This document shows, piece by piece, positions 1-41,025 of a stretch of DNA of 41,025 nt (within the stretch, counting starts at the first letter, position 1; every line of letters begins with the position of its first letter). The DNA lies in NCBI GenBank assembly GCA_003577095.1, contig QEUR01000004.1, forward strand, positions 1 to 41,025, read 5' to 3'. The stretch comes from Acidobacteriota bacterium. Its GTDB lineage: Bacteria > Actinomycetota > Actinomycetes > Actinomycetales > Dermatophilaceae. The notes below the pieces were generated by a model. It was not told where the DNA came from, did not search any database, and saw only the letters and a program-made list of their open reading frames with translations. The translations under genes were made by a program, and so were the position numbers.

Positions 1-1276
1 CCGGGAAGCGGTTGACCCCAACGACGGTCTTCTCGCCGGACTCGATCCGCTGGGAGAGCCGGTACGCCGCCTCCGACAGGTCGCGCGCGAACCGACCGGA
101 CCCGATCGCCTCCAGCGCGCCGCCGCGCTCCTCGATGTCGTCCATCAGGGACCAGATCGAGCACTCGAGCTCGTCGGTGAGCTGCTCCACGGCATACGAG
201 CCGGCGAGCGGGTCGAGGGTGGTGGTGAGACCGGTCTCGAAGGCGACCACCTGCTGGGTGCGCAGCGCCAGCGTCGCGGCGGCCTCGGTCGGCACGCCGA
301 GCGCCTCGTCGTAGGCCGACACGTGCAGCGTCTGCACGCCGGCGAGGGCGGCGACGGTAGCCTCGACGGAGGTGCGTACGACGTTGTTCATCGGCTGCTG
401 CGCGGTCAGCGTCGAGCCGGCGGTGAAGGCGAAGATCCGCAGCTGCTCGCTGCGCGGGTCCCTGGCGCCGTAGCGCTCGCGCATCAGCCGCGCCCACACC
501 CGCCGGGCGGCGCGGAACTTGGCGACCTCGGGCAGCACGTCGGTGGTGATCGCCAGGAAGGTGAACAGCGTCGGCGCGACCTGGTCGACGTCGACGCCGC
601 GGCGCACGCACTCGTCGAGGTAGGCGCGCGCGTTGGCGAAGGTGAAGGCGATCTCCTGCGTGGCCGCGGCCCCGGACTCGCGGATGTGGTAGCCGCTCAT
701 CGCCAACGGCACCCAGCTCGGGGTCTCGCGCGCGACGTACTCGATGCAGTCGACGGACAGCCGCAGCGAGGGCTCGGGCGGGAAGATCTGCGTGCCGCGG
801 GCGATGAACTCCTTGAGCACGTCGTTCTGGATGAACATCCCGAAGCGGTCGGGGTGGACGCCGCGCTTCTCGGCGAGCGCGACGAAGAGCGCCGCCCACA
901 GGTAGCCGATCGAGTTCGCCGTGGTCCGGACCTGCGACAGCTCCTCGAGGGGTATGCCGTCCATCAGCACCTCGATGTCGGCCAGGCTGTCGATCGCGAC
1001 CCCGACGCGGCCCACCTCGCCGGCGGCGCGCGGGTCGTCGGAGTCAATGCCCATCTGGGTGGGCAGGTCCATCGCGACCGAGAATCCGGTGACCCCGGCG
1101 TCGAGCAGCGCCCGGAAGCGGGCGTTGGACTCGCGCGCGGTGCCGAAGCCGGCGTACTGGCCCATGATCCACACCCTGGGCTCGTCGCTGACGCCGCGGG
1201 TGTAGGGGTACTCACCGGGCCGCTCGGCGCCCTCGGGGGCGTAGTCGACCCGCAGGGTGGGGTCCTCCCAGCTCAC
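1..1276 (-). CDS. B12-dependent acyl-CoA mutase, large (substrate-binding) subunit, methylmalonyl-CoA mutase family; 3' end runs off the window
   Basis: Not in the ORF track (no stop in window). Manual translation from GTG at 1276, directly after the ligase TAG with GAGGAGG upstream: ...PGEYPYTRG...WIMGQYAGFGTARESN...DLPTQMGIDSD...GEVGRVGVAIDS...IQNDVLKEFIARGT...SGYHIRESG...TLTAQQP..NNVVR...YDEALGVP, which are MCM-family motifs. Confidence 0.93.
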   Translation of the reverse strand, partial: MSWEDPTLRVDYAPEGAERPGEYPYTRGVSDEPRVWIMGQYAGFGTARESNARFRALLDAGVTGFSVAMDLPTQMGIDSDDPRAAGEVGRVGVAIDSLADIEVLMDGIPLEELSQVRTTANSIGYLWAALFVALAEKRGVHPDRFGMFIQNDVLKEFIARGTQIFPPEPSLRLSVDCIEYVARETPSWVPLAMSGYHIRESGAAATQEIAFTFANARAYLDECVRRGVDVDQVAPTLFTFLAITTDVLPEVAKFRAARRVWARLMRERYGARDPRSEQLRIFAFTAGSTLTAQQPMNNVVRTSVEATVAALAGVQTLHVSAYDEALGVPTEAAATLALRTQQVVAFETGLTTTLDPLAGSYAVEQLTDELECSIWSLMDDIEERGGALEAIGSGRFARDLSEAAYRLSQRIESGEKTVVGVNRFP

Positions 1277-2815
1277 CTACACACCCTCCTCGAGCTGCGC
1301 GCGGAGCACCTTCTTGGCGATCTTGCCGGTCGAGTTGAGCGGGAACTCCTCCACGACCCGCACCTCCTTGGGCTTCTTGTACGACGCGAGCCGGGTCGCG
1401 CAGTGCTCGCGCACCTGGTCCTCGGTCACCGCGGCGCCGGGGCGGGGCGTGACGAAGGCGACGACGCGCTGGCCCCAGTCGGGGTCGGCGACCCCGACGA
1501 CGGCGACCTGCGCGACCTGCGGCACCTCGGCGATGACCTCCTCGACCTCGCGGGGGTAGATGTTGTAGCCGCCCGAGATGATCATGTCGCCCTTGCGGTC
1601 GATCAGCCACAGGTGGCCGTCCGGCGACAGCCGGCCCAGGTCGCCGGTGTGCAGCCAGCCGTCGACGACCGCCTTGGACAGGTCGGTGCGGGCCTGCGCG
1701 TTGTAGTAGCCGGCCATCACGTGGTCGCCGCGGGTGACGACCTCGCCGACCTCGCCGGGGGGCAGCCGGCGGCCGTCCTCGTCGACGACCGCCAGCTCGA
1801 CGCCGAGCGCGGGGCGGCCGGCGCTGGTGAGCAGCTCGGGCTCGCCGGCCAGGCCGCGGGCGTGGTCGGCGGCGTCGAGGACGGTGACCGGCGGGATGGC
1901 CTCGACGAGGCCGTAGTACTGCACCAGGTGGGGGGTGAGCTCCTCGTGCGCGCGGCGCATCTGCTCCGGCGGCATCGGCGCGCCGGCATAGCCGAGCATC
2001 TTCAGCCCGGCGAGGTCCTCGCGGGTGGCGCCGGCGGACAGCAGCCGGGCGACCATCGTCGGGACCAGCGCGGTGTGCGAGGCGCCGCGGTCGACGACGG
2101 CCTCGAGGAAGGTCTGCGGGTCCCAGGTCGGCAGCACGACCTGCCGCGCGCCGGCGACGAGGAAGGGCAGAACGAACAGGCCCGAGGTGTGGGTGACCGG
2201 GCCGGCGTGGACGTAGCAGTCGGCGTCGGGGTCGGGCGGCCCGCCGAGCACGTCCTGGGTCATGTTCACGATCGAGGCGAACCAGTTGCGGTGCGTGCGC
2301 TGGGCGCCCTTGGGGTGCCCGGTCGTGCCCGAGGAGTAGTGCAGCCCGCACAGGTCGTCCGGCGCGCGCACCGGCAGCGGACCGGGCCTGGCCCCGGCGA
2401 CCAGCTGCTCCAGGGAGGTCTCGGGCCCGTCGCCGACCACGACGACGTGCGGCACCTGCTCGCGCACCGCGGCGACGTCGTCGGCGAACCGCTCGTGGTA
2501 GATCAGCCCGCGCGCGCCGCAGTCGGCCGCGATCCGCTCCCAGTCGGTCGGGTGGAGGCGATGGTTGAGGGCGACCCGGACCATCCCGGCGGCGCGGACC
2601 GCAAGGTCGGTCTCCAGGTATGTCGTGCTGTTGCTCTGCAGGTCCAGCACCCGGTCCCCCGGCTCCAGCCCGAGGCCGAGCAGCCCGGCGGCGATCGCGG
2701 TGACGCGCCCGGCCAGCCCGGCGAAGGTGCGCCGGTCGCCGGCGTCGAGGCCCTCGACGGCCACCCGGTCGCCGAAGCGGTGGCCGGCGCGGGTGACGAG
2801 CGTGCCGATGTCCAT
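1277..2815 (-). CDS. AMP-forming acyl-CoA synthetase
   Basis: Adenylation motifs YSSGTTGHPKG, YGLVE, TGDLG, DRKGDMIISGG, NSTGKI. Confidence 0.92.
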   Translation of the reverse strand: MDIGTLVTRAGHRFGDRVAVEGLDAGDRRTFAGLAGRVTAIAAGLLGLGLEPGDRVLDLQSNSTTYLETDLAVRAAGMVRVALNHRLHPTDWERIAADCGARGLIYHERFADDVAAVREQVPHVVVVGDGPETSLEQLVAGARPGPLPVRAPDDLCGLHYSSGTTGHPKGAQRTHRNWFASIVNMTQDVLGGPPDPDADCYVHAGPVTHTSGLFVLPFLVAGARQVVLPTWDPQTFLEAVVDRGASHTALVPTMVARLLSAGATREDLAGLKMLGYAGAPMPPEQMRRAHEELTPHLVQYYGLVEAIPPVTVLDAADHARGLAGEPELLTSAGRPALGVELAVVDEDGRRLPPGEVGEVVTRGDHVMAGYYNAQARTDLSKAVVDGWLHTGDLGRLSPDGHLWLIDRKGDMIISGGYNIYPREVEEVIAEVPQVAQVAVVGVADPDWGQRVVAFVTPRPGAAVTEDQVREHCATRLASYKKPKEVRVVEEFPLNSTGKIAKKVLRAQLEEGV

Positions 2816-2819
2816 CTGG

Positions 2820-4892
2820 TCAGTCTCCTGCTTCGTCCGCCGCGGCGAGCGCCGCGTCGAGGATCCGCACGCCGCCGCCCTCGGGCAGGACGGTGACGGG
2901 GTTGAGGTCGAGCTCGGCGCCGGGCGGCAGGCTGGCGGCGACGCCGGCGACGGCCAGGACTGCGTCGACGAGGGCCTCCCGGTCGGCCGGCGCCTGGCCC
3001 CTGACGCCCGCGAGCAGCCGGCCGAGCCTGGTCTCCTCCAGCATCTCCTCCACGTCCTGCCGGTCGACCGGCAGCAGGCGCAGGGCCACGTCGGCGACGA
3101 GCTCGGTGAGGACGCCGCCGACGCCGACGGTGAGGACCCGGCCGAGCGGGCTGTCGGTCGTGCCGACGAGGGCCTCGACGCCGCCGGGGACCATCTCCTC
3201 CACGAGCACCTGCCCGCCCATCGCGGCGAGCCGGTCGAAGACCTCCGGCGCGTGCTCGGCGGTGACGTCGAGGACGACCCCGCCGGCGTCGGACTTGTGC
3301 AGCAGCCCGGGCACGACGGCCTTGAGCACCGCCCGGCCGCCGGCCTCGGCGACGGCGGCGACCGCGTCGTCGCGGTCGGCGGCGACCCGGCCGACGGGCA
3401 CGGGCAGGCCGAGCCGGGCCAGGGTCTGCTTGAGCGCGTCCTCCCCCATTCCGGCGGACAGGTGGGCGTCGACCGCGGGCGGGGCGGGCCGCTCCCGGAC
3501 GTCGGGCAGCGCCATCCGGCTCAGGGCGGCCAGCGCCCGGACGGCGCGCTCGGGCGTGGTGTAGACCGGCAGCCCGGCGGCGCGCATCGTCGCCGCGGCC
3601 TCCGGGGCGAGGTGGTCGGCGCCGGTGCGCACCACGACGACGGGCACCCCCGTCGCCTCGCGCACCCGGGCCAGCGCCGCGACCACGTCGTCGACGTCCT
3701 TGCCGGTCAGCACGCAGAAGCAGGCGACGACGGCGTCCACACCGGGGTCGCCGGCGATCGTGGTCAGCGCCCGGTCGAAGAGCTCGGGGTTGCTCATCAC
3801 CGAGGCGGTGACGTCGACCGGGTTGCCGGTCGCGCCGTAGGCCGGGACGATCTCCTCCAGCGCGGCCGTCGTGGCCTCCGACAGCGCCGCCAGCTCCAGG
3901 TGCTCGCCGTGCGCCTCGACCGCGTCGGCGGTCAGGATGCCCGAGCCGCCGGAGGTGGTGACGACCGCGACGCGGCGCAGCCGCCGCCCGCGCACCGACG
4001 GGACCAGGCCCATGACGTCGCCGACGTCGAGCAGCTCCTCGACGTCGTCGACGCGCACCACCCCGGCCCGGCGCAGCGCCGCGTCGACGACCAGGTCCCC
4101 GGCGGCGAGCGCCCCGGTGTGCGAGGCGGCCGCGCGCGCCCCGGCGTCCGAGCGTCCCACCTTGAGCAGGGCGACCGGCACCCCGGAGGCGACGACCGAG
4201 GCGAGGGCGTCCACGCCGGCCAGCGACTCGGCATACCCGAGCAGGCCGGTGCAGCCCTCCTCCCGGGCGAGGGCGGCCATCACCTCGGCCGCGGAGACGT
4301 CCGCCTCGTTGCCGGTGTTGACCACCCAGCCCAGCCCGAGCCCGCGCTCGAAGGCGAGCGAGACCGCGCCGTAGCCCAGCGCGCCGCTCTGGCTCACGAA
4401 CCCCAGCCCTCCGGGGACCAGTTCGGTGGCTTCGCCGGAGAACAGCGGGCTGAACGAGCTGACCTGCCCGCCCGCGGTGCCGACCGTGCCGATGCAGTTG
4501 GGGCCGAGGACGCGCACGCCCAGCTCGCCGGCGACCGTGACCAGCTCGTCCTGCAGGAGCGCACCGCCCTCGCCGGTCTCGGCGAAGCCGCTGGAGCAGA
4601 CGATCACCACCGGCACGCCGGCCGCGGCGCAGTCGCGCACCGCGGCGACCACCTTGTCGGCGGCGACCATGATCATGGCCAGGTCCACCGGTCCGTGCTC
4701 GCGCGCGGCGACGACCGTGGGGTATGACGTGAGCCCGCACACGGGTGCACCGTCGGGGCGCACCGGGTAGATCCCGCCGGCGTAGCCGTAGCGCCGGAGG
4801 AACTGGACCGGGAGCCGGCCGACGGCACCGGGGCGGTCGCTGGCGCCGACGACCGCGACGCCGCGGGCGTCCCAGAGGGGGCGGAGCGTCAC
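2820..4892 (-). CDS. ADP-forming acetate/acyl-CoA ligase (fused alpha-beta, CoA-binding + ATP-grasp)
   Basis: C-terminal part of the 1445-aa ORF; GTG at 4892 overlaps the upstream TGA (GTGA). Motifs VVGAS, GPNCIG, SQSG, NTGNEAD, SHTGALAG, HKSDAGGV, DLNPV. Confidence 0.9.
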   Translation of the reverse strand: MTLRPLWDARGVAVVGASDRPGAVGRLPVQFLRRYGYAGGIYPVRPDGAPVCGLTSYPTVVAAREHGPVDLAMIMVAADKVVAAVRDCAAAGVPVVIVCSSGFAETGEGGALLQDELVTVAGELGVRVLGPNCIGTVGTAGGQVSSFSPLFSGEATELVPGGLGFVSQSGALGYGAVSLAFERGLGLGWVVNTGNEADVSAAEVMAALAREEGCTGLLGYAESLAGVDALASVVASGVPVALLKVGRSDAGARAAASHTGALAAGDLVVDAALRRAGVVRVDDVEELLDVGDVMGLVPSVRGRRLRRVAVVTTSGGSGILTADAVEAHGEHLELAALSEATTAALEEIVPAYGATGNPVDVTASVMSNPELFDRALTTIAGDPGVDAVVACFCVLTGKDVDDVVAALARVREATGVPVVVVRTGADHLAPEAAATMRAAGLPVYTTPERAVRALAALSRMALPDVRERPAPPAVDAHLSAGMGEDALKQTLARLGLPVPVGRVAADRDDAVAAVAEAGGRAVLKAVVPGLLHKSDAGGVVLDVTAEHAPEVFDRLAAMGGQVLVEEMVPGGVEALVGTTDSPLGRVLTVGVGGVLTELVADVALRLLPVDRQDVEEMLEETRLGRLLAGVRGQAPADREALVDAVLAVAGVAASLPPGAELDLNPVTVLPEGGGVRILDAALAAADEAGD

Positions 4893-7246
4893 GTGCCGGG
4901 CCTCCACCTGGCGTGCCGCGTGCCCTGCTCGCCCTCGCGGACCAGCTGCAGGCGCGGCTTGGGACCGTCGGTGCGGCCGGTCTGCGGCTTGCGGCGGCCG
5001 GCGCGCCACGGCGTGGGCCAGACCGCGCCGGGCCCGTCGTAGTCCTGCTCGACCGCGGCGTGCAGCGTCCAGCTCGGGTTGTAGAGGTGGGCGCGGCCGA
5101 CGGCGCACAGGTCGGCGCGGCCGGCGAGGACGATGGAGTTGACGTCGTCCCAGGAGGAGATGATCCCGACCGCGATCGTGGGGATGCCGACCCGGTTGCG
5201 GATCGCGTCGGCGAAGGGCGTCTGGTAGCTGCGGCCGAAGGCGGGCCGCTCGTCCGGCGTGACCTGCCCGGAGGAGACGTCGATCGCGGCGGCGCCGGCG
5301 TCCTTGAAGGCCTGCGCGACCTGGACCGCGTCCTCGACGTCGATGCCGCCGTCGACCCAGTCGGTGGCCGAGATGCGCACGGTCATCGGCCGCTCGGCCG
5401 GCCAGGCCTCGCGCATCGCGGAGAAGACCTCGAGCGGGTAGCGCAGCCGGGCCCGCAGGTCGCCGCCGTACTCGTCGGTGCGCTGGTTGGTGACCGGCGA
5501 CACGAACGAGCTCAGCAGGTAGCCGTGCGCCACGTGCAGCTCGAGCAGGTCGAAGCCGGCCTCGGCACCGCGGCGGGCCGCCTCGACGTGCTCGGCCTTG
5601 ATCTCCTCCAGGTCCTCGCGGGTCAGCTCGCGCGGCACCTGGTTGACACCGGGCTGGTAGGGCAGCGGCGAGGGCCCGACGACCTCCCAGTTGCCGTCGT
5701 CCAGGGGCTGGTCGATGCCCTCCCACATGAGCTTGGTCGAGCCCTTGCGGCCGGAGTGCCCGACCTGCAGGCCGATCTTCGCCGGCGACAGCTCGTGCAC
5801 GGTGTCGACGATCCGGCGCCAGGCGTCGGTCTGCTCGTCGCTCCAGATCCCGGTGCAGCCGGGCGTGATCCGGCCGGTCGGGGACACGCAGACCATCTCG
5901 GTCATCACCAGGCCGGCGCCGCCCATCGCCTTGCCGCCCAGGTGGACGAGGTGGAACTCGGTGGGCATGCCGTCGCCGGGCGAGGAGTACATGTCCATCG
6001 GGGAGACGACGACGCGGTTGTGCAGCTCGAGCCTGCCGAGCCGGAAGGGCTGAAACATCGGCGGGGTGTCCGGGCGCCCGCCCGGGGTGACGGCGGCGAA
6101 CCAGTCGTCGATCCGCTTGACGAACTCGGGGTCGCGCACCTTGAGGTTGTCGTGGGTGACGCGCCGGCTGCGGGTCATGATGTTGAAGGCGAACTGCTCG
6201 GTGTCCTGGTCGGTGTACTGCCCGAGGTTCTCGAACCACTCCAGGCTCGCCTGGGCGGCGCGCTGCGTCGACTCCACGACCGGTCGCCGCTCGGTCTCGT
6301 ATGCCGTGAGCGCCGCGTCCACGTCGGGCTGCTCGTGCAGGCACGCGGCGAGCGCGAGCGCGTCCTCCATCGCCAGCTTGGTGCCCGAGCCGATCGAGAA
6401 GTGCGCGGTGTGCGCGGCGTCGCCGAGGATGACGACGTTGCCGCGACGCCAGGACTCGTTGCGCACGGTGGTGAAGGAGATCCACCGCGAGTTGTTGGCC
6501 ATGACGTCCTCGCCCTCGAAGATGTTGGCGCACAGCTCGCGGATCCGCGCGATCGACTCCTCGTCCGACTCCCCCGGGACCCAGGACCGACCCTCGCTCG
6601 CGTCGAACCCGGCGGCACGCCATACGTCCTCGTGCATCTCGAGGATGAAGGTTGAACCGGTCGCGTCGTAGGGGTAGCCGTGCACCTGCATGACGCCCCA
6701 CGGGGTCTTGAGGACGTAGAACTTGAAGGCGTCGAAGACCTTGCTGGTGGCCAGCCACATGTACTTGCACTTCCGCACGTCGAGGGTGGTGCGGAAGGTG
6801 TCCTGGTAGCGGCGGCGGACGGCGGAGTTGAGCCCGTCGGCGGCCAGCACGAGGTCGTGGGTGGCGGACAGCTCCTCGACGTCGGGCGCCTCGGTGCGGA
6901 AGTGCATGGTCACGCCGAGCTCGCGGCAGCGGGCCTGGAGGATCTGCAGCAGGCGCTTGCGCGACATCGCGGCGAAGCCGTGCCCGCCGGAGGTGAGCAC
7001 CTGGCCGTCGACGTGGACGTCGATGTCGTCCCAGCGCGCGAACTCGGCCTGCATCGCCTCGAAGACCGCCCGGTCGGCGTGCTCGATGCCGCCGAGGGTC
7101 TCGTCGGAGAAGACGACGCCGAAGCCGAAGGTGTCGTCCGGCGCGTTGCGCTCCCACACGGTGATCTCGTGGGTGGGGTCGAGAGCCATGGTGAGCGCCG
7201 CGAAGTAGAGGCCGCCGGGGCCGCCCCCGATCACCGCGATCCGCAT
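4889..7246 (-). CDS. Bifunctional salicylyl-CoA 5-hydroxylase / anthraniloyl-CoA monooxygenase-reductase (FAD monooxygenase + OYE-like FMN domain)
   Basis: GGGPGGL, DTFGFGVVFSD and GDAAHTAHFSIGSGTKLAMEDA in the N-terminal half; NRVVVSPM, HSGRKGST, AHGYLLSSF and NQRTDEYGG in the C-terminal half; 785 aa. Confidence 0.95.
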   Translation of the reverse strand: MRIAVIGGGPGGLYFAALTMALDPTHEITVWERNAPDDTFGFGVVFSDETLGGIEHADRAVFEAMQAEFARWDDIDVHVDGQVLTSGGHGFAAMSRKRLLQILQARCRELGVTMHFRTEAPDVEELSATHDLVLAADGLNSAVRRRYQDTFRTTLDVRKCKYMWLATSKVFDAFKFYVLKTPWGVMQVHGYPYDATGSTFILEMHEDVWRAAGFDASEGRSWVPGESDEESIARIRELCANIFEGEDVMANNSRWISFTTVRNESWRRGNVVILGDAAHTAHFSIGSGTKLAMEDALALAACLHEQPDVDAALTAYETERRPVVESTQRAAQASLEWFENLGQYTDQDTEQFAFNIMTRSRRVTHDNLKVRDPEFVKRIDDWFAAVTPGGRPDTPPMFQPFRLGRLELHNRVVVSPMDMYSSPGDGMPTEFHLVHLGGKAMGGAGLVMTEMVCVSPTGRITPGCTGIWSDEQTDAWRRIVDTVHELSPAKIGLQVGHSGRKGSTKLMWEGIDQPLDDGNWEVVGPSPLPYQPGVNQVPRELTREDLEEIKAEHVEAARRGAEAGFDLLELHVAHGYLLSSFVSPVTNQRTDEYGGDLRARLRYPLEVFSAMREAWPAERPMTVRISATDWVDGGIDVEDAVQVAQAFKDAGAAAIDVSSGQVTPDERPAFGRSYQTPFADAIRNRVGIPTIAVGIISSWDDVNSIVLAGRADLCAVGRAHLYNPSWTLHAAVEQDYDGPGAVWPTPWRAGRRKPQTGRTDGPKPRLQLVREGEQGTRHARWRPGT

Positions 7247-7296
7247 CCCGACTCCTTCGCCGTTGTCCTGGTCAGCACGGGCAGACTATGTTGAGT

Positions 7297-7312
7297 TCTC
7301 GACGGTCGTCAA
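7297..7312. promoter_or_regulatory. Putative operator palindrome (TGACG-NN-CGTCA family), copy 1
   Basis: Minus strand TTGACGACCGTCGAGA, 14/16 identical to the copy at 27429-27444; lies in a divergent intergenic region. Confidence 0.55.
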
Positions 7313-7332
7313 CAACACGGGATGAGGCTGGG

Positions 7333-8103
7333 ATGTCGGACGAGGGCTGGTTCGCGGGGAAGGTCGCCGTCGTGACCGGCGGCGCGGGCGGGATCGGGCG
7401 CGCCGTCTGCGAGGGCTTCGCGGCCGAGGGCGCCTCCGTCGCGGTGCTCGACGTGCGCGGGGTGGAGGAGGCGGCGGCCGCCGTCTCGGAGCGGTATGGC
7501 GTGGCCGCCCAGGGCTGGGAGGTGGACGTCTCCGACCGGGACGCCGTGGGCGGGGTCATGGACGCGGTGGTCGCCGGTCTCGGCGGGCTGGACGTGCTCG
7601 TCACCCTGGCCGGCGGCTCGCTGGGCACCCCGAAGGGCCTGGACGAGATCGAGCCGGAGCACGTCGACCTCGTCGTCGACGTCAACGTGAAGGGCACGTT
7701 CTACTGCGCGCAGGCAGCCCTGGCCCGGATGCCCGGCGACGGCGCGGTGGTGACGGTCTCCTCGATCGGGGGCCGGCAGCCGTCGCCGGTGACGGGCGTG
7801 CCCTACGCGGCGTCCAAGGCCGCCGTGCTGGGGATGACCCGGCGGCTGGCGCGCGAGGTCGGCGGCCGGGGGCAGCGGGTCAACGCGGTGGCGCCGGGGC
7901 TGTTCCTCACCGGTCGGCTGCAGCAGATGTACGACGAGATGCCCGCGAGCGAGCGCGACGAGGTGCTCGACGCCATACCGCTGGGTCGGTTCCCCGAGCT
8001 GCGCGAGATCGTCGACCCGGTGCTCTTCCTGGCCGGACCGGGCGCGTCGTACATCACCGGCGTGGTGCTCGACGTCAACGGCGGGCGGTTCATGCCGCTG
8101 TAG
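7333..8103 (+). CDS. Short-chain dehydrogenase/reductase
   Basis: TGGAGGIG, YAASK, NAVAPG, PLGR, VNGG; ATG at 7333. Confidence 0.92.
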   Translation: MSDEGWFAGKVAVVTGGAGGIGRAVCEGFAAEGASVAVLDVRGVEEAAAAVSERYGVAAQGWEVDVSDRDAVGGVMDAVVAGLGGLDVLVTLAGGSLGTPKGLDEIEPEHVDLVVDVNVKGTFYCAQAALARMPGDGAVVTVSSIGGRQPSPVTGVPYAASKAAVLGMTRRLAREVGGRGQRVNAVAPGLFLTGRLQQMYDEMPASERDEVLDAIPLGRFPELREIVDPVLFLAGPGASYITGVVLDVNGGRFMPL

Positions 8104-8174
8104 ACCGGGCGCGCTGCCGACCCCTGGACGCAGGCGAGTTTCCACTATTTCCCGTAGGCGGCTACGGTCGGGGT

Positions 8175-8972
8175 GTGCGCATCGACGTCTGGTCCGACAT
8201 CCTCTGCCCGTTCTGCCACCTCGGGCGGCGACATCTCGAGCTCGCCCTGGAGCAGTTCGAGCACGCCGACGAGGTGTCGGTGATCTGGCACAGCTTCCAG
8301 CTCGACCCGGAGGCGCCCGCGCGCGTCGAGGGCAGCAACGTCGAGCGGATCGCGCAGAAGTACGGCGTGTCCGTCGAGGACGCGACCGCCTCCCAGGAGC
8401 AGCTCGCGGCCGACGCCGCCGCCGTGGGCCTGGACTACCAGTGGGAGAAGGCCGTCGGCGGCAACTCCTACGCCGCCCACCGGCTCATCCACTTCGCCCG
8501 CTTCCAGGGCGTCGAGCAGAAGGTCACCGACCGGATCCTGCGCGCCTGGTACTCCGAGGGCGCCTCGATCGGCGACAAGGAGGTCCTGCTGGAGCTGGCC
8601 GTCGAGGCCGGGCTGGACGCCGAGGAGGTGCGCGGCGTGCTGGAGAGCGACTCCTTCGGCCACGAGGTCCGCAGCGACATCGCCGTGGCCCGGCAGATCG
8701 GCATCACCTCGGTGCCGACCTTCGTGCTGGACCAGAAGTTCGGCGTGCCGGGTGCCCAGCCGGTCGACGTCATGCTCAACGCGATCCGCTACGCCTGGGA
8801 GGACCAGGGCAACACCGCAGGCGGTGGCTGCGGCTGCGGAGGCTGCGGCTGCGGTGCCGGCGCCCCGGCGCAGGAGGACGTGGCCGAGGCCGCCGCGGAG
8901 AGCGTCCCCCAGCCCGAGCCGGCGGCCGCCGGCGGGGGCTGCGGCTCCGGCGCGTGCGGCTGCGGCGCCTGA
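8175..8972 (+). CDS. DsbA/FrnE-family oxidoreductase with Cys/Gly-rich C-terminal tail
   Basis: WSDILCPFC active site, SFQLDP, cis-Pro loop SVPTF, GAQP; tail GGCGCGGCGCG...GGCGSGACGCGA. Confidence 0.88.
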   Translation: MRIDVWSDILCPFCHLGRRHLELALEQFEHADEVSVIWHSFQLDPEAPARVEGSNVERIAQKYGVSVEDATASQEQLAADAAAVGLDYQWEKAVGGNSYAAHRLIHFARFQGVEQKVTDRILRAWYSEGASIGDKEVLLELAVEAGLDAEEVRGVLESDSFGHEVRSDIAVARQIGITSVPTFVLDQKFGVPGAQPVDVMLNAIRYAWEDQGNTAGGGCGCGGCGCGAGAPAQEDVAEAAAESVPQPEPAAAGGGCGSGACGCGA

Positions 8973-9026
8973 GCCCGGCAGCGCGGTAGCACGCACCGAC
9001 ATCTCACCGGCCCTCACCGGCCGGGA

Positions 9027-9089
9027 CATGCAACGTCCTGCACGGCATGCGACGTCGTCGACGTCGCATGCTGTGCAGGACCTTGTATG
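9027..9089. terminator. Long inverted repeat (30-bp arms, 3-nt loop) between convergent genes; probable bidirectional terminator or REP-like element
   Basis: CATGCAACGTCCTGCACGGCATGCGACGTC-gtc-GACGTCGCATGCTGTGCAGGACCTTGTATG; 27/30 Watson-Crick pairs, and two of the three mismatches are G.U. Confidence 0.7.
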
Positions 9090-9106
9090 GACAGGCCTGT
9101 CCGCGG

Positions 9107-9520
9107 TCAGCCCGCGCCCGCCAGCAGCTCTCTCACCCGGTCCGGCCACGGCGTCGCGGGCGGCGGACCTCCCTCGCCGGGCTCCTGCCCGGACCGGCTG
9201 CCGACGTTGACGCACACCATCCGGCCCCTCGCGGCCGGGCCGCGCGGGCCCTCCACCTCGAAGGCGTAGACCAGCGAGGACGTGCCGACCTTCTCCACCC
9301 ACAGCGAGGTGACCACCTCGTCGCGGAACCAGAGCCGGTCGAGGTAGTCCACCTCATACCTGACGCGCGGGACGGCGCCGTAGAGCTCGGGGAGGCCGAG
9401 CGCGGTGTGGAGCTCGTTCTCGGCGGCCTCGACCCAGCGGATGACCGCGGAGTGGTGGTAGTGGCCGGCGGCGTCGGTGTCGCACCAGTCGACGACGCGG
9501 GTGACGCTGGCGGCGCTCAC
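9107..9520 (-). CDS. Acyl-CoA thioesterase (4-HBT/hotdog fold)
   Basis: DWCDTDAAGHYHH motif, VDYLDRLWF, GTSS; GTG at 9520 overlaps the ligase TGA. Confidence 0.88.
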   Translation of the reverse strand: MSAASVTRVVDWCDTDAAGHYHHSAVIRWVEAAENELHTALGLPELYGAVPRVRYEVDYLDRLWFRDEVVTSLWVEKVGTSSLVYAFEVEGPRGPAARGRMVCVNVGSRSGQEPGEGGPPPATPWPDRVRELLAGAG

Positions 9521-11184
9521 GAGGCCTCTTCGGCGGCTGCCTGGCGCAGCACGAAGCGCTGCACCTTGCCGGTGGAGGTGCGGGGCAGGGCGTCGATGAA
9601 CTCGATCTGGCGGGGGTACTTGTAGGGCGCGATCGCCCCCTTGACGTGGTCCTGCAGCGCCTTGCGCAGCACCTGCTCGCCCTCCTCGCCGCCGAGCTGG
9701 GCGCGCCCGCCGCGGGGCACGACATACGCCTTGACGACGTTGCCCCGCTCGGGGTCTGGGGCGGCGACGACCGCGCACTCCATCACGTCCGGGTGGCCGA
9801 CGAGCGCCTCCTCGACCTCGGTGCCGGAGATGTTGTAGCCGGAGCTGACGATCATGTCGTCCGAGCGCGCCTGGTACCAGAAGTAGCCGTCCTCGTCCCG
9901 GATGAAGGTGTCGCCGGTGATGTTCCACCCGTCCTGGACGTAGACGGCCTGCCGCTCGTCGGCCAGGTAGCGGCAGCCGGTCGGGCCCTTGACCGCGAGC
10001 CGGCCGGGGGTCCCGTCAGGCGCGTCGTTGCCGGCCTTGTCGATGATCTTGGCGTGGTAGCCGGGGACCGGGCGGCCCGTCGAGCCGGGGCGGATCTCGT
10101 CGTCGGCCGACCCGATGAAGATGTGCAGCATCTCGGTCGAGCCGATCCCGTCGATGAGCCGCAGCCCGGTCTGCTCGTAGATCTCCTCCCACGTCCTGCG
10201 CGGCAGGTGCTCGCCGGCGGAGACCGCGCGGCGCAGGCTGCGCAGCGCGCCCGCCTTGCCCCTGGCGATCATCGCCTTGTATGCCGTGGGAGCCGTGAAG
10301 CAGACCGTCGCCCCGTGCTCCTCGACCAGGTCGGCGAGCTGCTCGGGGGTGGCCTTCTCCACCAGCAGGGTGCTCGCGCCGACGCGCAGCGGGAAGACGA
10401 CCAGCCCGCCGAGGCCGAAGGTGAAGGCGATCGGCGGCGTGCCGATGAAGAGGTCATCCGGCTCGGGCTTGAGCACGTAGCGGGAGAAGGTGTCGGCGTT
10501 GGCCAGGATGTCGCGGTGGAAGTGCATCGTCGCCTTGGGCCGGCCGGTGGTGCCGGAGGTGAAGGCGAGCATCGAGACGTCGTCGGCGGCGGTGTCCACG
10601 TCGTCGAAGGTCGTCGGCTTGCCCTGGGCGAGGGCCGTGACGTCGTCGAGCCCGTCGACGGTGCCGCCATAGGTCAGCGTCCGCAGCCCGGGCACCTCCG
10701 CGCGGAGGAGGTCCTCGGTGAAGCGGTGGTCGCACAGCGCGATGTCGAACCTGCCGATCTCGCCGATCGTGGCCAGCTCGCGGGGGCGAAGCATCGGCAT
10801 GGTCGGCACGACGACGCCGCCGGCCTTGAGCACGGCGAACCAGACGGCGACCAGCCACGGGTTGTTGGGGCCGCGCAGCAGCACCCGGTTGCCGGGGACC
10901 AGGCCGAGGTCCTCGACGAGCACGTGCGCCACCTGGTTGGCGCGCTCCCGCAGCTCGCCGTAGGTCCACCGGGTGCCGTCCGGGGCGAGCACGCACGGAC
11001 GGTCGGCGCCGCCCGGCATACCGTCGATGACGTCGTCGAGCAGCACCGTGGCCACGTTGAGCCGCTCCGGGTAGTGGACCTCCGGCACCTCGAAGACCAG
11101 GTCCGGCCACAGCTCGCGCGGCGGCAGGTTGTCCCGGCAGAAGGTGTCGACGTGCGCGCTCGGGGAGAGCTCGGTGTGCGGCAT
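9517..11184 (-). CDS. Aryl-CoA ligase, 2-aminobenzoate/benzoate-CoA ligase family
   Basis: SAHVDTFCRDNLP N-terminus, FTSGTTGRPKATMHFHRD, DGIGSTEMLHIF, GPTGCRYL, TSTGKVQRF; ATG at 11184. Confidence 0.92.
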   Translation of the reverse strand: MPHTELSPSAHVDTFCRDNLPPRELWPDLVFEVPEVHYPERLNVATVLLDDVIDGMPGGADRPCVLAPDGTRWTYGELRERANQVAHVLVEDLGLVPGNRVLLRGPNNPWLVAVWFAVLKAGGVVVPTMPMLRPRELATIGEIGRFDIALCDHRFTEDLLRAEVPGLRTLTYGGTVDGLDDVTALAQGKPTTFDDVDTAADDVSMLAFTSGTTGRPKATMHFHRDILANADTFSRYVLKPEPDDLFIGTPPIAFTFGLGGLVVFPLRVGASTLLVEKATPEQLADLVEEHGATVCFTAPTAYKAMIARGKAGALRSLRRAVSAGEHLPRRTWEEIYEQTGLRLIDGIGSTEMLHIFIGSADDEIRPGSTGRPVPGYHAKIIDKAGNDAPDGTPGRLAVKGPTGCRYLADERQAVYVQDGWNITGDTFIRDEDGYFWYQARSDDMIVSSGYNISGTEVEEALVGHPDVMECAVVAAPDPERGNVVKAYVVPRGGRAQLGGEEGEQVLRKALQDHVKGAIAPYKYPRQIEFIDALPRTSTGKVQRFVLRQAAAEEAS

Positions 11185-11250
11185 GCGTGGGGGACCTCTC
11201 GTCATGGCACCTCGGCGTCGGCGCCCGGCTAGGTCAAAGTATGTTTGATC

Positions 11251-11267
11251 CGTGACGACAGTCAAGA
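11251..11267. promoter_or_regulatory. Putative operator palindrome, copy 2
   Basis: CGTGACGACAGTCAAGA, 16/17 identical to 27428-27444; between the divergent ligase and paaX-like genes. Confidence 0.6.
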
Positions 11268-12115
11268 GCACGACATCACCGAGCGGCTCGGCCCGGGGCG
11301 GGTCCACCGCGGACTCGGGCCTGCGGGCGCTCATCGTGACGATCTACGGGCTCTACGCGCGCGAGGTCGGCGGCTGGCTGAGCGTCAGCGCGCTGATCCG
11401 GCTGATGGCCGAGCTCGGCGTGGACGAGCCCGCGGTGCGCTCCTCGATCTCCCGGCTCAAGCGGAGGGGCATCCTGGAGGCCGAGCGGGTCGACGGGCGG
11501 GCCGGCTACGCCCTGTCCGCGCACGCGCGCGAGATCCTCGAGGCCGGCGACCGGCGGATCTTCCGGCGCCGCCGCGGCACGCTCGACGAGGGGTGGGTGC
11601 TGGCGGTCTTCAGCGTGCCGGAGTCCGAGCGGCGCCGCCGGCACACCCTGCGCTCGCGGCTGTCCTGGCTGGGCTTCGGGTCTGTCGGGCCGGGGGTGTG
11701 GATCGCCCCGGCGCACCTGACGGAGGAGGCGCGCGACGTGCTGGTCCGCGAGGAGCTGGCCGAGTACGTCGACCTCTTCGAGGGCCGCTACCTCGGCTTC
11801 GCCGCCGCGCCCGAGCAGGTCGCGCGGTGGTGGGACCTGGAGGGCCTGGACGCGCTCTACGAGCAGTTCTGCTCCGACTTCGAGCCGGTGCTCGCCCGCT
11901 GGCGGGCCGCCCGGGGCAAGGACGAGACGGGTATGGCGTTCGCCGACTACGTGCGCGTCCTCACCTCGTGGCGGCGCCTGCCCTACCTCGACCCCGGGCT
12001 GGCCCCCGAGCTGCTGCCCCGAGACTGGTCGGGCACCAAGGCGGCCGACCTGTTCTTCGCGCTGCAGCGGCGGCTGGAGGAGCCCTCGCACCGGTTCGTC
12101 ACCGAGGTGCGCTGA
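11252..12115 (+). CDS. PaaX-family transcriptional regulator (start uncertain)
   Basis: LIVTIYGLY, AVRSSISRLKRRG wHTH, FSVPE..R..RH.LR..L.WLGFG, WDL, DPGLAPELLP.DW.G. Confidence 0.92.
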   Translation: MTTVKSTTSPSGSARGGSTADSGLRALIVTIYGLYAREVGGWLSVSALIRLMAELGVDEPAVRSSISRLKRRGILEAERVDGRAGYALSAHAREILEAGDRRIFRRRRGTLDEGWVLAVFSVPESERRRRHTLRSRLSWLGFGSVGPGVWIAPAHLTEEARDVLVREELAEYVDLFEGRYLGFAAAPEQVARWWDLEGLDALYEQFCSDFEPVLARWRAARGKDETGMAFADYVRVLTSWRRLPYLDPGLAPELLPRDWSGTKAADLFFALQRRLEEPSHRFVTEVR

Positions 12116-12572
12116 CCTCCGCGGGTGCGGAGCAGCAACCCGTCTCCACGGACCGGGCGCCGTCCAGCGGCGAGAGGTCGGCGCCGCTGCGGCCCTCCAG
12201 CTCCGGGTGGGCGTCGGCGAGCACGACGTAGTTCTCCCACCGCTGGCCGTCGGGACCGGTCACCCAGTGCTTGTCCTGGCGGGCATAGCAGCACACGACG
12301 TCATCCTCGACGTCCAGGGACAGGCCGGCCGCCTCGAGCCGGTCCGCCTCGGCCTGGACCTCCTCCATCGAGACGCGCTCGACGCCGAGGTGGTTGAGGG
12401 TGCCGGTGGCCTCGGGGTTCTCGAAGAGCACGAGCTTCAGGGGTGGGTTCTCGACCGCGAAGTTGGCGTAGCCGGGCCGCTGCTTGGCCGGAGGGGTGTC
12501 GAAGAGCGTCGAGTAGAACCGGACGGCCGCCTCGATGTCGTCGACGTTGAGGGCGAGCTGGATGCGCGACAT
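12099..12572 (-). CDS. arsI: ArsI/CadI-family VOC metalloenzyme (putative C-As lyase)
   Basis: SRIQLALNV, PGYANFAV..PPLKLVL, LNHLG, CCYARQDKHWV..PDG..WE.Y, C-terminal CC; divergent from arsR. Confidence 0.85.
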   Translation of the reverse strand: MSRIQLALNVDDIEAAVRFYSTLFDTPPAKQRPGYANFAVENPPLKLVLFENPEATGTLNHLGVERVSMEEVQAEADRLEAAGLSLDVEDDVVCCYARQDKHWVTGPDGQRWENYVVLADAHPELEGRSGADLSPLDGARSVETGCCSAPAEVSAPR

Positions 12573-12594
12573 GCGGACTCCTTGCTAGATGATC

Positions 12595-12656
12595 CATCGA
12601 CTGGTGTCGATGCGTTGGCAGGTCCAGACTCTACTCACGTATTGACGCATGTCAAT
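12595..12656. promoter_or_regulatory. Two ArsR/SmtB-type operator palindromes in the arsI-arsR divergent promoter
   Basis: CATCGAC-tggt-GTCGATG (12595-12612) and ATTGAC-gcat-GTCAAT (12641-12656); the second overlaps a TTGACG -35, with CACAAT -10 at 12664. Confidence 0.7.
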
Positions 12657-12701
12657 GCTTTGGCACAATGGACTTGTGATCCCGACCCGAAGGAGGCCGT
12701 C

Positions 12702-13055
12702 GTGGCCCTGAGAGAGCTGCCGCTGGCGCAGCTGCTGGCGGACGAGTGCTGCACGCCGCTGATGCTGGAGCCACTGTCGGAGCCGGACGCCGCGGTCCTG
12801 TCCGAGCGGTTCGCGGCGCTGGGCGACCCGGTCCGGCTCCGCCTGGTGTCGCTGCTGGCGACCGCCGAGGCCGGCGCGGTGTGCGTCTGCGACCTGACCG
12901 GGCCGGTCGACCGGTCGCAGGGCACCGTCAGCCACCACCTGAAGGTGCTGTCGAAGGCCGGGCTCGTCGTCAGCGAGAAGCGTGGCCGGAACATGTGGTA
13001 CTCGGTCGTCCCCGCCGCGCTGGAGTCGCTCCGCGCCGCGCTCGTCGCCGGATGA
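12702..13055 (+). CDS. arsR: ArsR/SmtB-family metalloregulator
   Basis: GTG after AGGAGG; N-terminal CC, ALGDPVRLRL, CVCDL, SQGTVSHHLKVL. Confidence 0.9.
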   Translation: MALRELPLAQLLADECCTPLMLEPLSEPDAAVLSERFAALGDPVRLRLVSLLATAEAGAVCVCDLTGPVDRSQGTVSHHLKVLSKAGLVVSEKRGRNMWYSVVPAALESLRAALVAG

Positions 13056-13531
13056 CCCCGGCGAGATCCTTATTGACCAGGCCGACCGTCCTGTTCGTCT
13101 GCGTGCACAACGCCGGCCGTTCGCTGATGGCGGCCGCCTACCTCCAGCACCTCGCCGGTGATCGCGTCGAGGTGCTCTCGGCAGGGTCGGAGCCCGCTCA
13201 CCGCGTCAACCCGGTGGCCGTCTCCGCCATGGCCGAGGAGAGCATCGACATCACCGCCGGGCAGCCGAGGCTGCTGACCGACTCGGCGGTCAGGGAGGCC
13301 GACGTGGTCATCACCATGGGCTGCGGCGACACCTGCCCGGTCTACCCGGGCAAGAGGTACGAGGGCTGGGATCTCGACGACCCGGCTGGTCAGGGCATCG
13401 AGGCGGTGCGCCCCATCCGCGACGAGATCCGCGCCCGCGTCCAACGGCTCATCGATGAGCTCATCCCGCAGGCCGGACCTGCCGGAGGAAATCACTCCGC
13501 CCCGCTCCTTGCGAGCAGGTCCGATGGCTAG
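13052..13531 (+). CDS. arsC: Arsenate reductase, LMW-PTP fold
   Basis: VLFVCVHNAGRS, ITMGCGDTCP, WDLDDPAGQ, RPIRDEI; ATGA overlap with arsR; about 20-aa atypical C-terminal extension. Confidence 0.9.
   Translation: MTPARSLLTRPTVLFVCVHNAGRSLMAAAYLQHLAGDRVEVLSAGSEPAHRVNPVAVSAMAEESIDITAGQPRLLTDSAVREADVVITMGCGDTCPVYPGKRYEGWDLDDPAGQGIEAVRPIRDEIRARVQRLIDELIPQAGPAGGNHSAPLLASRSDG
13473..13527. repeat. Imperfect inverted repeat carrying the GCA-N5-GG/GA motif on both arms (candidate recombination site)
   Basis: CGGACCTGC (13474-13482) and GCAGGTCCG (13515-13523) form a perfect 9-bp IR with an inner CGGAG/CTCCG stem; abuts the stop of the 13528-13929 gene. Confidence 0.45.
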
Positions 13532-13929
13532 ACGGCTCGGGCGGTGAGCTGGCGGCGTTCCACCTTTCGGAGGATGAACGCGGAGATCAGACCGAGGGTG
13601 AGGGCCCAGGCCGGATATCCGAAGACAAAGAGGCCAAGCGACCCCTCCGGTGTCGGCCACAGGCCGAGAAACACAGCGCCGAGAAGAAGAATGCAGAGGA
13701 CTGGAGCTGCTGCCACGGTCAGCAGCGCACCGGAGTACCCCCAACGTCGAACACCTGCCCACCACAGCAGTGCCACTAGCGCTGACATGACAACAAGGAG
13801 CCCCATGTGCACATAATCGCGGGCCGCGAACTCCGAGACCGCCAGGGGTAGGCAGAATGGGGCGGCCATCAAGGTGAAGAAGACAAGCGCCCCGGTGCCA
13901 CGGGCCTTGGCTGTCGCGCTGTCGTTCAT
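13528..13929 (-). CDS. Hypothetical membrane protein (about 4 TM)
   Basis: Four hydrophobic stretches, GGAGG upstream of ATG. Confidence 0.7.
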   Translation of the reverse strand: MNDSATAKARGTGALVFFTLMAAPFCLPLAVSEFAARDYVHMGLLVVMSALVALLWWAGVRRWGYSGALLTVAAAPVLCILLLGAVFLGLWPTPEGSLGLFVFGYPAWALTLGLISAFILRKVERRQLTARAV

Positions 13930-14026
13930 GTGCCGCCTCCGACGGAGCAGTTCAGTCGTCGCACTCGCGTCGATCCGGATCGAAGGGATGCTACACCTGA
14001 GGGATGGGGCAGGCCGGGCGCCCGGC

Positions 14027-14042
14027 GCGGCAATACAGGATG
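14027..14042 (+). repeat. Intergenic motif copy GCGGCA-ATACA-GG-ATG
   Basis: 7 bp from the hicB stop; same spacing as copies at 15678 and 16009. Confidence 0.5.
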
Positions 14043-14049
14043 TGTCAGC

Positions 14050-14394
14050 TCAGGATGCGTCGCCGAGTTTGCGGACGACGTACTGGTTGAGGCTGAGGTG
14101 TTCTTCGGCTGCCTTGATCGCGAGTTGGCGGTGGAGTCGTGCGCCGACGCGGAGGTTGAACTTGCCCGAGTAGGCCCGTGAGGACAATGGCTCGGGGATC
14201 GGCTCGCTGCTGCGGTGCAGGTCCTCGACGACGTCGTGCACCAGATCGCGCAGGCCGTGCAAGGCCTCGTCCTGTGTGCCGGCGAGCCAGGACAGGGAGG
14301 GCAGCTCGAGGCAGGTGGCGACGAACTCCTCGTCCTCGGGAGACCAGCTGACGCGGTAGGTGTAGTGCGAGACGTCGGGCATCGTGGTGCTCAC
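14050..14394 (-). CDS. hicB: HicB-family antitoxin
   Basis: HYTYRVSWSPEDEEFVATCLELPSLSW, PEP, YSGKFNLRV...HRQLA..A.....SLNQYV (RHH); GTGA overlap with hicA. Confidence 0.9.
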   Translation of the reverse strand: MSTTMPDVSHYTYRVSWSPEDEEFVATCLELPSLSWLAGTQDEALHGLRDLVHDVVEDLHRSSEPIPEPLSSRAYSGKFNLRVGARLHRQLAIKAAEEHLSLNQYVVRKLGDAS

Positions 14395-14639
14395 TGGGCT
14401 GCCTCCTTCTTCTCGATCGCTGCCAGGACCTGGCGGACCTGGTACGGCTTGGCCTTGCCGTGGTCGTTCTGGATATTCACTCGCGGGTCGCCGGGCCACG
14501 GGGTCTTGAACACGGCGTGCGAGCCGCCGCTGGTCCTGGGTGGGCCGAAGTTGTGCTCGCACACCTTGGCGAGATCCTCGTACCGGATGTTGCTCGGGTT
14601 GGCTCGCATCTGAGCCAGGATCTTGGCAACGGACGGCAC
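14391..14639 (-). CDS. hicA: HicA-family toxin (mRNA interferase)
   Basis: NIRYEDL, GGSH catalytic His, PRVNIQ, AKPYQVRQV; directly upstream of hicB. Confidence 0.88.
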   Translation of the reverse strand: MPSVAKILAQMRANPSNIRYEDLAKVCEHNFGPPRTSGGSHAVFKTPWPGDPRVNIQNDHGKAKPYQVRQVLAAIEKKEAAQ

Positions 14640-14648
14640 GCCTACAAC

Positions 14649-14666
14649 GGTACTATCCGCAGTACC
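14649..14666. promoter_or_regulatory. Putative HicB operator
   Basis: GGTACT-atccgc-AGTACC inverted repeat about 10 bp upstream of the hicA start. Confidence 0.6.
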
Positions 14667-14725
14667 ACGACGCAACGGTGTCCGGTTCACCCCAACCCTC
14701 GTCGCGGCAGCTCCGCTCGCCTTCC

Positions 14726-15655
14726 TCAGGTGCCGGAGGCCATGTAGGCAGCCAGGATGTAGTTGGGGTGACGGTCGAGGTTCTTGCGCGCCCGGTCGTA
14801 GCGCATGGTGGTGCGGGGGTCGGCGTGCCGGGCGGCGATCTGGACGTCGCGCAGGTCCACACCGGCATCGAGCATGGTGGTGACGAACGTGTGCCGGAGC
14901 ATGTGCGGATGCATCCGCGGCAGATTGATGCCGGCGTCGTCGGCAAGGTGGTGCAGGCGCCGGGTCGCGGCGTGCCGGTCCATCCGACCGCCCTGCCGGT
15001 TCCGCAGGATCGGGCCGTCCTCACGGCGGTCGACGGCGCGTTCGATCGCGCGCTGAACCGCTGGCGGCAGCGGTGTCAGGACGACCTTGCCGCCCTTGCC
15101 GCGGACCTTCAGCACCCGGTGACCGTGCTCCTCGCGCAGGTCCTGGATGTTCGCGCCGCACGCCTCGAAGATGCGCAGGCCGAGTAGGCCAAGCATGGCG
15201 ACGAGGGCGAAGTCGTTGATGTTGCCGCTGGCCCGGCCGGCCTGGAGCATCGCCTCGAACTGCAGGTGGGACAGGCCCAGGGTGGGTGATTCCGGCGGTA
15301 CGTGCGGCCGCCGGACGTGATCGGCAGGTGAGGTGGGCAGCACACCGTCGATGACGGCCGTGGCGTAGAACCCGATGACGACGGACAGCCGCCGCGAGAT
15401 CGTGGACGGCTTGTACCGACGGGTCTCCTGCATCCACCGCACGTACAGCTCGACGTGTACCCGGTGGGCGGTCAGCGGGTCCAGTCCGCGTTCGCGGCAC
15501 CAGTTCAGGAAGGCGCGCAGATCGGACTCGGTATGAGTGCGGGTCTGCCCGGTGTAGCGGGCCAGGTGAGCGGCGATCGCCTGGCGTAACGCGGCACCGG
15601 CCGCGCTGCCAGTCGATACCGGAACGAGGGCGGAGGTGATCTGAGAGTTGTTCAT
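14726..15655 (-). CDS. Tyrosine recombinase/integrase (about 309 aa, Xer-like size)
   Basis: SAM-like N-domain; catalytic R (GLRIFE), K (GKGGK), HxxR (HMLRH), H (ARHAD) and Y (TTMRYD) all intact; ATG at 15655. Confidence 0.93.
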   Translation of the reverse strand: MNNSQITSALVPVSTGSAAGAALRQAIAAHLARYTGQTRTHTESDLRAFLNWCRERGLDPLTAHRVHVELYVRWMQETRRYKPSTISRRLSVVIGFYATAVIDGVLPTSPADHVRRPHVPPESPTLGLSHLQFEAMLQAGRASGNINDFALVAMLGLLGLRIFEACGANIQDLREEHGHRVLKVRGKGGKVVLTPLPPAVQRAIERAVDRREDGPILRNRQGGRMDRHAATRRLHHLADDAGINLPRMHPHMLRHTFVTTMLDAGVDLRDVQIAARHADPRTTMRYDRARKNLDRHPNYILAAYMASGT

Positions 15656-15677
15656 AGACCATCGTGACTCGCGACCA

Positions 15678-15694
15678 GCGGCAAAGTCGGATGG
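15678..15694 (+). repeat. Direct repeat A1 GCGGCAAAGTCGGATGG (candidate recombination site)
   Basis: 15/17 identical to 16009-16025. Confidence 0.7.
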
Positions 15695-15705
15695 GTACGG
15701 AATGC

Positions 15706-15990
15706 TCAGTCGCGTTCGTCTCGGACGTCTGCGAGGTCGGAGACCTCCCACCGCAGGATGGCGATGGCTCGGTCCGTCTCAGCGTGCCACCGGTGACGGT
15801 TCTCGGGTGCATCCCACTGCCCCTCAAGGTTGCGGTGGGCCTTCCAGTACGCGTAACAGGACTGCAATCGCTCCGTGAGTTCTGGTGACAATCCGTAGTC
15901 GGCGGGTTCCATGGCGTACTTGTCGGTGCCGTCCTCCCACAGCGGCCACACGTGTCCGTAGTCGAACATGAACCGGACCACTCGAGCCAT
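15706..15990 (-). CDS. Hypothetical 94-aa protein
   Basis: Protein-like composition (MFDYGHVWPLWE...YGLSPEL), GAGG upstream, bracketed by direct repeats A1/A2. Confidence 0.7.
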   Translation of the reverse strand: MARVVRFMFDYGHVWPLWEDGTDKYAMEPADYGLSPELTERLQSCYAYWKAHRNLEGQWDAPENRHRWHAETDRAIAILRWEVSDLADVRDERD

Positions 15991-16008
15991 GCCTCATCTT
16001 TACGCACG

Positions 16009-16025
16009 GTGGCAGAGTCGGATGG
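16009..16025 (+). repeat. Direct repeat A2 GTGGCAGAGTCGGATGG
   Basis: 15/17 identical to 15678-15694. Confidence 0.7.
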
Positions 16026-16083
16026 AGCCGGTGAGTGCTCCACTGCGTCCGAATCCAGACGCCCCCGAACGAGAGGCCGATCT

Positions 16084-16644
16084 ATGAGGTGTGATCGAGC
16101 TTTCCGTGCCCTCCGGTTGGCTGGCGCGCTCGCGCTGTTGACCGGCTGCAATTCGACGCAGTCGGCAGACACCCCCCCGGCCAGTGAGACAATCTCGGAT
16201 GTGCGGGGGGCGACATCCAGCGGTAGCCCCGCCGCCGACTTCACGATGCGGGTGTTCCCGCCCGGTGAGGCCTGGGACGAAGCCGTGCAGCCCTTGATCG
16301 TGAGGGTTAGCAATCAAGCCTTCGACGACCCGGATGTGCAACTCAGCGCGAACCTGGACGGGGTGATCCTCTTCGATCAAACATTCAAGGTCGAGGACCA
16401 GCACACCGTCACCCTGTTCGGCGTGAACGTCGCGCCGGGGTCCCACACCCTCACCGTGCTCTCCGACACTGGTGCCAAGGTAGAGCAGCCTTTCGACCTG
16501 ACCGCGGGCAAGCAGCGGTGGGTGGTAGTCAACTACTGGTACTTCGACCCCAACCCGACGGCACAGCGCCAACGCGGGCAGGAAGAGGAACCTGGTCCAT
16601 CCCTCCACGTCTCCATTTCTGATCAGCCGGTCTACATCGGCTGA
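16084..16644 (+). CDS. Putative lipoprotein with beta-rich domain
   Basis: ATG after GAGAGG; signal peptide with lipobox LLTG-C; Ser/Thr/Pro linker followed by a beta-strand pattern. Confidence 0.7.
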   Translation: MRCDRAFRALRLAGALALLTGCNSTQSADTPPASETISDVRGATSSGSPAADFTMRVFPPGEAWDEAVQPLIVRVSNQAFDDPDVQLSANLDGVILFDQTFKVEDQHTVTLFGVNVAPGSHTLTVLSDTGAKVEQPFDLTAGKQRWVVVNYWYFDPNPTAQRQRGQEEEPGPSLHVSISDQPVYIG

Positions 16645-16685
16645 TCAGAAACAGCACGGTTTCAACAGTGCACCCGTGCGCTCCA

Positions 16686-16705
16686 CGCGGCAGATCCGGT
16701 AAGCG
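16686..16705 (+). repeat. Direct repeat B1 CGCGGCAGATCCGGTAAGCG
   Basis: 18/20 identical to 20359-20378; core sits in the loop of a GCTCCACGC/GCGCGGAGC hairpin. Confidence 0.7.
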
Positions 16706-16780
16706 CGGAGCGGGCGGGCAAGACCGGTCCGATTGGCCTCCCCTAGTCCGCGATCTTGGGGGTCGCTGCTTGTTTCTGGT

Positions 16781-18133
16781 TCAGAGCATGGAGCCCAGGT
16801 CTGATCCGACGGTGGGGTAGGCGGCGGTCATCGATTTCAGCCGGCGGGTGGTGAGTCCCAGCTTCATGGCGAGGGCGAGGGTGTTGACGAGTTCGGCGTA
16901 CTCGGGGCCGAGGAGGTGGGCTCCCACGATGGTGTCGTTGGAGCGGTCGATGAGGATCTTGGTCGCGGCGGTCGTCTCTCCGATCCGGTAGTTGGAGTAC
17001 CAGCTGCTGGTGTCGGAGTAGCGAACGTCGATGTCGATGCCCCGGGCGAGGGCCTCTTCCTCGAGCAGGCCCACCCGGGTGAGTTCGGGGATCGTGAACA
17101 CCGCGGTGGGCACGCCGGTGTAGTCCGGGGCGGTCGTGGTGCCCTTGAGCATGTTCGACGCGGCGACCTTGCCCTCGAACACGGCGACCGGGGTCAGCGG
17201 CATGCCGGGGGTGCGGGCCGCGTCGCCGGCGGCGTAGACCGCCGGGTTGCTGGTGCTCTGCAGGTGGGCTGCTACGCGGACCCCGTCCTCGTCCCACTGG
17301 ACGCCGGCGGCGTCCAGGTCCAGGATCGTCAGCTCGGGGGTCCGGCCTGCGCCGTGGACGACCAGGTCGAACTCGGCTGTCCTTGACCGCCCTGATTCAT
17401 CCACGCTCACCTGATAGCCGGTGGCGGTCTTCTCCACCGCAGTGAGCGTCGCAGAGCGCCAGGTCTCGATCCCGACCTGGGTGCCGCGGTCGATGAGGAG
17501 GTCGACGAGATCGGGGTCGAAGGCCTTCAGCGGTCGAGGTTTACGGTCCAGGATGACCGGGGTGCTGCCGGCCCGGGCGGCGATGTGGGCGAACTCGAAG
17601 GAGATGAAGCCCCCGCCGACGAACAGGATCCGTCGCGACAGCTCGGGCACGTCCAGGAAGCCGGTGCTGTCTACCAGGTGCTCGTGCCCGGGCAGGTCCA
17701 GCGGGCGGGGGCGCGCACCGGTGGCGATGAGGAAGTGTCGGCCGGTGTAGGGGGCGTCGTCGATGGCCACGGTGTTGGGACCGGTGAACCGCGCGGTACC
17801 GTGCAGGGTGGTGACCCCGTTGCCTGACAACCCGGCCTCGACCTGCTCGGGGACGGGGTCGGTGAAGCCGTGCTTGTGCGCCATGAGGTCGGCCCAGTTG
17901 ATCGACAGGCCGTCGTCGTCGATGCCCTTGCCGCGCATCAGGCGGGCGCTGTCGATGACCTCGGCACCGCGGCGCAGAATCTTCTTGGGGTCGCACCCGC
18001 GCAGGGCACACGTGCCGCCGTAGGGCAGGGCGTCAACGATCGCGACCTTCCACCCCGCGGAGGCACACTTGTTCGCCGCCGTGACGCCGGCCATGCCGGC
18101 ACCGATGACGATCAGGTCGTAGTCGCAGGTCAT
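16781..18133 (-). CDS. Flavin disulfide reductase (glutathione/mercuric reductase-like class I pyridine nucleotide-disulfide oxidoreductase)
   Basis: GAGMAG, redox motif GGTCALRGC, GGGFI, YAAGD, AVFTIPE, C-terminal YPT; no C-terminal CC. Confidence 0.9.
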   Translation of the reverse strand: MTCDYDLIVIGAGMAGVTAANKCASAGWKVAIVDALPYGGTCALRGCDPKKILRRGAEVIDSARLMRGKGIDDDGLSINWADLMAHKHGFTDPVPEQVEAGLSGNGVTTLHGTARFTGPNTVAIDDAPYTGRHFLIATGARPRPLDLPGHEHLVDSTGFLDVPELSRRILFVGGGFISFEFAHIAARAGSTPVILDRKPRPLKAFDPDLVDLLIDRGTQVGIETWRSATLTAVEKTATGYQVSVDESGRSRTAEFDLVVHGAGRTPELTILDLDAAGVQWDEDGVRVAAHLQSTSNPAVYAAGDAARTPGMPLTPVAVFEGKVAASNMLKGTTTAPDYTGVPTAVFTIPELTRVGLLEEEALARGIDIDVRYSDTSSWYSNYRIGETTAATKILIDRSNDTIVGAHLLGPEYAELVNTLALAMKLGLTTRRLKSMTAAYPTVGSDLGSML

Positions 18134-18444
18134 CGCGTGGCCTCCTGGGCCAGCCCCAGCGCTGCGTACAGCTGTTCCAGGGTCGGTGCCCCAGCCAGGC
18201 CGTCCGCCGTGTGGTAGACCCGGCACGACAGGCCCCCTGCTGAGTCTGGGGCGGAGAACGCGTCGGTACCGTCGACCAGCACTGTGGGTGAGCCGCGAAA
18301 GCCCACCTGTTCGGCCTGCTCCCGGGTCTCGACGCACTGACGCCGGATCCTGACTTCCGGGTGCTCGGCCGCGATCGCGACCAACCTGCGGTCAGCCACC
18401 TTCCAGTTGGGGCAGTCCTCGAAGTACAGCAGGCAGACGTCCAT
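18130..18444 (-). CDS. Small thioredoxin-like protein of the type found in actinobacterial mer loci
   Basis: LLYFEDCPNW, GFRGSPTVLVDG, SCRVY; ATGA overlap with the reductase. Confidence 0.8.
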   Translation of the reverse strand: MDVCLLYFEDCPNWKVADRRLVAIAAEHPEVRIRRQCVETREQAEQVGFRGSPTVLVDGTDAFSAPDSAGGLSCRVYHTADGLAGAPTLEQLYAALGLAQEATR

Positions 18445-18451
18445 ACCCGCG

Positions 18452-18483
18452 ACGCTAGACCTTGTACCCTGGTACAAGCTCAA
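18452..18483 (-). promoter_or_regulatory. MerR-type promoter/operator
   Basis: -35 TTGAGC (18483-18478), -10 TAGCGT (18457-18452), elongated 20-bp spacer holding the dyad CTTGTACC-ct-GGTACAAG; spacing puts +1 at the ATG (leaderless). Confidence 0.8.
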
Positions 18484-18507
18484 GCGTGAGAGGTAGGACA
18501 GGGCGAA

Positions 18508-18909
18508 ATGCGGATCGGAGAGCTGGCCGAGTCGGCCGAAGTGAGCAGTCAAACCATCCGCTTCTACGAGCGCCAGGGTCTGCTGGCCGAGCCCGCGCGC
18601 GGGGCGAACGGCTACCGCGTCTATGACGAGTCCGCAGCCACACGGCTGCGCTTCATCGCCATGGCGCAGGCCGCCGGGCTCACGCTGTCCCAGATCCGCA
18701 GCATCCTGGACCTGCGTGACCAAGGGACCACCCCCTGCCAGCACGTCACCACGCTCCTGGACACCAGACTCGCTGACGTCCGGACACGGATCCGCGACCT
18801 CCTCACGCTGCAGGCAGAACTCGAGGTGCTGCTGCAGCGCAGCCAACTGTTGGACCCCGGCGACTGCGCAGACCAGGACATCTGCCACATCCTGTCCCCG
18901 TCGCAGTAG
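18508..18909 (+). CDS. MerR-family heavy-metal-responsive regulator
   Basis: MRIGELA, TIRFYERQGLL, NGYRVY; three Cys (PC, DC, ICH). Confidence 0.92.
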   Translation: MRIGELAESAEVSSQTIRFYERQGLLAEPARGANGYRVYDESAATRLRFIAMAQAAGLTLSQIRSILDLRDQGTTPCQHVTTLLDTRLADVRTRIRDLLTLQAELEVLLQRSQLLDPGDCADQDICHILSPSQ

Positions 18910-19199
18910 CCTTCGCCCAGGCACGACCCGGACCCCGACCTCGCGCGCCAGCCATAACACGCCGGAACAAGGCCGGCTGTCCGGTCCGCCCACCGCAGCA
19001 CCGACACGACCGACGGCATGATCGCGGCAGAGTCCGACGCCTCGAAGACCGCCGGCGCCGCCCCCGGCCGCAGGAGGCTGCGCGAAAGGGGTCCGAGCCC
19101 GGTCCGAACTCCCGTCCCGTGGTTCGACTGACGATCCGTCACACGACACGATCGAGCTGACCTCTGGAAGTCCGTCACTTTGCGGGGCAGACTATCGTC

Positions 19200-20318
19200 A
19201 TGAAAGCCGCCGCCAGGGAGCTGCACCGAAAGTCGCTCGCGTCGATGCGTTCGGCCATGACCTCGTTCAATAGCCCGCACGACGACGGCCGGGCAACGGC
19301 GGTCCTACTGCACCTGCAGCACGCCTTTGAGATGATGTTGAAGGCCGTGCTTGTGCAGGGCGGGAAGAACGTGTTCGATAAGGACACGGGGCGATCCATT
19401 GGGTTTGACAAGGCCGTAGCACTGTCTCAGCAGCTCCCAGGGGTCAAGGTCACGGAACCCGAGGCTGGGACCCTCCGGGCGATCGACGCGTTGCGGGATG
19501 ACGAGCAGCATTGGTATACCGAGGTTCCCGAAGGGCTCCTCTATTTGCACGCTCGGGCGGCGGTCACGCTCTTTGACGACCTGCTGTACCGGGGCTTCAA
19601 GCAACGGCTTGCGGACCACCTGCCGGTACGCGTCCTGCCCATTTCGACAGAGATTCCTCAAGATTTTCAGAGCTTGGTGGACAGCGAGTACGCAGAAATC
19701 GCCAAGTTGCTTAAACCCGGCCGTCGGCGCAGGGACACGGCGCGTGCCCGGATCCGTGCTCTCCTAGCCATGGAAGCGCACACCGGGGCCGACGCCAAGG
19801 TCAGCAACTCGGACGTCAACCGGGTGGAGAAGGGTGTCAAGGCCGGCAAGTCGCGTAGTGAACTCCTGCCCAATCTCTCAAGCGTAGGAGCCGACATCAC
19901 TGGTGAGGGCTTGACTGTACAGGTGCGCTTCTCGAAGACTGAGGGAATGCCGGTGCGGTATGCCAGTGACAACGAGGAAGCAGCCGCCATCCAAAAAGTC
20001 GATCTGCAGGCCAAGTACCACTGGTCACCCTCCACGCTCGCAAAGAAGCTCAAAATCGACACAACGCGTGCGAAGTTGTTGCGCGAGCACCTTGGCATCG
20101 ATAGCAACGCAGACGACTCTCATGAGTTCAAGTTCAATCGGACGAAACATCGTGGCTTCTCTGACAACGCCCTCAAGAAGATGCGCGAGGCGCTTGTCCA
20201 GGTCGACATGGACGCCCTTGTTGAGTCACACAGCAAGGTCAAGCGTCGGAAGCCTCGGCCTCCCTGCACGCAGCCGGGCTGCGTGCTCGTGCCAAAGGGC
20301 AGCGAGGCGGCTTCGTAG
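19200..20318 (+). CDS. DUF3644-like protein with N-terminal HEPN-type motif; candidate defence/toxin ribonuclease
   Basis: Helical N-domain with AFEMMLKA (ExxxK) and RDDEQH (RxxxxH); atypical low-GC codons. Confidence 0.65.
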   Translation: MKAAARELHRKSLASMRSAMTSFNSPHDDGRATAVLLHLQHAFEMMLKAVLVQGGKNVFDKDTGRSIGFDKAVALSQQLPGVKVTEPEAGTLRAIDALRDDEQHWYTEVPEGLLYLHARAAVTLFDDLLYRGFKQRLADHLPVRVLPISTEIPQDFQSLVDSEYAEIAKLLKPGRRRRDTARARIRALLAMEAHTGADAKVSNSDVNRVEKGVKAGKSRSELLPNLSSVGADITGEGLTVQVRFSKTEGMPVRYASDNEEAAAIQKVDLQAKYHWSPSTLAKKLKIDTTRAKLLREHLGIDSNADDSHEFKFNRTKHRGFSDNALKKMREALVQVDMDALVESHSKVKRRKPRPPCTQPGCVLVPKGSEAAS

Positions 20319-20358
20319 TTGCGGGTTCGTCGAGCCAGCACGCGTGCTGCGCGCGAGG

Positions 20359-20378
20359 CGCGGCAAATCCGGTAAACG
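20359..20378 (+). repeat. Direct repeat B2 CGCGGCAAATCCGGTAAACG
   Basis: 18/20 identical to 16686-16705; flanked by a GCGAGG/CCTCGC IR and preceded by the palindrome CAGCACGCGTGCTG. Confidence 0.7.
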
Positions 20379-20615
20379 GCTCCTCGCTGGTGTTGGGCTG
20401 GTCCGGGTGGCGGTGGAGCCACGTGCGGGAGCCTCTGCGGTGCGATGGTCTGCTCGATCGTGGCCATGCTGATCGCCATGGCCTTTGGTCGAGATTCTGA
20501 GATCGGTGGGGTGTATCGTCACGTCACCCTGGGCGGCTGGGCACTCGGACGGAGGACTGTCGTGCTCCTCCGGCCACCACCACTGGGTCGATAGTGGGTC
20601 ACCGATGGGGGAGCC

Positions 20616-21374
20616 ATGCACACGGATCGAGAACGCACCTCGTTGCTGCCAGTCTGCGCCCTCGTGCTGCTGGCCGTCGTCGGTTGCACGGAACCTGACA
20701 GGGGCGACAGCAGCAGTAGTGAAACTGCCGCTACGAGCCCATCATCATCTCCCTCAGCAGCGGACTCCGGTTCTGCCACCTCTGCGCCGAGCGGAATGCA
20801 GGAGCCTGGCGCGTCAATGTCGGATGACGACATACGCGATGCCGTCGAATCTAACGACCCAACACGACCACAGACGTTCCAGGAGACCCTCGACCCATAC
20901 TGGCGCTCGTTGAACCTCGACGGAGATCCGCCTGAGGTCCTCCCCGTGAGAAGCGTCACCCTGGCCGAAGCGAACGACGTGCACTTCGAGTGCATGGCTG
21001 AGCAGGGGTTTCCCTCTGTGACCGATCAGCACGGCCAACAGGCCATCGAGTTCTCGAAGGATCAAGCCGAGGCCATGAAGTTGTCCCAGTACGTCTGCTA
21101 CGCCCGGTACCCCCTGGAGGACAAGTACTTCGAGCCCTACTCCGTGGACCAGCTGCGCGCCATCTATGACTGGAACAGGACCGAGGTGACGCAGTGTCTT
21201 CGAGACCAAGGCGTGGAGGCATCATCGCCACCGAGTTTCGAGACGTTTGTAGAACGTTACGCGCTGACCGGACGGGAGCACTGGACGGCGACCGAAGGCC
21301 TTGATCTGATGACCTTGGAGGAGTTGTGCCCAGAGACGCCCCCCGATGACCGTCTCTACGGAGCCGGGGACTAG
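20616..21374 (+). CDS. Putative lipoprotein with duplicated Cys-containing helical module
   Basis: Lipobox VVG-C, Ser-rich linker, ECMAEQGF...C and QCLRDQGV...C. Confidence 0.75.
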   Translation: MHTDRERTSLLPVCALVLLAVVGCTEPDRGDSSSSETAATSPSSSPSAADSGSATSAPSGMQEPGASMSDDDIRDAVESNDPTRPQTFQETLDPYWRSLNLDGDPPEVLPVRSVTLAEANDVHFECMAEQGFPSVTDQHGQQAIEFSKDQAEAMKLSQYVCYARYPLEDKYFEPYSVDQLRAIYDWNRTEVTQCLRDQGVEASSPPSFETFVERYALTGREHWTATEGLDLMTLEELCPETPPDDRLYGAGD

Positions 21375-21470
21375 GCCACCAAGTCTGCTAGCCGGGTTCG
21401 TGCGCTGCGAGGCAGGGCTGGAAGGGTGAGCACCGCCGCCATCTAGTACGCCCGCGCGCCTTCGCAACCA

Positions 21471-21492
21471 TCCGCTCATCGGCGTGAGCGGA
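21471..21492. terminator. Hairpin between convergent genes
   Basis: TCCGCTCA-tcggcg-TGAGCGGA. Confidence 0.45.
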
Positions 21493-21537
21493 CTGTCACG
21501 AACCACGCAACAACCGGGCGCCCGGGATCGCGCATCC

Positions 21538-22263
21538 TCAGATCCCGAGCAGCTCCTCGGCTCTCTCGCGGTTCCTCCGGAACTCCCCCACCGACGCATC
21601 CCACCGCACCGAGCCCTTCTGCATGACCACCACGCGGTCGGCCACGGACAGCGCCAGGCGCAGGTTCTGCTCCACGAGGAGCACCGACATTCCGGCGCCG
21701 CAGACCTCGCGCACAACGTCCGCCACCTGGTGCACCACCGAGGGCGCCAACCCGTCGGACGGCTCGTCTAGGAGCAGGATCGTCGGGTTGGTCAGCAGCG
21801 CCCGGGCTATGGCGAGCATCTGCTGCTCGCCCCCGGAGAGCTCGTCGCCGCGGTGTCGCATCCGCTCCCCCAGCCGGGGCAGCAGCTCGACGACCCGGTC
21901 GCGGGTCCAGTCGCCCTTCCTCCCGGCGCGGTCGGCGATCTCGAGGTGCTCGGCCACGGTCAGGGGTGCGAAGACGCGTCGCCCCTGCGGCACCAGCCCG
22001 ACCCCCAGCTTGGCGATCCGGTCGGGCCGGGAGCCGGCCACCTCGCGCCCGGCCACGGTCACCGAACCGGCCATCGGTCGCACCAGCCCCATGATCGTGC
22101 TGACCAGCGTCGACTTGCCGACGCCGTTCCGGCCAAGCACCGCCAGGACCCCGCCCTCGGGCAGCTCGACGTCCACCTCGTGCAGCACCCGCGAGCCGGC
22201 ATAGCCCGACACGAGCCCACGCGTCGCCAGGATCGGGGCCGCCGCCACGTCGTCGCTCGTCAC
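21538..22263 (-). CDS. LIV-type ABC ATP-binding subunit (LivF-like)
   Basis: GRNGVGKS, LSGGEQQM, LLDEPS, VEQN. Confidence 0.93.
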   Translation of the reverse strand: MTSDDVAAAPILATRGLVSGYAGSRVLHEVDVELPEGGVLAVLGRNGVGKSTLVSTIMGLVRPMAGSVTVAGREVAGSRPDRIAKLGVGLVPQGRRVFAPLTVAEHLEIADRAGRKGDWTRDRVVELLPRLGERMRHRGDELSGGEQQMLAIARALLTNPTILLLDEPSDGLAPSVVHQVADVVREVCGAGMSVLLVEQNLRLALSVADRVVVMQKGSVRWDASVGEFRRNRERAEELLGI

Positions 22264-23048
22264 GCGCCCTCCTCGTCGACGAACAGCTCGGAGGTGTCCT
22301 CGGCGCCGAGGTAGGCCTTCTGCACCGCGTCGCTGGCGCGCACCTCGTCGGGGTCACCGGTGAGCAGGTGCCGGCCGAGCTGCATCACGGTCACCCTGTC
22401 GGCCACCCCGAAGACGAGGTCGAGGTCGTGCTCGACGAGCAGCACCGTCACCTTGGACGGCAGACCCAGCACGATCTCCCGGAATGCCTGCGTGTCCGCC
22501 GGCGACATCCCGGCCGCCGGCTCGTCCAGCAGCAGCACAGACGGGGACGTCGCGAGCGCGACCGCGACCTCGAGCTGGCGCCGCTCGCCGTGCGAGAGCG
22601 CGCCCGCGGCCTGGCCGGCCCGGTGGTGCAGGAAGAGCCGCTCCAGCACGGCGTCAGCCTCCTCGAGAAGGGCCCGGCGCCGCCGTACCGCGCCCCACGG
22701 CCGCGCCTGGACGCCGTGCCGGCGCTGGAGGGCCAGCAGCACGTTCTCCCGCGCGGTGGCGGTCAGGAAGAGAGAGGAGTGCTGGAAGGTCCGCACCAGC
22801 CCGCGCCGAGCACGGCCGTGCTCGGTCAGCAAGGTCACGTCGTCGCCGTGCAGCCAGACACTGCCCGACGTCGCCGGGAGCGCACCGGCCACCAGCGCGA
22901 AGAGCGTCGACTTGCCCGCGCCGTTCGGCCCGATCACCGCGTGCCGGCTGCCCGGCGCGACCTCGAAGCTGACCTCGTCGACCGCCTTGAGGCTGCCGAA
23001 GTGCCGCGAGAGGCCCTCGACCCGAAGGGCGGGCGTGGCAGACGTCAT
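22260..23048 (-). CDS. LIV-type ABC ATP-binding subunit (LivG-like)
   Basis: GPNGAGKS, RTFQ, LSHGE, LLDEP, VEHD, YLG; ATG at 23048. Confidence 0.93.
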   Translation of the reverse strand: MTSATPALRVEGLSRHFGSLKAVDEVSFEVAPGSRHAVIGPNGAGKSTLFALVAGALPATSGSVWLHGDDVTLLTEHGRARRGLVRTFQHSSLFLTATARENVLLALQRRHGVQARPWGAVRRRRALLEEADAVLERLFLHHRAGQAAGALSHGERRQLEVAVALATSPSVLLLDEPAAGMSPADTQAFREIVLGLPSKVTVLLVEHDLDLVFGVADRVTVMQLGRHLLTGDPDEVRASDAVQKAYLGAEDTSELFVDEEGA

Positions 23049-24082
23049 ACCGGCGTCACCGCCTCGTCGTCCTCCTGGCTGCGCTCGCGCGGGAAGAGCC
23101 GGCGCCACTGCGACCTCCCGCCCGCGATGCCCTTGGGCAGCAGGTAGACGGCGAGCACGAAGAGCAGACCCAGCAGCAGCGGCGCGTGCCCGGAGAACAG
23201 CTGGCCCAGGTAGTCCTGCGTGAAGACCACGACCAGCGCACCCAGGCAGGCTCCCCACATCGACCCGACGCCGCCGACGATGACGGCCAGCAGCGCCAGC
23301 GCCGACACCTCGAAGCCCAGGTCGCCCGGCGCCACGAACCGCTGCGAGGACGCCCACAGCGACCCGGCGAGCGCGGCGAGCCCGCCGGCGTAGACGTAGG
23401 CCGCCAGCGCGTAGGAGTCGGTCCGGTAGCCCACCGCCCGCAGCCGCCCCTCGTTGTCGCGCAGCCCGCGCAGCGTCAGCCCGAACGGCGAGCGCAGCAG
23501 CATCGCGACCGCGAGGTAGGCCACGACCGCGACGACGAGCACGTAGTAGTAGATGAGGCCCTCGTTGACCAGCCCCTCGGTCCCGGGCACGGCGACGACG
23601 GGAGGTATGCCGCTCAGCCCGTCGGTCCCGCCCGTCACCGAGTCCAGACGGCCGGCCGCCGAGAAGCCGATCTCGCCGATGGCGAGCGTGATCATCAGGA
23701 AGGCCACGCCGCGACCCCGGATCGCCAGCGGCCCGGTGACCAGCGCCGCGACCACCCCGGCGAGCGTCGCGAGGACGAGCTGGAGGACGCCGAGGTCGGA
23801 CCAGTGGATCGCCACGAGCGCGCCGGTGTACGCGCCGACGCCGAAGTAGGCCGCCTGGCCCAGCGTCGGCATCCCCGCGACGCCGGTGAGCAGGTTGACG
23901 CTCATCGCGAGCACCGCGAAGACCAGCGCCCGGGTGAAGGTCGCGACCGTGAACGCCCCGAAGGTCCACGGCACCAGTGCCAGGAGGAGGACGACGACGC
24001 CGACCAGGACCGTGGTGCGCACCGGGAAGGGGCGCCGGACGGGGGCGGGCGCGGGCGTCATACCGGAGCTGGTGGCGCTCAT
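23045..24082 (-). CDS. LIV-type ABC permease (LivM-like)
   Basis: GQAAYFGVGAY, TLAIGE, TGGTDG, LRDNE, GGVGS; ATG at 24082. Confidence 0.92.
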   Translation of the reverse strand: MSATSSGMTPAPAPVRRPFPVRTTVLVGVVVLLLALVPWTFGAFTVATFTRALVFAVLAMSVNLLTGVAGMPTLGQAAYFGVGAYTGALVAIHWSDLGVLQLVLATLAGVVAALVTGPLAIRGRGVAFLMITLAIGEIGFSAAGRLDSVTGGTDGLSGIPPVVAVPGTEGLVNEGLIYYYVLVVAVVAYLAVAMLLRSPFGLTLRGLRDNEGRLRAVGYRTDSYALAAYVYAGGLAALAGSLWASSQRFVAPGDLGFEVSALALLAVIVGGVGSMWGACLGALVVVFTQDYLGQLFSGHAPLLLGLLFVLAVYLLPKGIAGGRSQWRRLFPRERSQEDDEAVTPV

Positions 24083-24954
24083 GCGCGCCCCAGCGCGAAG
24101 AGGCCCTGCGGGCGCAGGACGAGGACGAGCAGCATCGCGCCGAAGAGCAGGAAGGGCGCGAAGGCGGGCATCAGGGCCACCCCGAGCGTCTGCACCTGGC
24201 CGATGAGCAGGGCGCCGAGCAGCGCGCCGCGCACCGACCCGAGGCCGCCGATGACGACGACCACGAGCGAGAGGACGAGGACCCGGTCGTCGACGCCGGG
24301 GCCGGGGGCGATGATCGGGGCGCCGAGCACGCCGCCGACCGTCGCCAGCACCGCGCCGAAGGCGAAGACGCCGAAGAGCACCTTGCGGGTGTCGACCCCG
24401 GTCGCCCGCACCATGTCGCGGTCGGCGACCGTCGCCCGCACGAGCGCACCGACCGAGGAGCGCTCGAAGGCGAGGTAGACCAGGACCGCGATGAGCCCGG
24501 CGACCGCGATGAACACCAGCCGGTAGAGCGGGTAGGAGTGGCCGAGCACCGAGACCGACCGGGCCAGCGCCGACGGCGGCGCGGTCGGCAGCACCTGGGC
24601 GCCGAAGATCATCACCATCACCTCGGCGGCGATCAGCGCGATGCCCAGCGTCAGCGCCGCCTGGTCCAGGTGCCCCCTGCCCTGCAGCGGTGCGACCGCC
24701 GCCGCGAGGAGCCCGCCGCCGAGCAGCCCGACCACCAGCCCGACGACGAGCGCGAGGAGCAGGCCGAGCCAGCTGCCGTCGGACAGCGCGTAGGCGGTGT
24801 AGGCGCCGGCGAGGTAGAGCGTGCCGTGCGCCAGGTTCAGCACGTCCATCATCCCGAAGACGAGGGACAGGCCCACCGCGAGCGTGAAGAGCAGCAGTCC
24901 GTAGGCGACCCCGTCCACCATCGAGACGAGGTGCGCGTCGAGCCACCCGGTCAT
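24079..24954 (-). CDS. LIV-type ABC permease (LivH-like)
   Basis: GLSLVFGMMDVLNLAHG, GGLGS, RPQGL. Confidence 0.93.
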   Translation of the reverse strand: MTGWLDAHLVSMVDGVAYGLLLFTLAVGLSLVFGMMDVLNLAHGTLYLAGAYTAYALSDGSWLGLLLALVVGLVVGLLGGGLLAAAVAPLQGRGHLDQAALTLGIALIAAEVMVMIFGAQVLPTAPPSALARSVSVLGHSYPLYRLVFIAVAGLIAVLVYLAFERSSVGALVRATVADRDMVRATGVDTRKVLFGVFAFGAVLATVGGVLGAPIIAPGPGVDDRVLVLSLVVVVIGGLGSVRGALLGALLIGQVQTLGVALMPAFAPFLLFGAMLLVLVLRPQGLFALGRA

Positions 24955-24985
24955 GAGGCGGGGCGGTGCGTCGGCGTCACGGGCG

Positions 24986-26176
24986 TCAGTCGCTGCCCAG
25001 CTCGCCGAGCTCGTCGACCACGACGTTGCGCAGGGTGCCGTCGACCTCCTGGACCTCGCGCAGGTACCACATCTGCACCGGCGTGCCGATGTTCGACCAG
25101 GTCCAGGTGCCGCGCGGCGACTCGACCTCGGTGATCTCGCCGATCGCGGTGTTGATCGCCTCGGGGTCGGCCTTGCCGCCGGCCGCCTCGATCGCCATGT
25201 CGAGCACCTTGGCCGCGTCGTAGGAGGCCATCGCGTAGGTCGTCGGCTTCATGCCGGTCTTGGCCTCGTAGTCCTCGACGAAGGCCTTGTTGAGCTCGTT
25301 GTCGAGGTCGTAGTTGTAGTTCATCGCGGTGAAGGTGCCCTCGGCCGCCTCGCCCTGCGCGTCGAGCACGCCGCCCTCGGTGAGGAAGCCGGCCGAGTAG
25401 TGGTCGACGTCGCCCTTGAGGCCGAACTGGTCGTACTGCTTGACGAACTCGACCGCGGCGCCGCCGGCGTAGAAGGAGAAGAGCGCCTCGGCGCCCGAGG
25501 ACTTGGCGTTGGCGAGGAACGGCTGGAAGTTGCTGGTGTCCGGGAACGGCGTGTAGACCTCGTCGACGGTCTCGCCGCCGGCCGGCCCGAAGCTCTTCTT
25601 GAAGCCCTCGACCTCGTCCTTGCCGGCCTGGTAGTCGGCCGCCAGGAAGTAGACGCCGCCGTCGACGTTCTCGGCGACGTACTTGCCCAGCGCCTCGCCC
25701 GGCTCGTCGTTGACGTAGGAGGTGCGCCAGATGTAGGTGGCGTCGGTCAGGGTCGTGGGCGAGGCGTTGGAGCCCACGAGCGGGATCTTGGAGGTCTCGA
25801 ACAGGTCGACGACGCCGTTCATCACCGCCGAGCTGACCACGCCGGTGACGACGGTGACCTGGTCCTGCTTCACCAGCTTCTCGGCGGCGGCCTTGCCGGA
25901 GTCGGCCGTCTCGCCCTCGTCGGCGAGGATCACCTCCACCTCGGCGCCGCCGAGCTTGTCGTCGTGCTGCTCGAGGTAGACCTCGAAGCCGGCCTTCATG
26001 TCGTCGCCCAGGCTCTTGTAGACCCCGGACTGCGGCACGAGCAGGCCGATCTTGATCGGGCCCTCGGCCGCGGCGTCGTCGCTCCCGCCGCCGAGGGTGC
26101 CGCCGCCGCAGCCGCTCAGGACGAGCGCCCCTGACGCGGCCAGGGCGAGGAGGTATGAAGTGCGTCGGGTGGTCAT
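24986..26176 (-). CDS. ABC substrate-binding lipoprotein (LIV/aromatic acid type)
   Basis: Lipobox LSG-C, KIGLLVPQSG, ADYQAG, SPRG; ATG at 26176. Confidence 0.92.
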   Translation of the reverse strand: MTTRRTSYLLALAASGALVLSGCGGGTLGGGSDDAAAEGPIKIGLLVPQSGVYKSLGDDMKAGFEVYLEQHDDKLGGAEVEVILADEGETADSGKAAAEKLVKQDQVTVVTGVVSSAVMNGVVDLFETSKIPLVGSNASPTTLTDATYIWRTSYVNDEPGEALGKYVAENVDGGVYFLAADYQAGKDEVEGFKKSFGPAGGETVDEVYTPFPDTSNFQPFLANAKSSGAEALFSFYAGGAAVEFVKQYDQFGLKGDVDHYSAGFLTEGGVLDAQGEAAEGTFTAMNYNYDLDNELNKAFVEDYEAKTGMKPTTYAMASYDAAKVLDMAIEAAGGKADPEAINTAIGEITEVESPRGTWTWSNIGTPVQMWYLREVQEVDGTLRNVVVDELGELGSD

Positions 26177-26304
26177 CGGTGATCCCCTTTTGTGGGTGGG
26201 CCGGCACGTCCTTGCGCCGGGTCGGCTGCTTGTGCACCTTATGTCGTGCTCGTGTCGCTCGTCCAGAGAACGACACATCGTTGTGACCGAAATGTGACGC
26301 GGCG

Positions 26305-26709
26305 TCAGGCGTCCTCGGCGGGGAGCACGGCGAAGCCCTGCACCTCGACGAGCGCCTCGACGTCCCAGAGGCGGTTGACGCCGATGCCGGCCAGCGCCGG
26401 GTAGTGGCGGCCGAGCAGCCGCTTCCAGACCTGCCCGATCTCGCGGGCGTGCGCCTTGTAGTCGTCCATGTCGACGATGTAGATGGTCAGGCTGGCCAGG
26501 TCGGTGGGCTGGCCGCCGGCGGCGCGCAGCGAGGTGAGCAGCGAGGTCATCGCGACCTCGAACTGCTCGACCACGGTGTCGCCGACGATCCTGCCCTCGG
26601 GGTCCAGGGCGGTCTGGCCGGCCAGGAAGACGGTGCGGCCGGTGCCGACCACCGCGTGGCTGAACCCCTTCGGCTCGCCCAGCTCGGGCGGGTTGACGTG
26701 CTCGATCAC
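26305..26709 (-). CDS. RidA/YjgF-family protein
   Basis: PKGFSHAV, FLAGQ, YPA, LVEV; GTGA overlap with the SDR. Confidence 0.88.
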   Translation of the reverse strand: MIEHVNPPELGEPKGFSHAVVGTGRTVFLAGQTALDPEGRIVGDTVVEQFEVAMTSLLTSLRAAGGQPTDLASLTIYIVDMDDYKAHAREIGQVWKRLLGRHYPALAGIGVNRLWDVEALVEVQGFAVLPAEDA

Positions 26710-27407
26710 GACTGCAGCGCTCCTCCGTCGACGTTGATCCCCTGGCCCGTCATGCCACCGTTGCGCACGCAGGCCAGCACCGCCTCGTGGGGCGTGCGGC
26801 CGGTCTTGTCCACGATCCCCTGCACCGTGGCGTCGGTCATCGGCGTGTCGACGTAGCCCGGGCAAACCGCGTTGACGGTCACGCCCGTGCGCGCGAGCTC
26901 GGCCGCCGCGGAGCGGACCAGGCCGAGCACGCCGTGCTTGCTGGCGGTGTAGGCCGAGATGTACGGCTCGCCGACCTTCGCCGCGACCGAGGCGATGACG
27001 ACGATCCGGCCCGTGCCGGCCCGCTTCATCGCCGGGATCGTCCGGCGCAGCAGGCGGAACGGCGCGGTGAGGTTGAGGTCGAGCATCTGCTGCCACTGCT
27101 CGTCGGTGGTCTTCTCGACCGAGGCGGAGACGCCGGCGCCGGCGTTGGCGACGACCACCTCCGGCGCGGCCCAGGCCGCCTCGACCTCCTCCAGCAGCCG
27201 GTCGACGGCGCCGGGCTCAGTCATGTCCGCCGGGACCACCAGCGTGGGCCCCTCGCAGCGGGCCGCGGTCTCCTCGAGCTGGTCCCGGCTGCGCGAGGTG
27301 AGCGCGACGGCATACCCCTGCCTGCTCAGCGCGGCGGCGACCCCGGCGCCGATCCCACGACCCGCGCCGGTGACCAGCGCGACCGGACGACCCTCATGCG
27401 TTGACAC
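26706..27407 (-). CDS. Short-chain dehydrogenase/reductase with apparent in-frame C-terminal deletion
   Basis: TGAGRGIG, ANAG, YTASK, NAVCPGYVDT, NVDGG; the usual PxxR...EVA segment is missing. Confidence 0.85.
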   Translation of the reverse strand: MSTHEGRPVALVTGAGRGIGAGVAAALSRQGYAVALTSRSRDQLEETAARCEGPTLVVPADMTEPGAVDRLLEEVEAAWAAPEVVVANAGAGVSASVEKTTDEQWQQMLDLNLTAPFRLLRRTIPAMKRAGTGRIVVIASVAAKVGEPYISAYTASKHGVLGLVRSAAAELARTGVTVNAVCPGYVDTPMTDATVQGIVDKTGRTPHEAVLACVRNGGMTGQGINVDGGALQS

Positions 27408-27427
27408 GCCGTGACCTTGCCACTCTT

Positions 27428-27444
27428 CGTGACGACCGTCAAGA
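27428..27444. promoter_or_regulatory. Putative operator palindrome, copy 3
   Basis: CGTGACGACCGTCAAGA in the divergent SDR/crotonase intergenic region. Confidence 0.6.
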
Positions 27445-27498
27445 TGACGACATACCCACCGACGACACCCGAGACGACACCCGAGAGGGAGAGCAGCG

Positions 27499-28296
<798 letters not shown>

Positions 28297-28311
28297 GCGC
28301 GCGCGGGGGCG

Positions 28312-28707
28312 TCAGTCCAGGACGACCGTCGCCTCGATCTCGATGAGCAGGCCGGGCACGGCGAGCCCGGTGATGCCGACGATCGTCTGCGCCGGGTGCC
28401 GGTCGCTGCCCTGGACTTCCTCGATGCCCGAGGTGATCACCTCGTACTCCGTCGGCGCGGTCGTGTAGATCGTGCGGCGCACCACCTGGTCCCAGCCGGC
28501 ACCGATCGCCTCGAGCGCCAGCTGCAGGTTGCGCATGGCGGCCACGGTCTGGGCGCGCAGGTCGTCGCCGCCGACCACCGAGAAGTCCGGGGCGAGCGCC
28601 ACCTGCCCGGCGATGTATGCCGTGCGCGCTCCCTGCGCGACGGTCACGTGGCTGAAGCCGGGCGCGGGGTGGAGCCCTTCGGGGTTGATGAGGTCACAGG
28701 TCGTCAT
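28312..28707 (-). CDS. RidA/YjgF-family protein
   Basis: PAPGFSHV, YIAGQV, HPAQT, LIEIEA. Confidence 0.88.
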   Translation of the reverse strand: MTTCDLINPEGLHPAPGFSHVTVAQGARTAYIAGQVALAPDFSVVGGDDLRAQTVAAMRNLQLALEAIGAGWDQVVRRTIYTTAPTEYEVITSGIEEVQGSDRHPAQTIVGITGLAVPGLLIEIEATVVLD

Positions 28708-28776
28708 TGGCCTGCTCCGTCGATCCGGTGGGGGTGAGGGTCGGCCCAGGCTAGGCCGGTCCGGCCGGGAAGGGAA

Positions 28777-28807
28777 GGGCGGCGACCGGCACAGCCGACC
28801 GTCGCCC
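28777..28807. terminator. GC-rich hairpin at the transporter stop
   Basis: GGGCGGCG...CGTCGCCC imperfect stem directly after the TGA at 28808. Confidence 0.4.
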
Positions 28808-30271
28808 TCAGACCTCCAGCAGTTCAGCGTCTGCGTCCCGGGCCCAGACCTCGGCGCCGTCCTTGCCCTCGAAGGTGCGGCCCCAACCCGTCAGAATGGC
28901 CCCGAGCATCACCACGGTGAGCACGAGGGGATAGAACGAAGCGCCGAAGACGGCGAGCGCCGACAGCGTCTCCCCCGTGCCTTGGGTGAGCTGGCTGGAG
29001 ATGAGCAGGAAGGTCGAGATCACCGGCATGACTGACCCGAGGCCGAGTGCCCCGCAGTCCATCACGTTGGCGCGTCGGTTGGGGTGCAGGTTCGCGGCCG
29101 CCCCGACCTCGTCGGCGACGGGGCCGAAGAGCAGCATCGAGGGGCCGTTCACGCTGGCGAACAGGCCCGTCGTCACGATGGCACCACCGAAGATGGACAG
29201 CTCAGCCCTGACGGGCGAACCGGTGAGGCCGCGATCCTGCAGCCAGCCGACCAGGACGGCGAACAGGCCGGAGTCCTGGAACGTACCGATGACCGCGAAC
29301 ACGACGATGCTGATGCCGATGAGCGGCAGCATGTCGGCAACTCCCGCAGCCAGGAAGCCACCCGCGCCGTTGTTCTCTCCCGCAGAGATGATCATGGACC
29401 AGGTGAGGCTGCCCGTGACCAGGCCGACGAATACCCCGACCACCAGTCCGACGGACACCGCGAGGAAGATGTCACGCTTCCAGATGGCCACCACGATGAG
29501 CACGGTCACCGCGATGAGCATCCACAGTCCGCGAGGACTGGCGTCAGCAGCCTCCAGCGCGGCAGCCCCTTCGGTGCCGGACATGAGGCTCGTCACGGTG
29601 AAGAGGACGAAGGTGATCAGCGCAGAGAGCCCTGCATAGCGGAACCGGGTCCGGACGATGTCGCCGACCTCGGCCGAGCCCTCCCGACGCCTGTACCGCT
29701 GGGTCATCGCCGAGACGATGGTCGAGTCAGAGATCGGCGCGAGGTTGTCACCGAAGAGGGCCCCCGACAAGATGGCGCCCGCCATCAGGACCGGACTGGC
29801 TCCCAGCGCCACTCCGGCGGGGTAGAAGATCGGGAAGACGGCGAAGAGGGTGCCGAGCGAGGTACCGGTGGAGACAGCCATCAGGCAGGCGAGCGCGAAG
29901 GTGATCGGTACGAACCAGGCACCGTTCAGTCCGATCTCACCAGCCAGCCAGATGAAGCCGCTTGACACTCCGGTCACGCTGAGCAGTGCCGAGACCAGGC
30001 TCACGACGAGGAGGATCAGGACGAGGTTGGCCGCGTCCGGTGACCCCGCCCCCTTCAGCACCGCCTTCCAGTAGTCGGCGTAGGAGCGGGCGAAGAATGC
30101 ATTGATGATCAGGCCGACGACGCCGCCCGCCACGAGGGCGCTCATGTCGTAGACGTGCAGGAAGGCCAGGTTGTAGGTGGCTGCGGCGATAAATATCAGC
30201 GGGGCGACGAGGACCATGGCCAGGCCCCCATGGAACGCGAGCTTGCCCTGGGGTTCAGTTGCGTGGGTCAT
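28808..30271 (-). CDS. NhaC/ArsB-superfamily transporter (amino-acid/organic-acid transporter-like)
   Basis: Multi-TM; STGTSLGT, GAILSGALFGDNLAPISDSTIVS. Confidence 0.85.
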   Translation of the reverse strand: MTHATEPQGKLAFHGGLAMVLVAPLIFIAAATYNLAFLHVYDMSALVAGGVVGLIINAFFARSYADYWKAVLKGAGSPDAANLVLILLVVSLVSALLSVTGVSSGFIWLAGEIGLNGAWFVPITFALACLMAVSTGTSLGTLFAVFPIFYPAGVALGASPVLMAGAILSGALFGDNLAPISDSTIVSAMTQRYRRREGSAEVGDIVRTRFRYAGLSALITFVLFTVTSLMSGTEGAAALEAADASPRGLWMLIAVTVLIVVAIWKRDIFLAVSVGLVVGVFVGLVTGSLTWSMIISAGENNGAGGFLAAGVADMLPLIGISIVVFAVIGTFQDSGLFAVLVGWLQDRGLTGSPVRAELSIFGGAIVTTGLFASVNGPSMLLFGPVADEVGAAANLHPNRRANVMDCGALGLGSVMPVISTFLLISSQLTQGTGETLSALAVFGASFYPLVLTVVMLGAILTGWGRTFEGKDGAEVWARDADAELLEV

Positions 30272-30283
30272 GAGAGGGACTCC

Positions 30284-31438
30284 TTAGACGAGTTTCTTGA
30301 GGGCGGCGAGGGCACGCTCGATGTCGGCGCCGTTGGTGTAGTAGTGAAGCGACATTCGCAAGAGGTCGTTGCGTGGAGCTGCGTAGACCCCCTCTTCCGC
30401 CAGCCGAGCTGCAGTCCCGTCAGGATCGTGCAGCTTGAGCGCGACCTGCGGGCCCCTGCGCTCCGGGGAGGTCGGCCCCGACACCTCGATGCCCAGTTCC
30501 CTCACGCCGGTGCTGAGCTCCTCGCGCATCGAAGCGACGTGCTCGACCACATCGCTCTGCCGTGCGCGGCGTAGCAGCCGCAACCCGGCCAGGCTCGCGT
30601 ACACCGCGGGTACCGCCGGGGTGCCGGACTCGAACCGTCGGGCGTTCGGTGCGTAGGCGGTGTCGCGTGGGTCGAAAGCGAACGGGTCAGGTCTGCCGAA
30701 CCAACCTGTGAACTCGGGGAGCTTGTCGGCGACCGCGATGTCCCGCACGTACAGGAACGCCACTCCTCCGAGGCCCAGCAGGTACTTCAGAGACCCGGTC
30801 GTCAGGTAGTCGCACTGGAGTTGTTGCACATCGAGCGGTACGGTGCCGGCGCCCTGGTAGGCGTCCACGAACGTGACGACACCCTTTTCACGGGCGTGCC
30901 CGATGATGGGCTCCAGCTCTGGTCGTGCCCCGTCGTGGTAGCTGACCAGGGGCACCGACACGAGCTTGGTCTTCCCGGTCATCCGGGAGATCCAGGTCTC
31001 TGCATGGACGGCTGAGTCGCGGTCGTCGATGAAGTCGATCTCAGCACCGTTCCGCTGCTGAGCGTGGAGCACGTTGGCGACCGACGGAAACTCCAGGTCG
31101 GACGTCATGATCTGCCCGCCGTCCCAGCGGAACGCGCTCGCCACCTGGTAGGCGCCGGCGGACGCGGACGGGACGATCGCGATGTGATCCGGGGTCGTGT
31201 TGATGAAGTCGGCGAACTCGGCGCGCAGCTCCTCGACCTTGGCCATCCACTCGCCCCACGGAGCCGCGTGCAGGTGGATGCTGCGCTTCAGGTCGTCCAG
31301 CGCATAGCTCATCTCCAGGGACAACGCGCCCTGCGAGCAGCTGTCGAAGTGGCTGAGCTCGGCCAGGTGAGGGAAGTGAGTCCTGAACTCTGCGGATGAG
31401 AGGTACTCATCGGGCAAGGAAACACTGCTGTTGGGCAC
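30284..31438 (-). CDS. Class V PLP-dependent enzyme (kynureninase/cysteine desulfurase-like)
   Basis: DLEFPS, VDAYQ, GSLKYLLG (PLP Lys), GWFG..DPFAF, RRFESGTP, R.SLHYY. Confidence 0.85.
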   Translation of the reverse strand: MPNSSVSLPDEYLSSAEFRTHFPHLAELSHFDSCSQGALSLEMSYALDDLKRSIHLHAAPWGEWMAKVEELRAEFADFINTTPDHIAIVPSASAGAYQVASAFRWDGGQIMTSDLEFPSVANVLHAQQRNGAEIDFIDDRDSAVHAETWISRMTGKTKLVSVPLVSYHDGARPELEPIIGHAREKGVVTFVDAYQGAGTVPLDVQQLQCDYLTTGSLKYLLGLGGVAFLYVRDIAVADKLPEFTGWFGRPDPFAFDPRDTAYAPNARRFESGTPAVPAVYASLAGLRLLRRARQSDVVEHVASMREELSTGVRELGIEVSGPTSPERRGPQVALKLHDPDGTAARLAEEGVYAAPRNDLLRMSLHYYTNGADIERALAALKKLV

Positions 31439-31495
31439 GGGGTCTTCTTCTCCTTGGTCGTGGTCGGGAATGCCGAAGGGCCGTCCGGGCCCCTG

Positions 31496-32038
31496 TCAGT
31501 AGCTAGGTGGCGTGATCGCCAGAATGAATCGCGCAGGAGCGTCGCCGTCATTGATGTAGCGATGAGGCAGCCGGGAATCGAAGGAGCACGAATCGCCCTC
31601 CGACAGAATGAAGTCCTCGCCGTTGATCTCGGCCCGCACTCTCCCGGAAATGACGGTCACGCACTCCTCGGAGGGGTGGGTCCAAGGAGTTGGTGACGAG
31701 CTTCCGTGCGGATCCAGCAACCCTTCGAGAACCTCGATGCGTCCGGTCCCTGCCGAGAGTCTGGCGTAGGAGATGCCACCCTTAGGGCTGGTTACCCGGA
31801 CGCGGCCGCCGCGCCGCACCACGGCAGGTCCTTGCCCTCCAGCGTCGGCGAACAGGTCGAACATGGGCACACCCAGCACGGTCGCGATACGCCGCAGGGA
31901 CTCGAGACTCGGATCGACCAGATCGCGTTCCAGCTGACTGACGAAGCCGGGGGACAGCTCAGCACGCCCTGCGAACTCACGCAGAGACAGCCCCGACCGC
32001 TCGCGGGCGGCTCGGATCCTCGCTCCCAAGGCCATCAC
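31496..32038 (-). CDS. XRE-family HTH regulator with cupin domain
   Basis: SLREFA...SPGFVSQLER HTH; HPSEE, EGDS..FDS..PH cupin. Confidence 0.9.
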   Translation of the reverse strand: MMALGARIRAARERSGLSLREFAGRAELSPGFVSQLERDLVDPSLESLRRIATVLGVPMFDLFADAGGQGPAVVRRGGRVRVTSPKGGISYARLSAGTGRIEVLEGLLDPHGSSSPTPWTHPSEECVTVISGRVRAEINGEDFILSEGDSCSFDSRLPHRYINDGDAPARFILAITPPSY

Positions 32039-32094
32039 GACCTCCTGTCCTCCGCTGCGCTGAGCACGTGGTGCGATCGTTCCTGCACCACGTT

Positions 32095-32113
32095 TGTTTG
32101 GTCAGACTAAACA
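32095..32113. promoter_or_regulatory. Putative XRE operator
   Basis: TGTTTGGTC-A-GACTAAACA, AT-rich dyad with one mismatch, upstream of the XRE gene. Confidence 0.55.
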
Positions 32114-32190
32114 CGGCGGTGCGCCTCGGTCAAGGGTCGCTCCGTCCTCGTTCGCCCATCCGCGGTTTCCCCTGATGCATAGCGCGCCGT

Positions 32191-32202
32191 TGACGAGCGT
32201 CA
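32191..32202. promoter_or_regulatory. Putative operator palindrome, copy 4
   Basis: TGACG-AG-CGTCA upstream of the cyclase, flanked by direct repeats GATGCATAG (32174, 32208). Confidence 0.5.
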
Positions 32203-32253
32203 TGGGCGATGCATAGGCTGCCCGCACCTGACGTCCCCGCCCCGGAGGTGCCC

Positions 32254-33024
32254 GTGTCCGTCCTCGCCCAGCTCGCAGACGCCCTTCGTGACGGCAGCGT
32301 GGAGGTCGTCGACCTCACCGCGCCGCTGTCCTCGCAGACGCCGCTGCTCGAGCTGCCGCCGCAGTTCGGCCAGACCGCGCAGTTCCAGCACGAGGAGATC
32401 AGCCGCTACGACGACCGCGGCCCGGCCTGGTACTGGAACAACTTCCGCACCGGCGAGCACACCGGCACCCACTTCGACGCGCCCAACCACTGGGTGACCG
32501 GGAAGGACCTGGACGACGTCGCGAGCGTGCCGGTGCGCTTCTTCGTCCGGCCGGCCGCGGTGATCGACGTCGTCGAGAAGGTCGAGGCCGACCCGAACTT
32601 CCTCATCGAGCGCGAGCACGTCGAGGCCTGGGTCGAGGAGCACGGGCCGCTGCCCTCGGGCGGCTGGCTGCTGTGCCGGACCGGCTGGTCGAGCCGGACC
32701 AGCCAGGAGGACATGATCAACAACACCGAGACCGGCCCGACCAGCCCCGGCATGTCCGTGGACTGCGCCCGCTGGATCGCCGAGGAGACCGACCTCATCG
32801 GCATCGGCGTGGAGACCGTCGGCACCGACGCCGGGGCCGCGCACTCCTTCGACCCGGCCTTCCCCTGCCACGCGCTGCTGCTCGGCGCCAACAAGTACGG
32901 CCTCGCCCAGCTCCAGAACCTCGACAAGCTCCCGCCGACCGGCGCGATGGTCCTGGCCTCGCCCCTGAAGATCGTGGACGGCTCCGGCTCCCCGGTGCGC
33001 GTCCTCGCCCTCGTCGAGCGCTAG
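32254..33024 (+). CDS. Cyclase-family metal amidohydrolase (isatin hydrolase / kynurenine formamidase-like)
   Basis: HTGTHFDAPNH (HxGTHxDxPxH), ISRYDDRGPAWYWNN, GVETVGTDAG, GSGSPVR; GTG after GGAGG. Confidence 0.88.
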   Translation: MSVLAQLADALRDGSVEVVDLTAPLSSQTPLLELPPQFGQTAQFQHEEISRYDDRGPAWYWNNFRTGEHTGTHFDAPNHWVTGKDLDDVASVPVRFFVRPAAVIDVVEKVEADPNFLIEREHVEAWVEEHGPLPSGGWLLCRTGWSSRTSQEDMINNTETGPTSPGMSVDCARWIAEETDLIGIGVETVGTDAGAAHSFDPAFPCHALLLGANKYGLAQLQNLDKLPPTGAMVLASPLKIVDGSGSPVRVLALVER

Positions 33025-33038
33025 GCCGGGCGCGTCCA

Positions 33039-34679
33039 ATGCTCGTCTCCGAGGCGGTCGGCCGGGCCCTGGTGGTATGCGGTGTCGACCACGTCTTCGG
33101 GGTGGTCGGCTCGGGCAACTTCCACGTCACCAACGCCATGGTCGCGGCCGGTGCGCGCTTCGTCGCGACCCGGCACGAGGGCGGCGGGGCGACGGCGGCC
33201 GACGGCTACGCCCGCGTCTCGGGCAGGCCGGCCGCGGTCACCGTCCACCAGGGCTGCGGCTTCACCAACAGCCTGACCGGGATCGCCGAGGCGGCCAAGA
33301 GCCGCACGCCGCTCGTCCTGCTCGCGCCGGAGTCGGTCGAGCCGCGCTCCAACTTCTACGTCGAGCAGGAGGCGATGGCTCGGGCCGTCGGCGCCGTGCC
33401 GCACCGGGTCACCTCCGCCGCCGAGGCGGTCGGGCAGACCGTCGCGGCCGTCGCCGAGGCCGTGCACGGGCGGCGCACCGTCGTGCTCAACCTGCCGTTG
33501 CAGGTCCAGGAGGAGCAGGTGCCGGACGGCGCCCTCGACGGTGTCGCGCTGCCGCCGGCCCCGCCCGGGGCCGCCCCGTCCGAGGAGGACGCCGAGCGAC
33601 TGGCCGAGGCCCTCCGCAAGGCGGAGCGGCCGGTCTTCGTCGTCGGCCGCGGCGGCCGCACGCACGCCGCGCGCGACGCGGTCCGGGAGCTCGCCGACCG
33701 GGCCGGGGCGCTGCTGGCGACATCGGCCGTCGCCAAGGGTCTCTACCGCGACCACGACTGGCAGCTCGACGTCTCGGGCGGGTTCTCCTCGCCGCTGACC
33801 GCCGAGCTGGTGCAGGGCGCCGACCTGATCGTCGGCTGGGGCTGCGCCCTCAACATGTGGACGATGCGGCACGGCCGGCTCATCGGGCCGGACGCCACGG
33901 TCGTGCAGGTCGACGACACCACCGACGCCCTGGGCGCGCACCGCGAGCTGACCTTCGGGGTCCTGGGCGACGTCGCGGCCACGGCCGCCGCGGTGGCCGA
34001 CCGCCTTGGTGAGCGGCGCACGGCATACCGGACCCCCGAGGTGCGCGAGCGGCTGGCGAGGGAGCTGCGCTGGCGGGACGTGCCCTTCGAGGACACGGGC
34101 GGCGACGGGCGGATCGACCCGCGGACGCTGTCCGTCGCGCTCGACGACCTGCTGCCGGCCGAACGGGTGGTGGCGGTCGACTCGGGCAACTTCATGGGCT
34201 ACCCGAGCATGTTCCTCGACGTGCCGGACGAGGAGGGCTTCTGCTTCACGCAGGCCTTCCAGTCGATCGGGCTGGGGCTGGCGACCGCGGTCGGTGCCGC
34301 GCTGGCGCGGCCGGACCGGCTGCCGGTGGCGGCGCTCGGCGACGGCGGCGCGCTCATGGCGGCGGCCGAGCTGGAGACGGTGGCACGGCTGGGGCTGCCG
34401 ATGCTGGTCGTGGTCTACAACGACGAGGCCTACGGCGCCGAGGTGCACCACTTCGGCCCGGGCGGGCACGACCTGGGCATCGTGAGCTTCCCCGAGACGG
34501 ACGTCGCGGCGATCGGGCGGGGCTACGGCTTCGAGGCGGTGACCGTGCGGAGCGTCGAGGACCTCGCCCCGGTGCGCGACTGGGTCGCGTCGGGACCGAG
34601 CAGGCCGATGCTCGTCGACGCGAAGGTCACCACCGGCGAGGCGTCGTGGTGGCTCGAGGAGGCGTTCCGCGGGCACTGA
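33039..34679 (+). CDS. Thiamine-diphosphate-dependent enzyme (acetolactate synthase/decarboxylase family)
   Basis: RHEGG (catalytic Glu), HQGCG, GDGG...NDEAYG ThDP motif; ATG at 33039. Confidence 0.9.
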   Translation: MLVSEAVGRALVVCGVDHVFGVVGSGNFHVTNAMVAAGARFVATRHEGGGATAADGYARVSGRPAAVTVHQGCGFTNSLTGIAEAAKSRTPLVLLAPESVEPRSNFYVEQEAMARAVGAVPHRVTSAAEAVGQTVAAVAEAVHGRRTVVLNLPLQVQEEQVPDGALDGVALPPAPPGAAPSEEDAERLAEALRKAERPVFVVGRGGRTHAARDAVRELADRAGALLATSAVAKGLYRDHDWQLDVSGGFSSPLTAELVQGADLIVGWGCALNMWTMRHGRLIGPDATVVQVDDTTDALGAHRELTFGVLGDVAATAAAVADRLGERRTAYRTPEVRERLARELRWRDVPFEDTGGDGRIDPRTLSVALDDLLPAERVVAVDSGNFMGYPSMFLDVPDEEGFCFTQAFQSIGLGLATAVGAALARPDRLPVAALGDGGALMAAAELETVARLGLPMLVVVYNDEAYGAEVHHFGPGGHDLGIVSFPETDVAAIGRGYGFEAVTVRSVEDLAPVRDWVASGPSRPMLVDAKVTTGEASWWLEEAFRGH

Positions 34680-34778
34680 CCGTCGGCGGGCTCACATCAC
34701 CTGCCGGATCTGGCCTTGCGTGCCGGCGCCGTCTGACTGATCCATGAGGCGGATCAGACATTCGTCGCCGGCCGCCCC

Positions 34779-35453
34779 CTACTGCCCCAGCTCGCCCAAC
34801 AGCGTCTCGAAGTCGGTGACGTCCGTGTCCACCGCGGTGCCGGAGCGGCGCCGCCGCGGCGAGACGAGCTCGTCGGCGCTGGCGGCGAAACCGGCCACCG
34901 CGCCGCTCTCGGCCACGACCAGCGCGGCCAGCTCGGACGCGGCCCGGGCGATCCGGTTGGCGAGCGCGCCGCCGCCCTCGCCGCCGCCGAAGTCCTCGGT
35001 CGCCGCGAAGACGCCGGTCGGCACGACGACCGCGCGCAGGTAGGTGAACAGCGGCCGCATCGCGTGGTCGAGCACGAGCTGGTGGCGGGCGGTGCCGGCG
35101 GTCGCGGCGATGACCACCGGCATCCCGTTGATCGCGTCGGTGTCGAGCACGTCCATGAACATCTTGAACAGGCCCGAGTAGCTGGCGGTGAAGACCGGCG
35201 TCACCGCGATCAGCCCGTCGGCGGAGCTGACCAGGTCACGCGCGCGCTGGACGGAACCGGTCGGCATACCCCCGGCGGTCATCGTGGTGGCCAGGTCCTG
35301 CGCCAGCTCGCGCAGCTCGATGACCTCGATCTCGGCGCTCTCCCCGCGGGCGCTGACCTCGGTGCTGACCGCGTCCGCGAGCCGGTCGGCGAGCAGCCGG
35401 GTGGACGACGGCCGGGACAGTCCGGCGGTGATGACGACGATGCGGCGGGCCAT
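34779..35453 (-). CDS. NAD(P)H-dependent FMN reductase (CE1759-like)
   Basis: AGLSRPSST, TPVFTASYSGLFK, ATAGTARH. Confidence 0.9.
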   Translation of the reverse strand: MARRIVVITAGLSRPSSTRLLADRLADAVSTEVSARGESAEIEVIELRELAQDLATTMTAGGMPTGSVQRARDLVSSADGLIAVTPVFTASYSGLFKMFMDVLDTDAINGMPVVIAATAGTARHQLVLDHAMRPLFTYLRAVVVPTGVFAATEDFGGGEGGGALANRIARAASELAALVVAESGAVAGFAASADELVSPRRRRSGTAVDTDVTDFETLLGELGQ

Positions 35454-35478
35454 GCAGGTGCTCCTCGGGTATGGGGTG

Positions 35479-35511
35479 CGCCCGGGGACGGCGGTCGGCC
35501 GTCCCCGGGCG
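35479..35511. terminator. Perfect 14-bp intra-operon hairpin
   Basis: CGCCCGGGGACGGC-ggtcg-GCCGTCCCCGGGCG between the LLM and FMN reductase genes. Confidence 0.6.
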
Positions 35512-35516
35512 GGTGG

Positions 35517-36659
35517 TCAGCTCTGGGTGGTCGCGGCGGCGGCCGCGGTGGCGCGGGCGGGCGCGACCAGGTGGTACGTGCTCTCCGGGCCCTCTGCCAC
35601 GAGCGAGGCGTGGGTGGGCGGGTCGCTGGGCACGTGGGCGGGACGACGGGCCTCGAACTCCTTGCGCAGCACCGGCACGACCTCCTTGCCCAGGATCTCG
35701 ATCTGCTCGAGGACGACCTCGATCGGCAGGCCGGCGTGGTCCATCAGGAAGAGCTGGCGCTGGTAGTCGCCGATCGCGTCGGCGAAGCCGAGCGTGCGCT
35801 CGATGACCATCTCGGGAGTGCCCACCGTGAGCGGGGTCACCTCGGTGAACTGCTCCAGGCTCGGGCCGTGGCCGTAGACCGGCGCGTTGTCGAAGTAGGG
35901 ACGGAAGACCTTCTTGGCCTCCGCCTCCGTCTCCGCCATGAAGACCTGCCCGCCGAGGCCGACGATCGCCTGGTCGGCGGCGCCGTGGCCGTAGTGCTCG
36001 AAGCGGCGGCGGTAGAGGTTCACCATCTGGGCGGTGTGCTCCATGTTCCAGAAGATGTTGTTGTGGAAGAAGCCGTCACCGTAGTAGGCGGCCTGCTCGG
36101 CGATCTCGGTGGACCGGATCGAGCCGTGCCACACGAACGGCGGGGTGTCGTCCAGCGGCCGCGGCGTGGCGGTGAAGCCGTGCAGCGGCGTGCGGAACTT
36201 GCCCTCCCAGTCCACGACGTCCTCGCGCCAGAGCCGGCGCAGCAGGTGGTAGTTCTCGACCGCGAGCGGGATGCCCTGACGGATGTCCTTGCCGAACCAC
36301 GGGTAGACCGGGCCGGTGTTGCCGCGGCCCATCATCAGGTCGACGCGGCCGCCCGCCAGGTGCTGCAGGAAGGCGTAGTCCTCCGCGATCCGCACCGGGT
36401 CGGTGGTGGTGATCAGCGTGGTGGCCGTCGACAGGATCAGGCGCTGCGTCTGCGCGGCGATGAACGCCAGGTGCGTCGTGGGCGCGGACGGCACGAACGG
36501 CGGGTTGTGGTGCTCGCCGGTCGCGAAGACGTCGAGCCCGACCTCCTCGGCCTTGAGCGCGATGCGGGTCATCGCCTCGATGCGCTCGCCCTCGGTGGGC
36601 GTGCGGCCGGTCGTCGGGTCCATGGTCACGTCGCCGACGCTGAAGACACCGATCTGCAT
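35517..36659 (-). CDS. Luciferase-like (LLM) flavin-dependent monooxygenase (CE1758-like)
   Basis: GEHHNPPF, DPVRIAED, GRGN, WHGSIRS; paired with the FMN reductase; alternative GTG at 36668. Confidence 0.92.
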   Translation of the reverse strand: MQIGVFSVGDVTMDPTTGRTPTEGERIEAMTRIALKAEEVGLDVFATGEHHNPPFVPSAPTTHLAFIAAQTQRLILSTATTLITTTDPVRIAEDYAFLQHLAGGRVDLMMGRGNTGPVYPWFGKDIRQGIPLAVENYHLLRRLWREDVVDWEGKFRTPLHGFTATPRPLDDTPPFVWHGSIRSTEIAEQAAYYGDGFFHNNIFWNMEHTAQMVNLYRRRFEHYGHGAADQAIVGLGGQVFMAETEAEAKKVFRPYFDNAPVYGHGPSLEQFTEVTPLTVGTPEMVIERTLGFADAIGDYQRQLFLMDHAGLPIEVVLEQIEILGKEVVPVLRKEFEARRPAHVPSDPPTHASLVAEGPESTYHLVAPARATAAAAATTQS

Positions 36660-36733
36660 GGGGCTCACCTTCTCGCAGTAGTTGACAGATCAACTATACG
36701 AACAGGGCTGCCTCCGTGTCTATTCCGACCGTC

Positions 36734-37396
36734 TCAGTCGAGGAGACCGGCGGCGCGGGCGGTCGCGACCGCGCCGGTCCGGCTGTCGGCGCCGAGCTTG
36801 CCGAAGACGTGGTTCAGGTGGGTCTTGACCGTCGCCTCGCTGACGAAGAGGGTCCGCGCGACCTCCCGGTTGGACAGCCCGTCGGCGACCAGCCGCAGCA
36901 CCTCGAGCTCGCGCGCGGACAGCTCGGCCCGCCGCACCCGCATCGTCGCCACGACCCGCTCGGTCAGCTCGGGGCCGAAGAGCGTCTCGCCGCGGGCCGA
37001 GGCCTCGATCGCGGAGACGATCGCGGTCGGCGCGGCGTCCTTGAGCAGGTAGCCGGCCGCCCCCGCCTCCACCGCGCGCACCAGGTCCGCGTCGTGGTCG
37101 TAGGTGGTGAGGATCAGCACCGCCGGCGCACGGTCGGCGCCGCTCGCGCGCACCGCCCGGGTCACGTCGACGCCATCGGGCCCCTCGCCGAGGCGCAGGT
37201 CGCACAGGATCACGTCCGGAGCCAGCTCGTGCGCGAGCTGCACCGCCTCCTCGCCGTCGCCCGCCTCACCCACGACCCGCAGGCCGGGCTGGACCGACAG
37301 CAGGGCCAGCAGGCCCGCGCGCACCACCGGGTGGTCGTCGACCACCAGGACGCTGACGGCTCCGCCGTCCTGGGGGTATGAAGTGCCGTCGGTCAC
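36734..37396 (-). CDS. NarL/LuxR-family response regulator
   Basis: VVDDHPVV, D in ILCDL, LTTY, YLLKD, LSARELEVL...SN...TVKTH. Confidence 0.92.
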   Translation of the reverse strand: MTDGTSYPQDGGAVSVLVVDDHPVVRAGLLALLSVQPGLRVVGEAGDGEEAVQLAHELAPDVILCDLRLGEGPDGVDVTRAVRASGADRAPAVLILTTYDHDADLVRAVEAGAAGYLLKDAAPTAIVSAIEASARGETLFGPELTERVVATMRVRRAELSARELEVLRLVADGLSNREVARTLFVSEATVKTHLNHVFGKLGADSRTGAVATARAAGLLD

Positions 37397-38652
37397 GCGC
37401 CCGCCTCCTGTCCGGCGTCGGTCGCCTGGGCCAGCGGGACCGAGGCGCTCACGGCGGTGCCGGCCCCGGGCTCGGACTCCACGTCCAGGCCCCCGCCGAG
37501 CTCGCGGAGGCGCTGGCGGGAGGCACGCAGGCCGTAGCCGCCGCGGCTGACGTCGCCGGTCCGGGCCAGGGTGGCGGTGTCGAAGCCTCGCCCGTCGTCG
37601 ACGACGTCGAGACGCACCGAGTCCTCCGCCTCGGCCACGGTGACGACGACCGAGGAGGCCCGCGCGTGCTGGCGGACGTTGGCCAGCGCCGACTGCGCGA
37701 CCCGCAGCAGGGCGACCTCGACGACGGGAGGCAGCGCGGCGACGTCGCCCTCGACGCGGACCTCCCCGGCGACACCGGTCTCTGAGGCGAAGCGCTCGAC
37801 GATCCGGGTCAGCGCCTCGACCAGCCCGGACTCCAGCGGGGCCGGTGCGAGGGCGCCGACGACGCGGCGCGCCTCGTCCAGGCCCTCCGCCGCGGAGGTC
37901 TCGATCTGGGCGAGCAGGCGCCGCTCGGCCGCCTGGTCCTGCGTGGCCACGCCCGCGCGGGCGAGCAGCAGGATCGAGGAGAAGCCCTGGGCGAGGGTGT
38001 CGTGGATGTCGCGGGAGAGCCGGGTGCGCTCGGCGAGCACCCCGGCGGACCGCTGGACCTCGGCGAGCTCGGCGTGCAGCACCTCGGTCTCCTCCTGGGC
38101 GGCGACGAGGGAGGTGACGAGCCGCTCCCGCTCCAGCCCGTCGCGGACCAGCAGCTGCTGGCCACGGGAGAGGGCCAGGGCGAAGACCATCCCGACCGCC
38201 GGGCCGACGACCTCGGCCACGGTGAGCCCGCCGGGCCAGGGCCGCGCCACCACCACCGCGAGCACGACGACGCTCACGGCCACCCCGACCCTGAAGGGCA
38301 GCAGGTGCCCGGCCAGCAGCCACAGCGAGAAGGCCACCCAGATGAACTCCGGGCTGACCGCCACGGCGAGCAGCCAGGCGAGGACCAGCCCGAGGAACCA
38401 CCAGCCGCCCGGCCCGACCCGCCGCTGCGCCCCGCCGCCCGCCGACAGGTGCGGACCGCCGCCCGGCCCTGCGGACGCGCGGCGGGCGCCCACGGCATAC
38501 CAGAGGAGCAGCAGTGCCACGGCCCCGACGAGCGCGGGGACGGCGGCGCCGGTGGCCAGCGCGCGCCACACCCCGATGGTGACGAGGGCGAGGAAGAGCG
38601 CGTGCTGGACCAGGGCCAGGCGGCGGATCATCGCGGTGGTCGACGTGCTCAC
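37393..38652 (-). CDS. Membrane sensor histidine kinase (HisKA_3)
   Basis: N-terminal TMs, ERTRLSRDIHDTLAQ, NVRQHA, DDGRGF, GYGL. Confidence 0.93.
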   Translation of the reverse strand: MSTSTTAMIRRLALVQHALFLALVTIGVWRALATGAAVPALVGAVALLLLWYAVGARRASAGPGGGPHLSAGGGAQRRVGPGGWWFLGLVLAWLLAVAVSPEFIWVAFSLWLLAGHLLPFRVGVAVSVVVLAVVVARPWPGGLTVAEVVGPAVGMVFALALSRGQQLLVRDGLERERLVTSLVAAQEETEVLHAELAEVQRSAGVLAERTRLSRDIHDTLAQGFSSILLLARAGVATQDQAAERRLLAQIETSAAEGLDEARRVVGALAPAPLESGLVEALTRIVERFASETGVAGEVRVEGDVAALPPVVEVALLRVAQSALANVRQHARASSVVVTVAEAEDSVRLDVVDDGRGFDTATLARTGDVSRGGYGLRASRQRLRELGGGLDVESEPGAGTAVSASVPLAQATDAGQEAGA

Positions 38653-38656
38653 GCCC

Positions 38657-40909
38657 TCATGGTGTCAGCACGAGCTCGCGCTCGGGCGCGGCGTCCGGCT
38701 CGGGGATCGCCGCGTCCTGCGGGCGGCTGGGCCACCAGAACCTGTCCCCGACCAGCGTGATGACCGCCGGCACGAAGAGGGTGCGCACGACGAGGGTGTC
38801 GACGACCACGCCCAGCCCGACGATGAGCCCGAGCTGACCGAGGGTGATCAGCGGCAGCACGCTGAGCGCGGCGAAGACGCCGGCGAGCACGATGCCCGCG
38901 CTGGTGATGACCACACCGGTGGTGCTCACGCCCCGGACGACCGCGCCGCGGGTGCCGAGAGCGGGCACCTCGGAGCGCACCCGGTGCACGGGGAAGATCG
39001 TGTAGTCGATCCCCAGCGCCACCAGGAAGAGGAACGCCAGCAGCGGCACGTCGGTGTCGAGGGCGTCCCAGCCGAAGAGCTCGCGACCGGCCCACGCGCC
39101 CGCACCGATCGCCGCGAGGGTGCTGGCGACGTTGATCGTGAGCAGCAGGAGGGGCGCGACGAGCGAGCGGAGCAGGACCGCGAGCACCACGGCGACGACG
39201 GCGAGCACGAGCGGGGCGACGAGGAAGAGGTCGGTGCGCGCGGCCTCCCGTGAGTCGACGTCGGTCACCGCCGCGCCGCCGACGAGCGCGTCGGCCCCGG
39301 GTATGCCGTGCACCGCCTCGCGCAGCTCGTACACCAGGTCGCGCTCGGCCTGGGTGCCGGGGGCGCCGTCGCCGACCACGGTGAGGGTGGCGACCTCCCC
39401 GCGGGAGGCGGTGTCGCCGGCGGGGCCCGGCCGGACCATCTCGACGCCGTCGACGTCCTTCACCGCGGCGGTGACCGCGTCCAGTTCGGCGGCGTCGGTG
39501 ACGACCGTGAACGGCGCGGCGCTGCCGGCCGGGAAGTGCTGGGCGACGACCTCGACGCCGGCGGCGGACTCGGAGCCCCCGCGGAAGCGGTCGACCTGGC
39601 TCAGGCCGACGTCGGTGCCGATCAGACCGGTGCTCATGACCGCGAGGAGCACGACGCCGGCGGCAAGGACCTGGCGCGGGCGGCGCACGACGAAGGTGGC
39701 GACCCGGCCCCACACCCCCACCTCACGACCGGACGCACGCTCTGCACCCCCCACCTCACGACCGGCGACACGGTCGGTCCGCCCGGGCGCACCACCCACC
39801 TCCCGACCGGCGACACGCTCGGTCCGCCCGGACGCGCCACCCACCTCCCGACCGGCGACACGCTCGGTCCGCCCGGACGCGCCACCGGTGGGCCGCGGCA
39901 CGAACGGCCAGAACGCACCGCGGCCCACGACCGCGAGCGCGGCGGGCAGCACGAGGACGACCGAGACGAGCGCGACCACCAGTCCGACGGCGGAGGCGAT
40001 ACCCAGGCCGCGGGTGCCCGGCAGGGAGGCCAGGACGAGGGTCGCCAGGGCGAGGACGACCGCCACGTTGCTGGCGAGGATCGCCGGGACGCTGCCGCGC
40101 CAGGCTGCCCGCAGCGCGGCCCGGTGGTCCTCCTCGACGCGCAGCTCCTCGCGGTAGCGGGAGATCAGCAGCAGCGCGTAGTTAGCGCCAGCCCCGAAGA
40201 CGAGGACGCTGATGATCCCGCCGTCGAAGTTGAGGTCGAGCGCCTGCCCGACGGCCTTGGTGGCCACGCCCGCGACCTGGTCGGCCAGGCCCACGACGGT
40301 CAGCGGGACCAGCATGAGCACCGGCGAGCGGTAGGTGAGCAGGAGCAGCAGCCCGACGATCCCGACGGTGACGAGCAGGAGGGTGAGGTTGGCCCCGTCG
40401 AAGGAGGCGGCGATGTCGGCGCCGAAGGCGGGACCACCCGTGGTCTGCGCCTCGAGCCCGGCGGGCAGCCCCTCGGCGACGGCGGCCCGGACCCCGTCCA
40501 CCACGGTGCGCAGCTCGTCGTTGTCGGTCGTGTCGACGCGCACCGGCACTTGGATCATGCCGGCCTGGCCGTCCTCGCTCATGATCGGGCCGAAGGCCCG
40601 CTCGCCCTGGGCGGCGGGGAGGGTGGCCGCGAGGTCGGCCAGGCCCTTCTGGTCGGTGCCGGTCAGCGCGGCGCCGTCGTCGCGGGTGGCGACGACGACG
40701 AGCGTCTGCACGTCGGCCCCGGGCAGCTCCTGGACGAGGTCGGAGACGACGGTGGACTCGGAGGTGGCAGGGGCGGCGCCGTGGCCGGCGGCGACCTCGG
40801 CGCCGCGCAGCCCGCCGATCAGGCCGGCGGCGACGAGGGCGGCGAGCACGAGGGCGACCCAGGCCGAGGCGCGCCCGGTCAGGAGGCGTGGGAGACGGTC
40901 GGTGAGCAT
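38657..40909 (-). CDS. MMPL/RND-family transporter
   Basis: Two MMPL halves; GAGANYALLLISRYREE, ALGIDY, VITSAG, DTLVVR. Confidence 0.92.
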   Translation of the reverse strand: MLTDRLPRLLTGRASAWVALVLAALVAAGLIGGLRGAEVAAGHGAAPATSESTVVSDLVQELPGADVQTLVVVATRDDGAALTGTDQKGLADLAATLPAAQGERAFGPIMSEDGQAGMIQVPVRVDTTDNDELRTVVDGVRAAVAEGLPAGLEAQTTGGPAFGADIAASFDGANLTLLLVTVGIVGLLLLLTYRSPVLMLVPLTVVGLADQVAGVATKAVGQALDLNFDGGIISVLVFGAGANYALLLISRYREELRVEEDHRAALRAAWRGSVPAILASNVAVVLALATLVLASLPGTRGLGIASAVGLVVALVSVVLVLPAALAVVGRGAFWPFVPRPTGGASGRTERVAGREVGGASGRTERVAGREVGGAPGRTDRVAGREVGGAERASGREVGVWGRVATFVVRRPRQVLAAGVVLLAVMSTGLIGTDVGLSQVDRFRGGSESAAGVEVVAQHFPAGSAAPFTVVTDAAELDAVTAAVKDVDGVEMVRPGPAGDTASRGEVATLTVVGDGAPGTQAERDLVYELREAVHGIPGADALVGGAAVTDVDSREAARTDLFLVAPLVLAVVAVVLAVLLRSLVAPLLLLTINVASTLAAIGAGAWAGRELFGWDALDTDVPLLAFLFLVALGIDYTIFPVHRVRSEVPALGTRGAVVRGVSTTGVVITSAGIVLAGVFAALSVLPLITLGQLGLIVGLGVVVDTLVVRTLFVPAVITLVGDRFWWPSRPQDAAIPEPDAAPERELVLTP
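39718..39885. repeat. Coding tandem repeat, 45-bp unit, 3 copies plus 1 partial
   Basis: CCACCTCCCGACCGGCGACACGCTCGGTCCGCCCGGACGCGCCAC at 39796 and 39841 (identical), 39751 (variant), 39718 (truncated); encodes GGASGRTERVAGREV. Confidence 0.9.
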
Positions 40910-41025
40910 GTCTTCGACGGTATGGAGAAGGCACCCTCCCCCTCTCCCCCCGACCTCAACCCTTCGGTTGATCCGTGCCGGGTAACGGCGGCCGGGTCGG
41001 CGCCGCTCAGCCTTCCCGCCGCGCC

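Follow-up and report, generated by a model that had tools for sequence, protein, structure and literature searches.

A probable gene-cassette array between direct 26-bp sites, with an Xer-like recombinase among its cassettes, in an actinobacterial island

The island described here, part of a window of 41,025 nucleotides (the whole stretch of DNA that was analysed), is probably an array of gene cassettes lying between 26-bp sites that all point in the same direction. Genomes exchange these cassettes at the 6-bp cores of the sites, and an Xer-like tyrosine recombinase, itself carried on a cassette, is the enzyme that likely performs the exchange. This reading is drawn from comparison of sequences. 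Cassettes change neighbours freely and are duplicated in tandem. The array works like an integron or a system of dif modules, but it fails the defining tests of both: it has no IntI and no attC, it does not match dif, and its sites are all direct. The literature that we searched contained no description of such a cassette system.

An earlier note on this DNA had listed nine copies of a motif, and all nine sequences stand at their positions. Seven of them (14027, 14704, 15678, 16009, 16687, 19024 and 20360) are cassette borders, at whose cores matches to other genomes begin or break off (Table 1); among these, 14704 and 19024 had been rated weak, and homology ends confirm both. The copy at 21409, then taken for a delimiter and for the right end of the array, lies inside a unit (20360-21484) that is 99.2% identical in two genomes, and it scores 8.4 in the site matrix introduced below; the right end is at 21479, in a terminal site that had been overlooked. 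The copy at 13512 has no CGGC core and scores -15.5, or -10.3 when shifted by one. What was said of gene packing holds for most genes and not for all: minus-strand stops, supposed to lie 0-11 bp from the motif end, are at 3, 10, 9, 15 and 81 bp in five genes, and for four plus-strand genes the motif, expected 35-42 bp after the stop, begins at 42, 114, 41 and 34 bp (the last is 104 bp to the true site).

Table 1. Features of the island; each site is given with its core (L, locus; X, read run)
Feature	Position	Strand	Content or border evidence
Membrane-protein orphan, probable cassette	13528..14026	-	ORF 13528-13929, 133 aa; right border is the 14027 site
Site 1	14017..14042	+	Core GCGGCA 14027-14032; homology begins at offsets -2 to 0 in several loci; 15.9 bits
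Toxin-antitoxin cassette, 677 bp	14027..14703	-	hicB 14050-14382; 82-aa upstream ORF 14391-14639
Site 2	14694..14719	+	Core GCGGCA 14704-14709; homology starts exactly at 14704 in two genomes (L082/L102, L084/L109); 13.6 bits
Xer-like tyrosine recombinase, 309 aa	14726..15655	-	Own 974-bp cassette, 14704-15677
Site 3	15668..15693	+	Core GCGGCA 15678-15683; 22.0 bits, the genome's best score; homology starts at 15677 in L002
331-bp cassette	15678..16008	-	94-aa orphan (15706-15990); 330-331-bp counterpart with other neighbours in L002, L019, L150, L151
Site 4	15999..16024	+	Variant core GTGGCA 16009-16014; homology ends at 16014 (L002, L151), starts at 16008 (L145)
678-bp cassette	16009..16686	+	186-aa lipoprotein-like ORF (16084-16644); L145 unit 16008-16698, 81% identical
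Site 5	16677..16702	+	Core GCGGCA 16687-16692; homology starts at 16687 in L002, L148 and contigs of runs X1, X12
2337-bp cassette	16687..19023	.	Flavoprotein disulphide reductase 16781-18133 (-), 104-aa CxxC ORF 18130-18444 (-), MerR-family regulator 18508-18909 (+); Pfam and NCBIfam
Site 6	19014..19039	+	Core GCGGCA 19024-19029; homology ends at 19030-19031
1336-bp cassette	19024..20359	+	372-aa DUF3644 protein (19200-20318), candidate anti-phage gene PDC-S19; PADLOC E 1.6e-153; Pfam DUF3644
Site 7	20350..20375	+	Core GCGGCA 20360-20365; contigs from five runs begin or end there; L145, L146 start at 20360
Last cassette, 1119 bp	20360..21478	+	252-aa lipoprotein-like ORF (20616-21374); GCGGCA core at start, TCGGCG core at end; contains 21409
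Terminal site	21469..21504	+	CATCC GCTCA TCGGCG TGAGC GGACT, then conserved extension GTCACGAAC

At the left end, a metagenome contig matches 13631-14032 and then continues with other sequence, which marks the right border of the membrane orphan; for its left border no homologue was found in JGI metagenomes, in 150 family genomes (where arsC alone matched) or in 400 order genomes, and the protein has no Pfam family. In the next cassette hicB matches Pfam HicB, while the 82-aa ORF, with no Pfam or PADLOC match, is read as hicA by its position; this hicAB cassette is usually found fused with that of the recombinase. The 186-aa ORF has no Pfam family either and is called lipoprotein-like from an LTGC motif in its sequence. 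Counterparts of the 2337-bp cassette, 95-96% identical, extend from 16682/16687 to 19030/19031 in three genomes; a MerA label for its reductase was rejected at a score of 261.8, below the cut-off of 454. The DUF3644 cassette has different right neighbours in runs X1 and X12, and a contig of the latter links 19022 to 20359, with a short side of 23 nt only. The window has no tRNA, positions 12000-22000 have no Rfam family, and a generic repeat finder did not detect the sites.

What had been seen as a 13-bp word is a two-armed site of 26 bp, CGYSC-N5-GCGGCA-N5-GKRYG, in which two inverted 10-bp arms flank an asymmetric 6-bp core. Including the terminal one, the window has eight sites, all on one strand. 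The strict motif G[CT]GGCA[AG]A..CGG[AT] matches six times in the 3.06-Mb genome, and four of the six matches are intergenic in the island. When a matrix trained on 142 breakpoint sites of other genomes was applied, the seven top plus-strand scores of the window all fell in the island, as did the three best of the genome, and six island sites reached at least 12 bits against 0.14 expected, in a training set that includes homologues of window cassettes and is thus not fully independent. A second matrix was trained on Ornithinimicrobium/Serinicoccus-type loci only and run on 74 other, held-out loci around homologous recombinases; there its matches numbered 377 on one strand against 64 on the opposite one, and the latter are concentrated in a few loci (15 in L044). 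At least two sites occur in 64 of these 74 loci, with density peaking beside the recombinase. Strong sites avoid called genes, since 8 of 528 lie inside one against a gene cover of 53%. Thus both the enrichment of the motif over the genome background and its recurrence with fixed polarity near homologous recombinases, two expectations of the earlier note, are borne out.

Do cassettes really break at these sites? Of 334 homology ends, 89 lie within 15 bp of the core; the reverse complement gives 9, and random places give 4.0%. Homology starts at offset 0 in 41 of 135 cases and stops at +5 in 42 of 158. Among 82 site pairs that share the right unit but not the left, mismatch is 0.65 at -1 and drops to 0.06 at core position 0; the 71 mirror-image pairs show 0.17 at position 5 and 0.65 at +6. 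In these figures the central CGGC is required by construction, and the pairs are not independent. Where neighbours are swapped, identity therefore switches at the edges of the shared 6-bp core, and the two arms of one site derive from different cassettes. Core identity is not absolute, because 5 of the 82 pairs differ at position 0 and the window itself holds a GTGGCA core. No link between homologous cassettes is inverted (0/80); units never invert because all sites are direct. These breakpoints, together with enrichment and recurrence, support the earlier interpretation of a separate cassette system with short sites.

No filled and empty pair from one species was found at the paaX-ABC interval or at two further loci; the interval is short in seven genomes and filled in four, with intergenic DNA too diverged to align. 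No circular junction appeared in two comparisons with contigs from read runs, in which contigs drop rare forms and from which runs X19-X24, having almost none of the words, were left out. One go-back joint (X8, 15689 to 14026) was rejected as a circle, as 12 bases match in it and a mini-cassette before hicAB explains it better.

The recombinase has the catalytic motifs GLR, RGKG, HMLRH, RHAD and MRYD and the Pfam domains PF02899 and PF00589, and it scores under the XerC, XerD and IntI cut-offs. Its PDB matches are XerD, XerA and the Gp33 chain 5vfz, which we take to be the Brujita integrase. Like simple tyrosine recombinases of this Brujita type or of Xer relatives, it is a two-domain enzyme without an arm-binding domain; unlike such enzymes of mobile elements, it stands among many sites for many independent units instead of one attL/attR pair. 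Its cassette turns up in 15 loci beside varying neighbours; the gene is itself a cassette and not a fixed platform gene. Its fixed orientation relative to the sites would be expected of any passenger cassette, and the array of L145, on a contig that has no recombinase, also counts against the favoured reading. Relatives in viral contigs are not close (22-33% identity), and plasmid records gave one match (43.6%). A prophage or single integrative element was rejected on the eight sites, on units moving independently, on the lack of phage or conjugation genes among the ORFs scanned around the recombinase, and on the lack of a close viral homologue.

It is likely that this enzyme acts on the sites. 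In keeping with this, the gene of a sister enzyme, 42% identical to it, is flanked in 7 of 12 loci by related sites with another core, TGGGCG. The enzyme would bind both arms on double-stranded DNA and require matching cores, so that any two GCGGCA sites could recombine. By recombining these double-stranded sites it likely adds, removes and duplicates cassettes. Recombination within one molecule would cut out a circle, which could then insert at any other GCGGCA site; recombination between two molecules, such as sister chromosomes or a chromosome and a mobilizable element, would lead to loss, duplication or transfer of cassettes. The gene-less units of 20-39 bp that occur in arrays would need the second route, because they are too short to circularise.

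At the terminal site, homology ends at 21484, host DNA is back within about 35 bp, and the site is the sole relaxed match in the genome. The same type closes arrays in relatives: its pattern is present in 33 of 59 other genus genomes (reversed control, 0), with 16 sites in the 44 kb upstream and 2 in the 46 kb downstream. When the extension was tested as the arm of a second junction, the bases at the expected core were T in 21, G in 23 and C in 22 of 37, a weak preference. With less support than the rest of the scheme, the terminal TCGGCR site might tie the array to host DNA or to elements with a TrwC relaxase, and such elements might carry arrays between cells. The site might be read by the local recombinase or by its sister enzyme.

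Could the sites be real while this sister, or another recombinase of a mobile element, is mainly responsible by acting in trans, with the local enzyme as a passenger or serving some cores only? We consider this unlikely, though it accounts for several observations. By a hand count, terminal sites occur in 9 of 17 genus genomes without a recombinase match and in 13 of the 15 that have a close homologue; in five loci a terminal-type site is found some 100-200 bp from the stop of the sister gene; and the sister's cores end in GGCG, as the terminal core does. However, the assembly of the window, from a genome 85% complete, has no sister, its other matches being about 30% identical only; a locus with two sister genes has no GCGGCA-type site in 20 kb; and the sites recur in loci that were chosen by the family of the local recombinase.

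Still less probable is an actinobacterial system of dif modules, with XerC/XerD of the host as the enzymes that act on the sites and the local recombinase as cargo. As described in PMC13141974, Acinetobacter dif modules lie between short two-armed pdif sites with a 6-bp spacer, are exchanged between identical or near-identical spacers and carry toxin-antitoxin and metal-resistance genes. The present array shares this design and has similar cargo; exchange between sites with identical 6-bp spacers was found here too, cointegrate-mediated movement is plausible, arrays without the local enzyme exist, and the terminal site shares 9 of 11 positions with the XerC arm of the host. But in relatives the XerC-arm match partly follows from selection of TCGGCG, and comparison with the arms of the host dif, found once (contig C323), led us to reject the terminal site as a dif derivative when taken whole. 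The eight window sites agree with these arms in 8-11 of 22 positions, as background sequence does. Moreover, they are all direct, whereas pdif sites alternate in orientation (C and D modules), the array has its own recombinase, arrays are mostly chromosomal or on TrwC-relaxase elements, and this array is in Actinomycetota, whereas dif modules are said to occur in Acinetobacter alone.

A divergent integron, in which single-stranded sites fold and recombine with a single platform (the terminal site acting as attI) so that cassettes join the array there one after another, has at best a slender chance. As in integrons and CALINs, a polar array of independently mobile one- or two-gene cassettes lies beside a tyrosine recombinase; the cargo is rich in toxin-antitoxin genes and orphans, with defence-like and resistance-like genes; and an array can lack the enzyme on its contig (L145). 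One special site also lies at one end of each array, able here to fold as a long hairpin. Against this, the recombinase has no IntI match: its TIGR02249 score is 58.6 bits against a cut-off of 265, and it is collinear with XerD (1a0p) across the catalytic domain while IntI4 matches residues 228-289 only, so that the claim that it lacks the IntI insertion stands. Integron attC sites carry the boxes RYYYAAC...GTTRRRY; a box-pair search found four such pairs in 8.2 kb, all in the last ORF region and none at borders, as had been claimed. The seven internal sites have no common hairpin, and each draws its arms from two cassettes, with a 6-bp core as the place of exchange; the array carries the enzyme as one of its own cassettes, and genes run in both directions. 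The terminal site, 5.8 kb from the recombinase, has a core unlike that of most cassettes (adjacent pairs are GCGGCA-GCGGCA in 125 of 134), and internal sites change neighbours too. No sigma-70 consensus for Pc was matched in the island, a weak test in this host. The insertion in the catalytic domain is an integron integrase feature according to a passage of PMC8138268.

A last reading takes the sites for chance hits on a common GC-rich word, in an island of the ordinary kind built by unrelated insertions. For it speak the frequency of GCGGCA alone (0.87 per kb and strand in the genome) and the two listed copies without border confirmation (21409, 13512); it is already refuted by enrichment, strand bias, gene avoidance and base-exact breakpoints.

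If the cassette system that we favour is real, actinobacteria have their own integron-like way of shuffling genes. A passage of PMC9024848 reports complete integrons absent from Actinobacteria and calls the reasons unclear; an unrelated cassette system would fill this gap and make the question of integron absence testable. More tentatively, and with somewhat less than even confidence, we suggest that Actinomycetota hold a family of gene-capture arrays independent of integrons, in which self-mobile Xer-like recombinases act on short double-stranded sites and the 6-bp core defines parallel channels, with GCGGCA serving cargo and TCGGCR or TGGGCG serving anchors and sister enzymes. Cargo would be shuffled within arrays, a natural form of cassette exchange between unlike cores would swap whole arrays between chromosomes and relaxase elements, and mini-cassettes in tandem would serve as spare landing sites. 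The compact recombinase, the 26-bp site and the core-dependent channels would together be a candidate genetic tool for GC-rich hosts.

Because the site is short and searchable, the arrays can be found and used as sources of small adaptive genes. Of 150 cargo proteins sampled, 55 have no Pfam family and 18 are of toxin-antitoxin types, and others resemble defence or resistance genes; cassette genes run in the minus direction in 89 cases and in the plus direction in 56. The sites are themselves the target of an IS110-family element, which sits in the core at all 12 distinct left junctions, a parallel to the IS1111-attC elements that target integron sites.

The island is an array of cassettes with fixed polarity and a defined site of recombination, as can be judged first from where homology stops. 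All nine sequences listed in the earlier note (13512, 14027, 14704, 15678, 16009, 16687, 19024, 20360 and 21409) are present in the window, and seven of them are cassette borders, at which homology ends in BLAST comparisons with fetched loci and with contigs of public sequencing runs. The fetched loci comprised the surroundings of 80 homologous recombinase genes (the best 80 of at least 547 confirmed homologues) and stretches of same-genus genomes. Some stretches are one DNA under two identifiers and related genomes are not independent, so that counts overstate the number of events. Homology of locus L002 to the island spans 15677-16014 and 16687-19030, ending at the motif; that of L145 spans 16008-16698 and 20360-21484, and that of L146 spans 20360-21484. 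Other BLAST matches begin at 14025-14027 (several loci) or at 14704 (two genomes). Pieces of public-run contigs start or stop at 14032, 16687, 20360, 20365 and 21484, and one such contig joins 19022 to 20359, that is, an array without the PDC-S19 cassette, although its short side is 23 nt. The position 21409, which had been taken for the right end, lies inside a unit whose 99.2% identity runs through this position; its end is instead an overlooked site, whose core TCGGCG is at 21479. The sequence at 13512 is without the CGGC core, and no homologous DNA with which to compare the left border of its unit was found in family- and order-level genomes or JGI metagenomes. GCGGCA alone matches the genome 5358 times and the strict form of the motif 6 times, 4 of them between island genes. 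Judged from the sequence, the cassette nature of the island is nearly certain.

How is the site built? In an all-against-all comparison, homology ended within 15 bp of a core in 89 of 334 cases, against 4.0% of random places; it started at offset 0 in 41/135 and ended at +5 in 42/158. The consensus of 92 distinct breakpoint sites, with the core required by construction, is CGYSC-N5-GCGGCA-N5-GKRYG, and the mirror positions -10/+15, -9/+14 and -6/+11 are conserved across them. A simple tyrosine-recombinase site consists of two inverted arms and an asymmetric overlap, and the site of the window type has this layout. In pairs of sites with one common neighbour, identity switches at both core edges (82 and 71 pairs). 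Thus each site is a hybrid of two adjacent cassettes, one supplying the left arm and the following one the right arm. The window sites come first in the genome when scored with a matrix trained without the window, and a matrix trained on close relatives of the host gives 377 versus 64 matches by strand in 74 other loci, whose titles include Micromonospora, Actinoplanes, Terrabacter, Nocardioides, Kribbella, Nocardia and others. Of 528 strong sites, 8 lie inside genes, versus a gene cover of 53% by a simple in-house gene caller, the 528 being inflated by tandem copies. Some loci also have clusters of sites on the opposite strand (Table), which may be second arrays running the other way.

Between sites, the median segment length is 807 bp. 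Cassette clusters seen more than once (15 of 302) have varying neighbours and are never inverted, and the commonest cassette is that of the recombinase, alone or fused to hicAB. In locus L105, a two-cassette block is tandemly doubled (c14-c13-c14-c13), and two recombinase cassettes lie 8 kb apart. Units of 20-39 bp that contain no gene are common and tandemly amplified, with 14 consecutive in L037 and 37 in L183; such runs resemble a CRISPR or satellite array, their units being arm-core-arm. The cargo was scanned with Pfam in 150 proteins (149 of 217 cluster representatives and the IS110 protein), a set that contains a few host genes via miscalled segments: 55 have no Pfam family and 18 are of toxin-antitoxin types, while Mrr, TIR, APH, GNAT, beta-lactamase-family and glyoxalase proteins are found among the others. 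At each of the 12 distinct left junctions found in array-centred loci, an IS110 element lies within the core, in parallel to the insertion of IS1111 into attC. Further IS110 copies in the genomes concerned may mark other arrays.

Among ten mapped arrays of the same genus, nine are rows of GCGGCA sites with a T-core site at the right end, which is of the extended type in seven; one of the ten has a second T-core site on the left. The terminal pattern occurs in 33 of 59 other genomes of the genus, up to 8 times per genome. It is followed by host genes (alanine dehydrogenase, topoisomerase subunit); 8 of 30 terminal loci instead have a common downstream flank, which in L145 encodes a TrwC relaxase. 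At the topoisomerase locus, the distance from terminal site to stop varies among genomes, suggesting that the arrays there arrived independently. The same chromosomal intervals carry unrelated arrays in different species and are recurrent hotspots: the topoisomerase 3' end (L223, L242, L243, L245), and an interval which we take to be a carotenoid-type cluster (L221/L261).

Location of features in the window and in fetched loci (L)
Location	Feature	Further loci
12099-13531	ars group (glyoxalase-like, arsR, arsC) between paaX and array
14726-15655 (-)	recombinase gene, own cassette
16687-19023	reductase cassette
19024-20359	PDC-S19 cassette
20360-21478	last cassette
21476-21486	part of terminal site; matches reverse of host dif XerC arm at 9/11 positions, not dif as a whole
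L183:7662-8920	mini-cassette run, 37 x 34 bp (units 27-39 bp over all runs)	L186, L134, L003
L037:194-636	mini-cassette run, 14 units
L145:3438-7256	terminal site abutting 3' end of TrwC relaxase gene (mobilizable-element family); upstream cassettes differ	L199, L202, L204, L208, L212, L214, L216, L217
L133:7957-8880	sister recombinase gene, bounded by TGGGCG- and GCGGCG-core sites	L134, L168, L170-L177
	opposite-strand site clusters (up to 15)	L044, L050, L047, L057, L067, L007, L064
	IS110-family element, ~1.43 kb, one orientation in core, right arm intact	L103, L104, L001, L102, L116, L109, L057, L035, L071

The local recombinase (309 aa) has N-terminal SAM-like and catalytic domains with a complete set of catalytic motifs. 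Its scores fall well short of the XerC, XerD and IntI cut-offs, and in alignment with XerD it shows no IntI insertion; the two other matches in the genome, 30% identical to it, are probably the host XerC and XerD. Its closest named homologues among the matches listed are from Ornithinimicrobium and Serinicoccus (91-93%). With a threshold of E 1e-40, relatives were found in 19 of 36 genomes of the genus and 0 of 24 other genomes of the order, and an even draw of 400 phylum genomes, with five candidates scored per genome, gave 10 matches, all 38-49% identical. Thus, by these searches, the family is patchy in distribution. The gene of a sister recombinase, 42% identical, is flanked by related TGGGCG-core sites in 7 of 12 loci, and often lies ~100-200 bp from a terminal-type site.

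The sequence itself shows the sites with their polarity, the exchange at the core, the shuffling and duplication, and one special end. What, then, moves the cassettes? The local enzyme is probably the agent, with the following chemistry. It would recombine matching cores on double-stranded DNA, and with sites in direct orientation the outcome would be excision or integration but never inversion. DNA of 20-39 bp is too short to be bent into a circle, so the spread of units of this size, and their tandem runs, suggest crossing-over between two molecules. Cargo, too, would be moved by such crossovers with no need for a free circle, as has been proposed for dif modules. The two ends of the last cassette have different core types, and both its neighbours have changed among genomes. 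Since its end cores are unlike, it cannot leave by a single crossover between matching cores, and a change of both neighbours takes two separate crossovers. Against the local enzyme as agent, run contigs contain no circular junction and core identity has exceptions. Moreover, of 17 genomes without a match to the recombinase, 9 have terminal sites, as do 13 of 15 with a close homologue and 2 of 4 with the sister only.

In the way it works the array resembles both integrons and dif-module systems, but it belongs to neither class. attC recombines by a single-strand mechanism and has conserved boxes; neither attC nor IntI was found in the array. Unlike dif modules, the array has sites that do not resemble dif and do not alternate in orientation. 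These comparisons draw on PMC8138268, PMC9024848, bioRxiv 10.1101/2022.12.17.520857, PMC3025954 and PMC13141974, and the recombinase may fall in a named subgroup under the family assignments in the data sets of PMC8138268. The array is part of a widespread actinobacterial system of which our literature search found no earlier description; subscription journals were mostly outside its coverage, so that novelty is unproven.

The window is contig C53 of an assembly of 3.06 Mb with 73.5% GC, and 13528-21504 has 65.6% GC versus 72-73% in the flanks. The island and the ars group lie between paaX and an ABC ATPase gene, which are close neighbours in seven relatives and 1-31 kb apart in four others. 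Junctions at both ends of the ars group are suggested by the overlap of the glyoxalase stop with the end of paaX and by the extended tail of arsC. In a relative, G061, the array begins at a GCGGCA at this same end of paaX. The reductase, PDC-S19 and last cassettes (to 21484) are found 99-100% identical, with other neighbours, in contigs of food, bovine, terrestrial and plastisphere metagenomes (runs X1, X2, X5, X6, X12), and in X2, X5 and X6 the contig depth of the last cassette is several-fold above that of the neighbouring cassette.
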